IMG/VR virus record: IMGVR_UViG_3300036845_000436
Coordinates: 1-41,346 of that record
DNA: 41,346 nt
Reading direction: 5' to 3' (one strand)
Source: a virus
Lineage: Duplodnaviria; Caudoviricetes
Below are positions 1 through 41,346 of this stretch, piece after piece (the first letter of the stretch is position 1; each line of letters opens with the position of its first letter). The position numbers were made by a program, and so were the translations under genes. The notes under the pieces are model-generated. The model had not been told where the DNA came from. It made no database searches and worked only from the letters and a program-made list of their open reading frames with translations.

Positions 1-117
1 GGCTAGGTAGTGCACGATGCCTAACATTTCTGGTGGCCCATCCGCAAGGGGTATCCCCACCCCGGTCCATATTTATTTTATGGAGACCCTATCGGTTTTA
101 TTTTTGGTGGATTGGCT

Positions 118-275
118 GGGCTCCGACCCGCTTCCGGATGGGGCTCCGACCCGCTTCCGGATGGGGCTCCGACCCGCTTCCGGATGGGGCTCCGACCCGC
201 TTCCGGATGGGGCTCCGACCCGCTTCCGGATGGGCTCCGACCCGCTTCCGGATGGGCTCCGACCCGCTTCCGGAT
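118..275. repeat. Tandem array, 7 copies of CTCCGACCCGCTTCCGGAT separated by GGGG or GGG
   Basis: 19 bp cores start at 121, 144, 167, 190, 213, 235, 257 (period 23 four times, then 22 twice); no spacers. Confidence 0.97.
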
Positions 276-280
276 ACAGC

Positions 281-296
281 GTGGGAACCGTCCCCA
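281..296. promoter_or_regulatory. Dispersed 16 bp motif GTGGGAACCGTCCCCA (putative operator), copy 1
   Basis: Identical copies at 19166, 35168 and 40486 (reverse); variant at 4336. Confidence 0.6.
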
Positions 297-306
297 AATT
301 ATTTTC

Positions 307-336
307 TTGACGGCTGGGGTACTCACCCATTACATT
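307..336 (+). promoter_or_regulatory. Sigma70-like early promoter
   Basis: TTGACG (307-312), 18 nt, TACATT (331-336), directly upstream of the first leader repeat. Confidence 0.6.
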
Positions 337-346
337 GTGTAAATCG

Positions 347-376
347 AACCCGTGGCTGATGCCACAAACGAAAGGA
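347..376 (+). repeat. Early leader repeat A, copy 1 (hairpin + RBS)
   Basis: AACCC-GTGGC-tgat-GCCAC-AAACGAAAGGA, ATG at 388. Confidence 0.9.
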
Positions 377-387
377 AAACCCACCCA

Positions 388-1002
388 ATGCTATTCACTG
401 AAAAATACAAGCCTACAAAAATTGCTGATTTTGTCGGTATCGACAAAGCTAAACGCGCGTGTCGCAAAATCGCGGATAACCCATTCGAGTCTGCATGGCT
501 ATTTGTAGGTAAGTCGGGAACTGGTAAGACAACGTTGGCCTTTGCTCTAGCTTCCGAGATGAATGCGGAACTGCATCACATCCCATCCCAAGGTTGCACA
601 CTGGAGACAGTGAAGAATCTTAAAGACAGACTTTCCCATTTCCCCATGTTCGGGAACGGCTGGCACCTTGTTGTAGTAGATGAAGCGGATCAAATGACGT
701 TACAGGCTCAACATATGTTTTTATCCCTACTAGATTCCACTGCGCGTCCAAGGAACACGATTTTTATTTTCACCTGTAACAGTGTCGAAAGGTTCGAAGA
801 TAGGTTGCTATCTCGTTTTGTTGGCCAAGTTCTATTCTCAACGCAAGGCATGAATCCTAAAATCGCGGAACTACTTGCGCGCGTCTGGGAGAATGAAGCT
901 GATGGGGAAACGGCTCCAAACTTTGCCGGCATCGCGGAAGCTTCAAACAACAATGTTAGAGCGGCATTATCCGCGCTACAAAACAGACTTATCTGCGGAT
1001 AA
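388..1002 (+). CDS. Clamp-loader-clade AAA+ ATPase (RFC/DnaX/RarA-like), 204 aa
   Basis: EKYKP..ADFVG, Walker A GKSGTGKTT, Walker B VVVDEAD, sensor-1 FTCN, LLSRF, NNVRAAL; start moved to the ATG after the RBS. Confidence 0.85.
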   Translation: MLFTEKYKPTKIADFVGIDKAKRACRKIADNPFESAWLFVGKSGTGKTTLAFALASEMNAELHHIPSQGCTLETVKNLKDRLSHFPMFGNGWHLVVVDEADQMTLQAQHMFLSLLDSTARPRNTIFIFTCNSVERFEDRLLSRFVGQVLFSTQGMNPKIAELLARVWENEADGETAPNFAGIAEASNNNVRAALSALQNRLICG

Positions 1003-1006
1003 ATAA

Positions 1007-1038
1007 ATCATGCCTCCATCATGGAGGCATGATACAAT
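1007..1038 (+). promoter_or_regulatory. 27 bp palindromic operator overlapping an extended -10 promoter
   Basis: ATCATGCCTCCAT-C-ATGGAGGCATGAT (1007-1033); TG-A-TACAAT (1030-1038). Confidence 0.7.
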
Positions 1039-1050
1039 CATCAAATAAAT

Positions 1051-1080
1051 AACCCGTGGCAATTGCCACAAACGAAAGGA
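1051..1080 (+). repeat. Early leader repeat A, copy 2
   Basis: AACCCGTGGCAATTGCCACAAACGAAAGGA, TTG at 1088. Confidence 0.9.
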
Positions 1081-1087
1081 TCCAATC

Positions 1088-1966
1088 TTGAATACCTACG
1101 AAACAATTACTAATCGAATTATTGACGCGTTAGAAGCTGGGGTTATTCCGTGGCGGAAGGAATGGAGGACGTCTGGCAAGACTTCCGGATTGCCTTACAA
1201 CCTTATAAGCGGATTGCCTTATCGCGGTATCAACGTCTTTTCTCTTCTGTGTTCCCCTTATAGCTCTAACGGATGGGCGACGTACAAGCAAGCGCAATCC
1301 AAAGGCTATCAGGTCCGCAAAGGCGAAAAGGCGTCTCCCGTCGTGTTCTGGAAGTTCCCCAGTAAAGAAAAAATTGCGGAAGGAAAAGAGTTCCCGTTCG
1401 CGCGAATCTACAGCGTCTTTAACGTGGAACAAATGGACGGTGTACCTGTGGAGTTGCCTTTTGAGGGTGTGACGTTTGATCCGCTTGAATCCTGCGATAC
1501 CGTGGTTTCGGCTTTCATGGGGTCCGCGTCGCATCCAACGTTGGGTCACGGTGGGGACAAAGCTTACTTTCAGCCGTCGACGGATCATGTTCAAATGCCC
1601 ACGCGCGAATCCTTCAATTCCGCCGGTGGATACTATGCCACCTTGTTTCATGAGTTCGCCCATTCTACCGGCATCAAGACGCGTCTTAATCGCCCTGAGT
1701 TGCAATCTATGAAGGGGTTTGGGGATGAGGACTACAGCAAAGAAGAGTTAACGGCTGAGTTTGCGGCTGCGTTCCTTTGCGCTGAAACTGGCTGCTCGAA
1801 TGAGGAACGAGTTACTAACTCGGTCGCCTATATTCAGGGCTGGCTGCGGAAGCTTAAAAACGATACTGCAATGGCGGTGCAAGCTGCCCAGCGCGCGCAA
1901 AAGGCCGCAGAATTTATCCTGCTTCGCAAGTCAATAGCTGCCACCTCGGAAGAGGTGGCGGCATGA
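1088..1966 (+). CDS. ardC: ArdC-family ssDNA-binding antirestriction protein with zincin-like C-terminal domain
   Basis: IPWRKEW, PYN...YRGIN, WATYKQA...VRKGEK, YSVFNVEQ, AYFQPSTDHVQMP, YYATLFHEFAHSTG, YSKEELTAE, AYIQGWL. Confidence 0.92.
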   Translation: MNTYETITNRIIDALEAGVIPWRKEWRTSGKTSGLPYNLISGLPYRGINVFSLLCSPYSSNGWATYKQAQSKGYQVRKGEKASPVVFWKFPSKEKIAEGKEFPFARIYSVFNVEQMDGVPVELPFEGVTFDPLESCDTVVSAFMGSASHPTLGHGGDKAYFQPSTDHVQMPTRESFNSAGGYYATLFHEFAHSTGIKTRLNRPELQSMKGFGDEDYSKEELTAEFAAAFLCAETGCSNEERVTNSVAYIQGWLRKLKNDTAMAVQAAQRAQKAAEFILLRKSIAATSEEVAA

Positions 1967-2217
1967 TCCAACTATTTTGCATTTCAGATGAAGAGTTACG
2001 CGCGGATCGGGAGGCGTGCCGCGTCTCAGTTTCGCGCGTGTATTTGAATCGTGGCGGCTATGATCGGACGGGCGAATACTTCGGGGTCGGCGCGCCACTC
2101 TTTCACGCATTTAATGATTCCGATGACGTTAACATTCATCTCCGCGCGGCGGATCGCGCGGACGCGGTGGCTGAGGTTCGGCGGCGTTATCCTGGCTCAA
2201 TCTTCTTCCGCTCATAG
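1963..2217 (+). CDS. Hypothetical early protein (RVYLNRGGYD..G.YFG.GAPLF)
   Basis: ATGA overlap with the ardC stop; GAGG RBS. Confidence 0.75.
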   Translation: MIQLFCISDEELRADREACRVSVSRVYLNRGGYDRTGEYFGVGAPLFHAFNDSDDVNIHLRAADRADAVAEVRRRYPGSIFFRS

Positions 2218-2221
2218 TCAA

Positions 2222-2277
2222 CATGGCGGCATGATAGTATTCAATCTAACCCGTGGCGGTTGCCACAAACGAAAGGA
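2222..2277 (+). repeat. Operator half-site + extended -10 + leader A, copy 3
   Basis: CATGGCGGCATGA-TAGTAT-tcaatct-AACCCGTGGCGGTTGCCACAAACGAAAGGA; first 37 bp identical to 2538-2574. Confidence 0.9.
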
Positions 2278-2284
2278 TCACAAA

Positions 2285-2530
2285 ATGATCGTTGTCTGTA
2301 TTACCTCGGAAGATATTGCGGCGGGTCGCGCTAAGTCGATTAATGCATGTCCGCAGGCCTTAGCCTTACAGCGCGCCACTGGCTGTTCACGGGCATGGAT
2401 TGGGCCGTTCAAGCTGGCCGTAGATGGCGGCTCGAACGGGACGCACGATACTCCACGCGCGGCGGTGGAGTTTATTGATAGGTTTGATGCTGGTCTCCCC
2501 GTCGAACCTCACACCTTCATTCTCGACTAG
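2285..2530 (+). CDS. Hypothetical early protein, 81 aa (MIVVCITSEDIAAG...)
   Basis: ATG 7 nt after the leader RBS; in frame with track ORF 2051..2530. Confidence 0.8.
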   Translation: MIVVCITSEDIAAGRAKSINACPQALALQRATGCSRAWIGPFKLAVDGGSNGTHDTPRAAVEFIDRFDAGLPVEPHTFILD

Positions 2531-2594
2531 CCTCCATCATGGCGGCATGATAGTATTCAATCTAACCCGTGGCGATTTGCCACAAACGAAAGGA
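2530..2594 (+). repeat. Operator + extended -10 + leader A, copy 4
   Basis: GCCTCCATCATGGCGGCATGATAGTATTCAATCTAACCCGTGGCGATTTGCCACAAACGAAAGGA. Confidence 0.9.
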
Positions 2595-2599
2595 CCAAA

Positions 2600-2854
2600 A
2601 TGGTTTTAGACTCTGCTATAACCCCACGCATCAAAGCTCTCTCCACTCTTCTTAATGCGCGTCACTATGTCCGCGCGTCGGCTGATTTCTGGCAGTTCCA
2701 CCGTTCTTACTCCACACTTTCCTCGGCCATTTGGGAGGTGTTTGAGGAGGTGCAAACGGCTGGCGGGGATGATGAGCTAGACGCGGGGCTGGTGGTCCTG
2801 CGGCTGGATACCGAAAGGTCTCAACGCGTTACCTCGGCGGTTTTCGGTGATTAG
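2600..2854 (+). CDS. Hypothetical early protein, 84 aa
   Basis: ATG directly after the leader RBS. Confidence 0.8.
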   Translation: MVLDSAITPRIKALSTLLNARHYVRASADFWQFHRSYSTLSSAIWEVFEEVQTAGGDDELDAGLVVLRLDTERSQRVTSAVFGD

Positions 2855-2933
2855 TCCGCGTCTGGTCTGGTCGCTGGTGCTTCTGGCTTACGTCGTCGCC
2901 CTGCTGCTGACTGGCGGGGATCGCTTCTAACCT

Positions 2934-2974
2934 CTAATCGCGCGGCTGGCGCGTCAATCCAGCCGAAAGGATCC
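2934..2974 (+). repeat. Early leader repeat B, copy 1
   Basis: CTAAtCGCG-CGGCTGG-cgcgtcaat-CCAGCCG-AAAGGATCC; second copy at 3394-3434. Confidence 0.9.
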
Positions 2975-2980
2975 TCTTCG

Positions 2981-3373
2981 ATGTTGCACAGAGATACTTT
3001 GCAAAGGCTGACAATTGTACCGGCGGCTGATATGCCGGATTTTGACCGGGATCGCGCGGCGTCTCATAATCGGCTGGTTTTGCGCGCTAACGAAAATATT
3101 GGGCTCGATGTGTACGCGGCTGGGGTGGCTTTGATTGTCGCCCTTGATGGCTTTAACCGCATCGCTATAGCTCACAAAGGGCTGGCTTGGAATGAGGATA
3201 AGACTCCTATCGGTGCGGATCATTATGCGGGTCCGCTGTTCCTCGATATGGGTAAGTCTCTACAGGGAATGCTGGCTATGGATTCGAGGTCTGCGCTTCT
3301 GTCGTACAAAGCGGATCAATTCATTCTTGAAACTCTCCACACTAACGGCTTCTCTGAGGATGAGACTGCTTAA
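2981..3373 (+). CDS. Hypothetical early protein, 130 aa
   Basis: ATG after the leader B RBS. Confidence 0.8.
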   Translation: MLHRDTLQRLTIVPAADMPDFDRDRAASHNRLVLRANENIGLDVYAAGVALIVALDGFNRIAIAHKGLAWNEDKTPIGADHYAGPLFLDMGKSLQGMLAMDSRSALLSYKADQFILETLHTNGFSEDETA

Positions 3374-3434
3374 CCCGTGGCGGTTGCCACAAACTAACCG
3401 CGCGGCTGGCGCGTCAATCCAGCCGAAAGGATCC
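3372..3434 (+). repeat. Composite leader: repeat A hairpin fused to repeat B
   Basis: AACCCGTGGCGGTTGCCACAAAC followed by TAACCGCGCGGCTGGCGCGTCAATCCAGCCGAAAGGATCC. Confidence 0.9.
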
Positions 3435-3437
3435 GCT

Positions 3438-3611
3438 TTGATTCCTCTTAACAAGGGCGAAATTTTATTACTTATAGATGCCGTAGGCTCTCAACTATCG
3501 CGCTGGCGTACAAACGAGCAAAAGCCTGAATGGTGGGAAGCTCGGCGTGAAATGTTGGCCAAACTGCATGATTGGGCTGGGGCTTCGGAAGTGGTGGGCG
3601 ATGGACAATAA
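3438..3611 (+). CDS. Hypothetical early protein, 57 aa (MIPLNKGEILLL...)
   Basis: TTG after the leader B RBS; in frame with track ORF 3192..3611. Confidence 0.7.
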   Translation: MIPLNKGEILLLIDAVGSQLSRWRTNEQKPEWWEARREMLAKLHDWAGASEVVGDGQ

Positions 3612-3930
3612 ACGCGCGCTTCAAATCCTGACAGACGCGGGTGTCTACCTGCCGTCTGTCGTGCCTGGGCGGGGTGAAGGCGGCTTCTTCGTCTTCTCCT
3701 CGCTCAAGGAACTAGGGCGCGGTGATTCGGTAGACGCGGCGATAGAAGACGCTCGCCGGCGGGGGAATATTCCGCCGGACGCGGATCGCCCTGAATACGT
3801 CGCCAAAGCGAACGATATTTTTCGCGTCCGCCGGCCTTCCTCGCTGGTCGCCACTGCCACCTCTCGCACTATGGCGGATCGGATCGCTAACGCGCTCAAC
3901 CTCTATAACCCAAACGAAAGGGGCATCTAA
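3601..3930 (+). CDS. Hypothetical early protein, 109 aa (MDNKRALQ...)
   Basis: ATG at 3601 overlapping the previous gene end. Confidence 0.7.
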   Translation: MDNKRALQILTDAGVYLPSVVPGRGEGGFFVFSSLKELGRGDSVDAAIEDARRRGNIPPDADRPEYVAKANDIFRVRRPSSLVATATSRTMADRIANALNLYNPNERGI

Positions 3931-3931
3931 A

Positions 3932-4144
3932 TTGAATTGGGATAGTCCAGAATCCAGACTCGCATTACTCGAATCGGTTGGGAGTGCTGAATATAACCGG
4001 CTCATTCATGAGCACATCTCCGATAGAGGAGACATTTACCCAGTCGCTACGCGGTTCGGCACATTATTTGCTGTCAAGGGTACGAAGATGGCGTTTCAAA
4101 CTCGCCAACAAGCGGAAACATATCTCAAAGATGGGGGACTCTAA
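3932..4144 (+). CDS. Hypothetical early protein, 70 aa
   Basis: TTG start after GAAAGGGG in a leader A remnant. Confidence 0.7.
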   Translation: MNWDSPESRLALLESVGSAEYNRLIHEHISDRGDIYPVATRFGTLFAVKGTKMAFQTRQQAETYLKDGGL

Positions 4145-4332
4145 TCATGGTTCCTCGGACACAAAGGGGCGCGATAGAAAAGCTGTGGCGGGTTCGCCAT
4201 TATCTGACGGGGATTCGCTTCCTGACGTTGGAGGAGTATTTTGCAATTGACGCTGCTGTCGCCATTACTTATAAAGCACAAAGGGCGGTGGCTGACTACT
4301 GATTACCTTCTCTATAATCCACTTGAATAGAG

Positions 4333-4355
4333 GCCGTGGGAACACTCCCCACGGC
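4333..4355. promoter_or_regulatory. Inverted repeat containing a variant of the 16 bp motif, between convergent operons
   Basis: GCCGTGGG-aacactc-CCCACGGC. Confidence 0.45.
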
Positions 4356-4386
4356 TTCTCTGCGTCTTGGGTGGTGGGGTAGCCTC

Positions 4387-4533
4387 CTACGCCTCCGGAT
4401 CGCGTGTCCTGGCCGGTTCTAACCGCATCTGCTTCCGCCGTCCCTCGGCGGCGTCGTCTTCTTCTCTGCATGGGCATCTGTCGCCGTTCGGTAGGTAGCT
4501 GGTCCCGTGGCATTGCTCGCAATCAATTCTCAT
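4387..4533 (-). CDS. Small Cys-rich protein, 48 aa (MRIDCEQCHGTSYLPNGDRCPC...), absent from the ORF track
   Basis: Translated by hand; ATGA overlap with the stop of 4530..4727; CxxCxG...CxC. Confidence 0.6.
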   Translation of the reverse strand: MRIDCEQCHGTSYLPNGDRCPCREEDDAAEGRRKQMRLEPARTRDPEA

Positions 4534-4727
4534 CTGGCTATCCGCTTCCTTACATTCGCTTCGCGCTTTTCTCTTCTCAGTTTCTCATCCGCGCGAACCT
4601 CTTCAATTAGCTGGTGGTGGGGGCATAGCGTCTTGCCTGGGTTGCACAGTTTGTTGCATACGGCTTCGCTCTTGTGTTCGCGGTGCTTGCATCCTTCGCC
4701 GGGTTGAACAATATCGGGGTGGCTCAC
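4530..4727 (-). CDS. Small Cys/His zinc-finger-like protein
   Basis: C...C...C...CPHH; overlaps both neighbours. Confidence 0.7.
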   Translation of the reverse strand: MSHPDIVQPGEGCKHREHKSEAVCNKLCNPGKTLCPHHQLIEEVRADEKLRREKREANVRKRIAR

Positions 4728-5032
4728 TGTAGTTTCTCCGGATCGTCGGGGTTCTCGATTGTGCCATCCGTGGGCTTGTTCTCCTGCCTTAATCGGAAGT
4801 CGCGGAAGTCATGCAACAGGGCGGCTAGTGCTGTCTCGGGAAGTTCGTGATCCTTAAAATAATTGATTAGCATAGCGTCCGCCTCGGTGTTGGCGGCTAG
4901 TCGTTGTAAGTCGTGCGCCACTTTTAAGGCCTCTGCGATATTTAGCTGCGCTCTCACTCCGTCCATTGTCAGTATGACGAACGGCTCTCTATTGCTGGCG
5001 GCAACAATTCCCTCAACTCGAATATGCGGCAT
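4724..5032 (-). CDS. Hypothetical protein, 102 aa
   Basis: Translationally coupled; GAGGA RBS. Confidence 0.75.
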   Translation of the reverse strand: MPHIRVEGIVAASNREPFVILTMDGVRAQLNIAEALKVAHDLQRLAANTEADAMLINYFKDHELPETALAALLHDFRDFRLRQENKPTDGTIENPDDPEKLQ

Positions 5033-5178
5033 CAGTCCTCTTCCTCGTCGTCTTCAACTAGTTCCACGGTGGTCTGGTCGGCTGCAATGTCGCGCGCCTT
5101 GTCCTCGGCTTCGTCTTCATTGTCGGCTTCAATCTCTCCATCCCAGGAGTTGATCGTTACGTTATAGGTCGGGCTCAT
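5032..5178 (-). CDS. Very acidic 48 aa protein (MSPTYNVTINSWDGEIEADNEDEAE...)
   Basis: ATGA overlap with the 5175 stop; C-terminal part of track ORF 5032..5424. Confidence 0.7.
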   Translation of the reverse strand: MSPTYNVTINSWDGEIEADNEDEAEDKARDIAADQTTVELVEDDEEED

Positions 5179-5519
5179 TGGATGGTCTCGCTTCCCTGCT
5201 GCTTTGCCTCTTTCAAGATTCGCGCCAATAGCATCTTGGGGACTTCTAGCAAGTCGTCCGGATGGCCGGCTGCAAACCATTGCTGTATTCGGATCGGCGT
5301 CCGCTCCATATCCTTGAACATCTCTGGGCTGTTCCATTGCAGGATGTAAAGGGCCATCATGTAGAGCATGAATCCGCGCGCGGTGTCCCCGAACAATTCG
5401 CGGATCGACGTCGCATACTGCCATGCCTCGTCTGTGAACGCTTCCATCTCCGCAATTTCTTCCGGAGTGAGTTGGCCGTTAAACATTTCCTTCAAGCGTT
5501 TTTTATCATCCTCGCTCAC
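5175..5519 (-). CDS. Hypothetical protein, 114 aa
   Basis: AGGAG RBS, GTGA overlap. Confidence 0.75.
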   Translation of the reverse strand: MSEDDKKRLKEMFNGQLTPEEIAEMEAFTDEAWQYATSIRELFGDTARGFMLYMMALYILQWNSPEMFKDMERTPIRIQQWFAAGHPDDLLEVPKMLLARILKEAKQQGSETIQ

Positions 5520-5839
5520 TGGGTCTCCTCCTTCTCCGCTCGCAGTCTTTCTCCTACCTCAATTGACATTCGCAAGGCTTCCTCTGCGGTGGGGTGCTTC
5601 TTTCCGAATATAGGGTGCTCACATTCGTAAAACTCCATTACCTTATCCGCTAGTTTGTTGTCGCCGTATCCGGTGTTGTAGCCAATATTTTCCCTGAGAA
5701 TATCGCGTGTGGATGTTTCTTTGGTCCCCAGTAGCTTGACGCGGCTCTGTACCTCTTCCTCGATGACGGCTCTCCCCTGCTCGATGCTGTTAACCTTGCC
5801 GTCTTGAACTAGCTGGATAAGCTGATAGACGCTTCTCAT
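5516..5839 (-). CDS. Hypothetical protein, 107 aa
   Basis: GGGAG RBS; part of the operon. Confidence 0.75.
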   Translation of the reverse strand: MRSVYQLIQLVQDGKVNSIEQGRAVIEEEVQSRVKLLGTKETSTRDILRENIGYNTGYGDNKLADKVMEFYECEHPIFGKKHPTAEEALRMSIEVGERLRAEKEETQ

Positions 5840-5849
5840 TTAGTCTCCC

Positions 5850-6089
5850 CTAAAAAAGCTCGAGGTTTTGTTTCTTCGGCCTGGGCGCGCGGCGAAATTG
5901 AACGGCTTTCGGGCATGTAGAAAAGTGGCTCTCGGCCTTGCTGTCGTTTGCCGGCATGGGATTCATGGGTAGGGTCTTCTCGTCTGGGGTCCGCCATAGT
6001 TCCATCGGAGCTCCACAGGGACAATTGCGGGTCGTTAGGTGGGTATAGCCGGCTTCGATCATTGCGGCCTTGCTGGTTGGAAAGGGCAT
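5850..6089 (-). CDS. Zinc-binding phage protein, 79 aa (CPCGA...SHFSTCP)
   Basis: Cys/His pattern; start moved to MPFPTS. Confidence 0.7.
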   Translation of the reverse strand: MPFPTSKAAMIEAGYTHLTTRNCPCGAPMELWRTPDEKTLPMNPMPANDSKAESHFSTCPKAVQFRRAPRPKKQNLELF

Positions 6090-6090
6090 C

Positions 6091-6657
6091 TCAACACCAC
6101 CAATCGGGTAGCAGGTTGAAGTGAAGGGTATTATCTTTTTGGGTGCTCTGCTCTCCCCATGCAATCGAGTCGTTCGGGCCGGGGCCGTAGTTCTGTAGCC
6201 TCGCCACGGGCTTTATGCCTGGGCCTTTCATTACGACGCAAATTGAATCGGTCCAAAACTCGCGGGGTAGGTTCTTCACCTCGCCGGCGTATCGCGCGTT
6301 AAGGATGCGGTTATACGCCTCTCTCCATGCTTCAAGTCCGATTTTTTCGATGGGCTCGATTCCGATAAATGCGCTGAACTTGTCGTCTCCCTTGACGGAT
6401 CTGGAATCGGAGATGAGGGCGACGGCGGTTGTTAGGGTCTTCTGGGCGGTGTAGCTGACAGCCTTAAAAAATCTGTACTTCTCGCCGTTGGTGCTCCACT
6501 GGGCGGGGATGGTCGTCATCTCTCCGAATGGGCCTAGCAGGATAACTAGGCTGGGAAAGTGTTCGTCTTTGCTGTAAGGGATGCGGTTGCGCTGGTCCTT
6601 AGCGATAGCGATGAACCGGTCCAGCATCAGGCCTATCTTTTCTTCTGTCAGTTGCAT
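6091..6657 (-). CDS. Hypothetical protein, 188 aa
   Basis: Long ORF in operon orientation. Confidence 0.75.
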   Translation of the reverse strand: MQLTEEKIGLMLDRFIAIAKDQRNRIPYSKDEHFPSLVILLGPFGEMTTIPAQWSTNGEKYRFFKAVSYTAQKTLTTAVALISDSRSVKGDDKFSAFIGIEPIEKIGLEAWREAYNRILNARYAGEVKNLPREFWTDSICVVMKGPGIKPVARLQNYGPGPNDSIAWGEQSTQKDNTLHFNLLPDWWC

Positions 6658-6817
6658 TCGTCTTCGTCCCTGTCTTCCATGAAGGGTTGTTAGTCATTGT
6701 GTGGCCGTTCCTCATTTAGTAGGGGAAGGGGCAACGTCGCGCGTCCGTTGCCCCTTGCTCTGTCCGGCGGTGGGATGGTTCCTTGCGTCATCCCGCGCCT
6801 CGCTCCCAGTGTCGGGT

Positions 6818-6994
6818 TTATTCCGACGCTGGAATCTTTTGTATTTCTTTGTGAACCTGTCTATGACAGGGATTGCAAAGCCAACGCACGTTAAGCGGTT
6901 GAGAATAATCCTCGTGGTGTGCTTCAGTCTTAGGCTCTTTGCACAATTCGCATGGTTGTTTTTTTAAAGTTGGCTCTCGGTCTACAACGGTCAC
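6818..6994 (-). CDS. HNH-like zinc-finger domain, 58 aa, absent from the ORF track; possibly the frameshifted C-terminus of 6930..7112
   Basis: Hand translation KQPCELCKEPKTEAHHEDYSQPLNVRWLCNPCH. Confidence 0.65.
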   Translation of the reverse strand: MTVVDREPTLKKQPCELCKEPKTEAHHEDYSQPLNVRWLCNPCHRQVHKEIQKIPASE

Positions 6995-7112
6995 AATATT
7001 TCATCCGGCTAGTTCGACGTTCAAACTTAGCCGGACATAGGGCGCAGGCTACGATGGTGGGTGTTTTAGCGAATAGGTTTCGCTTCCACTTTTGTCCTTT
7101 TCTTGGCGGCAT
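6930..7112 (-). CDS. Basic zinc-finger protein (CALC...YCDRC)
   Basis: Two CxxC motifs; overlaps the HNH-like frame. Confidence 0.55.
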   Translation of the reverse strand: MPPRKGQKWKRNLFAKTPTIVACALCPAKFERRTSRMKYCDRCRPRANFKKTTMRIVQRA

Positions 7113-8436
7113 GTTTTTTGGGTTCCTCGTTCAATGGTTCGTCGTTCACTGTTACTACTTCCCCATCTTCAAGATAGATTCCGATCTTCCCTGTAGTGCT
7201 AACGGATTCCAGCCAAATTTGGAAATCTTCCGCTTTGGCCATCTCCGCTATCAGTTCCAAACTCTTGTCGTCCAGCAGTGATCCGTCTTTGATCCGCATG
7301 ATCCGGAGTTTCGGGTTAATCGCCATGCCAATAGCTACGCTGGTTTTCATCTGCTCGGCGTGGCTCGACTGGTCAAAGGGTAGGCCGTTATAAATCACCT
7401 CGCGTTTGCCGGTATCGAATCCCAGTCCCTCGATTGGATACTTAGCGAGTGCCAGGGCTTCATCCTTCTGCCTCTGGCCGCGCTCTACAGCCTCGTCCAG
7501 CCTCTTCCACTCCTCTTGCTTGGCTTCGGCCTCGGCTTCGATTTTGGCGCGCGTGGCGGCTCTGTCGATCGCTGCGTTAATCGTCCGCGCGTTGTTGATC
7601 CGCTCGGCTATCTCGGCGGAATCCTTTGGGCTGTCCAATGGTTCCCATGAGCGGATTGTCGCGTCCATCTTCGCGGCTTCTCCTACTGCTTCACGGTTCG
7701 CCTTTTCCAGCCGTTCGATATCGGCCTTCATTGCGTCGATGCGTTCCTGTCGCTCCTCGATATTGCGGTCCACCTGCGTTCGTTCGTGTTCGTAGTTCCC
7801 GCGCTCGCGCTTCTCGCGCTCGATGGCGGCGTTAAACTCGCCGGCCTGTTGGAGCTCGGTGATGAGTGCGGCTTCGTCGTACTTCTCTTTGGGGAGGTCG
7901 GCGGGTACGTGGATCGCATCGCGGCGGGTGTAAAGGGCATCGCGCTCCTTCTTCGCTACGGTGCGCGCGTCATAGTCGGCCTTCGCCTGTACCTCGATGG
8001 CGTCAAGGTCGACGTCGGGCATGGCGATATGAGAGAGGGCGTCGAACTGGGCCTTCGGTGTCATCAGAATAAAGTCCAGCGGATCGAAGCTGATCGCTCC
8101 CATGAGGCTGCGTAACACCTCATCGGGATCCTTCCACACCTTGCCGTCCTTGCCTTCGATGGTGAGATAGCCGGCGCGCTTCGGGCTTCCCTCGGTGATC
8201 CTGCGGGTGACAACAATCTCCCCCAGGTCCACTTTGATAAAGGCTTTGCCGGATCCTTTGCGAACCGGGAAGTTCGGGACCGTCTTGGTCCCCATCAAGG
8301 CGTATTCGATGGAATCCAGAACGGAAGACTTGCCGGCTCCGTTGCCTCCTGAGAGTCGGACCATAAATTTGTTCGGAGTTATGTCGACGGTCTTTAACCG
8401 CTTAATGTTCTCTGCTGTAAAACGAATGATTCTCAA
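7066..8436 (-). CDS. SMC/Rad50-like coiled-coil ATPase
   Basis: ENIKR, Walker A GGNGAGKSS, long coiled coil, degenerate signature SSHAEQ, IKDGSLLD. Confidence 0.85.
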   Translation of the reverse strand: MRIIRFTAENIKRLKTVDITPNKFMVRLSGGNGAGKSSVLDSIEYALMGTKTVPNFPVRKGSGKAFIKVDLGEIVVTRRITEGSPKRAGYLTIEGKDGKVWKDPDEVLRSLMGAISFDPLDFILMTPKAQFDALSHIAMPDVDLDAIEVQAKADYDARTVAKKERDALYTRRDAIHVPADLPKEKYDEAALITELQQAGEFNAAIEREKRERGNYEHERTQVDRNIEERQERIDAMKADIERLEKANREAVGEAAKMDATIRSWEPLDSPKDSAEIAERINNARTINAAIDRAATRAKIEAEAEAKQEEWKRLDEAVERGQRQKDEALALAKYPIEGLGFDTGKREVIYNGLPFDQSSHAEQMKTSVAIGMAINPKLRIMRIKDGSLLDDKSLELIAEMAKAEDFQIWLESVSTTGKIGIYLEDGEVVTVNDEPLNEEPKKHAAKKRTKVEAKPIR

Positions 8437-8819
8437 TTGGTCGCTCTCTCTTCTGATATTTTGGCAAGCTCTATTTCTAAGCTGCGAATGGATTTTTTGA
8501 GACTGGCGGTGATGCTTTCGAGCGGGGCTAAAGTGGTCCTCATCTCGCTCAACCTCTGCTGTAGCGTCTCGACTGTTTTATGTGGCGGGTTGTGAACCTG
8601 AACGGTATAGGACACGCCGGATTCGTTGAAGTAGGCGATTGCGAGATTAGGGTTTTTCCCCATCACGGCTATCTGCTCGACATAGGCGGGGTCCGGCGCA
8701 TCCATTCCGTTCTCCCAATTCGAGATGGCAGACTGACTAACGCCTAGCACCTCTCCAAAATCTTGCTGATTGAGTTTCAGGGACTTTCTGGCTGCTCGTA
8801 TCTCCGCTCCGATGTTCAA
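8433..8819 (-). CDS. XRE-family HTH regulator
   Basis: IRAARKSLKLNQQDFGEVLGVSQSAISNWENG...P. Confidence 0.88.
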   Translation of the reverse strand: MNIGAEIRAARKSLKLNQQDFGEVLGVSQSAISNWENGMDAPDPAYVEQIAVMGKNPNLAIAYFNESGVSYTVQVHNPPHKTVETLQQRLSEMRTTLAPLESITASLKKSIRSLEIELAKISEERATN

Positions 8820-9031
8820 CTCTTTTTACCTGCTTTCTTTTGGGTGGGGTTGGTTGGGTAGCTGCGGCCTGGGAGTGGGAGGTTCGGCTGGTGGACGTCG
8901 TATTGCTCTAGCACCATCTCGATTCCTTCGTTCATGATCGAGTTGCGGCTACGCCTTAGCTTTTCCGCCCATTGATCCAGTCGGCTTATGTTGGATTCGC
9001 TGGTGTGTACTGCGATGGTTTTGGTCGGCAT
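8816..9031 (-). CDS. CopG/Arc-like ribbon-helix-helix regulator
   Basis: TIAVH...LDQWAEKLRRSRNSIMNEGIE. Confidence 0.75.
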   Translation of the reverse strand: MPTKTIAVHTSESNISRLDQWAEKLRRSRNSIMNEGIEMVLEQYDVHQPNLPLPGRSYPTNPTQKKAGKKS

Positions 9032-9037
9032 TGCTCA

Positions 9038-9067
9038 ATGCTACTCATAGCGAGTCGCCGGCGTCAA
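9038..9067 (-). promoter_or_regulatory. Promoter of the RHH-XRE-SMC operon, predicted leaderless
   Basis: TTGACG (9067-9062), 18 nt, TAGCAT (9043-9038); +1 predicted at the ATG at 9031. Confidence 0.6.
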
Positions 9068-9071
9068 GCGC

Positions 9072-9105
9072 AAAAAAGGCCGGGGGTGCCTTGCTTCCCC
9101 GGCCT
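9072..9105 (-). terminator. Rho-independent terminator of the virion operon
   Basis: AGGCCGGGG/CCCCGGCCT stem followed by a T6 tract on the - strand. Confidence 0.8.
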
Positions 9106-9168
9106 AATAAAAACATCCCTATCGGGGGAGTTTTTCTTTGCTTTCCCCCCAGCCCGACTATACGCTTT

Positions 9169-11664
9169 TCAGGCGTCTACGTCGGTGGTGATGATGAGCG
9201 GATCCACGTCGGCGCGGACGGCTTTTACTTCCCAGTAAAACCGCTGCGAAGCGTACTCGGAACGCACTGTAAACTTGCCGTCTTTGACCCTGGATGCTGC
9301 CAGTTTGCCGATATCGGTGTCGTCGTCCTCGAAGAGTTCGGTGAGTTGTACGGTGCGGCCTGTCTTGGCGGTGAGGGCTTCAAAGTAATCCGGTAGGGTG
9401 ATGGTGGCTAGTCCATCCTCCCCGGTCTGCCCTTCCCCGCGATAGAAGACGGCAATCTCGGGGCCTTCGAGACAAGCGTGGATGAGGTACTTGCTGCTGT
9501 CCTGCGGGTGGACAATCTTGAACGCCTTCGCTCCTGCGGAGGTGATGGTTCCAGTGCAATAAAGACTGCCGAAGCCGGGGTCGTTGTTGTATCCCCCGAT
9601 TTCAACGCCTCCGGTTGGGAAAAACCAGACGGAACCGTTGCCGCTGGTTCCAGAACCTCCCACCTGTATGTTGACAAAATTCCCAGACAATGTAAGTTGT
9701 CCGGCTGTTGTTCCAATGATGCCGGTACTCCCTATCAGCAGATTTCCTCCCCCTCCTGCGGTGATGGTTCCGGCGACGTCCATGTTCCCGGCTGCATCGA
9801 GAGCGGCTATCGGCGCGGTGGAACCGTTGAGGACTCCTCCCACGGCTGAGTTGTACCACTTGAATCCTCCCGGTGTGGCTCCGCTGCCGTTGATGAAGTC
9901 CGACTCTCCATTCCCTCCGCTGACGTTCCACGCGACATTCAAACCTTGCTTCGCGGTGAGCGAGCCGGGAATATAGCCAGCTACGCTGAGTGCTCCGGCA
10001 ATACTCAGATCACCCGCCTTGTCGAGACGCATCATTACAGGGGTCGTACCGTCTACGCTGGTGGGATTCGTCGCGTCCACCGCGTACCAGTTGAAACCTC
10101 CCGGCACGTAATTCGCGGGGAAAGCGTTGATGAAGTCCGTCTCATAAGTCTGGTTTTGGGTTGCGGTGAAGCCTAGATAGCTTCCGGCGTAGGGGATGGG
10201 GATGGGGTTCTGCGATGCGTCTAGGACGCTGATGGAGTTTTTATAGCACTCCAACCCACCTGTTACGATCAGCATCCCGTTTTTGTCCAGAATCATCTTT
10301 GCTTGGGTATTGCTGTCGAGCGCGGTGTTAACTGGTTCGATGAACCAACGAAACCCACCGTTTACCGCTCCTGCGCTGATGACGTCGATGAGGTCTGTCT
10401 CTCCTTCGGTGCCTGATAGGTTCCACGTCTGCATGGTTCCCTCGGTGGCGGGGGCGGCGGGGGGGGGGGCGACTGTCGGGGCAAAGATGAAACTTCCTGC
10501 GGTCTGTCTGAGAATCGAGGTTCCCCATGCGCTCCCGGTGGAGTTGGGGACGCCTGCCGGTGGGTACACTTGCGGCACAGCGTCAGGGGTGTTCTGGAAG
10601 GTGCGGAGGGTGGCCGGGTCGATGGAGTCTGTCTCCCATGCGGTTCCGGTGGAGACGCCGATGCCGGCGGGGGGCCATTCCATGCCGTCCGGTGCGTCGG
10701 GGGAGTTGGCGAAGGTGCGGACGGGTGAATTGGCGACGGTGGCGGCTCCGAAGCTGGCGGACGGGGATGCGATGGCTCCCCCAGGTTGAACGACAAGGGC
10801 GGCGGCGTTGCTTCCTCCGATGTAGGTGCCGCCGTCTCCCGCTTGGCCTTGCAGCACTATCGCTACGGGGCTTTTCATAATCAGCGGCCTTGCGGCGGGG
10901 GATGCGATGGCGGGTGTGGTGAGCGCGTCGATGGTGGCGGCGGGGGTAGTGATGTTGGGTGCGCTGAGGTCGCCGTTCGGTGCGATGACTGTCGGTGAGG
11001 CTCCGTTATAGCCGATGATGGTCTGTCCGCATCCCGGCTCTGCGTTGATTGCAACGAAGCCGGGGGTGGCTGCGGTGCCTGCTCCTGTGCCTGCTAATCC
11101 CCCCTTGAGAATGACGAGTCCACCATTCCCATTCGCGCTCCCTGCCGGGGCACTGCCTCCCTCCCCTCCCAGCAGAAATATGTCCGCGCCGTCGCCTCCG
11201 CTTTGCCCGGTGGTTCCGGTGGTTGACTGCCCATCTCCCGCCGACATCTGGAAGGTGGCGAAGCTGGTCGCGCCATCCCCTGCGGCGGGTGGCGGCGCGG
11301 CTCCTTGCAGCGTGAGGTGATTCCCGCTGAAGTCCAGAACGTTATTTCGGTAGAGGTATCCGGTTAGGTCAATCATTGGTCCATAAAAAGCGCCCGAGGC
11401 GTTGCTCCATAAGTAAAAGGCCGGGGTCGCTCCGCGCTGATCTTCGAGGACAAGGTTCGTGCTTCCCCCGGTCACGGCGGCGATGCTGTCGCTGCCCTGA
11501 TAGCCGGCGGGGATGATGACGCGGTATCCCTGGCCGTCGGCGGTGGTCTGGGCGACGCCAAAGCTAACCGCCTGCTGGATGTTTAATAGAAACCCTTTGC
11601 CCACATAGAGGTCGTTGTTGATCTGCATATTCTGGGTCGGTGCTGCCAGTGTCGAAGTGCTCAT
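9169..11664 (-). CDS. Tail fibre / receptor-binding protein with internal repeats and a C-terminal chaperone-like domain
   Basis: Gly/Thr/Ala-rich; GETDFIN...GGF.WY repeats; C-terminal FKIVHP...LIHACLEGPE..FYRG...LPDYF. Confidence 0.8.
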   Translation of the reverse strand: MSTSTLAAPTQNMQINNDLYVGKGFLLNIQQAVSFGVAQTTADGQGYRVIIPAGYQGSDSIAAVTGGSTNLVLEDQRGATPAFYLWSNASGAFYGPMIDLTGYLYRNNVLDFSGNHLTLQGAAPPPAAGDGATSFATFQMSAGDGQSTTGTTGQSGGDGADIFLLGGEGGSAPAGSANGNGGLVILKGGLAGTGAGTAATPGFVAINAEPGCGQTIIGYNGASPTVIAPNGDLSAPNITTPAATIDALTTPAIASPAARPLIMKSPVAIVLQGQAGDGGTYIGGSNAAALVVQPGGAIASPSASFGAATVANSPVRTFANSPDAPDGMEWPPAGIGVSTGTAWETDSIDPATLRTFQNTPDAVPQVYPPAGVPNSTGSAWGTSILRQTAGSFIFAPTVAPPPAAPATEGTMQTWNLSGTEGETDLIDVISAGAVNGGFRWFIEPVNTALDSNTQAKMILDKNGMLIVTGGLECYKNSISVLDASQNPIPIPYAGSYLGFTATQNQTYETDFINAFPANYVPGGFNWYAVDATNPTSVDGTTPVMMRLDKAGDLSIAGALSVAGYIPGSLTAKQGLNVAWNVSGGNGESDFINGSGATPGGFKWYNSAVGGVLNGSTAPIAALDAAGNMDVAGTITAGGGGNLLIGSTGIIGTTAGQLTLSGNFVNIQVGGSGTSGNGSVWFFPTGGVEIGGYNNDPGFGSLYCTGTITSAGAKAFKIVHPQDSSKYLIHACLEGPEIAVFYRGEGQTGEDGLATITLPDYFEALTAKTGRTVQLTELFEDDDTDIGKLAASRVKDGKFTVRSEYASQRFYWEVKAVRADVDPLIITTDVDA

Positions 11665-11674
11665 GGGTGCGCTC

Positions 11675-11983
11675 CTAGAGGTAGGTTGCGGGGATGTTGG
11701 ATATCAATTTCCCGTCCAGTGTGCCGATGAAGTTCTGCACAGTGGAAGAGTGGGGGCGCAGCGAGATAGGGGATGCGTTGAGACACGTCAGCGGCCACGC
11801 AAAGGTATTATTGCCGGCCTGATTCTGGCGGAAGATGAAGGTGTAGAGCACGCCGGGGATGATGTTCTTGACGCGCGGCGGGGTGCTCACAGAGCGGATC
11901 ATTTCGATCTGCCATACGACAGCGGCTAGGCCGTCTAATAGCATCGCGTCTTCGGAATCGAGGATGAGAAGTTTTCGGTTCAT
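11675..11983 (-). CDS. Tail-associated protein, 102 aa (MNRKLLILD...), paralogous to the C-terminus of the upstream gene
   Basis: ATGA overlap; G.LYTFI..Q...GN..F.WP motif shared. Confidence 0.7.
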   Translation of the reverse strand: MNRKLLILDSEDAMLLDGLAAVVWQIEMIRSVSTPPRVKNIIPGVLYTFIFRQNQAGNNTFAWPLTCLNASPISLRPHSSTVQNFIGTLDGKLISNIPATYL

Positions 11984-12666
11984 GGGGTGTAGTAGGTCGC
12001 TGGTCCGATGGGGAGTAAAAGGGTGGTGTCGATGGCTACGAAGGTCTGGATGGTAATTGAGTTGGGCGACTGACAGACGGGGATGGCCGGATTGCGGATC
12101 CCGCTTGGTGCGAGTCCCCCAGGCCAAAAGAAGATGTGATTCCCCACGGCATCCTGAATGATGATGAAGGTGTAAAGGTTCCCTTGAATCATGTTCTCTA
12201 CTGCTGCGCCTTCGGTGTCGCCGGCCAACGTGATTTGAAACGCGGTGTACTGATCGCCGGGGAAGACTGGGCCATTGCTCCATCCCACCACTAGAAGCTG
12301 CGAGATGATGAGCGGCGGAATGATCGGCGGCGGTTGCGACGGGTCGAAGGGCTGGGCGGTGCTGAGGTCGTAACTGCCGGATCCTAAAAACAGGTACGCA
12401 TTGACCTGGGCGACGTCGCCATTGTCGTCTGCGACGGTCACGGTGTAGTAGGTTCCCGCCGGCGCAATCTGATCGTTGCCGGCCACGGTGAAGCTGAACG
12501 TTCCGTCGACGGCGACGGGGATCTGGCTGGTGGTGATCCGCGCCACCATCGCCACTCCATGAATCACAGGGATCATGCTTCCGTATCCGCACAACATGAC
12601 CGATACAGTTCCCTTGACGGCTGCGCTATTCGCGGCGGATTCGAGTTTGCCTGTTACAGTCGCCAT
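11980..12666 (-). CDS. Tail-associated beta-rich structural protein
   Basis: GGAGG RBS; DGTFSFTVAGNDQI.P.GTYY pattern; position next to the fibre. Confidence 0.7.
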   Translation of the reverse strand: MATVTGKLESAANSAAVKGTVSVMLCGYGSMIPVIHGVAMVARITTSQIPVAVDGTFSFTVAGNDQIAPAGTYYTVTVADDNGDVAQVNAYLFLGSGSYDLSTAQPFDPSQPPPIIPPLIISQLLVVGWSNGPVFPGDQYTAFQITLAGDTEGAAVENMIQGNLYTFIIIQDAVGNHIFFWPGGLAPSGIRNPAIPVCQSPNSITIQTFVAIDTTLLLPIGPATYYTP

Positions 12667-12685
12667 CGTCTTGCCTCCATGTTGC

Positions 12686-13114
12686 TTATGCGAAAAAATC
12701 CACCTGCCCTACTTTGGCGATGCGCGGATGTTCCTCCGGATTGGCTAGGACCGTATCTAGAAACCATTGCCGGGGAGGGTTGTGGAGCTCCGCATAGTAG
12801 AGAGATTTCTGTCCCTGCTCGTTATTGACAGCCGAGTCGTCGGCGGTCCCGTGGTAAACGTCGTCGATCCTCCGCAGCAGTTCCCGAAAGTTGGAGTCGC
12901 GCGGGTCGATCACAATTTCGTCAGTCCATACGCTCTCGCGCGCCAATGCAGCGGAACGTATCACTTTCAACCAGTCGCCTCCCTGCCATCCGGCGTCGAC
13001 GCGATTTGCAATCACCTGCGCGATGGCTAACATGGGCTCTACTCCCCCCTGGTGGTAGGCCTCGATCACCACAAGGTCCACCAATTTGCCTTTGACATAG
13101 TTCTCGTAAGTCAC
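12686..13114 (-). CDS. SleB/Hydrolase_2-like cell wall hydrolase (candidate endolysin), 142 aa
   Basis: IEAYHQGGVEPMLAIAQVIANRV, SLYY, KVGQVDFF; GTG start with AAGGA RBS. Confidence 0.7.
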   Translation of the reverse strand: MTYENYVKGKLVDLVVIEAYHQGGVEPMLAIAQVIANRVDAGWQGGDWLKVIRSAALARESVWTDEIVIDPRDSNFRELLRRIDDVYHGTADDSAVNNEQGQKSLYYAELHNPPRQWFLDTVLANPEEHPRIAKVGQVDFFA

Positions 13115-13833
13115 GGGGCGTTCCTTTTCTGGCGATGGGCTAGCAGGACTTGGCGATAGAACCAACTCGCGTCGTTGTCGGTGGCGGGTCCGAAGGCTCG
13201 ATCCACTTCTTCCTCGGTGAGCACGCCGGCCAGGATGAGTTGCAGCATGGCCGTCCTCCAACCTCGGTACTTCTCGACGGTGGGGACGTTGTACTCGTTG
13301 AAACGCATGATGCTCCACTCCGGACCATAGGGATATTGCAGCGAGGTTACGCAGCGGCGGACTCTCTCTCCGTTCCTATGTACCCATGCGCTTACTCCCA
13401 CCTTCCCCTTTACCGTGTCGTCGTGAAGCCATAGCCTTCCACTGCTCACCTGCTTGAGCATCGGAACCATGAGGCCTGTCTTGTCGTCTACTCCCATCAC
13501 ATAATGCGTGGGCGCATCAATCCGCGCGTCGACGCCAGCGCGCTGCAAGAGCTCGAAGACGGCATGAGGGTGCATGATGCGGGTTAACCGCATCTCCTCA
13601 TTCTCCGGTCCCTGCCATAGCTCTTGTTTTGCCCAGCGTTGCGGTTCGGCGGACGCATACGACAGTGCATATTCCTTGTCCATCAACTCCATCTCTTCCT
13701 CGGTGATCTTGCGGTCCCTCACCTCTAGCGAAGCTAGATAAGCCTCCTGCTCGGGAGTTAGAGACAGTTCTTCGTCGTAGCTCTGGGTGGCTTCTTTGAG
13801 GTTTGATCCGATAATGCCGGCCTGTGGGCTCAT
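13111..13833 (-). CDS. Hypothetical protein, 240 aa
   Basis: AGGAG RBS; coupled overlaps. Confidence 0.75.
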
Positions 13834-16607
13834 TGATTCGCTCCTGTGGTGCGTCCATTCTTGGTCCCCATCGCGGCTTGCTGTTCGTGCAACCTCTGGG
13901 CGTAGGCGTCCGCTTGTTCTGGCGTTTTGAATATGCCTAGATGCTGGCCGGTTTTTTTGTAATAGTCGATGGCTTCCTGATTGCTCATCACATGCGGCGG
14001 CTTGCCGTCGGCTCCGTCGCTGACAGTGGGGATTAACACTTCTCCCTTGTCTGTTCCAATGCTGATCGTTCTTACTGTGCTTTTGCTGCCGTCTGAGTTC
14101 TGTACTACCGGCCTGTCGTTCACGTTGATATTCCCCGGCTCAATAGGTCCGTCGCTGGGCTTCTTTGCTGGGACCATCTGCGAGGAGGTTCCGGCGATGA
14201 GGGCGTGAGCGAGTAAGGGGCCGGCGATGCGTGGCCCAACGTTGTTCTTCACGGCAAAGATGAACTTTCGCGCAAAGTCCGGATCGCTGGCGATGCGCTC
14301 GGTGACATAATTTTTCACGCCGGCGATGGTTCCTGTGGCGGCTGGCGCGGATATTCCCGCCATGCCTCCCAGGACGTGTCCCATGAGTAGCGCGGTCCCA
14401 CCTCCGCCGGTGGATGCTATGCCTCTTACGCCTTGATAGTGGAGGCGGATGGCGTTCGCTACGCTATCAAATAGGCCTTTGGTTTTCTGCTGCGCGACTG
14501 GATCTTGGAAGAGGGCTCCCAGTTCCTTCATATTGTCCATCGAATCGCGTCCAATGGTGCGCTCTAGGATCGGGCCTCGCTTCTGATAGAGGGCTTCGAG
14601 TCCTTTGTTGTAGCTGGGGGTGGGTTGAAAGTTGCGCTGCTGTGCCAGGGCTGGGACTCTCGCGGCTTCGTCTTTGGTTATGCCTCCCATGTGCGCCTCA
14701 ACAAAAGCACCTAGTTCGTTCATGGCTGCGCCGTCCTGATAGCCGGCCTTCTCTGTCTGCCACTCTTCGGGCGTGAACTTGGTACGGTGCTGGTCAAACA
14801 TATCCATGATCTTGTCGTTCACTTCCTGTAAATCATCGAAGCGCGCCATGCGGTCTGTGGTGGTCAGATTGGGATTGCGGATCGCTTTCGTGAGTCCTTT
14901 GGCCTGTTTGGTGAGTAAGCCAAAGCTGCCATTGGTAAGGGCGTCGGCCTTCTTGAAGAATGGGCGGTGGGAGTCCATGAGTAACTTCCCTCCGCTCTGG
15001 ATCCCATCGACGTTCTGTACTGCCTGTGAAATATCGTGAGGTTGAAAGTTGGGCTCGCTGGCGGCGAAGTCTTCATAGAGTCCGGATCGCTGCTGCGCGG
15101 CGGTGCGGTACAGGTCTTGCTGGCCGCTGGCAAAACGATCATGCCGGTCTATCTGTTCGCTAAGGTCGTCGTGTAAGTTCTGGATGGCCTGACGCTGGCG
15201 CGGCTTTAGGTCTGGGTCGTCAAGCATATCCGCGTAGCGGTTGACTGCTGCCCTGGCCTTCTCGATGCTGGTTCCGGTTCCGTCGGCGGTGAATATCATC
15301 GGTCCACCACCTCCGCGCGTGACTAATCCTTCTCCGCTGGGCGGCGGTATTTCCATATAGTTCGACGCCTTAAGGGTGGGCTCTCCGGTATAGCTGCGCT
15401 CTGGGGCTGCTACGTCGCCGGTCGCCATCTTCCGCATCTCTGCCGGGGTGGGTGTTCCTCTCGGCTCTGTGCCTGCCGGCGTGTAATTCGGATTCGGAAC
15501 CTCTCTGGTAAGTCCATAGATTCGGCTCCCCTCTTGTGAGGGCTGGTCGACTGTCTCCACGGGTGGCGTCGTCTCTATGCTTGGCGTCGCAATATCCGGC
15601 GTAACTCCGCTCGATGTGGGCGAGGCCTCGGCGGGTAACAGGCGCGAGGGGTTGGGTGGAGTCCCGCGTCCGATGGGCCGCTCGGCGTTGGATCGCGCGA
15701 GGGAACGCGCCACACCTTTGCGGCCTATATCCTGCATAACATTCTCGGCCTGTGCGCTGGTGGTGTTGGGCGCGAGTGGATCGCTGGGCTGGATGAGTTT
15801 TCCTTCGCGGTTGGTTACGAAGTCTTCGCCTCCTATCTGGCGTGGTGGCGGCGGAAGATGTTCCATCGCGTAAGTGCTGATCGCATTCCTGGCTCCGCGA
15901 TAAGCGCGTCCCGCGAGTTCTCCCCCACCTTCCAATACTCCACTCATTAGGCCTCCGGCGGCTGTGCTTTCGGCTACGTCTTTAACGTCTCCTCCGTGGG
16001 CTGCGGTCTGTGCTCCCGATAGTCCGGCGTTTTTGACTGCGTTTGTCATAATCCGCGTGAGCGTGGGGGATTTTTTGAGTGCTTCCGCGAATGGTTTTAG
16101 CTCGTTGATCTTGGTCAGCATCGACGCGCCTTTCAGGGCTTCGTCGCCGGCGGCAAATTCGATGATGTTCTCGATGGCTGCGCCGGCTTTGGCGGCGGGG
16201 GTGTCCAGTGGCCGGCTTGCAATCTGGCTTGTCTGTTGCCGTGACTGTTGCCATCCTGGGAGTCGGTCTAGGCCTGTGGCTCCTACCACTCTCATTGCGG
16301 TATCGCCGGTTTGATTCAATGCGGTTTTGAATCCTTCTGCGATATTCCCCAGTTCCCTCGTTGCAGAGTATGGCTGCTTCTTTGCTTGTGTGCGCGCGGT
16401 AACTTGCGCCAATAGTTTGTCCTGCTTATCGGGGGCAAGTTGTTGTAATGTGCTCAACTGCTGGTCGTGTGGAAGCGCAATAAATTCATCAATCGGATCG
16501 CCCTGCGGCTGCGCTGGCGCGGCGGGTGGTGTAGCTGCCGGCGGTGCTGCTGGCGGCGGCGGGGCTGCGGTCGGATCGGGCGCGCTGGGGTCGATTGCTG
16601 GGTCCAT
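13830..16607 (-). CDS. Large internal virion (ejection) protein, 925 aa
   Basis: Ala/Gly-rich helical ORF; third of three ejection-like genes in P22-like order. Confidence 0.65.
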
Positions 16608-16608
16608 T

Positions 16609-18519
16609 TTAGTGTCCTAATGCCTGATTGAGTCGATCTGCTAAGGGTGCGCCGGCGTTGGTGGCGGGTGGCTGTACGGCTGCGCCCTGATTGGCTAGTT
16701 TCTGATCCGGTCCGTCCGGATCGCCATAGAGTCTGTACCGCTTGTCTTCATTCACAAAATTCTGGGCTGAGTGCATTCGTGCAGTGACGAAGGCCTTGAT
16801 GGAGGAAGGATCGTTTTTGAGTTTGTTGGTCGCGGCTTCCTCCTGCCTGATAACCAGCGGAGTGGATCTGAGATTGTGGGCTCCCAGATTGGCGACGGTC
16901 ATTTGATCCACATAGGCGTTGAGCTCTGCTAGCGGATCATCGTCTTTCAATCCGATCACGTTCTGCCATTTACTCCCCAGACTGTTTATCCGTCCAACGA
17001 GTTCGGGGTGATCGTTGAGAACGCGGATGATCTGTTCGCCGTTGCTGATAACGTTTCGGCCTAAGCGTCCCGCTTTCGCGGCGTCGGCTGGGACTTTACC
17101 GATTTGCTTCGGGTTGATTCCCGGCGTCCCGCGCGCAAAGTTCTGCGCTGGGGCGAATCCCGGTTCATAGTTGCCGGGGGCAACGGGCGGGGCATTGAGT
17201 GGCGCGCTGTTCACGTTCAAGGTATTCATTCCGCCGGCGGTCACGGCTCCCGCTGGTACGGATTGTCCCGGTTGTACCTTCTCGGCGGTATAGCCTCCTT
17301 TCCCATCGGGAAGGAAGACAGCCGTTCCCCCTGGCGATTTTCCGGCTCTGGCCTTCGCTTCTGCTGACTGCTGCATCTGGTCAATAGAGGCTTTCATTTG
17401 GGGAGTGGGGTTTTTGTTGTATGCAATTATCGCTTCGTCTAACGTCTTCGGGTCGGTAGCTGGTTTGTCCTTTTCCGCCTTGTCCGCGTCCGCATAGTTC
17501 TTGGCGATGGTGGATGATTTGGTGGCGAAGTCCATCGTTTGCAGGGCGTAATCGCCGTTAGAGGTCCCTCCCACAGCGATTGTTCCAACCTGCTTCGGCT
17601 CATACTGTTTTGTGGTGGAGTTATAGACCATCCCAAACGCGGGAAGCGGCTTGTCGTTGCGCTGATTCATCCATGCCGGATCGACTAGATAGGAGTGGAA
17701 ACCCAACACCTCTCCTTTGCCGTTCACCTCTGGGTAGGTGACAACCTTCCCCTGCGGGTGGGCGGCGAAGAGGTCCGGCTTTGTCTTGTGGAGTTGGTAA
17801 GCATCCTGCGGGGTTTCAGTCACTCCGAAGTCGACGGTCCCCGGTGCATTGGCGGCGTGTTCGGACTGCTCATTCAACATGCCGGCGACGTCCGATGCGA
17901 ACTTGATCCCAGCACCTTTCAGTGAGAGGGCTCCGATGGCTACTTTCTGATTCAAGGATGCCATGTTCGCCTTGAAAAGCATGGCCTGTTGCTGCGCGGT
18001 CACATCTTTTTGCAGGTTGTCTTTCTGCTGCTGGGGCATCTGCATCCCCTGTTGGAAGCCGGCGGATGCGGCTCGGGCGGCTCCTCCCGGTCCCTGCCCT
18101 ACGGCCATTCCCTTTGCGGCTCCCCCCAGCGCGGCGGCGGCGATTCTGCCCCACTTCTCGGTGCGGGTCGACGGGTCTTTTTCGACGCTGACATTTCCAT
18201 CGGTATCCTTGTGGATCCGGTACGTCTCATCTCCCCCTAGAATCGTCGCCACTCTATCCATGATCCTGCCCATCATCGAGTGGTGATCTTCGGCATGGGG
18301 AAGGGGCTGATATTCGGGTTGCGATACCTGCGGAATGTAGTAGCTCGCCTGGGGGGAATCGGGGGCTTCCGGCTGCTGCTGGCCGGGGGCTTGCAGGGCG
18401 GCGAGGATATCCGCTGCGGAGCTCGCCGGCGGGGGCTGGGGGGGCGTCATTGCGCCGATAGTATCGGGCGTTCCTGCGGGTGGTGCGGCGATGGTTGCGG
18501 GTACGGAATCATCGGGCAT
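16609..18519 (-). CDS. Internal virion (ejection) protein, 636 aa
   Basis: AGGAG RBS before MPDDSV; [12 protein letters not shown] and Q-rich segments; synteny. Confidence 0.65.
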
Positions 18520-18527
18520 GGCGGCTC

Positions 18528-19136
18528 CTACTTTATAAAGTGTCCTGCGGCTAGTCCTGCCACGTTGCCCAGCGCGCCAAAGGCGGCGTTCCACGGGCTG
18601 TTACTGGCCTCTGCCGCCTGATATGCGGAGGTGCTGGCGGCTCCTCCTGCGCTGGTGGCGGCTCCTGAATAAGCGGTGGGGTTTATCAGGCCGGCGGTGG
18701 ATCCTAGAATCTGCGCGGCTGAGTTCCAATTCTGGTATCCCTGGGTGTAGTTGTCCAAAGTGATTTTGTTCTGGCCGGCTGCGCGCTGGGCGGCGGCGGC
18801 GTTGGCGTTGGTCGCAAGGATGTTCGAAGAAACGCTAGACGGTAGCAGGGTGTTTCCGCCTCCCCGCGCGGCGAGGATCTGGGCGGTGGCGCGCTGCGCC
18901 TGGGCGTAGTCGGTTCCTACGTTCTCGTCGTTCTGGGTCCGCAGGGCGGTTTCTTCGGACGGGCTGTAACCGGTCTGCGAGGGGCCGGCCTGGAGGATCG
19001 GCATGAACTGGGACGTGAGCGCGCCGGTGATCGCCTGATTCTCTCCAAAGATGGTGTTGTACTGGCTCGTCAGTTGGCTATAAAACTCTTTTTGCTCGTT
19101 GGTGATTTCCGACTGGTCGCTATTTGATCCGCACAT
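18528..19136 (-). CDS. Small ejection/pilot protein (P22 gp7-like position), 202 aa
   Basis: MCGSN start after GGGGAG; Ala/Gln/Ser-rich; hydrophobic AAFGALGNVAGLAAG end. Confidence 0.65.
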   Translation of the reverse strand: MCGSNSDQSEITNEQKEFYSQLTSQYNTIFGENQAITGALTSQFMPILQAGPSQTGYSPSEETALRTQNDENVGTDYAQAQRATAQILAARGGGNTLLPSSVSSNILATNANAAAAQRAAGQNKITLDNYTQGYQNWNSAAQILGSTAGLINPTAYSGAATSAGGAASTSAYQAAEASNSPWNAAFGALGNVAGLAAGHFIK

Positions 19137-19155
19137 AGCACGTCTCCCCGCTCTG

Positions 19156-19662
19156 CTACATCGTTGTGGGAACCGTCCCCACGTCGCTGTGTCGGGTTTT
19201 TTCCGATGTTTGGGTAGGGAGGGAACGACGCAGCAGTTTGCCGGCGTCCTCGAAGCCAAGATGCTTTTTTGCGAAAAGGGCTAATTCGGGGCCTTCGGTG
19301 TCGAAGATAATCTCTCGGAAACGGTTGGCTACCAGTAACGCCTCCATCCATCGCAGTCCCTCTAATAGAGCGGTCTGGTTTTCCCGCCGGGCGGCGGGGT
19401 CGGCGGCGGTCCCGAATAGCATCCCTACTCTTACGGCGGTCTGGGTTTTGAAGTAGAGGATGACTCTGCCGTTCTTCTCTAAAGCCATCGCCTCCTCCCC
19501 TGGCTGTAGCTTGAGGAAGTAATCGGGGGTCATATTCTCGCGGTGGAATGGATCGCCGTCGATCAATTCCTGTACATAGGTTCTCTCCCACTCCCCCACG
19601 GCTCGAACGGTGTACTCCCCAAAGGTGAAGGCGGGGGACTGATAGGGCATCTGTACGCTCAT
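19156..19662 (-). CDS. Putative GNAT-fold virion assembly protein
   Basis: Position between nozzle and ejection genes; L..F.KK.LGF C-terminal pattern. Confidence 0.5.
   Translation of the reverse strand: MSVQMPYQSPAFTFGEYTVRAVGEWERTYVQELIDGDPFHRENMTPDYFLKLQPGEEAMALEKNGRVILYFKTQTAVRVGMLFGTAADPAARRENQTALLEGLRWMEALLVANRFREIIFDTEGPELALFAKKHLGFEDAGKLLRRSLPTQTSEKTRHSDVGTVPTTM
19166..19181. promoter_or_regulatory. 16 bp motif GTGGGAACCGTCCCCA, copy 2
   Basis: Exact match; 30 nt upstream of the 19136 start. Confidence 0.6.
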
Positions 19663-19898
19663 GCTCCCGCTCCTCTCTTGGCCGGCAAGATGCGCTGCTG
19701 TGGTACGCTCCCATCGCTGTAGAACTGGCGTTGAAAAGCGTCTCCCGTGGATGCCATCAAGGGCATCGAAGCAATCATGTATGAGGATCGCGCGGTAGGG
19801 TCAATAAAGGGCGCGGTTCTGTCCGCCGGCGGCGGGGTCGGAGTGACTGGTTTCCAGTCCTGCAAATTGGGTCGCGTGCTCTGTCTCACGGATGGCAT
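19659..19898 (-). CDS. Hypothetical protein, 79 aa (MPSVRQ...)
   Basis: TAATG overlap with the upstream stop. Confidence 0.6.
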   Translation of the reverse strand: MPSVRQSTRPNLQDWKPVTPTPPPADRTAPFIDPTARSSYMIASMPLMASTGDAFQRQFYSDGSVPQQRILPAKRGAGA

Positions 19899-22444
19899 TA
19901 TTGGCTCCTCATCTCCTGCCACGTCTGACCAAAAATAGTGAAGGTCAGGAGCTCGTTTGCGGCGTCCTCAGCCGGCCACGAAAGTTGCATCTGAAAGTGT
20001 CTGCACCACACCTCATTCTGGTTCTGCATGAAGTGGTATCGGTCGCTGTAAAGGGTGGTGCTGGGGGGTAGGTTCGGGGGGTCTTGGCGGGTGCGAAAAA
20101 GGGTATCGAATAGGGGGCTGATAACGCCTGCCAGCGGGGGGGAAATCTCCCCCAAAAGCACTCCCAAACCGGGCTTGGACCCATACGGCATTGACTCCAA
20201 AGTGATGAAGCTCATGGCGGATAACTGGCCGGGTTGCGCGAGTACGATGCTGCCCAGAACCGTATCCACGGCGAAGGCTACGCCGGCGTCGGTATTCATC
20301 TTTCTGTCGCGCTGTAAAACCGGTCCGGTTATGGTCTTGCTGATGAGTAAGCGGTACTGGCCGGGGCTCACTTCCACGCTCTGCACGCATCCCATGCCGG
20401 CAATATTCGCCCTGGGGCTCCAACTGCTGCCCTGCTCGGGTGCGTTGTTCGCTGCCATGCGATACCAGTGATCTACTCCATTGGCGACATAGAGGGCGGA
20501 TTCGCGGCTCGACTCGGTGTGGAAAGTGACGAAACTTGCCGCCGGATTAAACTCTTCTTCCAACTTATCCGCGATTGGAAAGCCTAGCTCGGTGATGCCG
20601 GCGGACGGGTCTAACGAAACCAACTGATTGTTTCCCAGCAACAAATATGGGGTTGTCCGGTTGAGGGTGAAACAGTCGTAGGAAAGCAGGGGAAGGTTGT
20701 CGATGAAGACCACCATGTAAAGCGGGTCCGCGTCGGTTCCGCTGCCCAGAATGATGTACGCATCGCGCACCGTGAACACCACCATGCCCAGGCTGCAAAC
20801 CCAGAATCGGGTGATCTTCGACTGCGCGGTGAAAGTGGTATCGAAGCCGGCGTTTCCGCTCGATCCGCTGGCTACGGCATCAGGTCCGCTTGAGACATAG
20901 ACCACATTCCCCACGGCGGCGAAGATGCGGCCTAGATGATAGCCAAGACACGTCGCTCCGACTGGCAACGGCGTTCCTTCGCCGTTTACCTGCGCCTGTA
21001 GCTCGGTGTTTAGCGCGCTGTCGGGATAGCCTACGTCGATGAACGTCCATGCTGTATTGAGGGTGGCCGCGAAGCGCGCCAATTCAAAAAACGTTGAGCC
21101 TCCCGCTGCGGTGCGGTAGAGAATGATCGTGTCGTAATTCGCTTTTGGTGGGCCTTCTCCCTGTACTACTACCTGATTGTCTGCGATGACGCTTATAGCT
21201 GCGCTCTTGGGGCTCATGTTGCTTATGTCCACGACGCTGCTGTCCAGAAACGCATAGCCGTACTGTCGTGGCGCGGTGGCGGCGACGGCATAGGCCAACG
21301 TGTTCCCCCATATCACGCTCCCGTCAAGGGTGAGAGCTCCGTTCGCCGTTGAAAAATTCGGCGGGGTTGGGCCGGTGACGCCGGACTGCAAAACCGTCTG
21401 CACGTAACCGTTCGGATCCAGAATTTGATAGCCGGCGTTCACGGGGTTATTGCTGCCCGTCTGAATGGTGATGCCGGGGCCAATGTCCTTCCATTCGTGC
21501 TGTACTCCCACGTTGATCCAAACGGCGGTCCCATCGGTTACAAAGCTGCCAACGGCGGATAACCACGCCGGGGGATTGGCTCCGCTCGTCCCCGCGGTGT
21601 AGAGCACATACATCATGGCCTGCTGGCCGCTGGTCACTGCGACGTTGGCGTGTACCGCATCCTCGGTGTTGTAGTAGCGATTAGGTTGCCAGTCGGCGGG
21701 GGCTCCGCAGCAAAACCACGTCGTTGTATTGTCCGGAGTTACCGATCCAAAGGATGATCCAAAAGCAGGGGGCTTATTAGCGCCGGTCACGCCATTCTGT
21801 GACGCAAATTGCATGGTATTGCTGGTGGGGTCGTAGATTAAAACCATTCCCGCGAAGTACGCTCCCATTGCGGTGTTCGGAAGCCATTTCCCGTAAGTGT
21901 TGGTGATCGCCTGCTGTGACACCTGGGGGGCATTTGCCGGCGCGTTGACTCCCCAGTCTGTAACTGTAGAAGTCGCATAATTCCATTGCTTGTTCTCTAG
22001 TCCGTTTGTGAAATAGAGGGTATTCCCCACGCCTAGAAAATAGGTCTTACCTGCGCCGTTAGGCTTGGGCCAAACGATGCTTCCCTGCCCTGTGGTCACA
22101 TCGAAGACTGCTGTTTGCGTATCGGCCAGGACGCGGATCGTTTCGGTGGTGAGGGTGAAGGTGTTGAAGGAATAAAATCGGCTGACTGGCGGGAAGTTTG
22201 CGCCGTTGTAGAAGCTCAATCCAGCCCTTCGCTTCAACGTCAGTTTTGGACTTACCTCGCTGTTGAATCCATCCCAGATAGAGTCCTGCCGTCCCATGCC
22301 GTAGTGCTCTTGATAGTCGCTGGTGGCGGCATCGCGCAAAGGGCTGCGGTTGGTCCATAGGCCGGTAAAGATGCGGTTCGTGTGGAGGGGTGCAAAGCTG
22401 GTGGGCTCCGACAGTGCGCCGGCGTTTTGGAGGGCGTTAGCCAT
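19898..22444 (-). CDS. Tail nozzle/hub protein (tail tubular B-like), 848 aa
   Basis: Beta-rich, LKRRAG and HLGRIF patterns, repeated TG..PP.F...G..T.DG..W inserts; follows the adaptors. Confidence 0.65.
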   Translation of the reverse strand: MANALQNAGALSEPTSFAPLHTNRIFTGLWTNRSPLRDAATSDYQEHYGMGRQDSIWDGFNSEVSPKLTLKRRAGLSFYNGANFPPVSRFYSFNTFTLTTETIRVLADTQTAVFDVTTGQGSIVWPKPNGAGKTYFLGVGNTLYFTNGLENKQWNYATSTVTDWGVNAPANAPQVSQQAITNTYGKWLPNTAMGAYFAGMVLIYDPTSNTMQFASQNGVTGANKPPAFGSSFGSVTPDNTTTWFCCGAPADWQPNRYYNTEDAVHANVAVTSGQQAMMYVLYTAGTSGANPPAWLSAVGSFVTDGTAVWINVGVQHEWKDIGPGITIQTGSNNPVNAGYQILDPNGYVQTVLQSGVTGPTPPNFSTANGALTLDGSVIWGNTLAYAVAATAPRQYGYAFLDSSVVDISNMSPKSAAISVIADNQVVVQGEGPPKANYDTIILYRTAAGGSTFFELARFAATLNTAWTFIDVGYPDSALNTELQAQVNGEGTPLPVGATCLGYHLGRIFAAVGNVVYVSSGPDAVASGSSGNAGFDTTFTAQSKITRFWVCSLGMVVFTVRDAYIILGSGTDADPLYMVVFIDNLPLLSYDCFTLNRTTPYLLLGNNQLVSLDPSAGITELGFPIADKLEEEFNPAASFVTFHTESSRESALYVANGVDHWYRMAANNAPEQGSSWSPRANIAGMGCVQSVEVSPGQYRLLISKTITGPVLQRDRKMNTDAGVAFAVDTVLGSIVLAQPGQLSAMSFITLESMPYGSKPGLGVLLGEISPPLAGVISPLFDTLFRTRQDPPNLPPSTTLYSDRYHFMQNQNEVWCRHFQMQLSWPAEDAANELLTFTIFGQTWQEMRSQ

Positions 22445-23167
22445 TTACGAGTTGCCCCTTGCCTGCGCGCCCTGCTGGGTGGCGAGTTGTTCGCGGCCTT
22501 GCTGATTCATCAGGTCGAGGAAGTTACCCAGGAAAATGTTGCGTTGTAGCGAGGTCAAACCATCCTGCGCGCCTAGCAGATGCGAGGTGAACTTACCTAG
22601 AAAAATTGGGGCGCGCGCGTCCTTTGTAAGCAGGGAAACAAACCCCAGGAATCCCCAGTCGTAGATGTAACTAAGGCTGTCCGGAATCGGGCTCCAAAAG
22701 TTCGCCATTGATCCCATCAAGGCCGGGGCTCTCTGATAAAAAGCGGATATGAAATAGGCCATATCGGGAAGGGCGTTGAGTCGCAGGGTCACAAAACCGT
22801 CGTCGGCTACAGTCTGGATGGTTGCGCTCGATGGACGCTTGACGGCGGACTCTGCCGCGAGTCCCTGAGAGATGACGCTTATCTCCTTCACGCCTCCGGT
22901 TGGATCCGTGAGCCACACTTTTTCGAGAAACCCGTAGTCGGGTAGGTCTACCGAATAATCCTGCGGCCACGTGTTTAGGGTCGGGTCTAGTTCAATCTCG
23001 AAGGATCCGCGATTCCACGGCCATTTCATCGGCGCGCCTAACATGGTTTGCTTGGTGAGGTTGGCGGCGGTGATCGCCGGCTCTCCATTCGAGATGTTTA
23101 CCGGCTGGTAGCCCAGAAACGGCATCGAGAAAAGCGCGCTGGCCTGGATGTTGCGAGTTGTTGCCAT
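22445..23167 (-). CDS. Head-tail adaptor-like protein
   Basis: WPWNR...QDY, PD..Y, PIPD motifs; synteny. Confidence 0.6.
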   Translation of the reverse strand: MATTRNIQASALFSMPFLGYQPVNISNGEPAITAANLTKQTMLGAPMKWPWNRGSFEIELDPTLNTWPQDYSVDLPDYGFLEKVWLTDPTGGVKEISVISQGLAAESAVKRPSSATIQTVADDGFVTLRLNALPDMAYFISAFYQRAPALMGSMANFWSPIPDSLSYIYDWGFLGFVSLLTKDARAPIFLGKFTSHLLGAQDGLTSLQRNIFLGNFLDLMNQQGREQLATQQGAQARGNS

Positions 23168-23168
23168 C

Positions 23169-24194
23169 TCATCTCCATCCGTAGCGATACGGCCACGGGC
23201 CGGGGTCGGTGGTGTAGCTGGGGGCCATCACACTCTTATCGGGGAAGAAGCCTTTGGATTCGTCTTCGCGGTCATTCTCTTTCGTCGCTAGTTCCATCGC
23301 TCCGAACCAATCGGCCTTCATCTGTTCAAAGCGATTCTTGACGCTGGGATTGCTTGAGTAGCGGTGGGCATAAGCCACGCATCCATCGCGGAACCACTTG
23401 GCCTGATCGTCGGGAATCGGGTTTATCAGTTGGTTCAATTTGGTGAAGAGATTGGCTCTTTGCTGCCCATAGAGACGCAGCAACCACACTTGGCCGGCCT
23501 CGGGGGGTCTGGGGTTGACGCGGAAGCCTTGCGCGTCGGGGCTCACAATCAACCATTCGCAGGTTCCATCCGGAATGATCTGGCCGGATACGTCGGCGGT
23601 GTAGTCGGGCGGTGAGAGTGGGTCGCTCGGGTCGATTGGGGGATAGTCCGCCACGGGCGGAAGCAGGCCGGTTATCCCGTACTTCACTAACACAAGGATG
23701 TTGCCGTAGACGTCGACGATGTTGGTGAATGGATTGGACGGTGCGGTGTTGGCTCCGATGGGCTGGGTGTAAATGACGTTGGGTCCAGGCCAAACGCCTT
23801 GCTGTAGGTCGCGGTTATAAAACCAACACACTTGATAAGGCCATCCCCCCATCGTGTTCGTTGATTCAATATCGCGGACGGCATAGACGGGCCACGTCGG
23901 GGGCGGATAGGCGGAATTGTTTATGTCGACGCGGGTTCCGTTTTCGAGCCATCCGAGATTCCTCATCGGCGTTGAATAGTCCTGCTGGTAGGTGGTGAGC
24001 GGGAAGGGCGGAATCCTGACGCGGTTCCACTTCCACGGGAAGCGGATCGAGATGAGCTCGCTCATCACATCGTTGCCGATGGTGAGGGCGGGTTCGTCTG
24101 CCCAGCCTCCCGTGTTGTTGAATACCGTGTTGAGGTCTCCGATAGCGGAGACCCCATCCATGATCTTCTGCAACGTGATAGTGGAATTGCCCAT
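23169..24194 (-). CDS. Head-tail adaptor-like protein (paralog of 22445..23167)
   Basis: WKWNR...QQDY...LGWLE, PIPD; GGGAG RBS. Confidence 0.6.
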   Translation of the reverse strand: MGNSTITLQKIMDGVSAIGDLNTVFNNTGGWADEPALTIGNDVMSELISIRFPWKWNRVRIPPFPLTTYQQDYSTPMRNLGWLENGTRVDINNSAYPPPTWPVYAVRDIESTNTMGGWPYQVCWFYNRDLQQGVWPGPNVIYTQPIGANTAPSNPFTNIVDVYGNILVLVKYGITGLLPPVADYPPIDPSDPLSPPDYTADVSGQIIPDGTCEWLIVSPDAQGFRVNPRPPEAGQVWLLRLYGQQRANLFTKLNQLINPIPDDQAKWFRDGCVAYAHRYSSNPSVKNRFEQMKADWFGAMELATKENDREDESKGFFPDKSVMAPSYTTDPGPWPYRYGWR

Positions 24195-24207
24195 TGCGGA
24201 CTCCCGT

Positions 24208-24741
24208 TTAGGCTGCGCCTACGGCTTCTTTTCTGCGTTCTTCACGAAGCTTTTTCATTTTCTTGATGTACTCGGGGCTCCGCATCGCATCATGGGCCGT
24301 GAGTGCTTCGATGGCGGTTTCCATTGACGTCTCGCGCATGTAATCCGGATCCTGCAACTCCGATTGCACGCGCTGTAGATTGCGGTTCTGTTCGACCTGA
24401 ATCGCATTCAGTTCGTCGTTGGCGTCCTGGTTGCGCTGCCCCTGTTCAAGCAAGTAGGCGCGTCGATCACGCATCGGGATTATCTCTTCGGTGAGGCATT
24501 CGCCCTGCGCTGCATAGTCGATGCGGCCTTTGTCTGGATCGCCTTCGGGATACTCGGTAATGTCGACCGGGGGCGGAACCGGCTTGCGGGGTGGGAGTGG
24601 CTTTAGCTGGCCTTGCTTCTCCGATGCTGCGGTGATTCGGTCTGCGCGCTTGTCGGTTGCGGCATCTTTGCGGTTGCTCGCATCCTCTTCCGCGTTGGCT
24701 TTGCGTACTCCCTGATTGATGTTGCCTGGATCGTTTGCCAT
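24208..24741 (-). CDS. Hypothetical protein, 177 aa
   Basis: GAGGAG RBS. Confidence 0.75.
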   Translation of the reverse strand: MANDPGNINQGVRKANAEEDASNRKDAATDKRADRITAASEKQGQLKPLPPRKPVPPPVDITEYPEGDPDKGRIDYAAQGECLTEEIIPMRDRRAYLLEQGQRNQDANDELNAIQVEQNRNLQRVQSELQDPDYMRETSMETAIEALTAHDAMRSPEYIKKMKKLREERRKEAVGAA

Positions 24742-24796
24742 GTTGGTTCTCCTCGCTGTGTGCTGGGGTTACTTGGGTTGATCTTTCGATGGGCTC

Positions 24797-25261
24797 TCAG
24801 GCGAAGGCCGGCTCCGGTTCGCTGAACGCGAATAGGACCGTCCCGCTCGGTTCGTTATCGGTGGGGGCATTCATCGCCCACTGATACTCCTCGGCCTGCC
24901 TGCGGTAGAGTGCGCGCGATTCTGCGGTGGCTCCCTTGCCGATGAGTGACCTGTCCGGCGGATCCCATTGCTTTTTGCAGCGTTGACAGAGGAGGATAGT
25001 CGGACCGTGGGAGAGGGTGTGCTTGATGATGGCGTAGTTGGAATCATTGCCCTGATAGAGCATCCCCACGCCTTTGCCGCCCTTCTTATGAAAACATCGG
25101 CTCTGGATATCCTTCTGTCGCGCGTCGTTGTCCTTCAATGAGCGTTCCATTGATTTCATGCGCGCTGTTCGCTGGGCGCGCTTGCTAACGCGGTCTGCGG
25201 CTCTCTCTCGCGCTTCGTCCAGGTTGAGTTGTTCGAGTTCTGAAAGTTTGACGTCAGCCAT
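24797..25261 (-). CDS. Hypothetical protein, 154 aa, with CxH and CxxC
   Basis: GAGGAG RBS before MADVKL. Confidence 0.7.
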   Translation of the reverse strand: MADVKLSELEQLNLDEARERAADRVSKRAQRTARMKSMERSLKDNDARQKDIQSRCFHKKGGKGVGMLYQGNDSNYAIIKHTLSHGPTILLCQRCKKQWDPPDRSLIGKGATAESRALYRRQAEEYQWAMNAPTDNEPSGTVLFAFSEPEPAFA

Positions 25262-25388
25262 TTTTTGTCTCCTCGCGTATATTGGGCTGGGAAGGGGGAA
25301 GGAGTGTGGCTCCTGCCTCCCCCTTAGCCACCTGCCGCTGTCCATCCCCTCATCTGCCGATTTGGGCGGTAGCGCGACAGAACTTGGT

Positions 25389-26552
25389 TTAGGTGATGGA
25401 AGGAACCGCGTCGATGTAGCGGATCCGTTGAACGGGGTCGGGTGGAAGCGTCGCCGTGTACATGGTGTTATAGCTGGCGAACCCTCCAATCATCTTCGAC
25501 GGATCGTAGCCTGACGGCTCGGTGATTCGCCTCACCCACACTTGGATATTTCTCCAATCGCCGTCCCCAATCTGCGTGTTTTCCTTCGCTCCGAAAGAGA
25601 TTCCGATAAGGCCGTTCTCTCCGATGACGTAAGTACGCAGGGCGGTGAAAGTAGTACCGTCGTAGTTGGGCGTCTTGTGTACCAGGGTGGACTGGTGGAA
25701 GCGGACGCCTCCCCACTCAATCACGGTTACATTGTCCCCGTCGGGCGCGGGAAGCTCTTTCAACTTCTCCTGTCCTTCGGCGGAACGCTTCAACACGTCT
25801 ACAAGGCTGTTGTTGCTCTTGTCGACCAGAATGTCTCCCACTTCAAGCGGGTGGATCACTCCGGCGTACTGTCCGTTCTCGAAGGCAAGCGCGTTGACGC
25901 TCTGTAAGCTCTGCGCGGCTGCGGTGATATCGGTTGTTTCGAGGGGGGTTGCTCCGGTCTTGGATAGGGAACTTACCAGCGGATCTACGACTGCCGCGCC
26001 ATCTGCGGTATTTTGCAGGATGAGGTTAATCACCTGGGCCAAGCGATAAGCCATCTGCGTTCCCAACTCTTCAAGTACGGGGTCGATGGCGGTTTGCAGG
26101 GCGAATGAACTAACGTTCGCGTAATCGGCATAATTTCCGATGGTGCTGGTGTTCTGCACCACGGATACGGTAAGGCCTGTTTGAATAGTTCCTTCTGGGG
26201 CCTGGGTGAGCGGTGGCGCCGGAAGATTTTGGTACATGAAGAGTACCAATTTATTTCCGGAGTTCTCGTCCAACATGCGCCGGTTAGAGGTTCTGACCCA
26301 GGGGGTCTCAGCCTTTAAATTTGCGATGAAGTTTTTGTCAAAAGAGGTAACAAGGGACTGGGGAAGATTGGTTGTAAGGTTCGACGCTGGGCTTACGCCT
26401 ATGCCCAGCACACCGTAGGAATGGACCATCCCAATTCCACGCGTATAGCCGATAAAGCTTGTGCCTAAAGCGCACACAAGCTCGATCAGCGGAATGAAAA
26501 ACTTCTTGAAAATAGCTCTGCCGCGCTGGGCGGCTGCTGTGTTGTTTCGCAT
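25389..26552 (-). CDS. Major capsid protein (HK97 fold, N4-gp56-like)
   Basis: EGT, NYADYANVS..ALQTAIDPV, YAGVIHP...D, GGVRF, DP...G; follows the scaffold; start uncertain (26552 or 26576). Confidence 0.85.
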   Translation of the reverse strand: MRNNTAAAQRGRAIFKKFFIPLIELVCALGTSFIGYTRGIGMVHSYGVLGIGVSPASNLTTNLPQSLVTSFDKNFIANLKAETPWVRTSNRRMLDENSGNKLVLFMYQNLPAPPLTQAPEGTIQTGLTVSVVQNTSTIGNYADYANVSSFALQTAIDPVLEELGTQMAYRLAQVINLILQNTADGAAVVDPLVSSLSKTGATPLETTDITAAAQSLQSVNALAFENGQYAGVIHPLEVGDILVDKSNNSLVDVLKRSAEGQEKLKELPAPDGDNVTVIEWGGVRFHQSTLVHKTPNYDGTTFTALRTYVIGENGLIGISFGAKENTQIGDGDWRNIQVWVRRITEPSGYDPSKMIGGFASYNTMYTATLPPDPVQRIRYIDAVPSIT

Positions 26553-26582
26553 GGCTTTACCCTCGGGTGAAGTCACACGCTC

Positions 26583-27410
26583 TTACATCGCATCTACCTG
26601 CCGCCGAAACTCCGGATCGCTGCGGATCTTGTCGTTGTATTCGGCTCTGGGCATTCTCTCGATATCTTCGCGTGTGTATTTTTGCTTTTTGGGCGGAAGT
26701 GGGGCGGATGCGCTTGCATCGCTGTTCCGGATTCCAGTTGCTACACTGCGCGGTCGGGGAGTGGGGGCCGGCGGATTGCCGGCGTTGCCTTGTCCGTTTT
26801 GTGGCGCGGCTCCATTGGCGGGGGGCGGGTTTTGTTCGCCGGTTTCGGTGGGCCACGGGATCATCTCTTCACGATCAACGAGGGTTTGGTATGCGATTGC
26901 GAGATTGTTGCGGGTCAAGTCCCAGCCATTCGCTTTTAGCTCGTCAAAGATAGCGTCGCGGTTCTGTGGGACGGGGTAGTAGTCGGGGTGTTCCCTAGCA
27001 AATGCTTTTGCTTCGGCGGCATAAAATTCGTCGCGTTCTCTCTGGTCCATATCGGCAAAGCGTTTGCCGGCGGCGGAAGGGGCGACGCCTTGTTGCGCGG
27101 TGATGATTTCGGTTACTGTCTCCACCACTTTTTCAGGGTCGGTTATATCCGTCGAAAGCCTTAGCCGGTCTGCGTCTGTGATCGTTCGCGGTTCAATCTT
27201 TCCCGGTACGCGCGCCCTGTCGGGCTGGCGTAGTTTGTTCATCTCCTGGTTGGCGATTATCTGGGCCTTCAGTGCCTTGTCTGTAACTACTTTCAGATTC
27301 GGGCCTTTGAAGGTGGATACTCGGTTCCCCTTGGCGTTTTTGAGAATGACTTCGTACTCTCCATCCTCACTTAGCCCTAGTTCGTCGTCGTGAATCCATT
27401 CGATTTCCAC
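26583..27410 (-). CDS. Capsid scaffolding protein
   Basis: F...HPDY, Pro-rich linker, C-terminal YTREDIERMPRAEY; immediately upstream of the capsid gene. Confidence 0.75.
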   Translation of the reverse strand: MEIEWIHDDELGLSEDGEYEVILKNAKGNRVSTFKGPNLKVVTDKALKAQIIANQEMNKLRQPDRARVPGKIEPRTITDADRLRLSTDITDPEKVVETVTEIITAQQGVAPSAAGKRFADMDQRERDEFYAAEAKAFAREHPDYYPVPQNRDAIFDELKANGWDLTRNNLAIAYQTLVDREEMIPWPTETGEQNPPPANGAAPQNGQGNAGNPPAPTPRPRSVATGIRNSDASASAPLPPKKQKYTREDIERMPRAEYNDKIRSDPEFRRQVDAM

Positions 27411-27665
27411 GGTGCTTTACCCTTTCAGTTTGATCCGGTACGCCGCTTTGATCGGAAAGAATATCTTTGCCTCTCTGGTTGGCGTAGTTTGTTCATTTCA
27501 CGGTTGGCAACTATGTGGGCAATCAAAGACTCTTTTACGACCGTCTTAAGGTCTGGGCCTTTGAAGGTTGATACTCGGTTCCCCTTGGCGTTTTTGAGAA
27601 TGACTTCGTACTCTCCATCCTCACTGAGCCCTAACTCGTCGTCGTGAATCCATTCGATTTCCACG
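27301..27665. repeat. 111 bp direct repeat (27301-27411 and 27555-27665), 4 mismatches
   Basis: Direct comparison; offset 254 bp. Confidence 0.95.
27425..27664 (-). CDS. Truncated paralog of the scaffold N-terminus, 79 aa
   Basis: First 37 aa identical to 26583..27410. Confidence 0.75.
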   Translation of the reverse strand: MEIEWIHDDELGLSEDGEYEVILKNAKGNRVSTFKGPDLKTVVKESLIAHIVANREMNKLRQPERQRYSFRSKRRTGSN

Positions 27666-27678
27666 CTGTTCTACCTTT

Positions 27679-28065
27679 TCAATTGGTCCCATACTCAGGG
27701 TCCGAGAAGGGTCTTGTAGGATCGAGAATGTTTTCGATCCTCTCCTCTTCCGGAGTTAGCTGAGGTACAGGAGTTGGTTTGGCAATGGAGGCGAGGAAGA
27801 GTTTTGTTTCAGACTGCAATTTGTCCTGCATGTGGATGAAGATTTGCCATGCCGCTTTCGCCATTTTGTGATTTGCGAGTACGGCTTTTTCGTCGGCTGG
27901 GTCGGTGTTGATTAAAATTGTTTCCTGCTCGATACAAACCATCTCCAACACGTCTAGCAGGTCGGGATAGATTTCGCTGCGGATGAGGTTGAGGAGGTTT
28001 CTTCGCTGGATCTGCGTTAGCTCTGCGGTGACGCCGAAGCTGCGCTCTGTGCGAATGTCGTTCAT
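27679..28065 (-). CDS. Hypothetical protein, 128 aa (MNDIRTE...)
   Basis: ATGA overlap; lies between portal and scaffold. Confidence 0.7.
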   Translation of the reverse strand: MNDIRTERSFGVTAELTQIQRRNLLNLIRSEIYPDLLDVLEMVCIEQETILINTDPADEKAVLANHKMAKAAWQIFIHMQDKLQSETKLFLASIAKPTPVPQLTPEEERIENILDPTRPFSDPEYGTN

Positions 28066-28307
28066 GACGGCTCGACTCGATTCTTGGCGGTGGCGCACAT
28101 CCAATGAATGTCTTCGTTGCTGCCGGTTCCAAAGTGGAACATGCCCACTTTGCAACTCTTGTTGAGCGCAACGGATTCGCGGGTCAGGATCACCACGTCA
28201 CGCGGCCTTATTTCGCCGGTCTCGATCTTTCGTATCAGTTGACGCACACCCATGCTTATGTCGTACTTGGTCCCCTGATCGATTCTGCGGAGGTTGGCCG
28301 GCATCAT
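28062..28307 (-). CDS. Hypothetical protein, 81 aa
   Basis: ATGA overlap with the portal stop; GGAGG RBS. Confidence 0.6.
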   Translation of the reverse strand: MMPANLRRIDQGTKYDISMGVRQLIRKIETGEIRPRDVVILTRESVALNKSCKVGMFHFGTGSNEDIHWMCATAKNRVEPS

Positions 28308-30424
28308 CCGCCTCCGGTGGGCGCAAAGAATTGTGAGCCCTGCATGGATCGCTCGTCGGCGGTGCGCTCTGCAAACGCGGCGGCTCTTTCAAGCGGCGAT
28401 TCGATAAGCGGGGTGTGGGTGGTCTTTACGGCTTGGGTGGTGATACGGCCGGATATTTTTCTGTCTTCAAGTTCCATATCGTTCTGGTGCTTCTGTTGCA
28501 GCATGGCGGCGTCCGCCTGCGCCTTGACGGTGGCCGGGTTGCTCATCTGCATCATCTGTTTTTCCTGATCGGTCATAGGAATTACAAGGTCGCGCTTGTT
28601 CTTCCATTCGCTCATCTCTAGGACCATGTTGATAAGCTCCATCGCGTTCACTTTCCATCCGGTTTCGGATAGCTGTTGGACGAGGGCTTGGTTGCCAAAG
28701 ACTTCAAGTAGGAAGGGGAGGGCCTGGGCCATCTTGTTCTTCGCGGCGAGGCGTGTTCCGGCTAGGGTATCGAACTTCACGCGCGCGTCCATGAAGTCTT
28801 GGAAGTCCACCACTAGGTCCGTCGTTCGCTCTGCCAATACATCTCGAATCTCAGAGATGGGCATACGTTCTTTCACCATCTGGAAGAGGAAGGTGAGGAA
28901 GGGAAGGAATACGCCGTCGATCACGCGCTCTACAGGGGATTGCAGGCGTGAGCTCGACGCGGCTCCCACGATGCCGGCTCCGGTTCCGCTGCGGGTGATG
29001 CTGGATCCTCGGCCTGGGATGCTGCCCTGTACGGTGGCCTGATCCGCTCCGGTTGCGCTCTCGCTGCTGGCGACTACCGATTGCATCGCGCGCCACGCAT
29101 CGGGCGGAACTTGAGGCTGCGCCACAAGCGCAATTGCCTTCGATGCGTCGTTGCCGTCCACCATGCGGATGCCGCCCAGTCGCCGGCGTTGATCCTGGGT
29201 GGGTACATTCGCTCCCCTCGCGACGGCATATTCCGGCTGAACCGCGAACGCCAGGATATCCAATAGTGCATTAATCATCCCCTGCTCTACGCGCTGGTCT
29301 GCGCCGGCGATACGTCCCACTCCCATGCCAAAGCCGGCGTTGTCTATGTCCCAATAATTCGCGCTGAGGAACGGCTTGTCGGGGAGTTTGTGTTTGCCGT
29401 TGCGGATCACGCATTTCTTTTGCAGCACCACCCGTACCTGACGTTTATCCCACCACTCCAAAACCTGCATCGGCTTCATGAGTGGATCTTCGCTAAAGTC
29501 CTGGTCGCGGTAGGCGGCATGGAAAACGCTGGTGTTCGCGGCTAACGATTCCTCGGTCCCCTCGATGCTCTCGGTCTGTTCCGAACTATCGGGCTGGAAG
29601 ATGGCGCGCAAGACTTCATCGGAAGGTATGTCGTAATCGTCGTTGTCGCGGAGTTTTGTAAGGTCGTCGTAATTTAAATAGCGTTCGTGGACGATCCATT
29701 TTGCTTTCCAAAGTTGATTCGGGTTCGCCCAGGTCGGATCAATGAAGACGGTCCCCAGTTCGCATTTCTCGAAGATGGGGCGGTTGTGGGTGACTTCGAC
29801 GTCGACGGCTTCAAACTCATCGGACTCTTCGGTAAAGACGGTGATCTTGTTCCCCAGCGGCATATCCACTTGCGGCGGGGCCTGCTTGCGTTTGTAGTGG
29901 GTTTCAACAACAGTTTCAGTCTCCCAGCCGATCTTGAAAATTACGGTCCCCTGATTAACCATGCCCTGAATGCCATAGCTCAACTCCTGCTTGAAACTGA
30001 TCTGGTCCAGCAGTTCCGCCACGAGCTCCGTCCACGCGCGCGCGGTGTCCGAGTGTACGTTTGGCCGGGGTCTGACCTGGAAGGGAGTTGCGTCCGAAAA
30101 AATAGCCCCTGAGATGGCAGGGGCTAGAGAGTTCACTTGCTTGGCAACTGTAAACCTTGAAACGTTCGAGCGGGTTACGGAACTACCCTCGAAGACGCCT
30201 AAAGTTCGCGGCGATTGATAGAGTATGTCCGTCTCGGACCAATTGAGCGGCCAACGTCGATCATTCAGCCACGCGGACGCGCGTAAGTAATCCTGAACGA
30301 CGATTGAGAGGGCGGCTGCGTCGGTGTACTTCGGGTCTATGGCGGGGTCGGTGGAGGTGTCCACGTCCCGCATGATGACGGGTGAGCTCCAAGTACCGTC
30401 CGAGACTAGCTGCGCCGTCGCCAT
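28304..30424 (-). CDS. Portal protein (podovirus type)
   Basis: ~706 aa; GTVIFKIGW, VFIDP, VLEWW, PF...GFGMGV...Q..IN..LD, TGA..QG..RSGTG, Q-rich tail; start 30424 or 30493. Confidence 0.88.
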   Translation of the reverse strand: MATAQLVSDGTWSSPVIMRDVDTSTDPAIDPKYTDAAALSIVVQDYLRASAWLNDRRWPLNWSETDILYQSPRTLGVFEGSSVTRSNVSRFTVAKQVNSLAPAISGAIFSDATPFQVRPRPNVHSDTARAWTELVAELLDQISFKQELSYGIQGMVNQGTVIFKIGWETETVVETHYKRKQAPPQVDMPLGNKITVFTEESDEFEAVDVEVTHNRPIFEKCELGTVFIDPTWANPNQLWKAKWIVHERYLNYDDLTKLRDNDDYDIPSDEVLRAIFQPDSSEQTESIEGTEESLAANTSVFHAAYRDQDFSEDPLMKPMQVLEWWDKRQVRVVLQKKCVIRNGKHKLPDKPFLSANYWDIDNAGFGMGVGRIAGADQRVEQGMINALLDILAFAVQPEYAVARGANVPTQDQRRRLGGIRMVDGNDASKAIALVAQPQVPPDAWRAMQSVVASSESATGADQATVQGSIPGRGSSITRSGTGAGIVGAASSSRLQSPVERVIDGVFLPFLTFLFQMVKERMPISEIRDVLAERTTDLVVDFQDFMDARVKFDTLAGTRLAAKNKMAQALPFLLEVFGNQALVQQLSETGWKVNAMELINMVLEMSEWKNKRDLVIPMTDQEKQMMQMSNPATVKAQADAAMLQQKHQNDMELEDRKISGRITTQAVKTTHTPLIESPLERAAAFAERTADERSMQGSQFFAPTGGG

Positions 30425-30552
30425 TGTGCCTGAACCTTCTTCCCTCGGAGTGGGGGGGTTACTCCTGGGAGTTCGGGCCGGCGTACTGACCACTTTCCTT
30501 CAATTCATGGGGTTACGGCTAAAAGCCTTACCGTTTTGGGGTTACTCGCAGA

Positions 30553-30581
30553 ATATTACCCCTATGTCGGCATAGCGACAA
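30553..30581 (-). promoter_or_regulatory. Putative late promoter with a palindrome in the spacer
   Basis: TTGTCG (30581-30576), 17 nt, TAATAT (30558-30553); CTATGTCGGCATAG at 30562-30575. Confidence 0.6.
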
Positions 30582-30610
30582 ACTCTAGTAATTATGCTAG
30601 TTCGCTTTTC

Positions 30611-30889
30611 CTACGCCTTTTGTAATCTGCACTTACAGGCATGGCGGTGTCCTCCGTACTCGCTCAGTCGGGCGATGTAGCAGGACGGGCGCGCGCATAT
30701 CGGATGGCCGTTGATCCGCGCGGCGGTCTGCAATCCACTGGCGAAGCCTTCGCCGTCGCAGTCCGCTCCGCAGTGACAACAGAGGTCTCCCGGCTCGACT
30801 GGCTTTAGCCGGCTGAATTTCGATCCCATTGTGGTTAGCTGCTTGCCGGTGTAACAGATGCCGGGGCGCGGTGCGGGGAGCAAGAGCAT
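30611..30889 (-). CDS. Cys-rich small protein, 92 aa
   Basis: TAATG overlap with the terminase stop; CCHCG...C....C. Confidence 0.55.
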   Translation of the reverse strand: MLLLPAPRPGICYTGKQLTTMGSKFSRLKPVEPGDLCCHCGADCDGEGFASGLQTAARINGHPICARPSCYIARLSEYGGHRHACKCRLQKA

Positions 30890-32634
30890 TATTCGAGTCC
30901 TGGGATCCAGACTTCTAAGCCTTGTGAGGTCGTTGTTGCATCTTCGATGCGCGGATCCTCGATCACTTCCTGCTCCTCGGGCTCCGGTTCGGGTCGCGCG
31001 TAGGCTCCGCGTCCATAAATCATGTTGTAGTGATCGCGCTCGCGCGCGCCTTGCCACGCGGCGTCCTCGTCGTCCAGGTCTTCGGCGGCGATGCTCTGGG
31101 GAAGATTGTCGGCTACGCGCGCCACGCAGTCCGGTATGGCGTTCTCGGGCAACATGCCGTACTGGGTAAACTCCAACATCAGGGCTCGAAGCTGCTTGAG
31201 GCCGGCGTTGAAGAGTAGGCGTCCGGTGGCAAGTAGCGATTCGATGTTGCGGATCCGAAGGTCGCGCTCGCCGGTGTCCTCCTCGAAATCTTTCCAGTCG
31301 ATCGACGTGTCCCAGCCGGTAGTCAGCGCGTAGTTGTGGATGGCCGGGGCCATGAGGCGCGCGCCGGGGGACTCTTCAACAGAGATGCGGTGCTGGCTGT
31401 GCTTGCGCGCGAGATTGACGACGTGCTTCGCTAACAGGCTGGGCTTGTAATGTCCCTCTAAGGCCTCGATCACATAACAGCGGTTGCGATGCAGCATCCC
31501 CACCACGGCGGCGGCTGTCTTCCAATCTTTTTGCCGGCATGGAAAACGCCAATGGATGAAGACTTTTCCTTCTAGCGGTAGCTGTGTCTCTTCCACCATC
31601 GCGGCTAACATCTGATCCTGCGAGAAAACCACCTCGGCGGCTCCGTACTCGTCAAGGTTGTACTGGGTCATAAAACTATCGAATCCGCTCTCATATTCCG
31701 CTTTCAAATAGTCGTAACTCAGGATCGTGGGGAAGTTAAGAATTACTTCGCCTTCATCCGGAAAACCGTTGGGGTCCAGCCGTTCTCCATTCTTGAGCGT
31801 GAGGGCTGGTTTTATAACGCGCTGAATGCTGCCTGGGCGTGAGGTAAGAACCTCATCGGTGAAAAAATCACCCGTTCCATAGATGGTTCCTACCTTCCTC
31901 TCAATGCCCCACGGTAAAAGCACTTTTCTGTTCAATTTGTATTTTTTTGTGATCTGCTGGCGCGCTGCGAATGTCTGTGAATTGCGGTTGGAACTAAGGT
32001 CGTCGATGACTAGGACGTTTGGGTGGTATCCGCTGACTCCTGACTCCACCGATTCCCCCCAGATGGCCGGCTCGATAATCTCCGGATCGGTCTGTCGACG
32101 GGCGGCGGTAAACTCGCCGGCGTCGGGCTCTTTCTCGACGCACAGTTCCGGCCAAAGGGCTTGAAAGAGGGTCGGGGGGCGGTTGGCCTTGCGATAGAAG
32201 AAGCTCCCCACTTGCCCCACGAAGTCCCATGCGAGGTCGCGGCGTCCGCACATAATCATGACGGCGATGGTGAGCGGCCAACAAATGATGAGTTGAACGC
32301 AGTTAGCTAAGGAGATGGTGGTTTTATATACACCACGCGGAAGCAGGAGAGAACCGCGCTTTGGAGACTGAGTGCGACACCATTCAACAAATGTTAGGGA
32401 TGGCTCTTTCTTCTGAAAAAAAACGAACGCATCATGGTGAACTTCCTCATCTACGAGACAGTATCCGAGGATGAGGCACAGCGCATAGAGGTTGTATTGG
32501 CATACGCGCCGGCCTGCCTCTCGAATGGCCTCATCCTCCTGCACTAGCACCGTTAGTTCCGCGCGCCATTTTTTGTTATCGCTGTTTTCCTGCGAAGTAT
32601 CTTTTAGACGCCTCCAATCAAAGGGCATGAGCAC
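30889..32634 (-). CDS. terL: Terminase large subunit
   Basis: Walker A LLPRGVYKTT, SGYHPNVLVIDD, VGT.Y..GD, F.TQY, RIRNIE....GR; upstream of the portal. Confidence 0.85.
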   Translation of the reverse strand: MLMPFDWRRLKDTSQENSDNKKWRAELTVLVQEDEAIREAGRRVCQYNLYALCLILGYCLVDEEVHHDAFVFFQKKEPSLTFVEWCRTQSPKRGSLLLPRGVYKTTISLANCVQLIICWPLTIAVMIMCGRRDLAWDFVGQVGSFFYRKANRPPTLFQALWPELCVEKEPDAGEFTAARRQTDPEIIEPAIWGESVESGVSGYHPNVLVIDDLSSNRNSQTFAARQQITKKYKLNRKVLLPWGIERKVGTIYGTGDFFTDEVLTSRPGSIQRVIKPALTLKNGERLDPNGFPDEGEVILNFPTILSYDYLKAEYESGFDSFMTQYNLDEYGAAEVVFSQDQMLAAMVEETQLPLEGKVFIHWRFPCRQKDWKTAAAVVGMLHRNRCYVIEALEGHYKPSLLAKHVVNLARKHSQHRISVEESPGARLMAPAIHNYALTTGWDTSIDWKDFEEDTGERDLRIRNIESLLATGRLLFNAGLKQLRALMLEFTQYGMLPENAIPDCVARVADNLPQSIAAEDLDDEDAAWQGARERDHYNMIYGRGAYARPEPEPEEQEVIEDPRIEDATTTSQGLEVWIPGLE

Positions 32635-32686
32635 TCCTCTTTGACGTAAAATGACGACACATCAACCCAGCCGTGGAGGGCTGCGT

Positions 32687-33394
32687 ATGACCAACCTGAT
32701 CGCGCAGGATGTTGTGTCGTCTTCTGAATCTTACCGCTTTATTCCCCTCACAAAAAATCAGGTCGCCGCTGTCGACGCGGAAGATTTTGAGTGGCTGAAT
32801 CAATGGCAGTGGTGCGCACTTAAGGGAGAGAGTGGATATTACGCTGTGCGGCGCAATGCTGAGGGGAAGGTTATTCCCATGCATAGCGTCATCATTAAAG
32901 TTCCGCGTGGCAAAGTGGGGGACCACTGGAACGGGGACACGCGCGATAACCGTCGTCGTAACCTTCGCGCCATAACCCAGCGAAGGAACGCTCAAAATTG
33001 TGGCCTTAGCCGGAATAACACCTCGGGTTTCGCCGGCGTTTCTTTTATGAGGGCCTTGGGCAAGTGGGAGGCTTACATCAATGTTCGCGGACGGAAAAGG
33101 AACCTGGGATATTTCGGGTCGTGCGATGAAGCGGTGGAGGCTCGGAAGATGGGGGAGATTCGATATTTTGGAGAAGTTGTGCGCTCTGCTTGTCCTCCAC
33201 GTATCACGGACTGGCCTACATCTCCGCTGCCAAGAGCGATGAGGGTCAACAATACCAGCGGAACGGTTGGTGTAAGTCTTCATCGTAAAACTGGAAAATG
33301 GATGGCGCGAGTTTTCACGGGTAAGACGACACACTATCTCGGGCTTCATGCAACGCGAGATGCGGCGATAGCGCGGATCGCGGCTTGGCATTAA
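32687..33394 (+). CDS. HNH endonuclease with two AP2-like domains
   Basis: IPLTK..AAVD.ED, MH, DHWNGDTRDNRRRNLR, NNTSG..GV twice; GGAGG RBS before the 32687 ATG; opposite strand to neighbours. Confidence 0.88.
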   Translation: MTNLIAQDVVSSSESYRFIPLTKNQVAAVDAEDFEWLNQWQWCALKGESGYYAVRRNAEGKVIPMHSVIIKVPRGKVGDHWNGDTRDNRRRNLRAITQRRNAQNCGLSRNNTSGFAGVSFMRALGKWEAYINVRGRKRNLGYFGSCDEAVEARKMGEIRYFGEVVRSACPPRITDWPTSPLPRAMRVNNTSGTVGVSLHRKTGKWMARVFTGKTTHYLGLHATRDAAIARIAAWH

Positions 33395-33675
33395 GCCTCG
33401 TCGTCGTCCGGCTCTGCGGCTCCTGGCTGGCCTTGCGCGTTCTGCTGCATGTGTTCCTGAATCATGGCTTGCAGAGCGGCCATATCGGGATGCTGGGTTT
33501 CGATGCTGCTCTTTTGCCCGTCTGCCGGCGGGTTGCCGTTCTTATCGCGGAGTTCGTGTCTTGCGATGTATCCGCCGTTATCGGCATGGCGAATGTGCAT
33601 TTCGTGGGCGTGAAGTTTTTTCCCCTTGCCGCCTAAAATCTTCGCGGCTTCCGGTGCGTGCGTCATTGTGTCCAT
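33391..33675 (-). CDS. Hypothetical His-rich protein, 94 aa
   Basis: GAGGTG RBS before MDTMTH. Confidence 0.7.
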   Translation of the reverse strand: MDTMTHAPEAAKILGGKGKKLHAHEMHIRHADNGGYIARHELRDKNGNPPADGQKSSIETQHPDMAALQAMIQEHMQQNAQGQPGAAEPDDDEA

Positions 33676-33680
33676 CTCTT

Positions 33681-33842
33681 TCACCTCTCCCATGATTTAG
33701 CTGCTTCAACTCTGATTTGCGGGTCTGTAATGGTGTGAACGTCGATATATTCCTTTAGCTTGTCAGCCTCTTCCTGCGAGAAAAACCGTCCCTCTATCTC
33801 TGTCCGTACCGCCTTGAAGTGAACCGCGCTTAACGTGTCCAT
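33681..33842 (-). CDS. Hypothetical protein, 53 aa (MDTLSAVHF...), absent from the ORF track
   Basis: Hand translation; fills the gap between neighbours; AGGAG upstream. Confidence 0.55.
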   Translation of the reverse strand: MDTLSAVHFKAVRTEIEGRFFSQEEADKLKEYIDVHTITDPQIRVEAAKSWER

Positions 33843-33845
33843 CTC

Positions 33846-34094
33846 TCACTCTCCTACGGTGGCAATGGGGTGGGAAAGCGGCTCGATACTCTCTGTAATC
33901 CGAACGTGAACGATCACTTTGTCCTCGATGCGCTCGAACCTGTACCACTTGCGCGGATCCGGATGCGTGAGCTCATAGAGCATCTGGGGGAGGAGTACAA
34001 GGCTGATCCTTACGCCTTCAACGATCAGGGCGTCGCCGTAAATCTGAAAGCTGGTTATCCCTCTCATCTCTTGGGCGGTCTCAGGTAGTTGCAT
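33846..34094 (-). CDS. Hypothetical protein, 82 aa
   Basis: GGAGG RBS. Confidence 0.7.
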   Translation of the reverse strand: MQLPETAQEMRGITSFQIYGDALIVEGVRISLVLLPQMLYELTHPDPRKWYRFERIEDKVIVHVRITESIEPLSHPIATVGE

Positions 34095-34344
34095 CGTTGC
34101 GCCTCCGCAATGCCGTTCGTCTCACCTGGGCGATAAAGCCATCTTCAAATTCGATTTGGCTGAGTGTACCGCTGTTTTTGAGGATGCGGCAATTCTGCCC
34201 CATGCGTCCGAACATATCGTAGCGGAAGCGGTGGCGATAGCCTTGCTCCTGCTCCTGCGCCGGCGTCTCCCCCAGCCTGCGGATGCCGATCTTGATTAGC
34301 TTGTCGACCTGTTTCTCTTCGCCGGTCCTGTCGCGTTTCTTCAT
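34081..34344 (-). CDS. Hypothetical protein, 87 aa
   Basis: AAGGAGG RBS, ATGA overlap. Confidence 0.7.
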   Translation of the reverse strand: MKKRDRTGEEKQVDKLIKIGIRRLGETPAQEQEQGYRHRFRYDMFGRMGQNCRILKNSGTLSQIEFEDGFIAQVRRTALRRRNDATT

Positions 34345-34538
34345 TGGATCGAGCCTCCTTTCGTTGTGAGTGTCGTCGGGCTGGTTCGCTCGAATAGTTC
34401 CTTTATGTCTTCTCTTGTGGCGACGCGATGAACGAAGACGAAGACTTGTTGGTCATCGTCGGTGACGCCGTTCCAAAGGCGGCATTCGATTCCGTCTATC
34501 CATACAACATGCTCGGTTGGCTCCATCAGGATTCTCAT
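34341..34538 (-). CDS. Hypothetical protein, 65 aa (MRILMEPTE...CRLWNGVT)
   Basis: GGAG RBS, ATGA overlap. Confidence 0.7.
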   Translation of the reverse strand: MRILMEPTEHVVWIDGIECRLWNGVTDDDQQVFVFVHRVATREDIKELFERTSPTTLTTKGGSIQ

Positions 34539-34801
34539 TGTTTGGGCATCTCCGAACATGGGACTTTGATAGAGCGCGGATCGTCGGGTCTGCCGGCGGT
34601 GGTGCAACCAATCCGGCTCCCGCAGATAAGGCATTCGAGGCTGTAATATCCGCACCTCTTTGCGGGGTAGGGAAGTTGTACAGTGCATCCGTCCCTGTTC
34701 GGCATAACCACCAAATCTATGCCGTCTGGGTAGGCCGGGTCGGGTGGGCATTGCGGCTCTTTGAATCGGTCGATCCATTCGATCTTGAATTGTTCGCTCA
34801 T
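34535..34801 (-). CDS. Cys-rich phage protein, 88 aa (MSEQFKIEW...TTAGRPDDPRS)
   Basis: ATGA overlaps; CPPDPAYPDG, LPYPAKRCG, CxxCG. Confidence 0.7.
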   Translation of the reverse strand: MSEQFKIEWIDRFKEPQCPPDPAYPDGIDLVVMPNRDGCTVQLPYPAKRCGYYSLECLICGSRIGCTTAGRPDDPRSIKVPCSEMPKQ

Positions 34802-34896
34802 CCCCATCCCCATGCGGCTAGGATTATCCCGAGTCCGAATAGGCTTATCAGGGCTACCCAGACAAAAAACGGAACCTTGTAGCCGTCTCCATTCAT
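34798..34896 (-). CDS. 32 aa single-pass membrane peptide, absent from the ORF track
   Basis: MNGDGYKVPFFVWVALISLFGLGIILAAWGWG; ATGA overlaps on both sides; GGGAG RBS. Confidence 0.65.
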   Translation of the reverse strand: MNGDGYKVPFFVWVALISLFGLGIILAAWGWG

Positions 34897-35153
34897 AGGG
34901 CTCCCCGATATTCAAAAGCGCGGATGCGGGTTCCGGTATCGTCCTGCATCGTCTCATCCGGATTGCGACGCAGCATGAGGTAGGTTCCGGAGATACCGGA
35001 GTAAAAAACAACTGCATCGCTCCCAATCTCCCGTACCCACATGCTTGCAGCATAGGGACGATCATCGCGTCCCACTACCACAACCGTCTTCACCACTAAT
35101 TCATGGGCTAGCAGTTCGCGGCCTATTTCCGAGTTCAATGGTCCCTCTTCCAT
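34893..35153 (-). CDS. Hypothetical protein, 86 aa
   Basis: GGAG RBS. Confidence 0.65.
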   Translation of the reverse strand: MEEGPLNSEIGRELLAHELVVKTVVVVGRDDRPYAASMWVREIGSDAVVFYSGISGTYLMLRRNPDETMQDDTGTRIRAFEYRGAL

Positions 35154-35455
35154 CGTCTTTCTCCGTCGTGGGAACCGTCCCCAAGCTCTGTTTTCTCCCG
35201 CTCCCTATCCATCTGCTCTAGCAGTCTATCCGCGAGCTCTGCGTGGACTCTGTGGAGGTGTCGGGATTCGCTGCGGAAGGAGATAAGTTGCGCCACCATG
35301 ATAAGGAAGGTTACTCCGCATTGGGTGACGATGGCCGGCTCGATCCCGTACAGCTTAATGAGGCCGAAGCTGGCGAAGGATCCCAGCACATAGCCGATGG
35401 CGATAAAGGTCCAGCGGAAGGCGGTCCCGGTCACAATCTGGTGTGCGAAGTCCAT
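35135..35455 (-). CDS. Two-TM membrane protein, 106 aa (holin-like topology)
   Basis: AGGAGG RBS; two hydrophobic segments and a charged C-terminus. Confidence 0.6.
   Translation of the reverse strand: MDFAHQIVTGTAFRWTFIAIGYVLGSFASFGLIKLYGIEPAIVTQCGVTFLIMVAQLISFRSESRHLHRVHAELADRLLEQMDREREKTELGDGSHDGERRWKRDH
35168..35183. promoter_or_regulatory. 16 bp motif GTGGGAACCGTCCCCA, copy 3
   Basis: Exact match; just upstream of the 35153 start. Confidence 0.6.
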
Positions 35456-35457
35456 GT

Positions 35458-35754
35458 TTATTCCTCCTGCGGGGCGGGTGGCTTGATCCCCAAATCTTCC
35501 GGCGATTCCGGCTCCTGGCCGTCGTGTTTCCGCATCCACTTGGCGAATCGATTGAAGAGTACGCGCATCTCTGGGGTGCTGGGCCGGTTGCAGTAGCGGC
35601 AATGGCTTTGGTCTACCAGCGAACGGAAATAGTTCTTGCGCGCCACGGTGCATTCTGGGCTGCACGTCACGGCGTCCTTTTTGCGCGTGGGCGGAATCGG
35701 CTTCATGCACATCACGCAATGAATCACGGTTCCGCTATAGGTGTCTTTTCTCAT
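35458..35754 (-). CDS. Zinc-finger protein, 98 aa (MRKDTY...)
   Basis: CVMC, TCSPEC, CRYC; ATGA overlap. Confidence 0.7.
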   Translation of the reverse strand: MRKDTYSGTVIHCVMCMKPIPPTRKKDAVTCSPECTVARKNYFRSLVDQSHCRYCNRPSTPEMRVLFNRFAKWMRKHDGQEPESPEDLGIKPPAPQEE

Positions 35755-36401
35755 TGTTCCGCCTTCACATATTTCCAAGTTTTTCCGGTTCTTATATGTC
35801 TGACGGTTCTAGTCGTCACTTTGAAGCGCGCGGCTAGGTGGGCGTCGTCATAGCCTCCTGCCCTGATAATCTCGACTTCACTACGACACAGCTTTAATCC
35901 CTTCGTGCGGAATCTTTGATTGCGCGCCTGCTGCTTTCGCGTCGCCCAACGGCAATTCTCAGGTTCATAATTTCCGTCGTTGTTTCGGCGGTCCAGGGTA
36001 TGCCGCTTTGATGGACGTCGACCCATATCCGCCAGGAACAATTCAAAACTTTCCCTCCATCTCGGACACACCGTTATCCCTCTTCCCCCGTAGTCTGGAT
36101 AGCAGGGTCGGTTTGGGCAATAACATCTAGTCTTCATGTTCAGCCAAATGCGGTACTCAGCGGTTGTCTTGTCTCCTGAGCAATCGCCGTGTATGCGTCT
36201 ATTTTTTCTTGATTCACATCCACAGCTTGTAGTGTTTTCAGAGCTAAGATTGCTTCCGATGACAATTATTTTTCTTCGTCTGGGACAATCGCATATGCAC
36301 TCCCACAATGCTGCCCCGCGCTTATTATGTCCCGCGTGTTTCAACACTGTGAGATGAGCAAATTTTTCCCCAGTCAGGTCTTTGTAGCTGCCTTTAATCA
36401 T
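35751..36401 (-). CDS. HNH-type homing-endonuclease-like protein
   Basis: DLTG.KF..LTV, W.CICDC, TTSCGC, YGGRGITVC.RW, TLDR.NNDGNYEP.NCRWAT. Confidence 0.88.
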   Translation of the reverse strand: MIKGSYKDLTGEKFAHLTVLKHAGHNKRGAALWECICDCPRRRKIIVIGSNLSSENTTSCGCESRKNRRIHGDCSGDKTTAEYRIWLNMKTRCYCPNRPCYPDYGGRGITVCPRWRESFELFLADMGRRPSKRHTLDRRNNDGNYEPENCRWATRKQQARNQRFRTKGLKLCRSEVEIIRAGGYDDAHLAARFKVTTRTVRHIRTGKTWKYVKAEQ

Positions 36402-36868
36402 TCAGCTTTCAACTCCTCAAATGTCCACTCTGCACGTTTTCGATCTTTCTCCCTAGCCACGATGAACTTAAATTCTGGGAATAGGGTTGCTACCACTTTT
36501 GTCTTGACGCGCGCATCGTCTTCAAAGAATCCGCCCTTTACCTCGTGGCACTCCAATGATCCATCCGCCATCCACACTAAAAAGTCCACGTTGAAGAAAG
36601 TTGCCGGCGCAAGTCTGAACTTTATGCATTCAAATTTGTAGGATCGGATTTCGCCCACCACTCTTCGTATCTCTAAGTACTGGGCGTATCTCTTTTCTAA
36701 CCCGTTTAATCGTCCGGCTTCGTGGCGTGGGCGCGCTTCTTTGGGCGCGGAGGCCTGCGGCGGGGCTTGCTCCTCCTCGATGTACTCGCGGCGGGGCGTT
36801 GGCTTGATCCCCAGCCGTTCGTTTTCCTCTCGGATTCTCTGTCTCCAACTAACGCTTGCATTCATCAT
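36398..36868 (-). CDS. PD-(D/E)xK nuclease, DUF1064-like
   Basis: LE.RYA.YL...GEI, F.LA...F.VDF.V...DG..E.HEVKG. Confidence 0.75.
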   Translation of the reverse strand: MMNASVSWRQRIREENERLGIKPTPRREYIEEEQAPPQASAPKEARPRHEAGRLNGLEKRYAQYLEIRRVVGEIRSYKFECIKFRLAPATFFNVDFLVWMADGSLECHEVKGGFFEDDARVKTKVVATLFPEFKFIVAREKDRKRAEWTFEELKAE

Positions 36869-36895
36869 GACGGCATGTTGTAGTATGACGGCATG
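36856..36895 (+). promoter_or_regulatory. Divergent control region with tandem ATGACGGCATG sites
   Basis: Repeats at 36867-36877 and 36885-36895; TAGTAT at 36881-36886; TTGCAT at 36856 (19 nt spacing, weak). Confidence 0.6.
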
Positions 36896-37174
36896 ACAGC
36901 AAAAAAAGCAACTCGTAAATCTGCTAGTCCACGGCCTGACCGATACAGCAAAAAAAAGTCGGGTTATATCTCTACCAGCCTCCGCATGACTGTCGCGGAC
37001 AACAAGGTACTTCGTAAGGCTGCGACGCTCGACGCCTTATCAATCAACCATTGGTGTCTGCGGGTTGTCATGGCAGCGGCAAAGAAGCGTATCGGCAAGA
37101 GCAAATATGATGATGGCCCAACCGCAGAGCGGATGCGTCAAGCGACGCGTCCCCTACCCCACGAAAGCGAGTAA
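36893..37174 (+). CDS. Ribbon-helix-helix regulator (DUF1778/Arc-like)
   Basis: TSLRMT..D..VLRKAA.LD.LSINHW..R....AA. Confidence 0.72.
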   Translation: MTAKKATRKSASPRPDRYSKKKSGYISTSLRMTVADNKVLRKAATLDALSINHWCLRVVMAAAKKRIGKSKYDDGPTAERMRQATRPLPHESE

Positions 37175-37177
37175 ACA

Positions 37178-37375
37178 TTGGCTAAGACAGCACAAATACC
37201 AGCATCGCAAGCAAAACCTTCTGCGGCTCTACTCCCGAAAGTGACGGATCCGCGTTCTGAACTATTTTTTCTCCTGGGCCATCTGAAAGGAAGTGGATTC
37301 GAGAGTGCATCGCGGATCACGGAGTTAGTGATCGACCTGACCAGCGCGCCGGCGGCTGAGATTGGGGGCGAATAA
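37178..37375 (+). CDS. Hypothetical protein, 65 aa
   Basis: Fills the gap between coupled genes. Confidence 0.55.
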   Translation: MAKTAQIPASQAKPSAALLPKVTDPRSELFFLLGHLKGSGFESASRITELVIDLTSAPAAEIGGE

Positions 37376-37677
37376 TGGCGACGCTTTATGGAACGGATGG
37401 GCGGACGAAGGAGGTCCGCCCATCGAACGGGGTTCATTGGACGGAAGAGGAGTTGCAGGGCTTGGTGGGCGGCTACGTCCAGGTGGTGAGCACCATCGGC
37501 GGGGAGTTCATGGTGATAAACGACAATGGCAAAAGCGAGGATCTGGAACTGAATATCCCTGCGACGCGGCTTTACATTTACGGCCGTCAGGATGTGATTG
37601 TGGGGCCGGCGGTGGTAGTGTCGACGCGGCTCGAACTGGATGGGCCGGTTGGGAAAGAGGAGTGGGAGAATCTATGA
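37375..37677 (+). CDS. DUF3846-like protein
   Basis: EELQ.LVGGY, M.IND.GK...L.LN..AT, D.IVG..VV. Confidence 0.8.
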   Translation: MATLYGTDGRTKEVRPSNGVHWTEEELQGLVGGYVQVVSTIGGEFMVINDNGKSEDLELNIPATRLYIYGRQDVIVGPAVVVSTRLELDGPVGKEEWENL

Positions 37678-37973
37678 AAAGTCCACAGCAACGAGCCGCA
37701 GATACGCGACGCGGGGAAAAGATGGCGTACAAGCGATATCTCGAAGTAGAAGTCCCAGTGTTGATGATGATTGATGTTTTGCTAAACCGACTATGCACAA
37801 ATACGGAGGTGCGCGTAGTTTGGCAAGGAGCCTTGCGGCGCACTCTTAAGCATGGTGCGACTGGTGGACGCCTAGTTAGGACCATGAACGGAGGGAGGAC
37901 CTGGACCGTACTTGCTGATGGGTATAAGCAGCCGCAGAGATACCACCCTTCGTACTGGAGGCTAGTTCGATGA
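37674..37973 (+). CDS. Hypothetical protein, 99 aa (MKSPQQ...)
   Basis: GGGAG RBS, ATGA overlap. Confidence 0.65.
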   Translation: MKSPQQRAADTRRGEKMAYKRYLEVEVPVLMMIDVLLNRLCTNTEVRVVWQGALRRTLKHGATGGRLVRTMNGGRTWTVLADGYKQPQRYHPSYWRLVR

Positions 37974-38416
37974 AGGAGCATGACGGACCTGTAGGGTGGC
38001 ACAGCAACAATCAAAAGCTGATCGTCTTGATGGTGCTCGATGATGAGGTGGGCAAAGCGGTAACTCTGGATACTGCTGGGGAGGCTTTCTTTCGCGCCTT
38101 CATCGTTGAGGATCGAACGACGCAGGAGATTAGCTGCAACTTTCGCTTTCGCTATGCAAAGGGCGATTCGTGGTACTCGATTGGTCCGCGTCCACATTCC
38201 AGTCGCGCGGAACGTGTTGCGGATCTGGAAGAGGGGATGCGCTTCGTTCTGCGTACTGCGCTGGGGAAGTTGGTCGAAGATGTTGGGGGGCTCGAAGTAC
38301 CGGACAACATCATTACTTCCTATTTTCCTCCCGATGATGAGGGCGACGGCATGAAGACTATCGCTTGGTTGATCGAGAAAGACTTGATGCGGGTCGGTGA
38401 GGATGTAAGTGCGTGA
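37970..38416 (+). CDS. Hypothetical protein, 148 aa
   Basis: GGAGG RBS, ATGA overlap. Confidence 0.75.
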   Translation: MKEHDGPVGWHSNNQKLIVLMVLDDEVGKAVTLDTAGEAFFRAFIVEDRTTQEISCNFRFRYAKGDSWYSIGPRPHSSRAERVADLEEGMRFVLRTALGKLVEDVGGLEVPDNIITSYFPPDDEGDGMKTIAWLIEKDLMRVGEDVSA

Positions 38417-38975
38417 CGATTACGATTTGACCATCGTACTGGCGGCTCTGCGGAAGACGGCGAAGCGTTATCCGCTGCTCCCAGGCCTCGTCTATCGTTC
38501 GGCCTATGACTTCGTTGCGGATCACGGTGTCGAGTATCCGCGCGTCGCATGGCGGCATGAGTTCCCCACGGGCGTTGTGCATCAGTGTTTCGGTAACGCG
38601 GTAATGCTGGCCGCGCGGGACGGGCTGCGCTACATCGAAGGGATCGCGCTGGCTCCGGATCGCATGGCTCATTTGCACGCGTGGAACGTGACGCCGGCGG
38701 GGGAGCTCGTGGATTCGACGTGGTTGAATGGTGGGATTTTTTACATCGGTGTGGAGTTCTCGGTAGAGCGCGCGGATGACGCGACCTGGAACGGCGACGC
38801 CTGCGTGTTGAATGACGAAAAGCGCAATTACCCAGTGTTTCAGCGGCGATGGGAGGGTGAGGATTTCGAGCTCTCCTGGCCGGCGAGTGATCGGCTGGAT
38901 GCGTTGCGGACGGGCTCTAGCACGCTTCCGCCGTCCGTGGTTAAGTGGATTCAAACACTTGAGCCTAAAGCGTAA
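38409..38975 (+). CDS. Papain/transglutaminase-like fold protein
   Basis: QCFGNA, YIEG.A, HAWNV, VDSTW (Cys-His-Asp). Confidence 0.65.
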   Translation: MRDDYDLTIVLAALRKTAKRYPLLPGLVYRSAYDFVADHGVEYPRVAWRHEFPTGVVHQCFGNAVMLAARDGLRYIEGIALAPDRMAHLHAWNVTPAGELVDSTWLNGGIFYIGVEFSVERADDATWNGDACVLNDEKRNYPVFQRRWEGEDFELSWPASDRLDALRTGSSTLPPSVVKWIQTLEPKA

Positions 38976-39032
38976 ACCGTTACTTTATGAGAACCAAAAC
39001 CGTAACCCCCTTAAATTCTTAACATTAGGGGC

Positions 39033-39060
39033 TTGCTTAAGTTTAACAACGTGCTAGAGT
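39033..39060 (+). promoter_or_regulatory. Promoter upstream of the structured leader
   Basis: TTGCTT, 16 nt, extended -10 TG-C-TAGAGT in an AT-rich stretch. Confidence 0.6.
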
Positions 39061-39066
39061 TACCAA

Positions 39067-39189
39067 CAATCGGCTTGGCGGCGAGTCAACCGAATTGTGG
39101 CTAAACGACGGCCTGATCACCGTCGCGTTAGGTGGAGTAGCTGACACTACTCCACCGAGCCTCAAGTGTCAGATTGAGAGGGGAAGCCA
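39067..39189 (+). ncRNA. Putative structured leader RNA with four hairpins and complementary loops
   Basis: GGTGGAGTAG-CTGACA-CTACTCCACC and CTCAA-GTGTCAGA-TTGAG, plus two upstream stems. Confidence 0.6.
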
Positions 39190-39350
39190 TGCCGAACACG
39201 GTCAAAACTATTGCTGAACTGGGGCGAATCGCCCACTCCCAAAAATTAAGAAGTTTCACGCGCCTGCGAATCGTTCGCGGGTCTTGCGCTATTGCGGCGC
39301 AAAGTAAAAGCGGACTGAGTTTCCTCAATCCGCTTCCACTGCCACTGTAG
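39189..39350 (+). CDS. Possible 53 aa leader peptide (MPNTVKTIAEL...), absent from the ORF track
   Basis: GAGGGG SD 6-11 nt upstream; open to the TAG at 39348-39350. Confidence 0.45.
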   Translation: MPNTVKTIAELGRIAHSQKLRSFTRLRIVRGSCAIAAQSKSGLSFLNPLPLPL

Positions 39351-39407
39351 GGAGACTGATAGCCACACCAGCCACCCCGAATAAAACATTTTCAAGTCAA
39401 CACCCCT

Positions 39408-40187
39408 ATGCGTTGCAAGCGCATGGTACAGGAGAGTTTCGTGTTACCAAAAACCTTAGCATCCCCATGCCTCCATGTCAACAGTCAACCCGCGAAAAAT
39501 CCTGTGAAAATAAGGGTTTCGCAAAGGTTGTCCAAAGTCAATTACGAGTTTGTTCCGGTCCCCTCGAACCTAGATAAGCTAATTCCGGACGCAACTTTGG
39601 CAAAGTTTTGGAAAAAGCTCCTAGAGTTGTGGAGGAAAGGAATATCCGATCCCTCTGTTCGTCTCCTAGCCAGCCTCATGGAGAAGTCTGAGAGGTCCAT
39701 ACAGCGGTATCAAAGAGCGTTGGAGTCTATGGGTATGCTGGCAAAGCAGCTAAGGAGGGTACTTCATAACAGGAATGACACTAACGTCTATACCCTCATG
39801 GGCTTTCAGGTGGGGGTGGGTGACAAAAATGTCGTAGAGAAGAAGGGAGAAAGTACAAATACCACAACACCACCGGCGTCGCCGGCGGGTTTGGAGTCGA
39901 TCAACGAGGTCAAACCCTCAAAAACGCGCCTGGAATGGGAAGCGCGGCAAGCGAAAGACGCGGCGGATCACGGTTTGAGGCTTCAAGGCTGGGTTGATAG
40001 GGGGAAATTGTGGCTGGGGATGCAGCAGTGGCGGCTGGCGAAGGCGTATGAGCGTAACCGTATGGCACTGCAAGCGCGGATCGGCGTGTACGACGGGCCG
40101 CAAATGAGCGATGAGGAAGTGATCGAGGTTAGGGAACGGATGGCGAGACGTGAGGCGGAACGGAAGGGTATCATTTTGACGGCATGA
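39408..40187 (+). CDS. Winged-HTH phage replication initiator-like protein
   Basis: PSVRLLASLMEKSERSIQRYQRALESMGML...RNDTNVYTL, GDKNV; start uncertain. Confidence 0.72.
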   Translation: MRCKRMVQESFVLPKTLASPCLHVNSQPAKNPVKIRVSQRLSKVNYEFVPVPSNLDKLIPDATLAKFWKKLLELWRKGISDPSVRLLASLMEKSERSIQRYQRALESMGMLAKQLRRVLHNRNDTNVYTLMGFQVGVGDKNVVEKKGESTNTTTPPASPAGLESINEVKPSKTRLEWEARQAKDAADHGLRLQGWVDRGKLWLGMQQWRLAKAYERNRMALQARIGVYDGPQMSDEEVIEVRERMARREAERKGIILTA

Positions 40188-40198
40188 TGGAGGCTTGA

Positions 40199-40480
40199 AT
40201 GGCGAAGGATCGGATCGGGAACAAGTTGGCGAAGGGCGATAAGCTGGCGATTCAGCTACCGGAGGCTCAAATCTTCGGCTTCGTCGCGGAGGTCGCGGAG
40301 GGGACTCTGATAAGCGGGTTGAAGCGTGGTGGTGTGGAGCGGACGCCTGGGCGAGTTCTCATAAGCTGCGTCATGGCGTTGCCGATTGATCCTGAGACGG
40401 GCATGGTGGCGCAGATTGTGAAGGTCTACGACGCGGACGCGACGCATGGGGATAAGCTAGGTCCTACCCCTGTAAATTAG
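40199..40480 (+). CDS. Hypothetical protein, 93 aa
   Basis: GGAGG RBS; KD.IGN.L..GD. Confidence 0.75.
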   Translation: MAKDRIGNKLAKGDKLAIQLPEAQIFGFVAEVAEGTLISGLKRGGVERTPGRVLISCVMALPIDPETGMVAQIVKVYDADATHGDKLGPTPVN

Positions 40481-40485
40481 GTGTC

Positions 40486-40501
40486 TGGGGACGGTTCCCA
40501 C
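40486..40501. promoter_or_regulatory. 16 bp motif, copy 4 (reverse orientation)
   Basis: TGGGGACGGTTCCCAC, intergenic. Confidence 0.6.
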
Positions 40502-40509
40502 AACGTAAA

Positions 40510-41097
40510 ATGACCAGTATGGATAAGGTGATCGTGCATGGGATTCCGACGCGGGAAGAAGGGTGGAGAGTCGTTCCTGTGGGGAGTGAAGGTAAGCTCT
40601 GGGCTGTGGTGGACGAAGCTGATTATGAGCGTGTAGCAGCGCGGCGGTGGTCTGGGGTGATGACGCCGGCGGGGGAGATATACGCTCATACCAGCACCTA
40701 TGACGGGACGGTGGGGATGCATCGGTTCGTGGTGTCCTGCGAGGATCCTAAGCTGGTGGTGGATCACAAAGACGGCCACGGGCTCCACAATCGCCGGTAC
40801 AACCTTCGAGAAGCGTCCTATGAGCAGAATGCGCGGAACAAAGGGGCGTCGACCAGCAGCAAGAGCGGCATACCTGGGGTGTCGTGGTTGCAGCGGTGGC
40901 GGATGTGGGACGTGACGATCCGCGTGGAGGGTGTGGCTGTGTCGAAGGGCTCGTTCAAGTGCCTGAAAGCGGCTGCGCTGGCGCGTGAGGCTGCGGAGAG
41001 AGAACACTATGGAGACTTCGCGCGGTCGGCGGCGGTGTCCTACGTGGAGATGATCGAGCGGCACGAAGCGCGGATGGCCGATTTGACAGGAAAGTAG
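40510..41097 (+). CDS. HNH-AP2 endonuclease
   Basis: AVVD..DY, MHRFV, VDHKDGHGLHNRRYNLR..S..QN, SG..GV.W, AA.AR..AE...YG.FA. Confidence 0.88.
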   Translation: MTSMDKVIVHGIPTREEGWRVVPVGSEGKLWAVVDEADYERVAARRWSGVMTPAGEIYAHTSTYDGTVGMHRFVVSCEDPKLVVDHKDGHGLHNRRYNLREASYEQNARNKGASTSSKSGIPGVSWLQRWRMWDVTIRVEGVAVSKGSFKCLKAAALAREAAEREHYGDFARSAAVSYVEMIERHEARMADLTGK

Positions 41098-41233
41098 CTT
41101 CTGTGGTTGTATAGATGGACTAAAAACATTGACAAAGTGAGCCGAAGTGTGGTTGGACACAAGGCAAAATAGGGCAGAAATGCCGAAAAAAAGTGTAGTA
41201 GACGGAGCATGGGTGTGCTAGGGTAGACGGGCA

Positions 41234-41346
41234 GAGGAAAATGAGTATGGATAAGCCAAGAAAACTTATAAGTCTCGTATTCAGCCCCAGGCGCAACACT
41301 CTACTTACTTATAAGTTTTCTTGGCTTATCCATACTCATTTTCCTC
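41234..41346. repeat. Perfect 40 bp inverted repeat with a 33 nt loop at the window end
   Basis: 41234-41273 is the exact reverse complement of 41307-41346. Confidence 0.97.

What the first reader, a model, noticed from the sequence alone, without database searches (positions are those of the whole stretch)
39033..39410. Candidate new kissing-loop RNA and leader peptide upstream of the replication initiator
Seen: right after an extended -10 promoter come four consecutive hairpins: H1 39067-39097; H2 CGACGG/CCGTCG 39106-39125; H3, a perfect 10 bp stem 39131-39156 with loop CTGACA; H4 CTCAA/TTGAG 39161-39178 with loop GTGTCAGA. The H3 and H4 loops are exactly complementary (CTGACA/TGTCAG). TGGCT (39098-39102) can pair with AGCCA (39185-39189) to close a multiway junction. 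The SD of a 53 aa ORF begins in the H4 3' arm, and the HTH initiator follows. Established analogies: pseudoknot and leader-peptide control of repZ in IncI plasmids, and P1 C4 / P4 CI immunity RNAs. I do not recognise it as a known family. Inference: an RNA switch controlling replication or lifestyle.
Basis: partly seen in the sequence, partly recalled or inferred. Interest (0 to 1): 0.8.

Follow-up and report, generated by a model that had tools for sequence, protein, structure and literature searches.

The report
Kissing-loop cloverleaf locks phage replication leader
Ahead of the likely DNA-replication gene of a group of soil phages lies a roughly 125-base sequence whose two hairpin tips stay complementary while changing letters in all seven versions found and which matches no catalogued RNA family; as an RNA it is predicted to fold over and lock the ribosome site of a short leader gene, and a conserved backward-facing promoter likely makes an antisense RNA against the replication gene itself.

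Summary
Six related phage loci, none selected for loop pairing, carry the same design: a 5' hairpin, a four-way junction with an L3-L4 kiss, the SD and AUG of a 48-74 codon ORF, then a likely O-type initiator. All seven loop pairs differ, yet each is complementary (5-8 bp; 1 of 5040 permutations as good; 1 of 131 unrelated pattern hits shows a perfect 6-mer). There is no Rfam hit.

Best reading: a cis translational lock, like the MS2 maturation-gene cloverleaf. A predicted early three-way fold leaves the SD open; the kiss plus P4/P1 then close it. Leader translation likely gates read-through into rep.

It predicts a ~145-nt OOP/ctRNA-like antisense RNA over the rep RBS.

It fails membership tests for the IncI repY/repZ and C4/CI systems. 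No expression data were found; lifestyle is unknown and the host is only hinted (Acidobacteriota). The scan noted kissing-loop leaders before phage rep genes on other DNA (17 unchecked notes, no sequence look-alike).

The parts
39033..39060 (+). Predicted rightward sigma70-type promoter (weak -35 at 39033-38, TG-extended -10 at 39055-60); start site about 39067
   Evidence: Sequence; a -10-like hexamer at -41 to -61 from the AAA linker in 7 of 7 loci; weak consensus matches, no transcript data
39067..39097 (+). H1, 5' hairpin
   Evidence: A hairpin is predicted here in 7 of 7 loci, with different stems
39095..39102 (+). Switching strand: pairs early with 39158-39165 (P1alt, SD open) or late with 39185-39191 (P1, RBS closed)
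   Evidence: P1alt is the best fold in 7 of 7 when the L4/SD/AUG part is held unpaired; the closed fold is 6-11 kcal/mol more stable without counting the kiss. Better than shuffles (11 of 2000) but not cognate-specific (4164 of 5040 permutations as good)
39103..39125 (+). Invariant AAA linker and P2 hairpin
   Evidence: 42 of 42 cells paired, 3 of 6 pairs change on both sides, 0 of 500 shuffles reach the covariation score
39131..39156 (+). P3 hairpin (about one helical turn) with loop L3 at 39141-46
   Evidence: 48 of 49 cells of the inner 7 bp paired across 7 loci
39161..39178 (+). P4 hairpin with loop L4 (kissing bases 39167-72); its 3' arm overlaps the leader SD
39178..39191 (+). Leader SD (39178-81), spacer paired in P1, AUG (39189-91)
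   Evidence: SD 5-8 nt before the AUG in 7 of 7 loci
39189..39350 (+). Leader ORF, 53 aa (48-74 aa in homologs)
   Evidence: Same frame through H5 in 6 of 6 loci that have H5, stop just behind it; compensating +1/-1 indel at 39289/39294 in two contigs of run X3; no Pfam or PHROG family
39301..39335 (-). H5: predicted intrinsic terminator of the antisense RNA (GNRA-capped stem, then a U-rich tract)
   Evidence: Minus-strand fold with G-U pairs; stem and U-rich tail seen in 5 of 5 rows that reach it and in all 7 folds; the simple terminator scan did not list it
39350..39406 (.). H6 hairpin (folds on the minus strand in the window) and a C-rich, G-poor spacer on the mRNA (possible Rho loading site)
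   Evidence: spacer C 11-17 vs G 2-6 in 6 of 6 loci; the Rho role is inference
39405..39443 (+). H7 hairpin with a variable loop, rep SD 39430-34, probable GTG start 39441
   Evidence: Alignments of 7-8 loci
39301..39446 (-). Predicted antisense RNA of about 145 nt covering the rep start, rep SD, H7, H6 and the last ~16 leader codons
   Evidence: Inferred from the promoter and terminator; no transcript seen
39453..39481 (-). Conserved leftward promoter (-35 at 39481-76, 17 nt spacer, TG-extended -10 at 39458-53) inside the first rep codons
   Evidence: TTGACA-17-TGnTAnnnT in 6 of 6 close loci, perfect extended -10 in L013, none in L014; the spacer diverges
39441..40187 (+). Winged-helix protein, probable lambda-O/DnaD-like replication initiator, with a palindrome at 39822-33 and an A-rich tract (possible origin)
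   Evidence: 17 of 24 homologs match phrog_270 and 15 of 24 phrog_391; the L013 homolog is followed by an IstB/DnaC-type ATPase; fold search gave no E<=0.001 match, with initiator and DnaD N-domains among the top rows; palindrome found in 5 of 8 loci by pattern, letters changed in L016

Best explanation
This is a conserved phage mRNA leader whose two hairpin loops are complementary in every version found, and which likely works in cis as a translational lock: it is predicted to fold first into an open three-way junction and then into a kiss-stabilised four-way junction that buries the ribosome site of a short leader gene, whose translation would let transcription continue into the probable replication-initiator gene. 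Steps: (1) shown by comparison: P2, P3 and the L3-L4 pairing covary, and the SD and AUG sit in P4/P1. (2) Predicted: as the transcript grows, strand 39095-102 pairs with the P4 5' arm, which leaves the SD free and rules out the kiss; once L4 and the SD are made, the kiss, P4 and P1 replace it. (3) Inferred: ribosomes that load in that window translate the leader; untranslated transcripts would be stopped by Rho in the C-rich stretch behind the stop codon. (4) Inferred: a second layer, an OOP/ctRNA-like antisense RNA from a promoter in rep's first codons, covers the rep SD and start codon. The net effect would be a small, timed dose of initiator per transcript.
For: Loop pairs differ in all 7 loci, yet each is complementary; cognate pairing is best in 1 of 5040 permutations. 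1 of 131 unrelated pattern hits had a perfect 6-mer. No locus was selected on loop pairing: two came by protein, two by a stem pattern, two by the downstream hairpin. P2 covariation: 0 of 500 shuffles. G-U pairs in P2 (L014), P3 (L026) and P4 (L015) favour the sense strand. The four-way fold closing on the RBS is the best fold in 7 of 7 and the open three-way fold is best in 7 of 7 under constraint; it also appears in the best fold of the truncated transcript in 6 of 7. The SD overlaps P4 in 7 of 7. No second 6-nt complement of L3 lies within the predicted transcript in 7 of 7, so the partner is local. Leader frame conserved, peptide not. Antisense promoter and terminator conserved. The same topology and a transient opening structure are established for MS2 (PMC4615214, passages).
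Against: No transcript, probing or reporter data. Only 7 sequences, and four of them (L015, L026, L079, L082) are 87-91% alike in the start of the ORF. P1alt shows no cognate-specific covariation (4164 of 5040) and may partly be a by-product of composition; in the window and in L082 its probability is only 0.23, because H1 competes. P1 is short (3-5 bp), and in the longer context (from 45 nt upstream) its pairing probability is 0.15 or less in 4 of 7. Whole-domain folding energies do not favour the sense strand (3 of 7 favour minus by over 1.5 kcal/mol). A purely cis lock does not explain why the loops are only 36-50% alike where the flanks are 65-91% alike. Rho termination is inferred from composition only. 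The initiator assignment rests on weak profile hits. L014 lacks H5 and the leftward promoter.
Confidence: 0.45

Rival explanations
1. Self-recognition in trans: short or processed copies of the leader from a resident phage pair loop-to-loop with the nascent leader of an incoming phage of the same type and lock it off (or pry it open, as IsrK does), so the loop letters define immunity or incompatibility groups.
For: The loops are scrambled between otherwise close relatives: L015 and L026 are 89% alike over P1-P3 and 91% in the ORF start, but 38% in L3. A relative in run X2 aligns on both sides but has diverged at equal length across 39097-39174. The ~75-nt three-way form resembles C4/CI RNAs in size (recalled). 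Short-form-acts-on-long-form is shown for IsrK (PMC4825925, passages).
Against: No terminator or processing site that would release a short form was found. There are no extra target copies. In the finished fold both loops would be engaged in cis. No integrase, protelomerase or ParA match in 5 of 5 records searched (all are fragments), so a resident state is not shown.
Confidence: 0.22
2. Ligand- or protein-gated riboswitch-like element: the conserved junction binds a metabolite or a phage protein that holds the open or the closed fold.
For: Invariant junction bases (AAA linker, base of P2, J2/3) in 7 of 7 and a mutually exclusive expression platform.
Against: Few invariant bases for an aptamer, the window deviates in J2/3, the P2 loop comes in three types, and there is no Rfam similarity.
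Confidence: 0.13
3. The fold is a stability or processing scaffold that protects the 5' end and sets a constant low translation rate; the antisense RNA and convergent promoter (as for lambda pO/OOP) do the regulating.
For: The conserved leftward promoter and terminator suffice for known types of control (PMC3985674, passages); P1alt lacks covariation.
Against: The SD is placed in the kissing hairpin in 7 of 7; L014 keeps the kissing domain without the antisense elements.
Confidence: 0.15
4. The structure acts in single-stranded DNA (cruciform or priming signal) near the origin rather than in RNA.
For: It lies about 650 bp from the probable origin palindrome; the stems are nearly perfect.
Against: It begins right behind a promoter and ends on an SD/AUG in 7 of 7.
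Confidence: 0.05

Closest known systems
MS2/Levivirus maturation-gene 5' UTR cloverleaf (PMC4615214, passages read)
   Same: 5' hairpin, then three arms closed by a helix from a strand just behind the 5' hairpin onto the RBS region; a transient fold that captures that strand would allow brief translation.
   Different: dsDNA phage, no sequence match. The SD is held by the last arm (P4) and the closing helix covers the spacer and AUG. The loop-loop kiss is not part of the MS2 description read. It controls a leader ORF before a replication initiator.
Lambda pO promoter / OOP antisense RNA (PMC3985674 and PMC5415839, passages read)
   Same: Leftward promoter in the 5' end of an O-like initiator gene; a short terminated antisense RNA overlapping the 3' end of the small upstream ORF.
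   Different: The predicted RNA is about 145 nt rather than 77 and would cover the initiator's own SD and start codon. The upstream ORF is not a cII-like conserved protein.
I-complex plasmid rep control (repB/repY leader, RNAI/Inc RNA, SLI pseudoknot; PMC10286972 and PMC10724649, passages read; pseudoknot detail recalled)
   Same: Promoter, structured leader, leader peptide, initiator; an antisense RNA; variable loops.
   Different: The leader stops 78-103 nt before the rep SD. The loop pairing is between adjacent hairpins at the leader RBS, not with the rep RBS. The antisense RNA does not overlap the kissing loops. The pairing is predicted to repress, not activate.
P4 CI RNA (seqA/seqB/seqC, kil), P1/P7 C4 RNA (RF01695) and Gifsy-1 IsrK-orf45 (PMC4825925, passages read; C4 details recalled)
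   Same: A structured 5' leader controls a small ORF with conserved nucleotide but variable peptide sequence, upstream of replication or lytic genes.
   Different: No Rfam match, no upstream or downstream target copies, no evidence of a released short RNA.
Pseudomonas REx-C plasmid control module (PMC5304414, passages read)
   Same: Portable stem-loop, leader-peptide and antisense module joined to different Rep families (L016 has the same leader with a distant initiator).
   Different: No plasmid match; no loop-loop pair in the passages read.

Membership tests
Any Rfam 15 family, including C4 RF01695 | Match to the covariance model at the gathering score | tested here: not met
   0 hits in the whole window; nothing over 39060-39200 at E<=10; 0 at E<=1 in 7 of 7 homolog loci
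I-complex rep leader (repY/repZ type) | Leader ORF ends at the rep start (translational coupling) | tested here: not met
   Leader stop is 78-103 nt upstream of the rep SD in 6 of 6 loci
I-complex rep leader (repY/repZ type) | Upstream loop pairs with a sequence beside the rep SD | tested here: not met
   No 6-nt complement of L3 near rep in 7 of 7
I-complex rep leader (repY/repZ type) | Antisense RNA overlaps the pseudoknot stem-loop upstream of the leader | tested here: not met
   The conserved leftward promoter and terminator bracket 39446-39301, downstream of the kissing domain
P4 CI / P1 C4 immunity RNA | RNA loops complementary to target copies upstream and downstream of the RNA | tested here: not met
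   only the adjacent L4 matches; L014 has one further 6-mer, in the promoter region
P4 CI / P1 C4 immunity RNA | Short RNA released by processing and acting in trans | not testable with these tools
   No RNA run listed
P4 CI / P1 C4 immunity RNA | Small-ORF translation controls premature termination before replication genes | tested here: inconclusive
   Frame-conserved ORF and C-rich spacer; composition only
Lambda pO/OOP | Leftward promoter in the 5' end of an O-like initiator | tested here: met
   Consensus match conserved in 6 of 6 close loci plus L013, absent in L014; initiator by weak profile hits
Lambda pO/OOP | Terminated antisense RNA over the 3' end of the upstream ORF | tested here: inconclusive
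   Terminator-like H5 on the minus strand inside the leader ORF; predicted only, no transcript
Lambda pO/OOP | Target gene is a cII activator, cleaved by RNase III | tested here: not met
   The ORF has no Pfam or PHROG family and is not conserved as a protein; cleavage not testable
Levivirus maturation cloverleaf | 5' hairpin plus three arms closed over the RBS | tested here: met
   Best predicted fold in 7 of 7; P2 covariation
Levivirus maturation cloverleaf | The upstream strand pairs directly with the SD; ssRNA phage maturation gene | tested here: not met
   The SD is paired by the P4 5' arm; dsDNA phage with terminase, portal and capsid genes
Levivirus maturation cloverleaf | Transient fold delays closure | tested here: inconclusive
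   P1alt predicted in 7 of 7 under constraint, no cognate covariation
Metabolite riboswitch | Specific ligand binding by a conserved core | not testable with these tools
   Invariant junction bases exist; no binding data

The most novel reading that the evidence does not exclude
The kissing loops are a hypervariable self-recognition code: one RNA fold is both the lock on a phage's replication operon in cis and, as a short or nascent copy, the key that pairs loop-to-loop in trans with leaders of the same type only. Phage immunity or replication incompatibility would then be set by 6-8 exchangeable bases, without a repressor protein or separate target sites, in an undescribed class of phage replication leaders.
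Probability: 0.2. Interest if true: 0.85.

Novelty: new variant of a known kind. Interest (0 to 1): 0.62.

Why it matters
It is a well-supported RNA motif that Rfam lacks, with unusually clean loop-loop covariation, at the control point of phage DNA replication in uncultured soil phages. It combines, in a dsDNA phage, a folding-timed ribosome lock of the MS2 type with a lambda-OOP/plasmid-type antisense RNA. The seven natural loop pairs make a ready-made orthogonal set: loop-swap reporters would show directly whether the kiss is a cis timer or a trans identity code. The latter would be a new route to phage immunity and a compact, programmable translation switch.

Tried and rejected
Exact or near-exact DNA patterns in viral contigs gave nothing or chance hits in unrelated genes (6 stretches, 5; checked).

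The degenerate stem pattern gave 34 stretches, of which 4 are family members (2 new). The downstream-hairpin pattern gave 45, of which 5 are family members (2 new).

Protein-based locus searches: single query and A1 gave 0; A3 gave 1 metagenome, 2 viral and 0 genome loci.

A long-range helix between the 5' strand and the leader stop region was considered and rejected: it was not the best site in most loci and not cognate-specific.

Host search: the initiator profile and the capsid protein gave only weak hits in 9 and 3 of 401 genomes of the phylum of G005. The RNA model found 0 of 151 and 0 of 3 genomes, nothing significant near the weak initiator hits and nothing in Tunturi_3. No DNA match in annotated phages or plasmids and no initiator match in phages.

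Expression: no RNA holder listed. Run X1 gave no cover of the stretch.

Integrase, protelomerase and ParA: 0 of 5 fragmentary records each. Structure search of the initiator: no E<=0.001 match.

Some hand-set P1/P4 coordinates were off by one (L016 P1, L026 P4), so one search is used for those helices.

Literature: searches listed no paper describing this motif (listings and abstract starts only). In the 10,006-candidate viral RNA paper (PMC10690425) 3 of 6 listed supplement files could be searched, with 0 hits; the alignment archives could not be read, so a candidate model there is not excluded.

Full report
Observation. The window is a 41,346-base virus record classed as linear and 43% complete, with terminase, SU10-like portal and capsid genes. 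Bases 39055-39200 fold with z -3.53; 1 of 200 shuffles folds as well. Rfam gives no hit at gathering scores in the whole window and nothing over the domain at E up to 10.

Downstream gene. The HTH gene has 24 relatives by profile search and 86 among 50%-cluster representatives. Of 24 aligned members, 17 match PHROG 270 (replication initiation) and 15 match PHROG 391 (O-like). In L013 a homolog is followed by an IstB/DnaC-type ATPase. The model has a winged-helix N-domain; the fold search gave no match at E<=0.001, though an initiator and DnaD N-domains are among the top rows. A short palindrome followed by an A-rich tract lies inside the gene in 5 of 8 loci by pattern and changes letters while staying palindromic in L016. 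So it is probably an O-type initiator with an internal origin; this is inferred.

Homologs. Six further viral loci carry the RNA: L014 and L015 found through the protein, L016 and L026 through a stem-and-spacing pattern, and L079 and L082 through a separate downstream hairpin. None was selected on loop complementarity. L013 holds only the downstream part. L016 joins the same leader to a distant initiator (E 1.6e-14 against the family profile), so the leader is a portable module.

The kiss is real. The loop pairs are CTGACA/TGTCAG (window), TCCAAG/CTTGGA (L015), AGCACC/GGTGCT (L016), ATGAGC/GCTCAT (L026), CCCTGAAT/ATTCAGGG (L079), CTGATAC/GTATCAG (L082) and CCACA/TGTGG (L014). Cognate pairing is the best of 5040 permutations. 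Among 131 distinct unrelated hits to the same pattern, 1 has a perfect 6-base complement at that distance and 9 have five or more. P2 is paired in 42 of 42 cells with three two-sided changes. The inner P3 is paired in 48 of 49 cells. G-U pairs in three loci point to the sense strand, although whole-domain energies do not separate the strands. P3 stays near one helical turn and the linker to the kissing bases is 7-10 nt, which fits an intramolecular H-type geometry (inference). No other 6-base partner for L3 lies in the predicted transcript in any of the 7.

Expression platform. In 7 of 7 loci an SD lies 5-8 nt before an AUG and overlaps the P4 3' arm, and the best fold of the domain is the four-way junction closing on the spacer or AUG. 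In the window only one core SD base is in the arm. When the L4/SD/AUG part is held unpaired, the best fold in 7 of 7 is a three-way junction in which the 5' strand (39095-102) pairs with the P4 5' arm (39158-65). This form frees the SD and is incompatible with P4; by geometry it also excludes the kiss (inference). It is 6-11 kcal/mol less stable than the closed form before the kiss is counted. It appears in the best fold of the truncated transcript in 6 of 7 loci and beats shuffled strands (11 of 2000), but it is not cognate-specific (4164 of 5040), and its probability is only 0.23 in the window and in L082. This is the weakest structural step. The layout matches the MS2 maturation-gene cloverleaf, where a transient fold delays closure over the RBS (PMC4615214, passages).

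Leader ORF. It is 48-74 codons long, keeps its frame through H5 in 6 of 6 loci despite differing lengths, and stops just behind H5; the peptide is not conserved except where RNA constrains it. Two contigs in run X3 show a compensating +1/-1 indel inside it. It ends 78-103 nt before the rep SD and is followed by a C-rich, G-poor stretch in 6 of 6. I infer that translation, not the peptide, matters, probably by preventing Rho termination, in the manner recalled for P4 kil and P1 icd.

A second element. A leftward promoter, TTGACA-17-TGnTAnnnT, lies in the first rep codons in 6 of 6 close loci; L013 has a perfect extended -10; L014 lacks it. The hexamers are fixed while the spacer diverges. Seven of 27 stored initiator sequences show the amino-acid pattern it imposes (many are truncated at the start). 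The hairpins between the leader stop and rep fold better on the minus strand in 7 of 7, and H5 is followed there by a U-rich tract. This predicts an antisense RNA of about 145 nt (39446 to about 39301) over the rep start, the SD and the last leader codons. Lambda pO lies at the 5' end of O and makes OOP (PMC3985674, passages). No transcript was seen.

What the cis model leaves open. The loops change far faster than their flanks: 36-50% identity in L3 against 65-89% over P1-P3 and 87-91% in the ORF start, for five pairs. A relative in run X2 aligns on both sides but has diverged at equal length across 39097-39174. That suggests selection for distinct loops, as expected if they are also read in trans. 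IsrK is a precedent for a short form acting on its own long form (PMC4825925, passages). I found no site that would release a short form, and no integrase, protelomerase or ParA in 5 of 5 fragmentary records, so this stays the bold alternative.

Comparison and novelty. The element fails the defining tests for the I-complex leader (overlap, pseudoknot at the rep SD, antisense position) and for C4/CI (target copies, Rfam model). It works like a mix of the MS2 lock, a leader-peptide gate and OOP/ctRNA. No Rfam match was found in the window or 7 homolog loci, and six literature searches listed no description. The alignment supplements of PMC10690425 could not be read and may bear on novelty. The only host hint is a capsid protein 42.7% identical to that of Tunturiibacter phage Tunturi_3 (PMC11924767 seen as a search listing only); that phage lacks the RNA. 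The scan's notes list 17 findings on other genomes with kissing-loop or antisense leaders before phage initiators and several OOP-like cases; none looks alike in sequence, and they are unchecked, so they are context and not evidence.

Verdict. A real, uncatalogued RNA motif with strong covariation; a new variant of known RNA-based replication control. Cis lock 0.45, trans identity code about 0.2, interest 0.62.

Noticed in passing
window 1-130 and the matching ends of G001 and G002: Three 41-44 kb records begin at nearly the same conserved sequence next to the clamp-loader-like gene, and five of the seven records end within about 1.2 kb behind the initiator. This suggests fixed genome ends or a shared assembly break; the genomes may be nearer complete than the 43-47% estimates.
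   Followed up: partly
window 41234-41346: Perfect 40-bp inverted repeat with a 33-nt centre that runs to the last base of the record; possible terminal structure or assembly fold-back. No protelomerase match.
   Followed up: partly
window about 110-260: Tandem array of a 22-23 nt unit, at least six copies, near the left end; G001 and G002 have different short repeats at the same place.
   Followed up: no
window 39010-39050 and the same place in homologs: Several TTAA-containing motifs around the sense promoter in most loci; possible operator sites. An XRE-type HTH gene lies at 8436-8819.
   Followed up: no
window 39822-39860: Palindrome plus A-rich tract inside the initiator gene, encoding the conserved GVGDKNV motif; likely Rep box and origin.
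   Followed up: partly
window 352-1966: Clamp-loader-like ATPase and an ArdC-type anti-restriction gene; G001 and G002 have a DUF932 gene beside the clamp loader instead.
   Followed up: no
L014 2640-2760: This locus replaces H5-H7 with two direct repeats of about 27 nt inside its leader ORF and lacks the leftward promoter, yet keeps the kissing domain.
   Followed up: no
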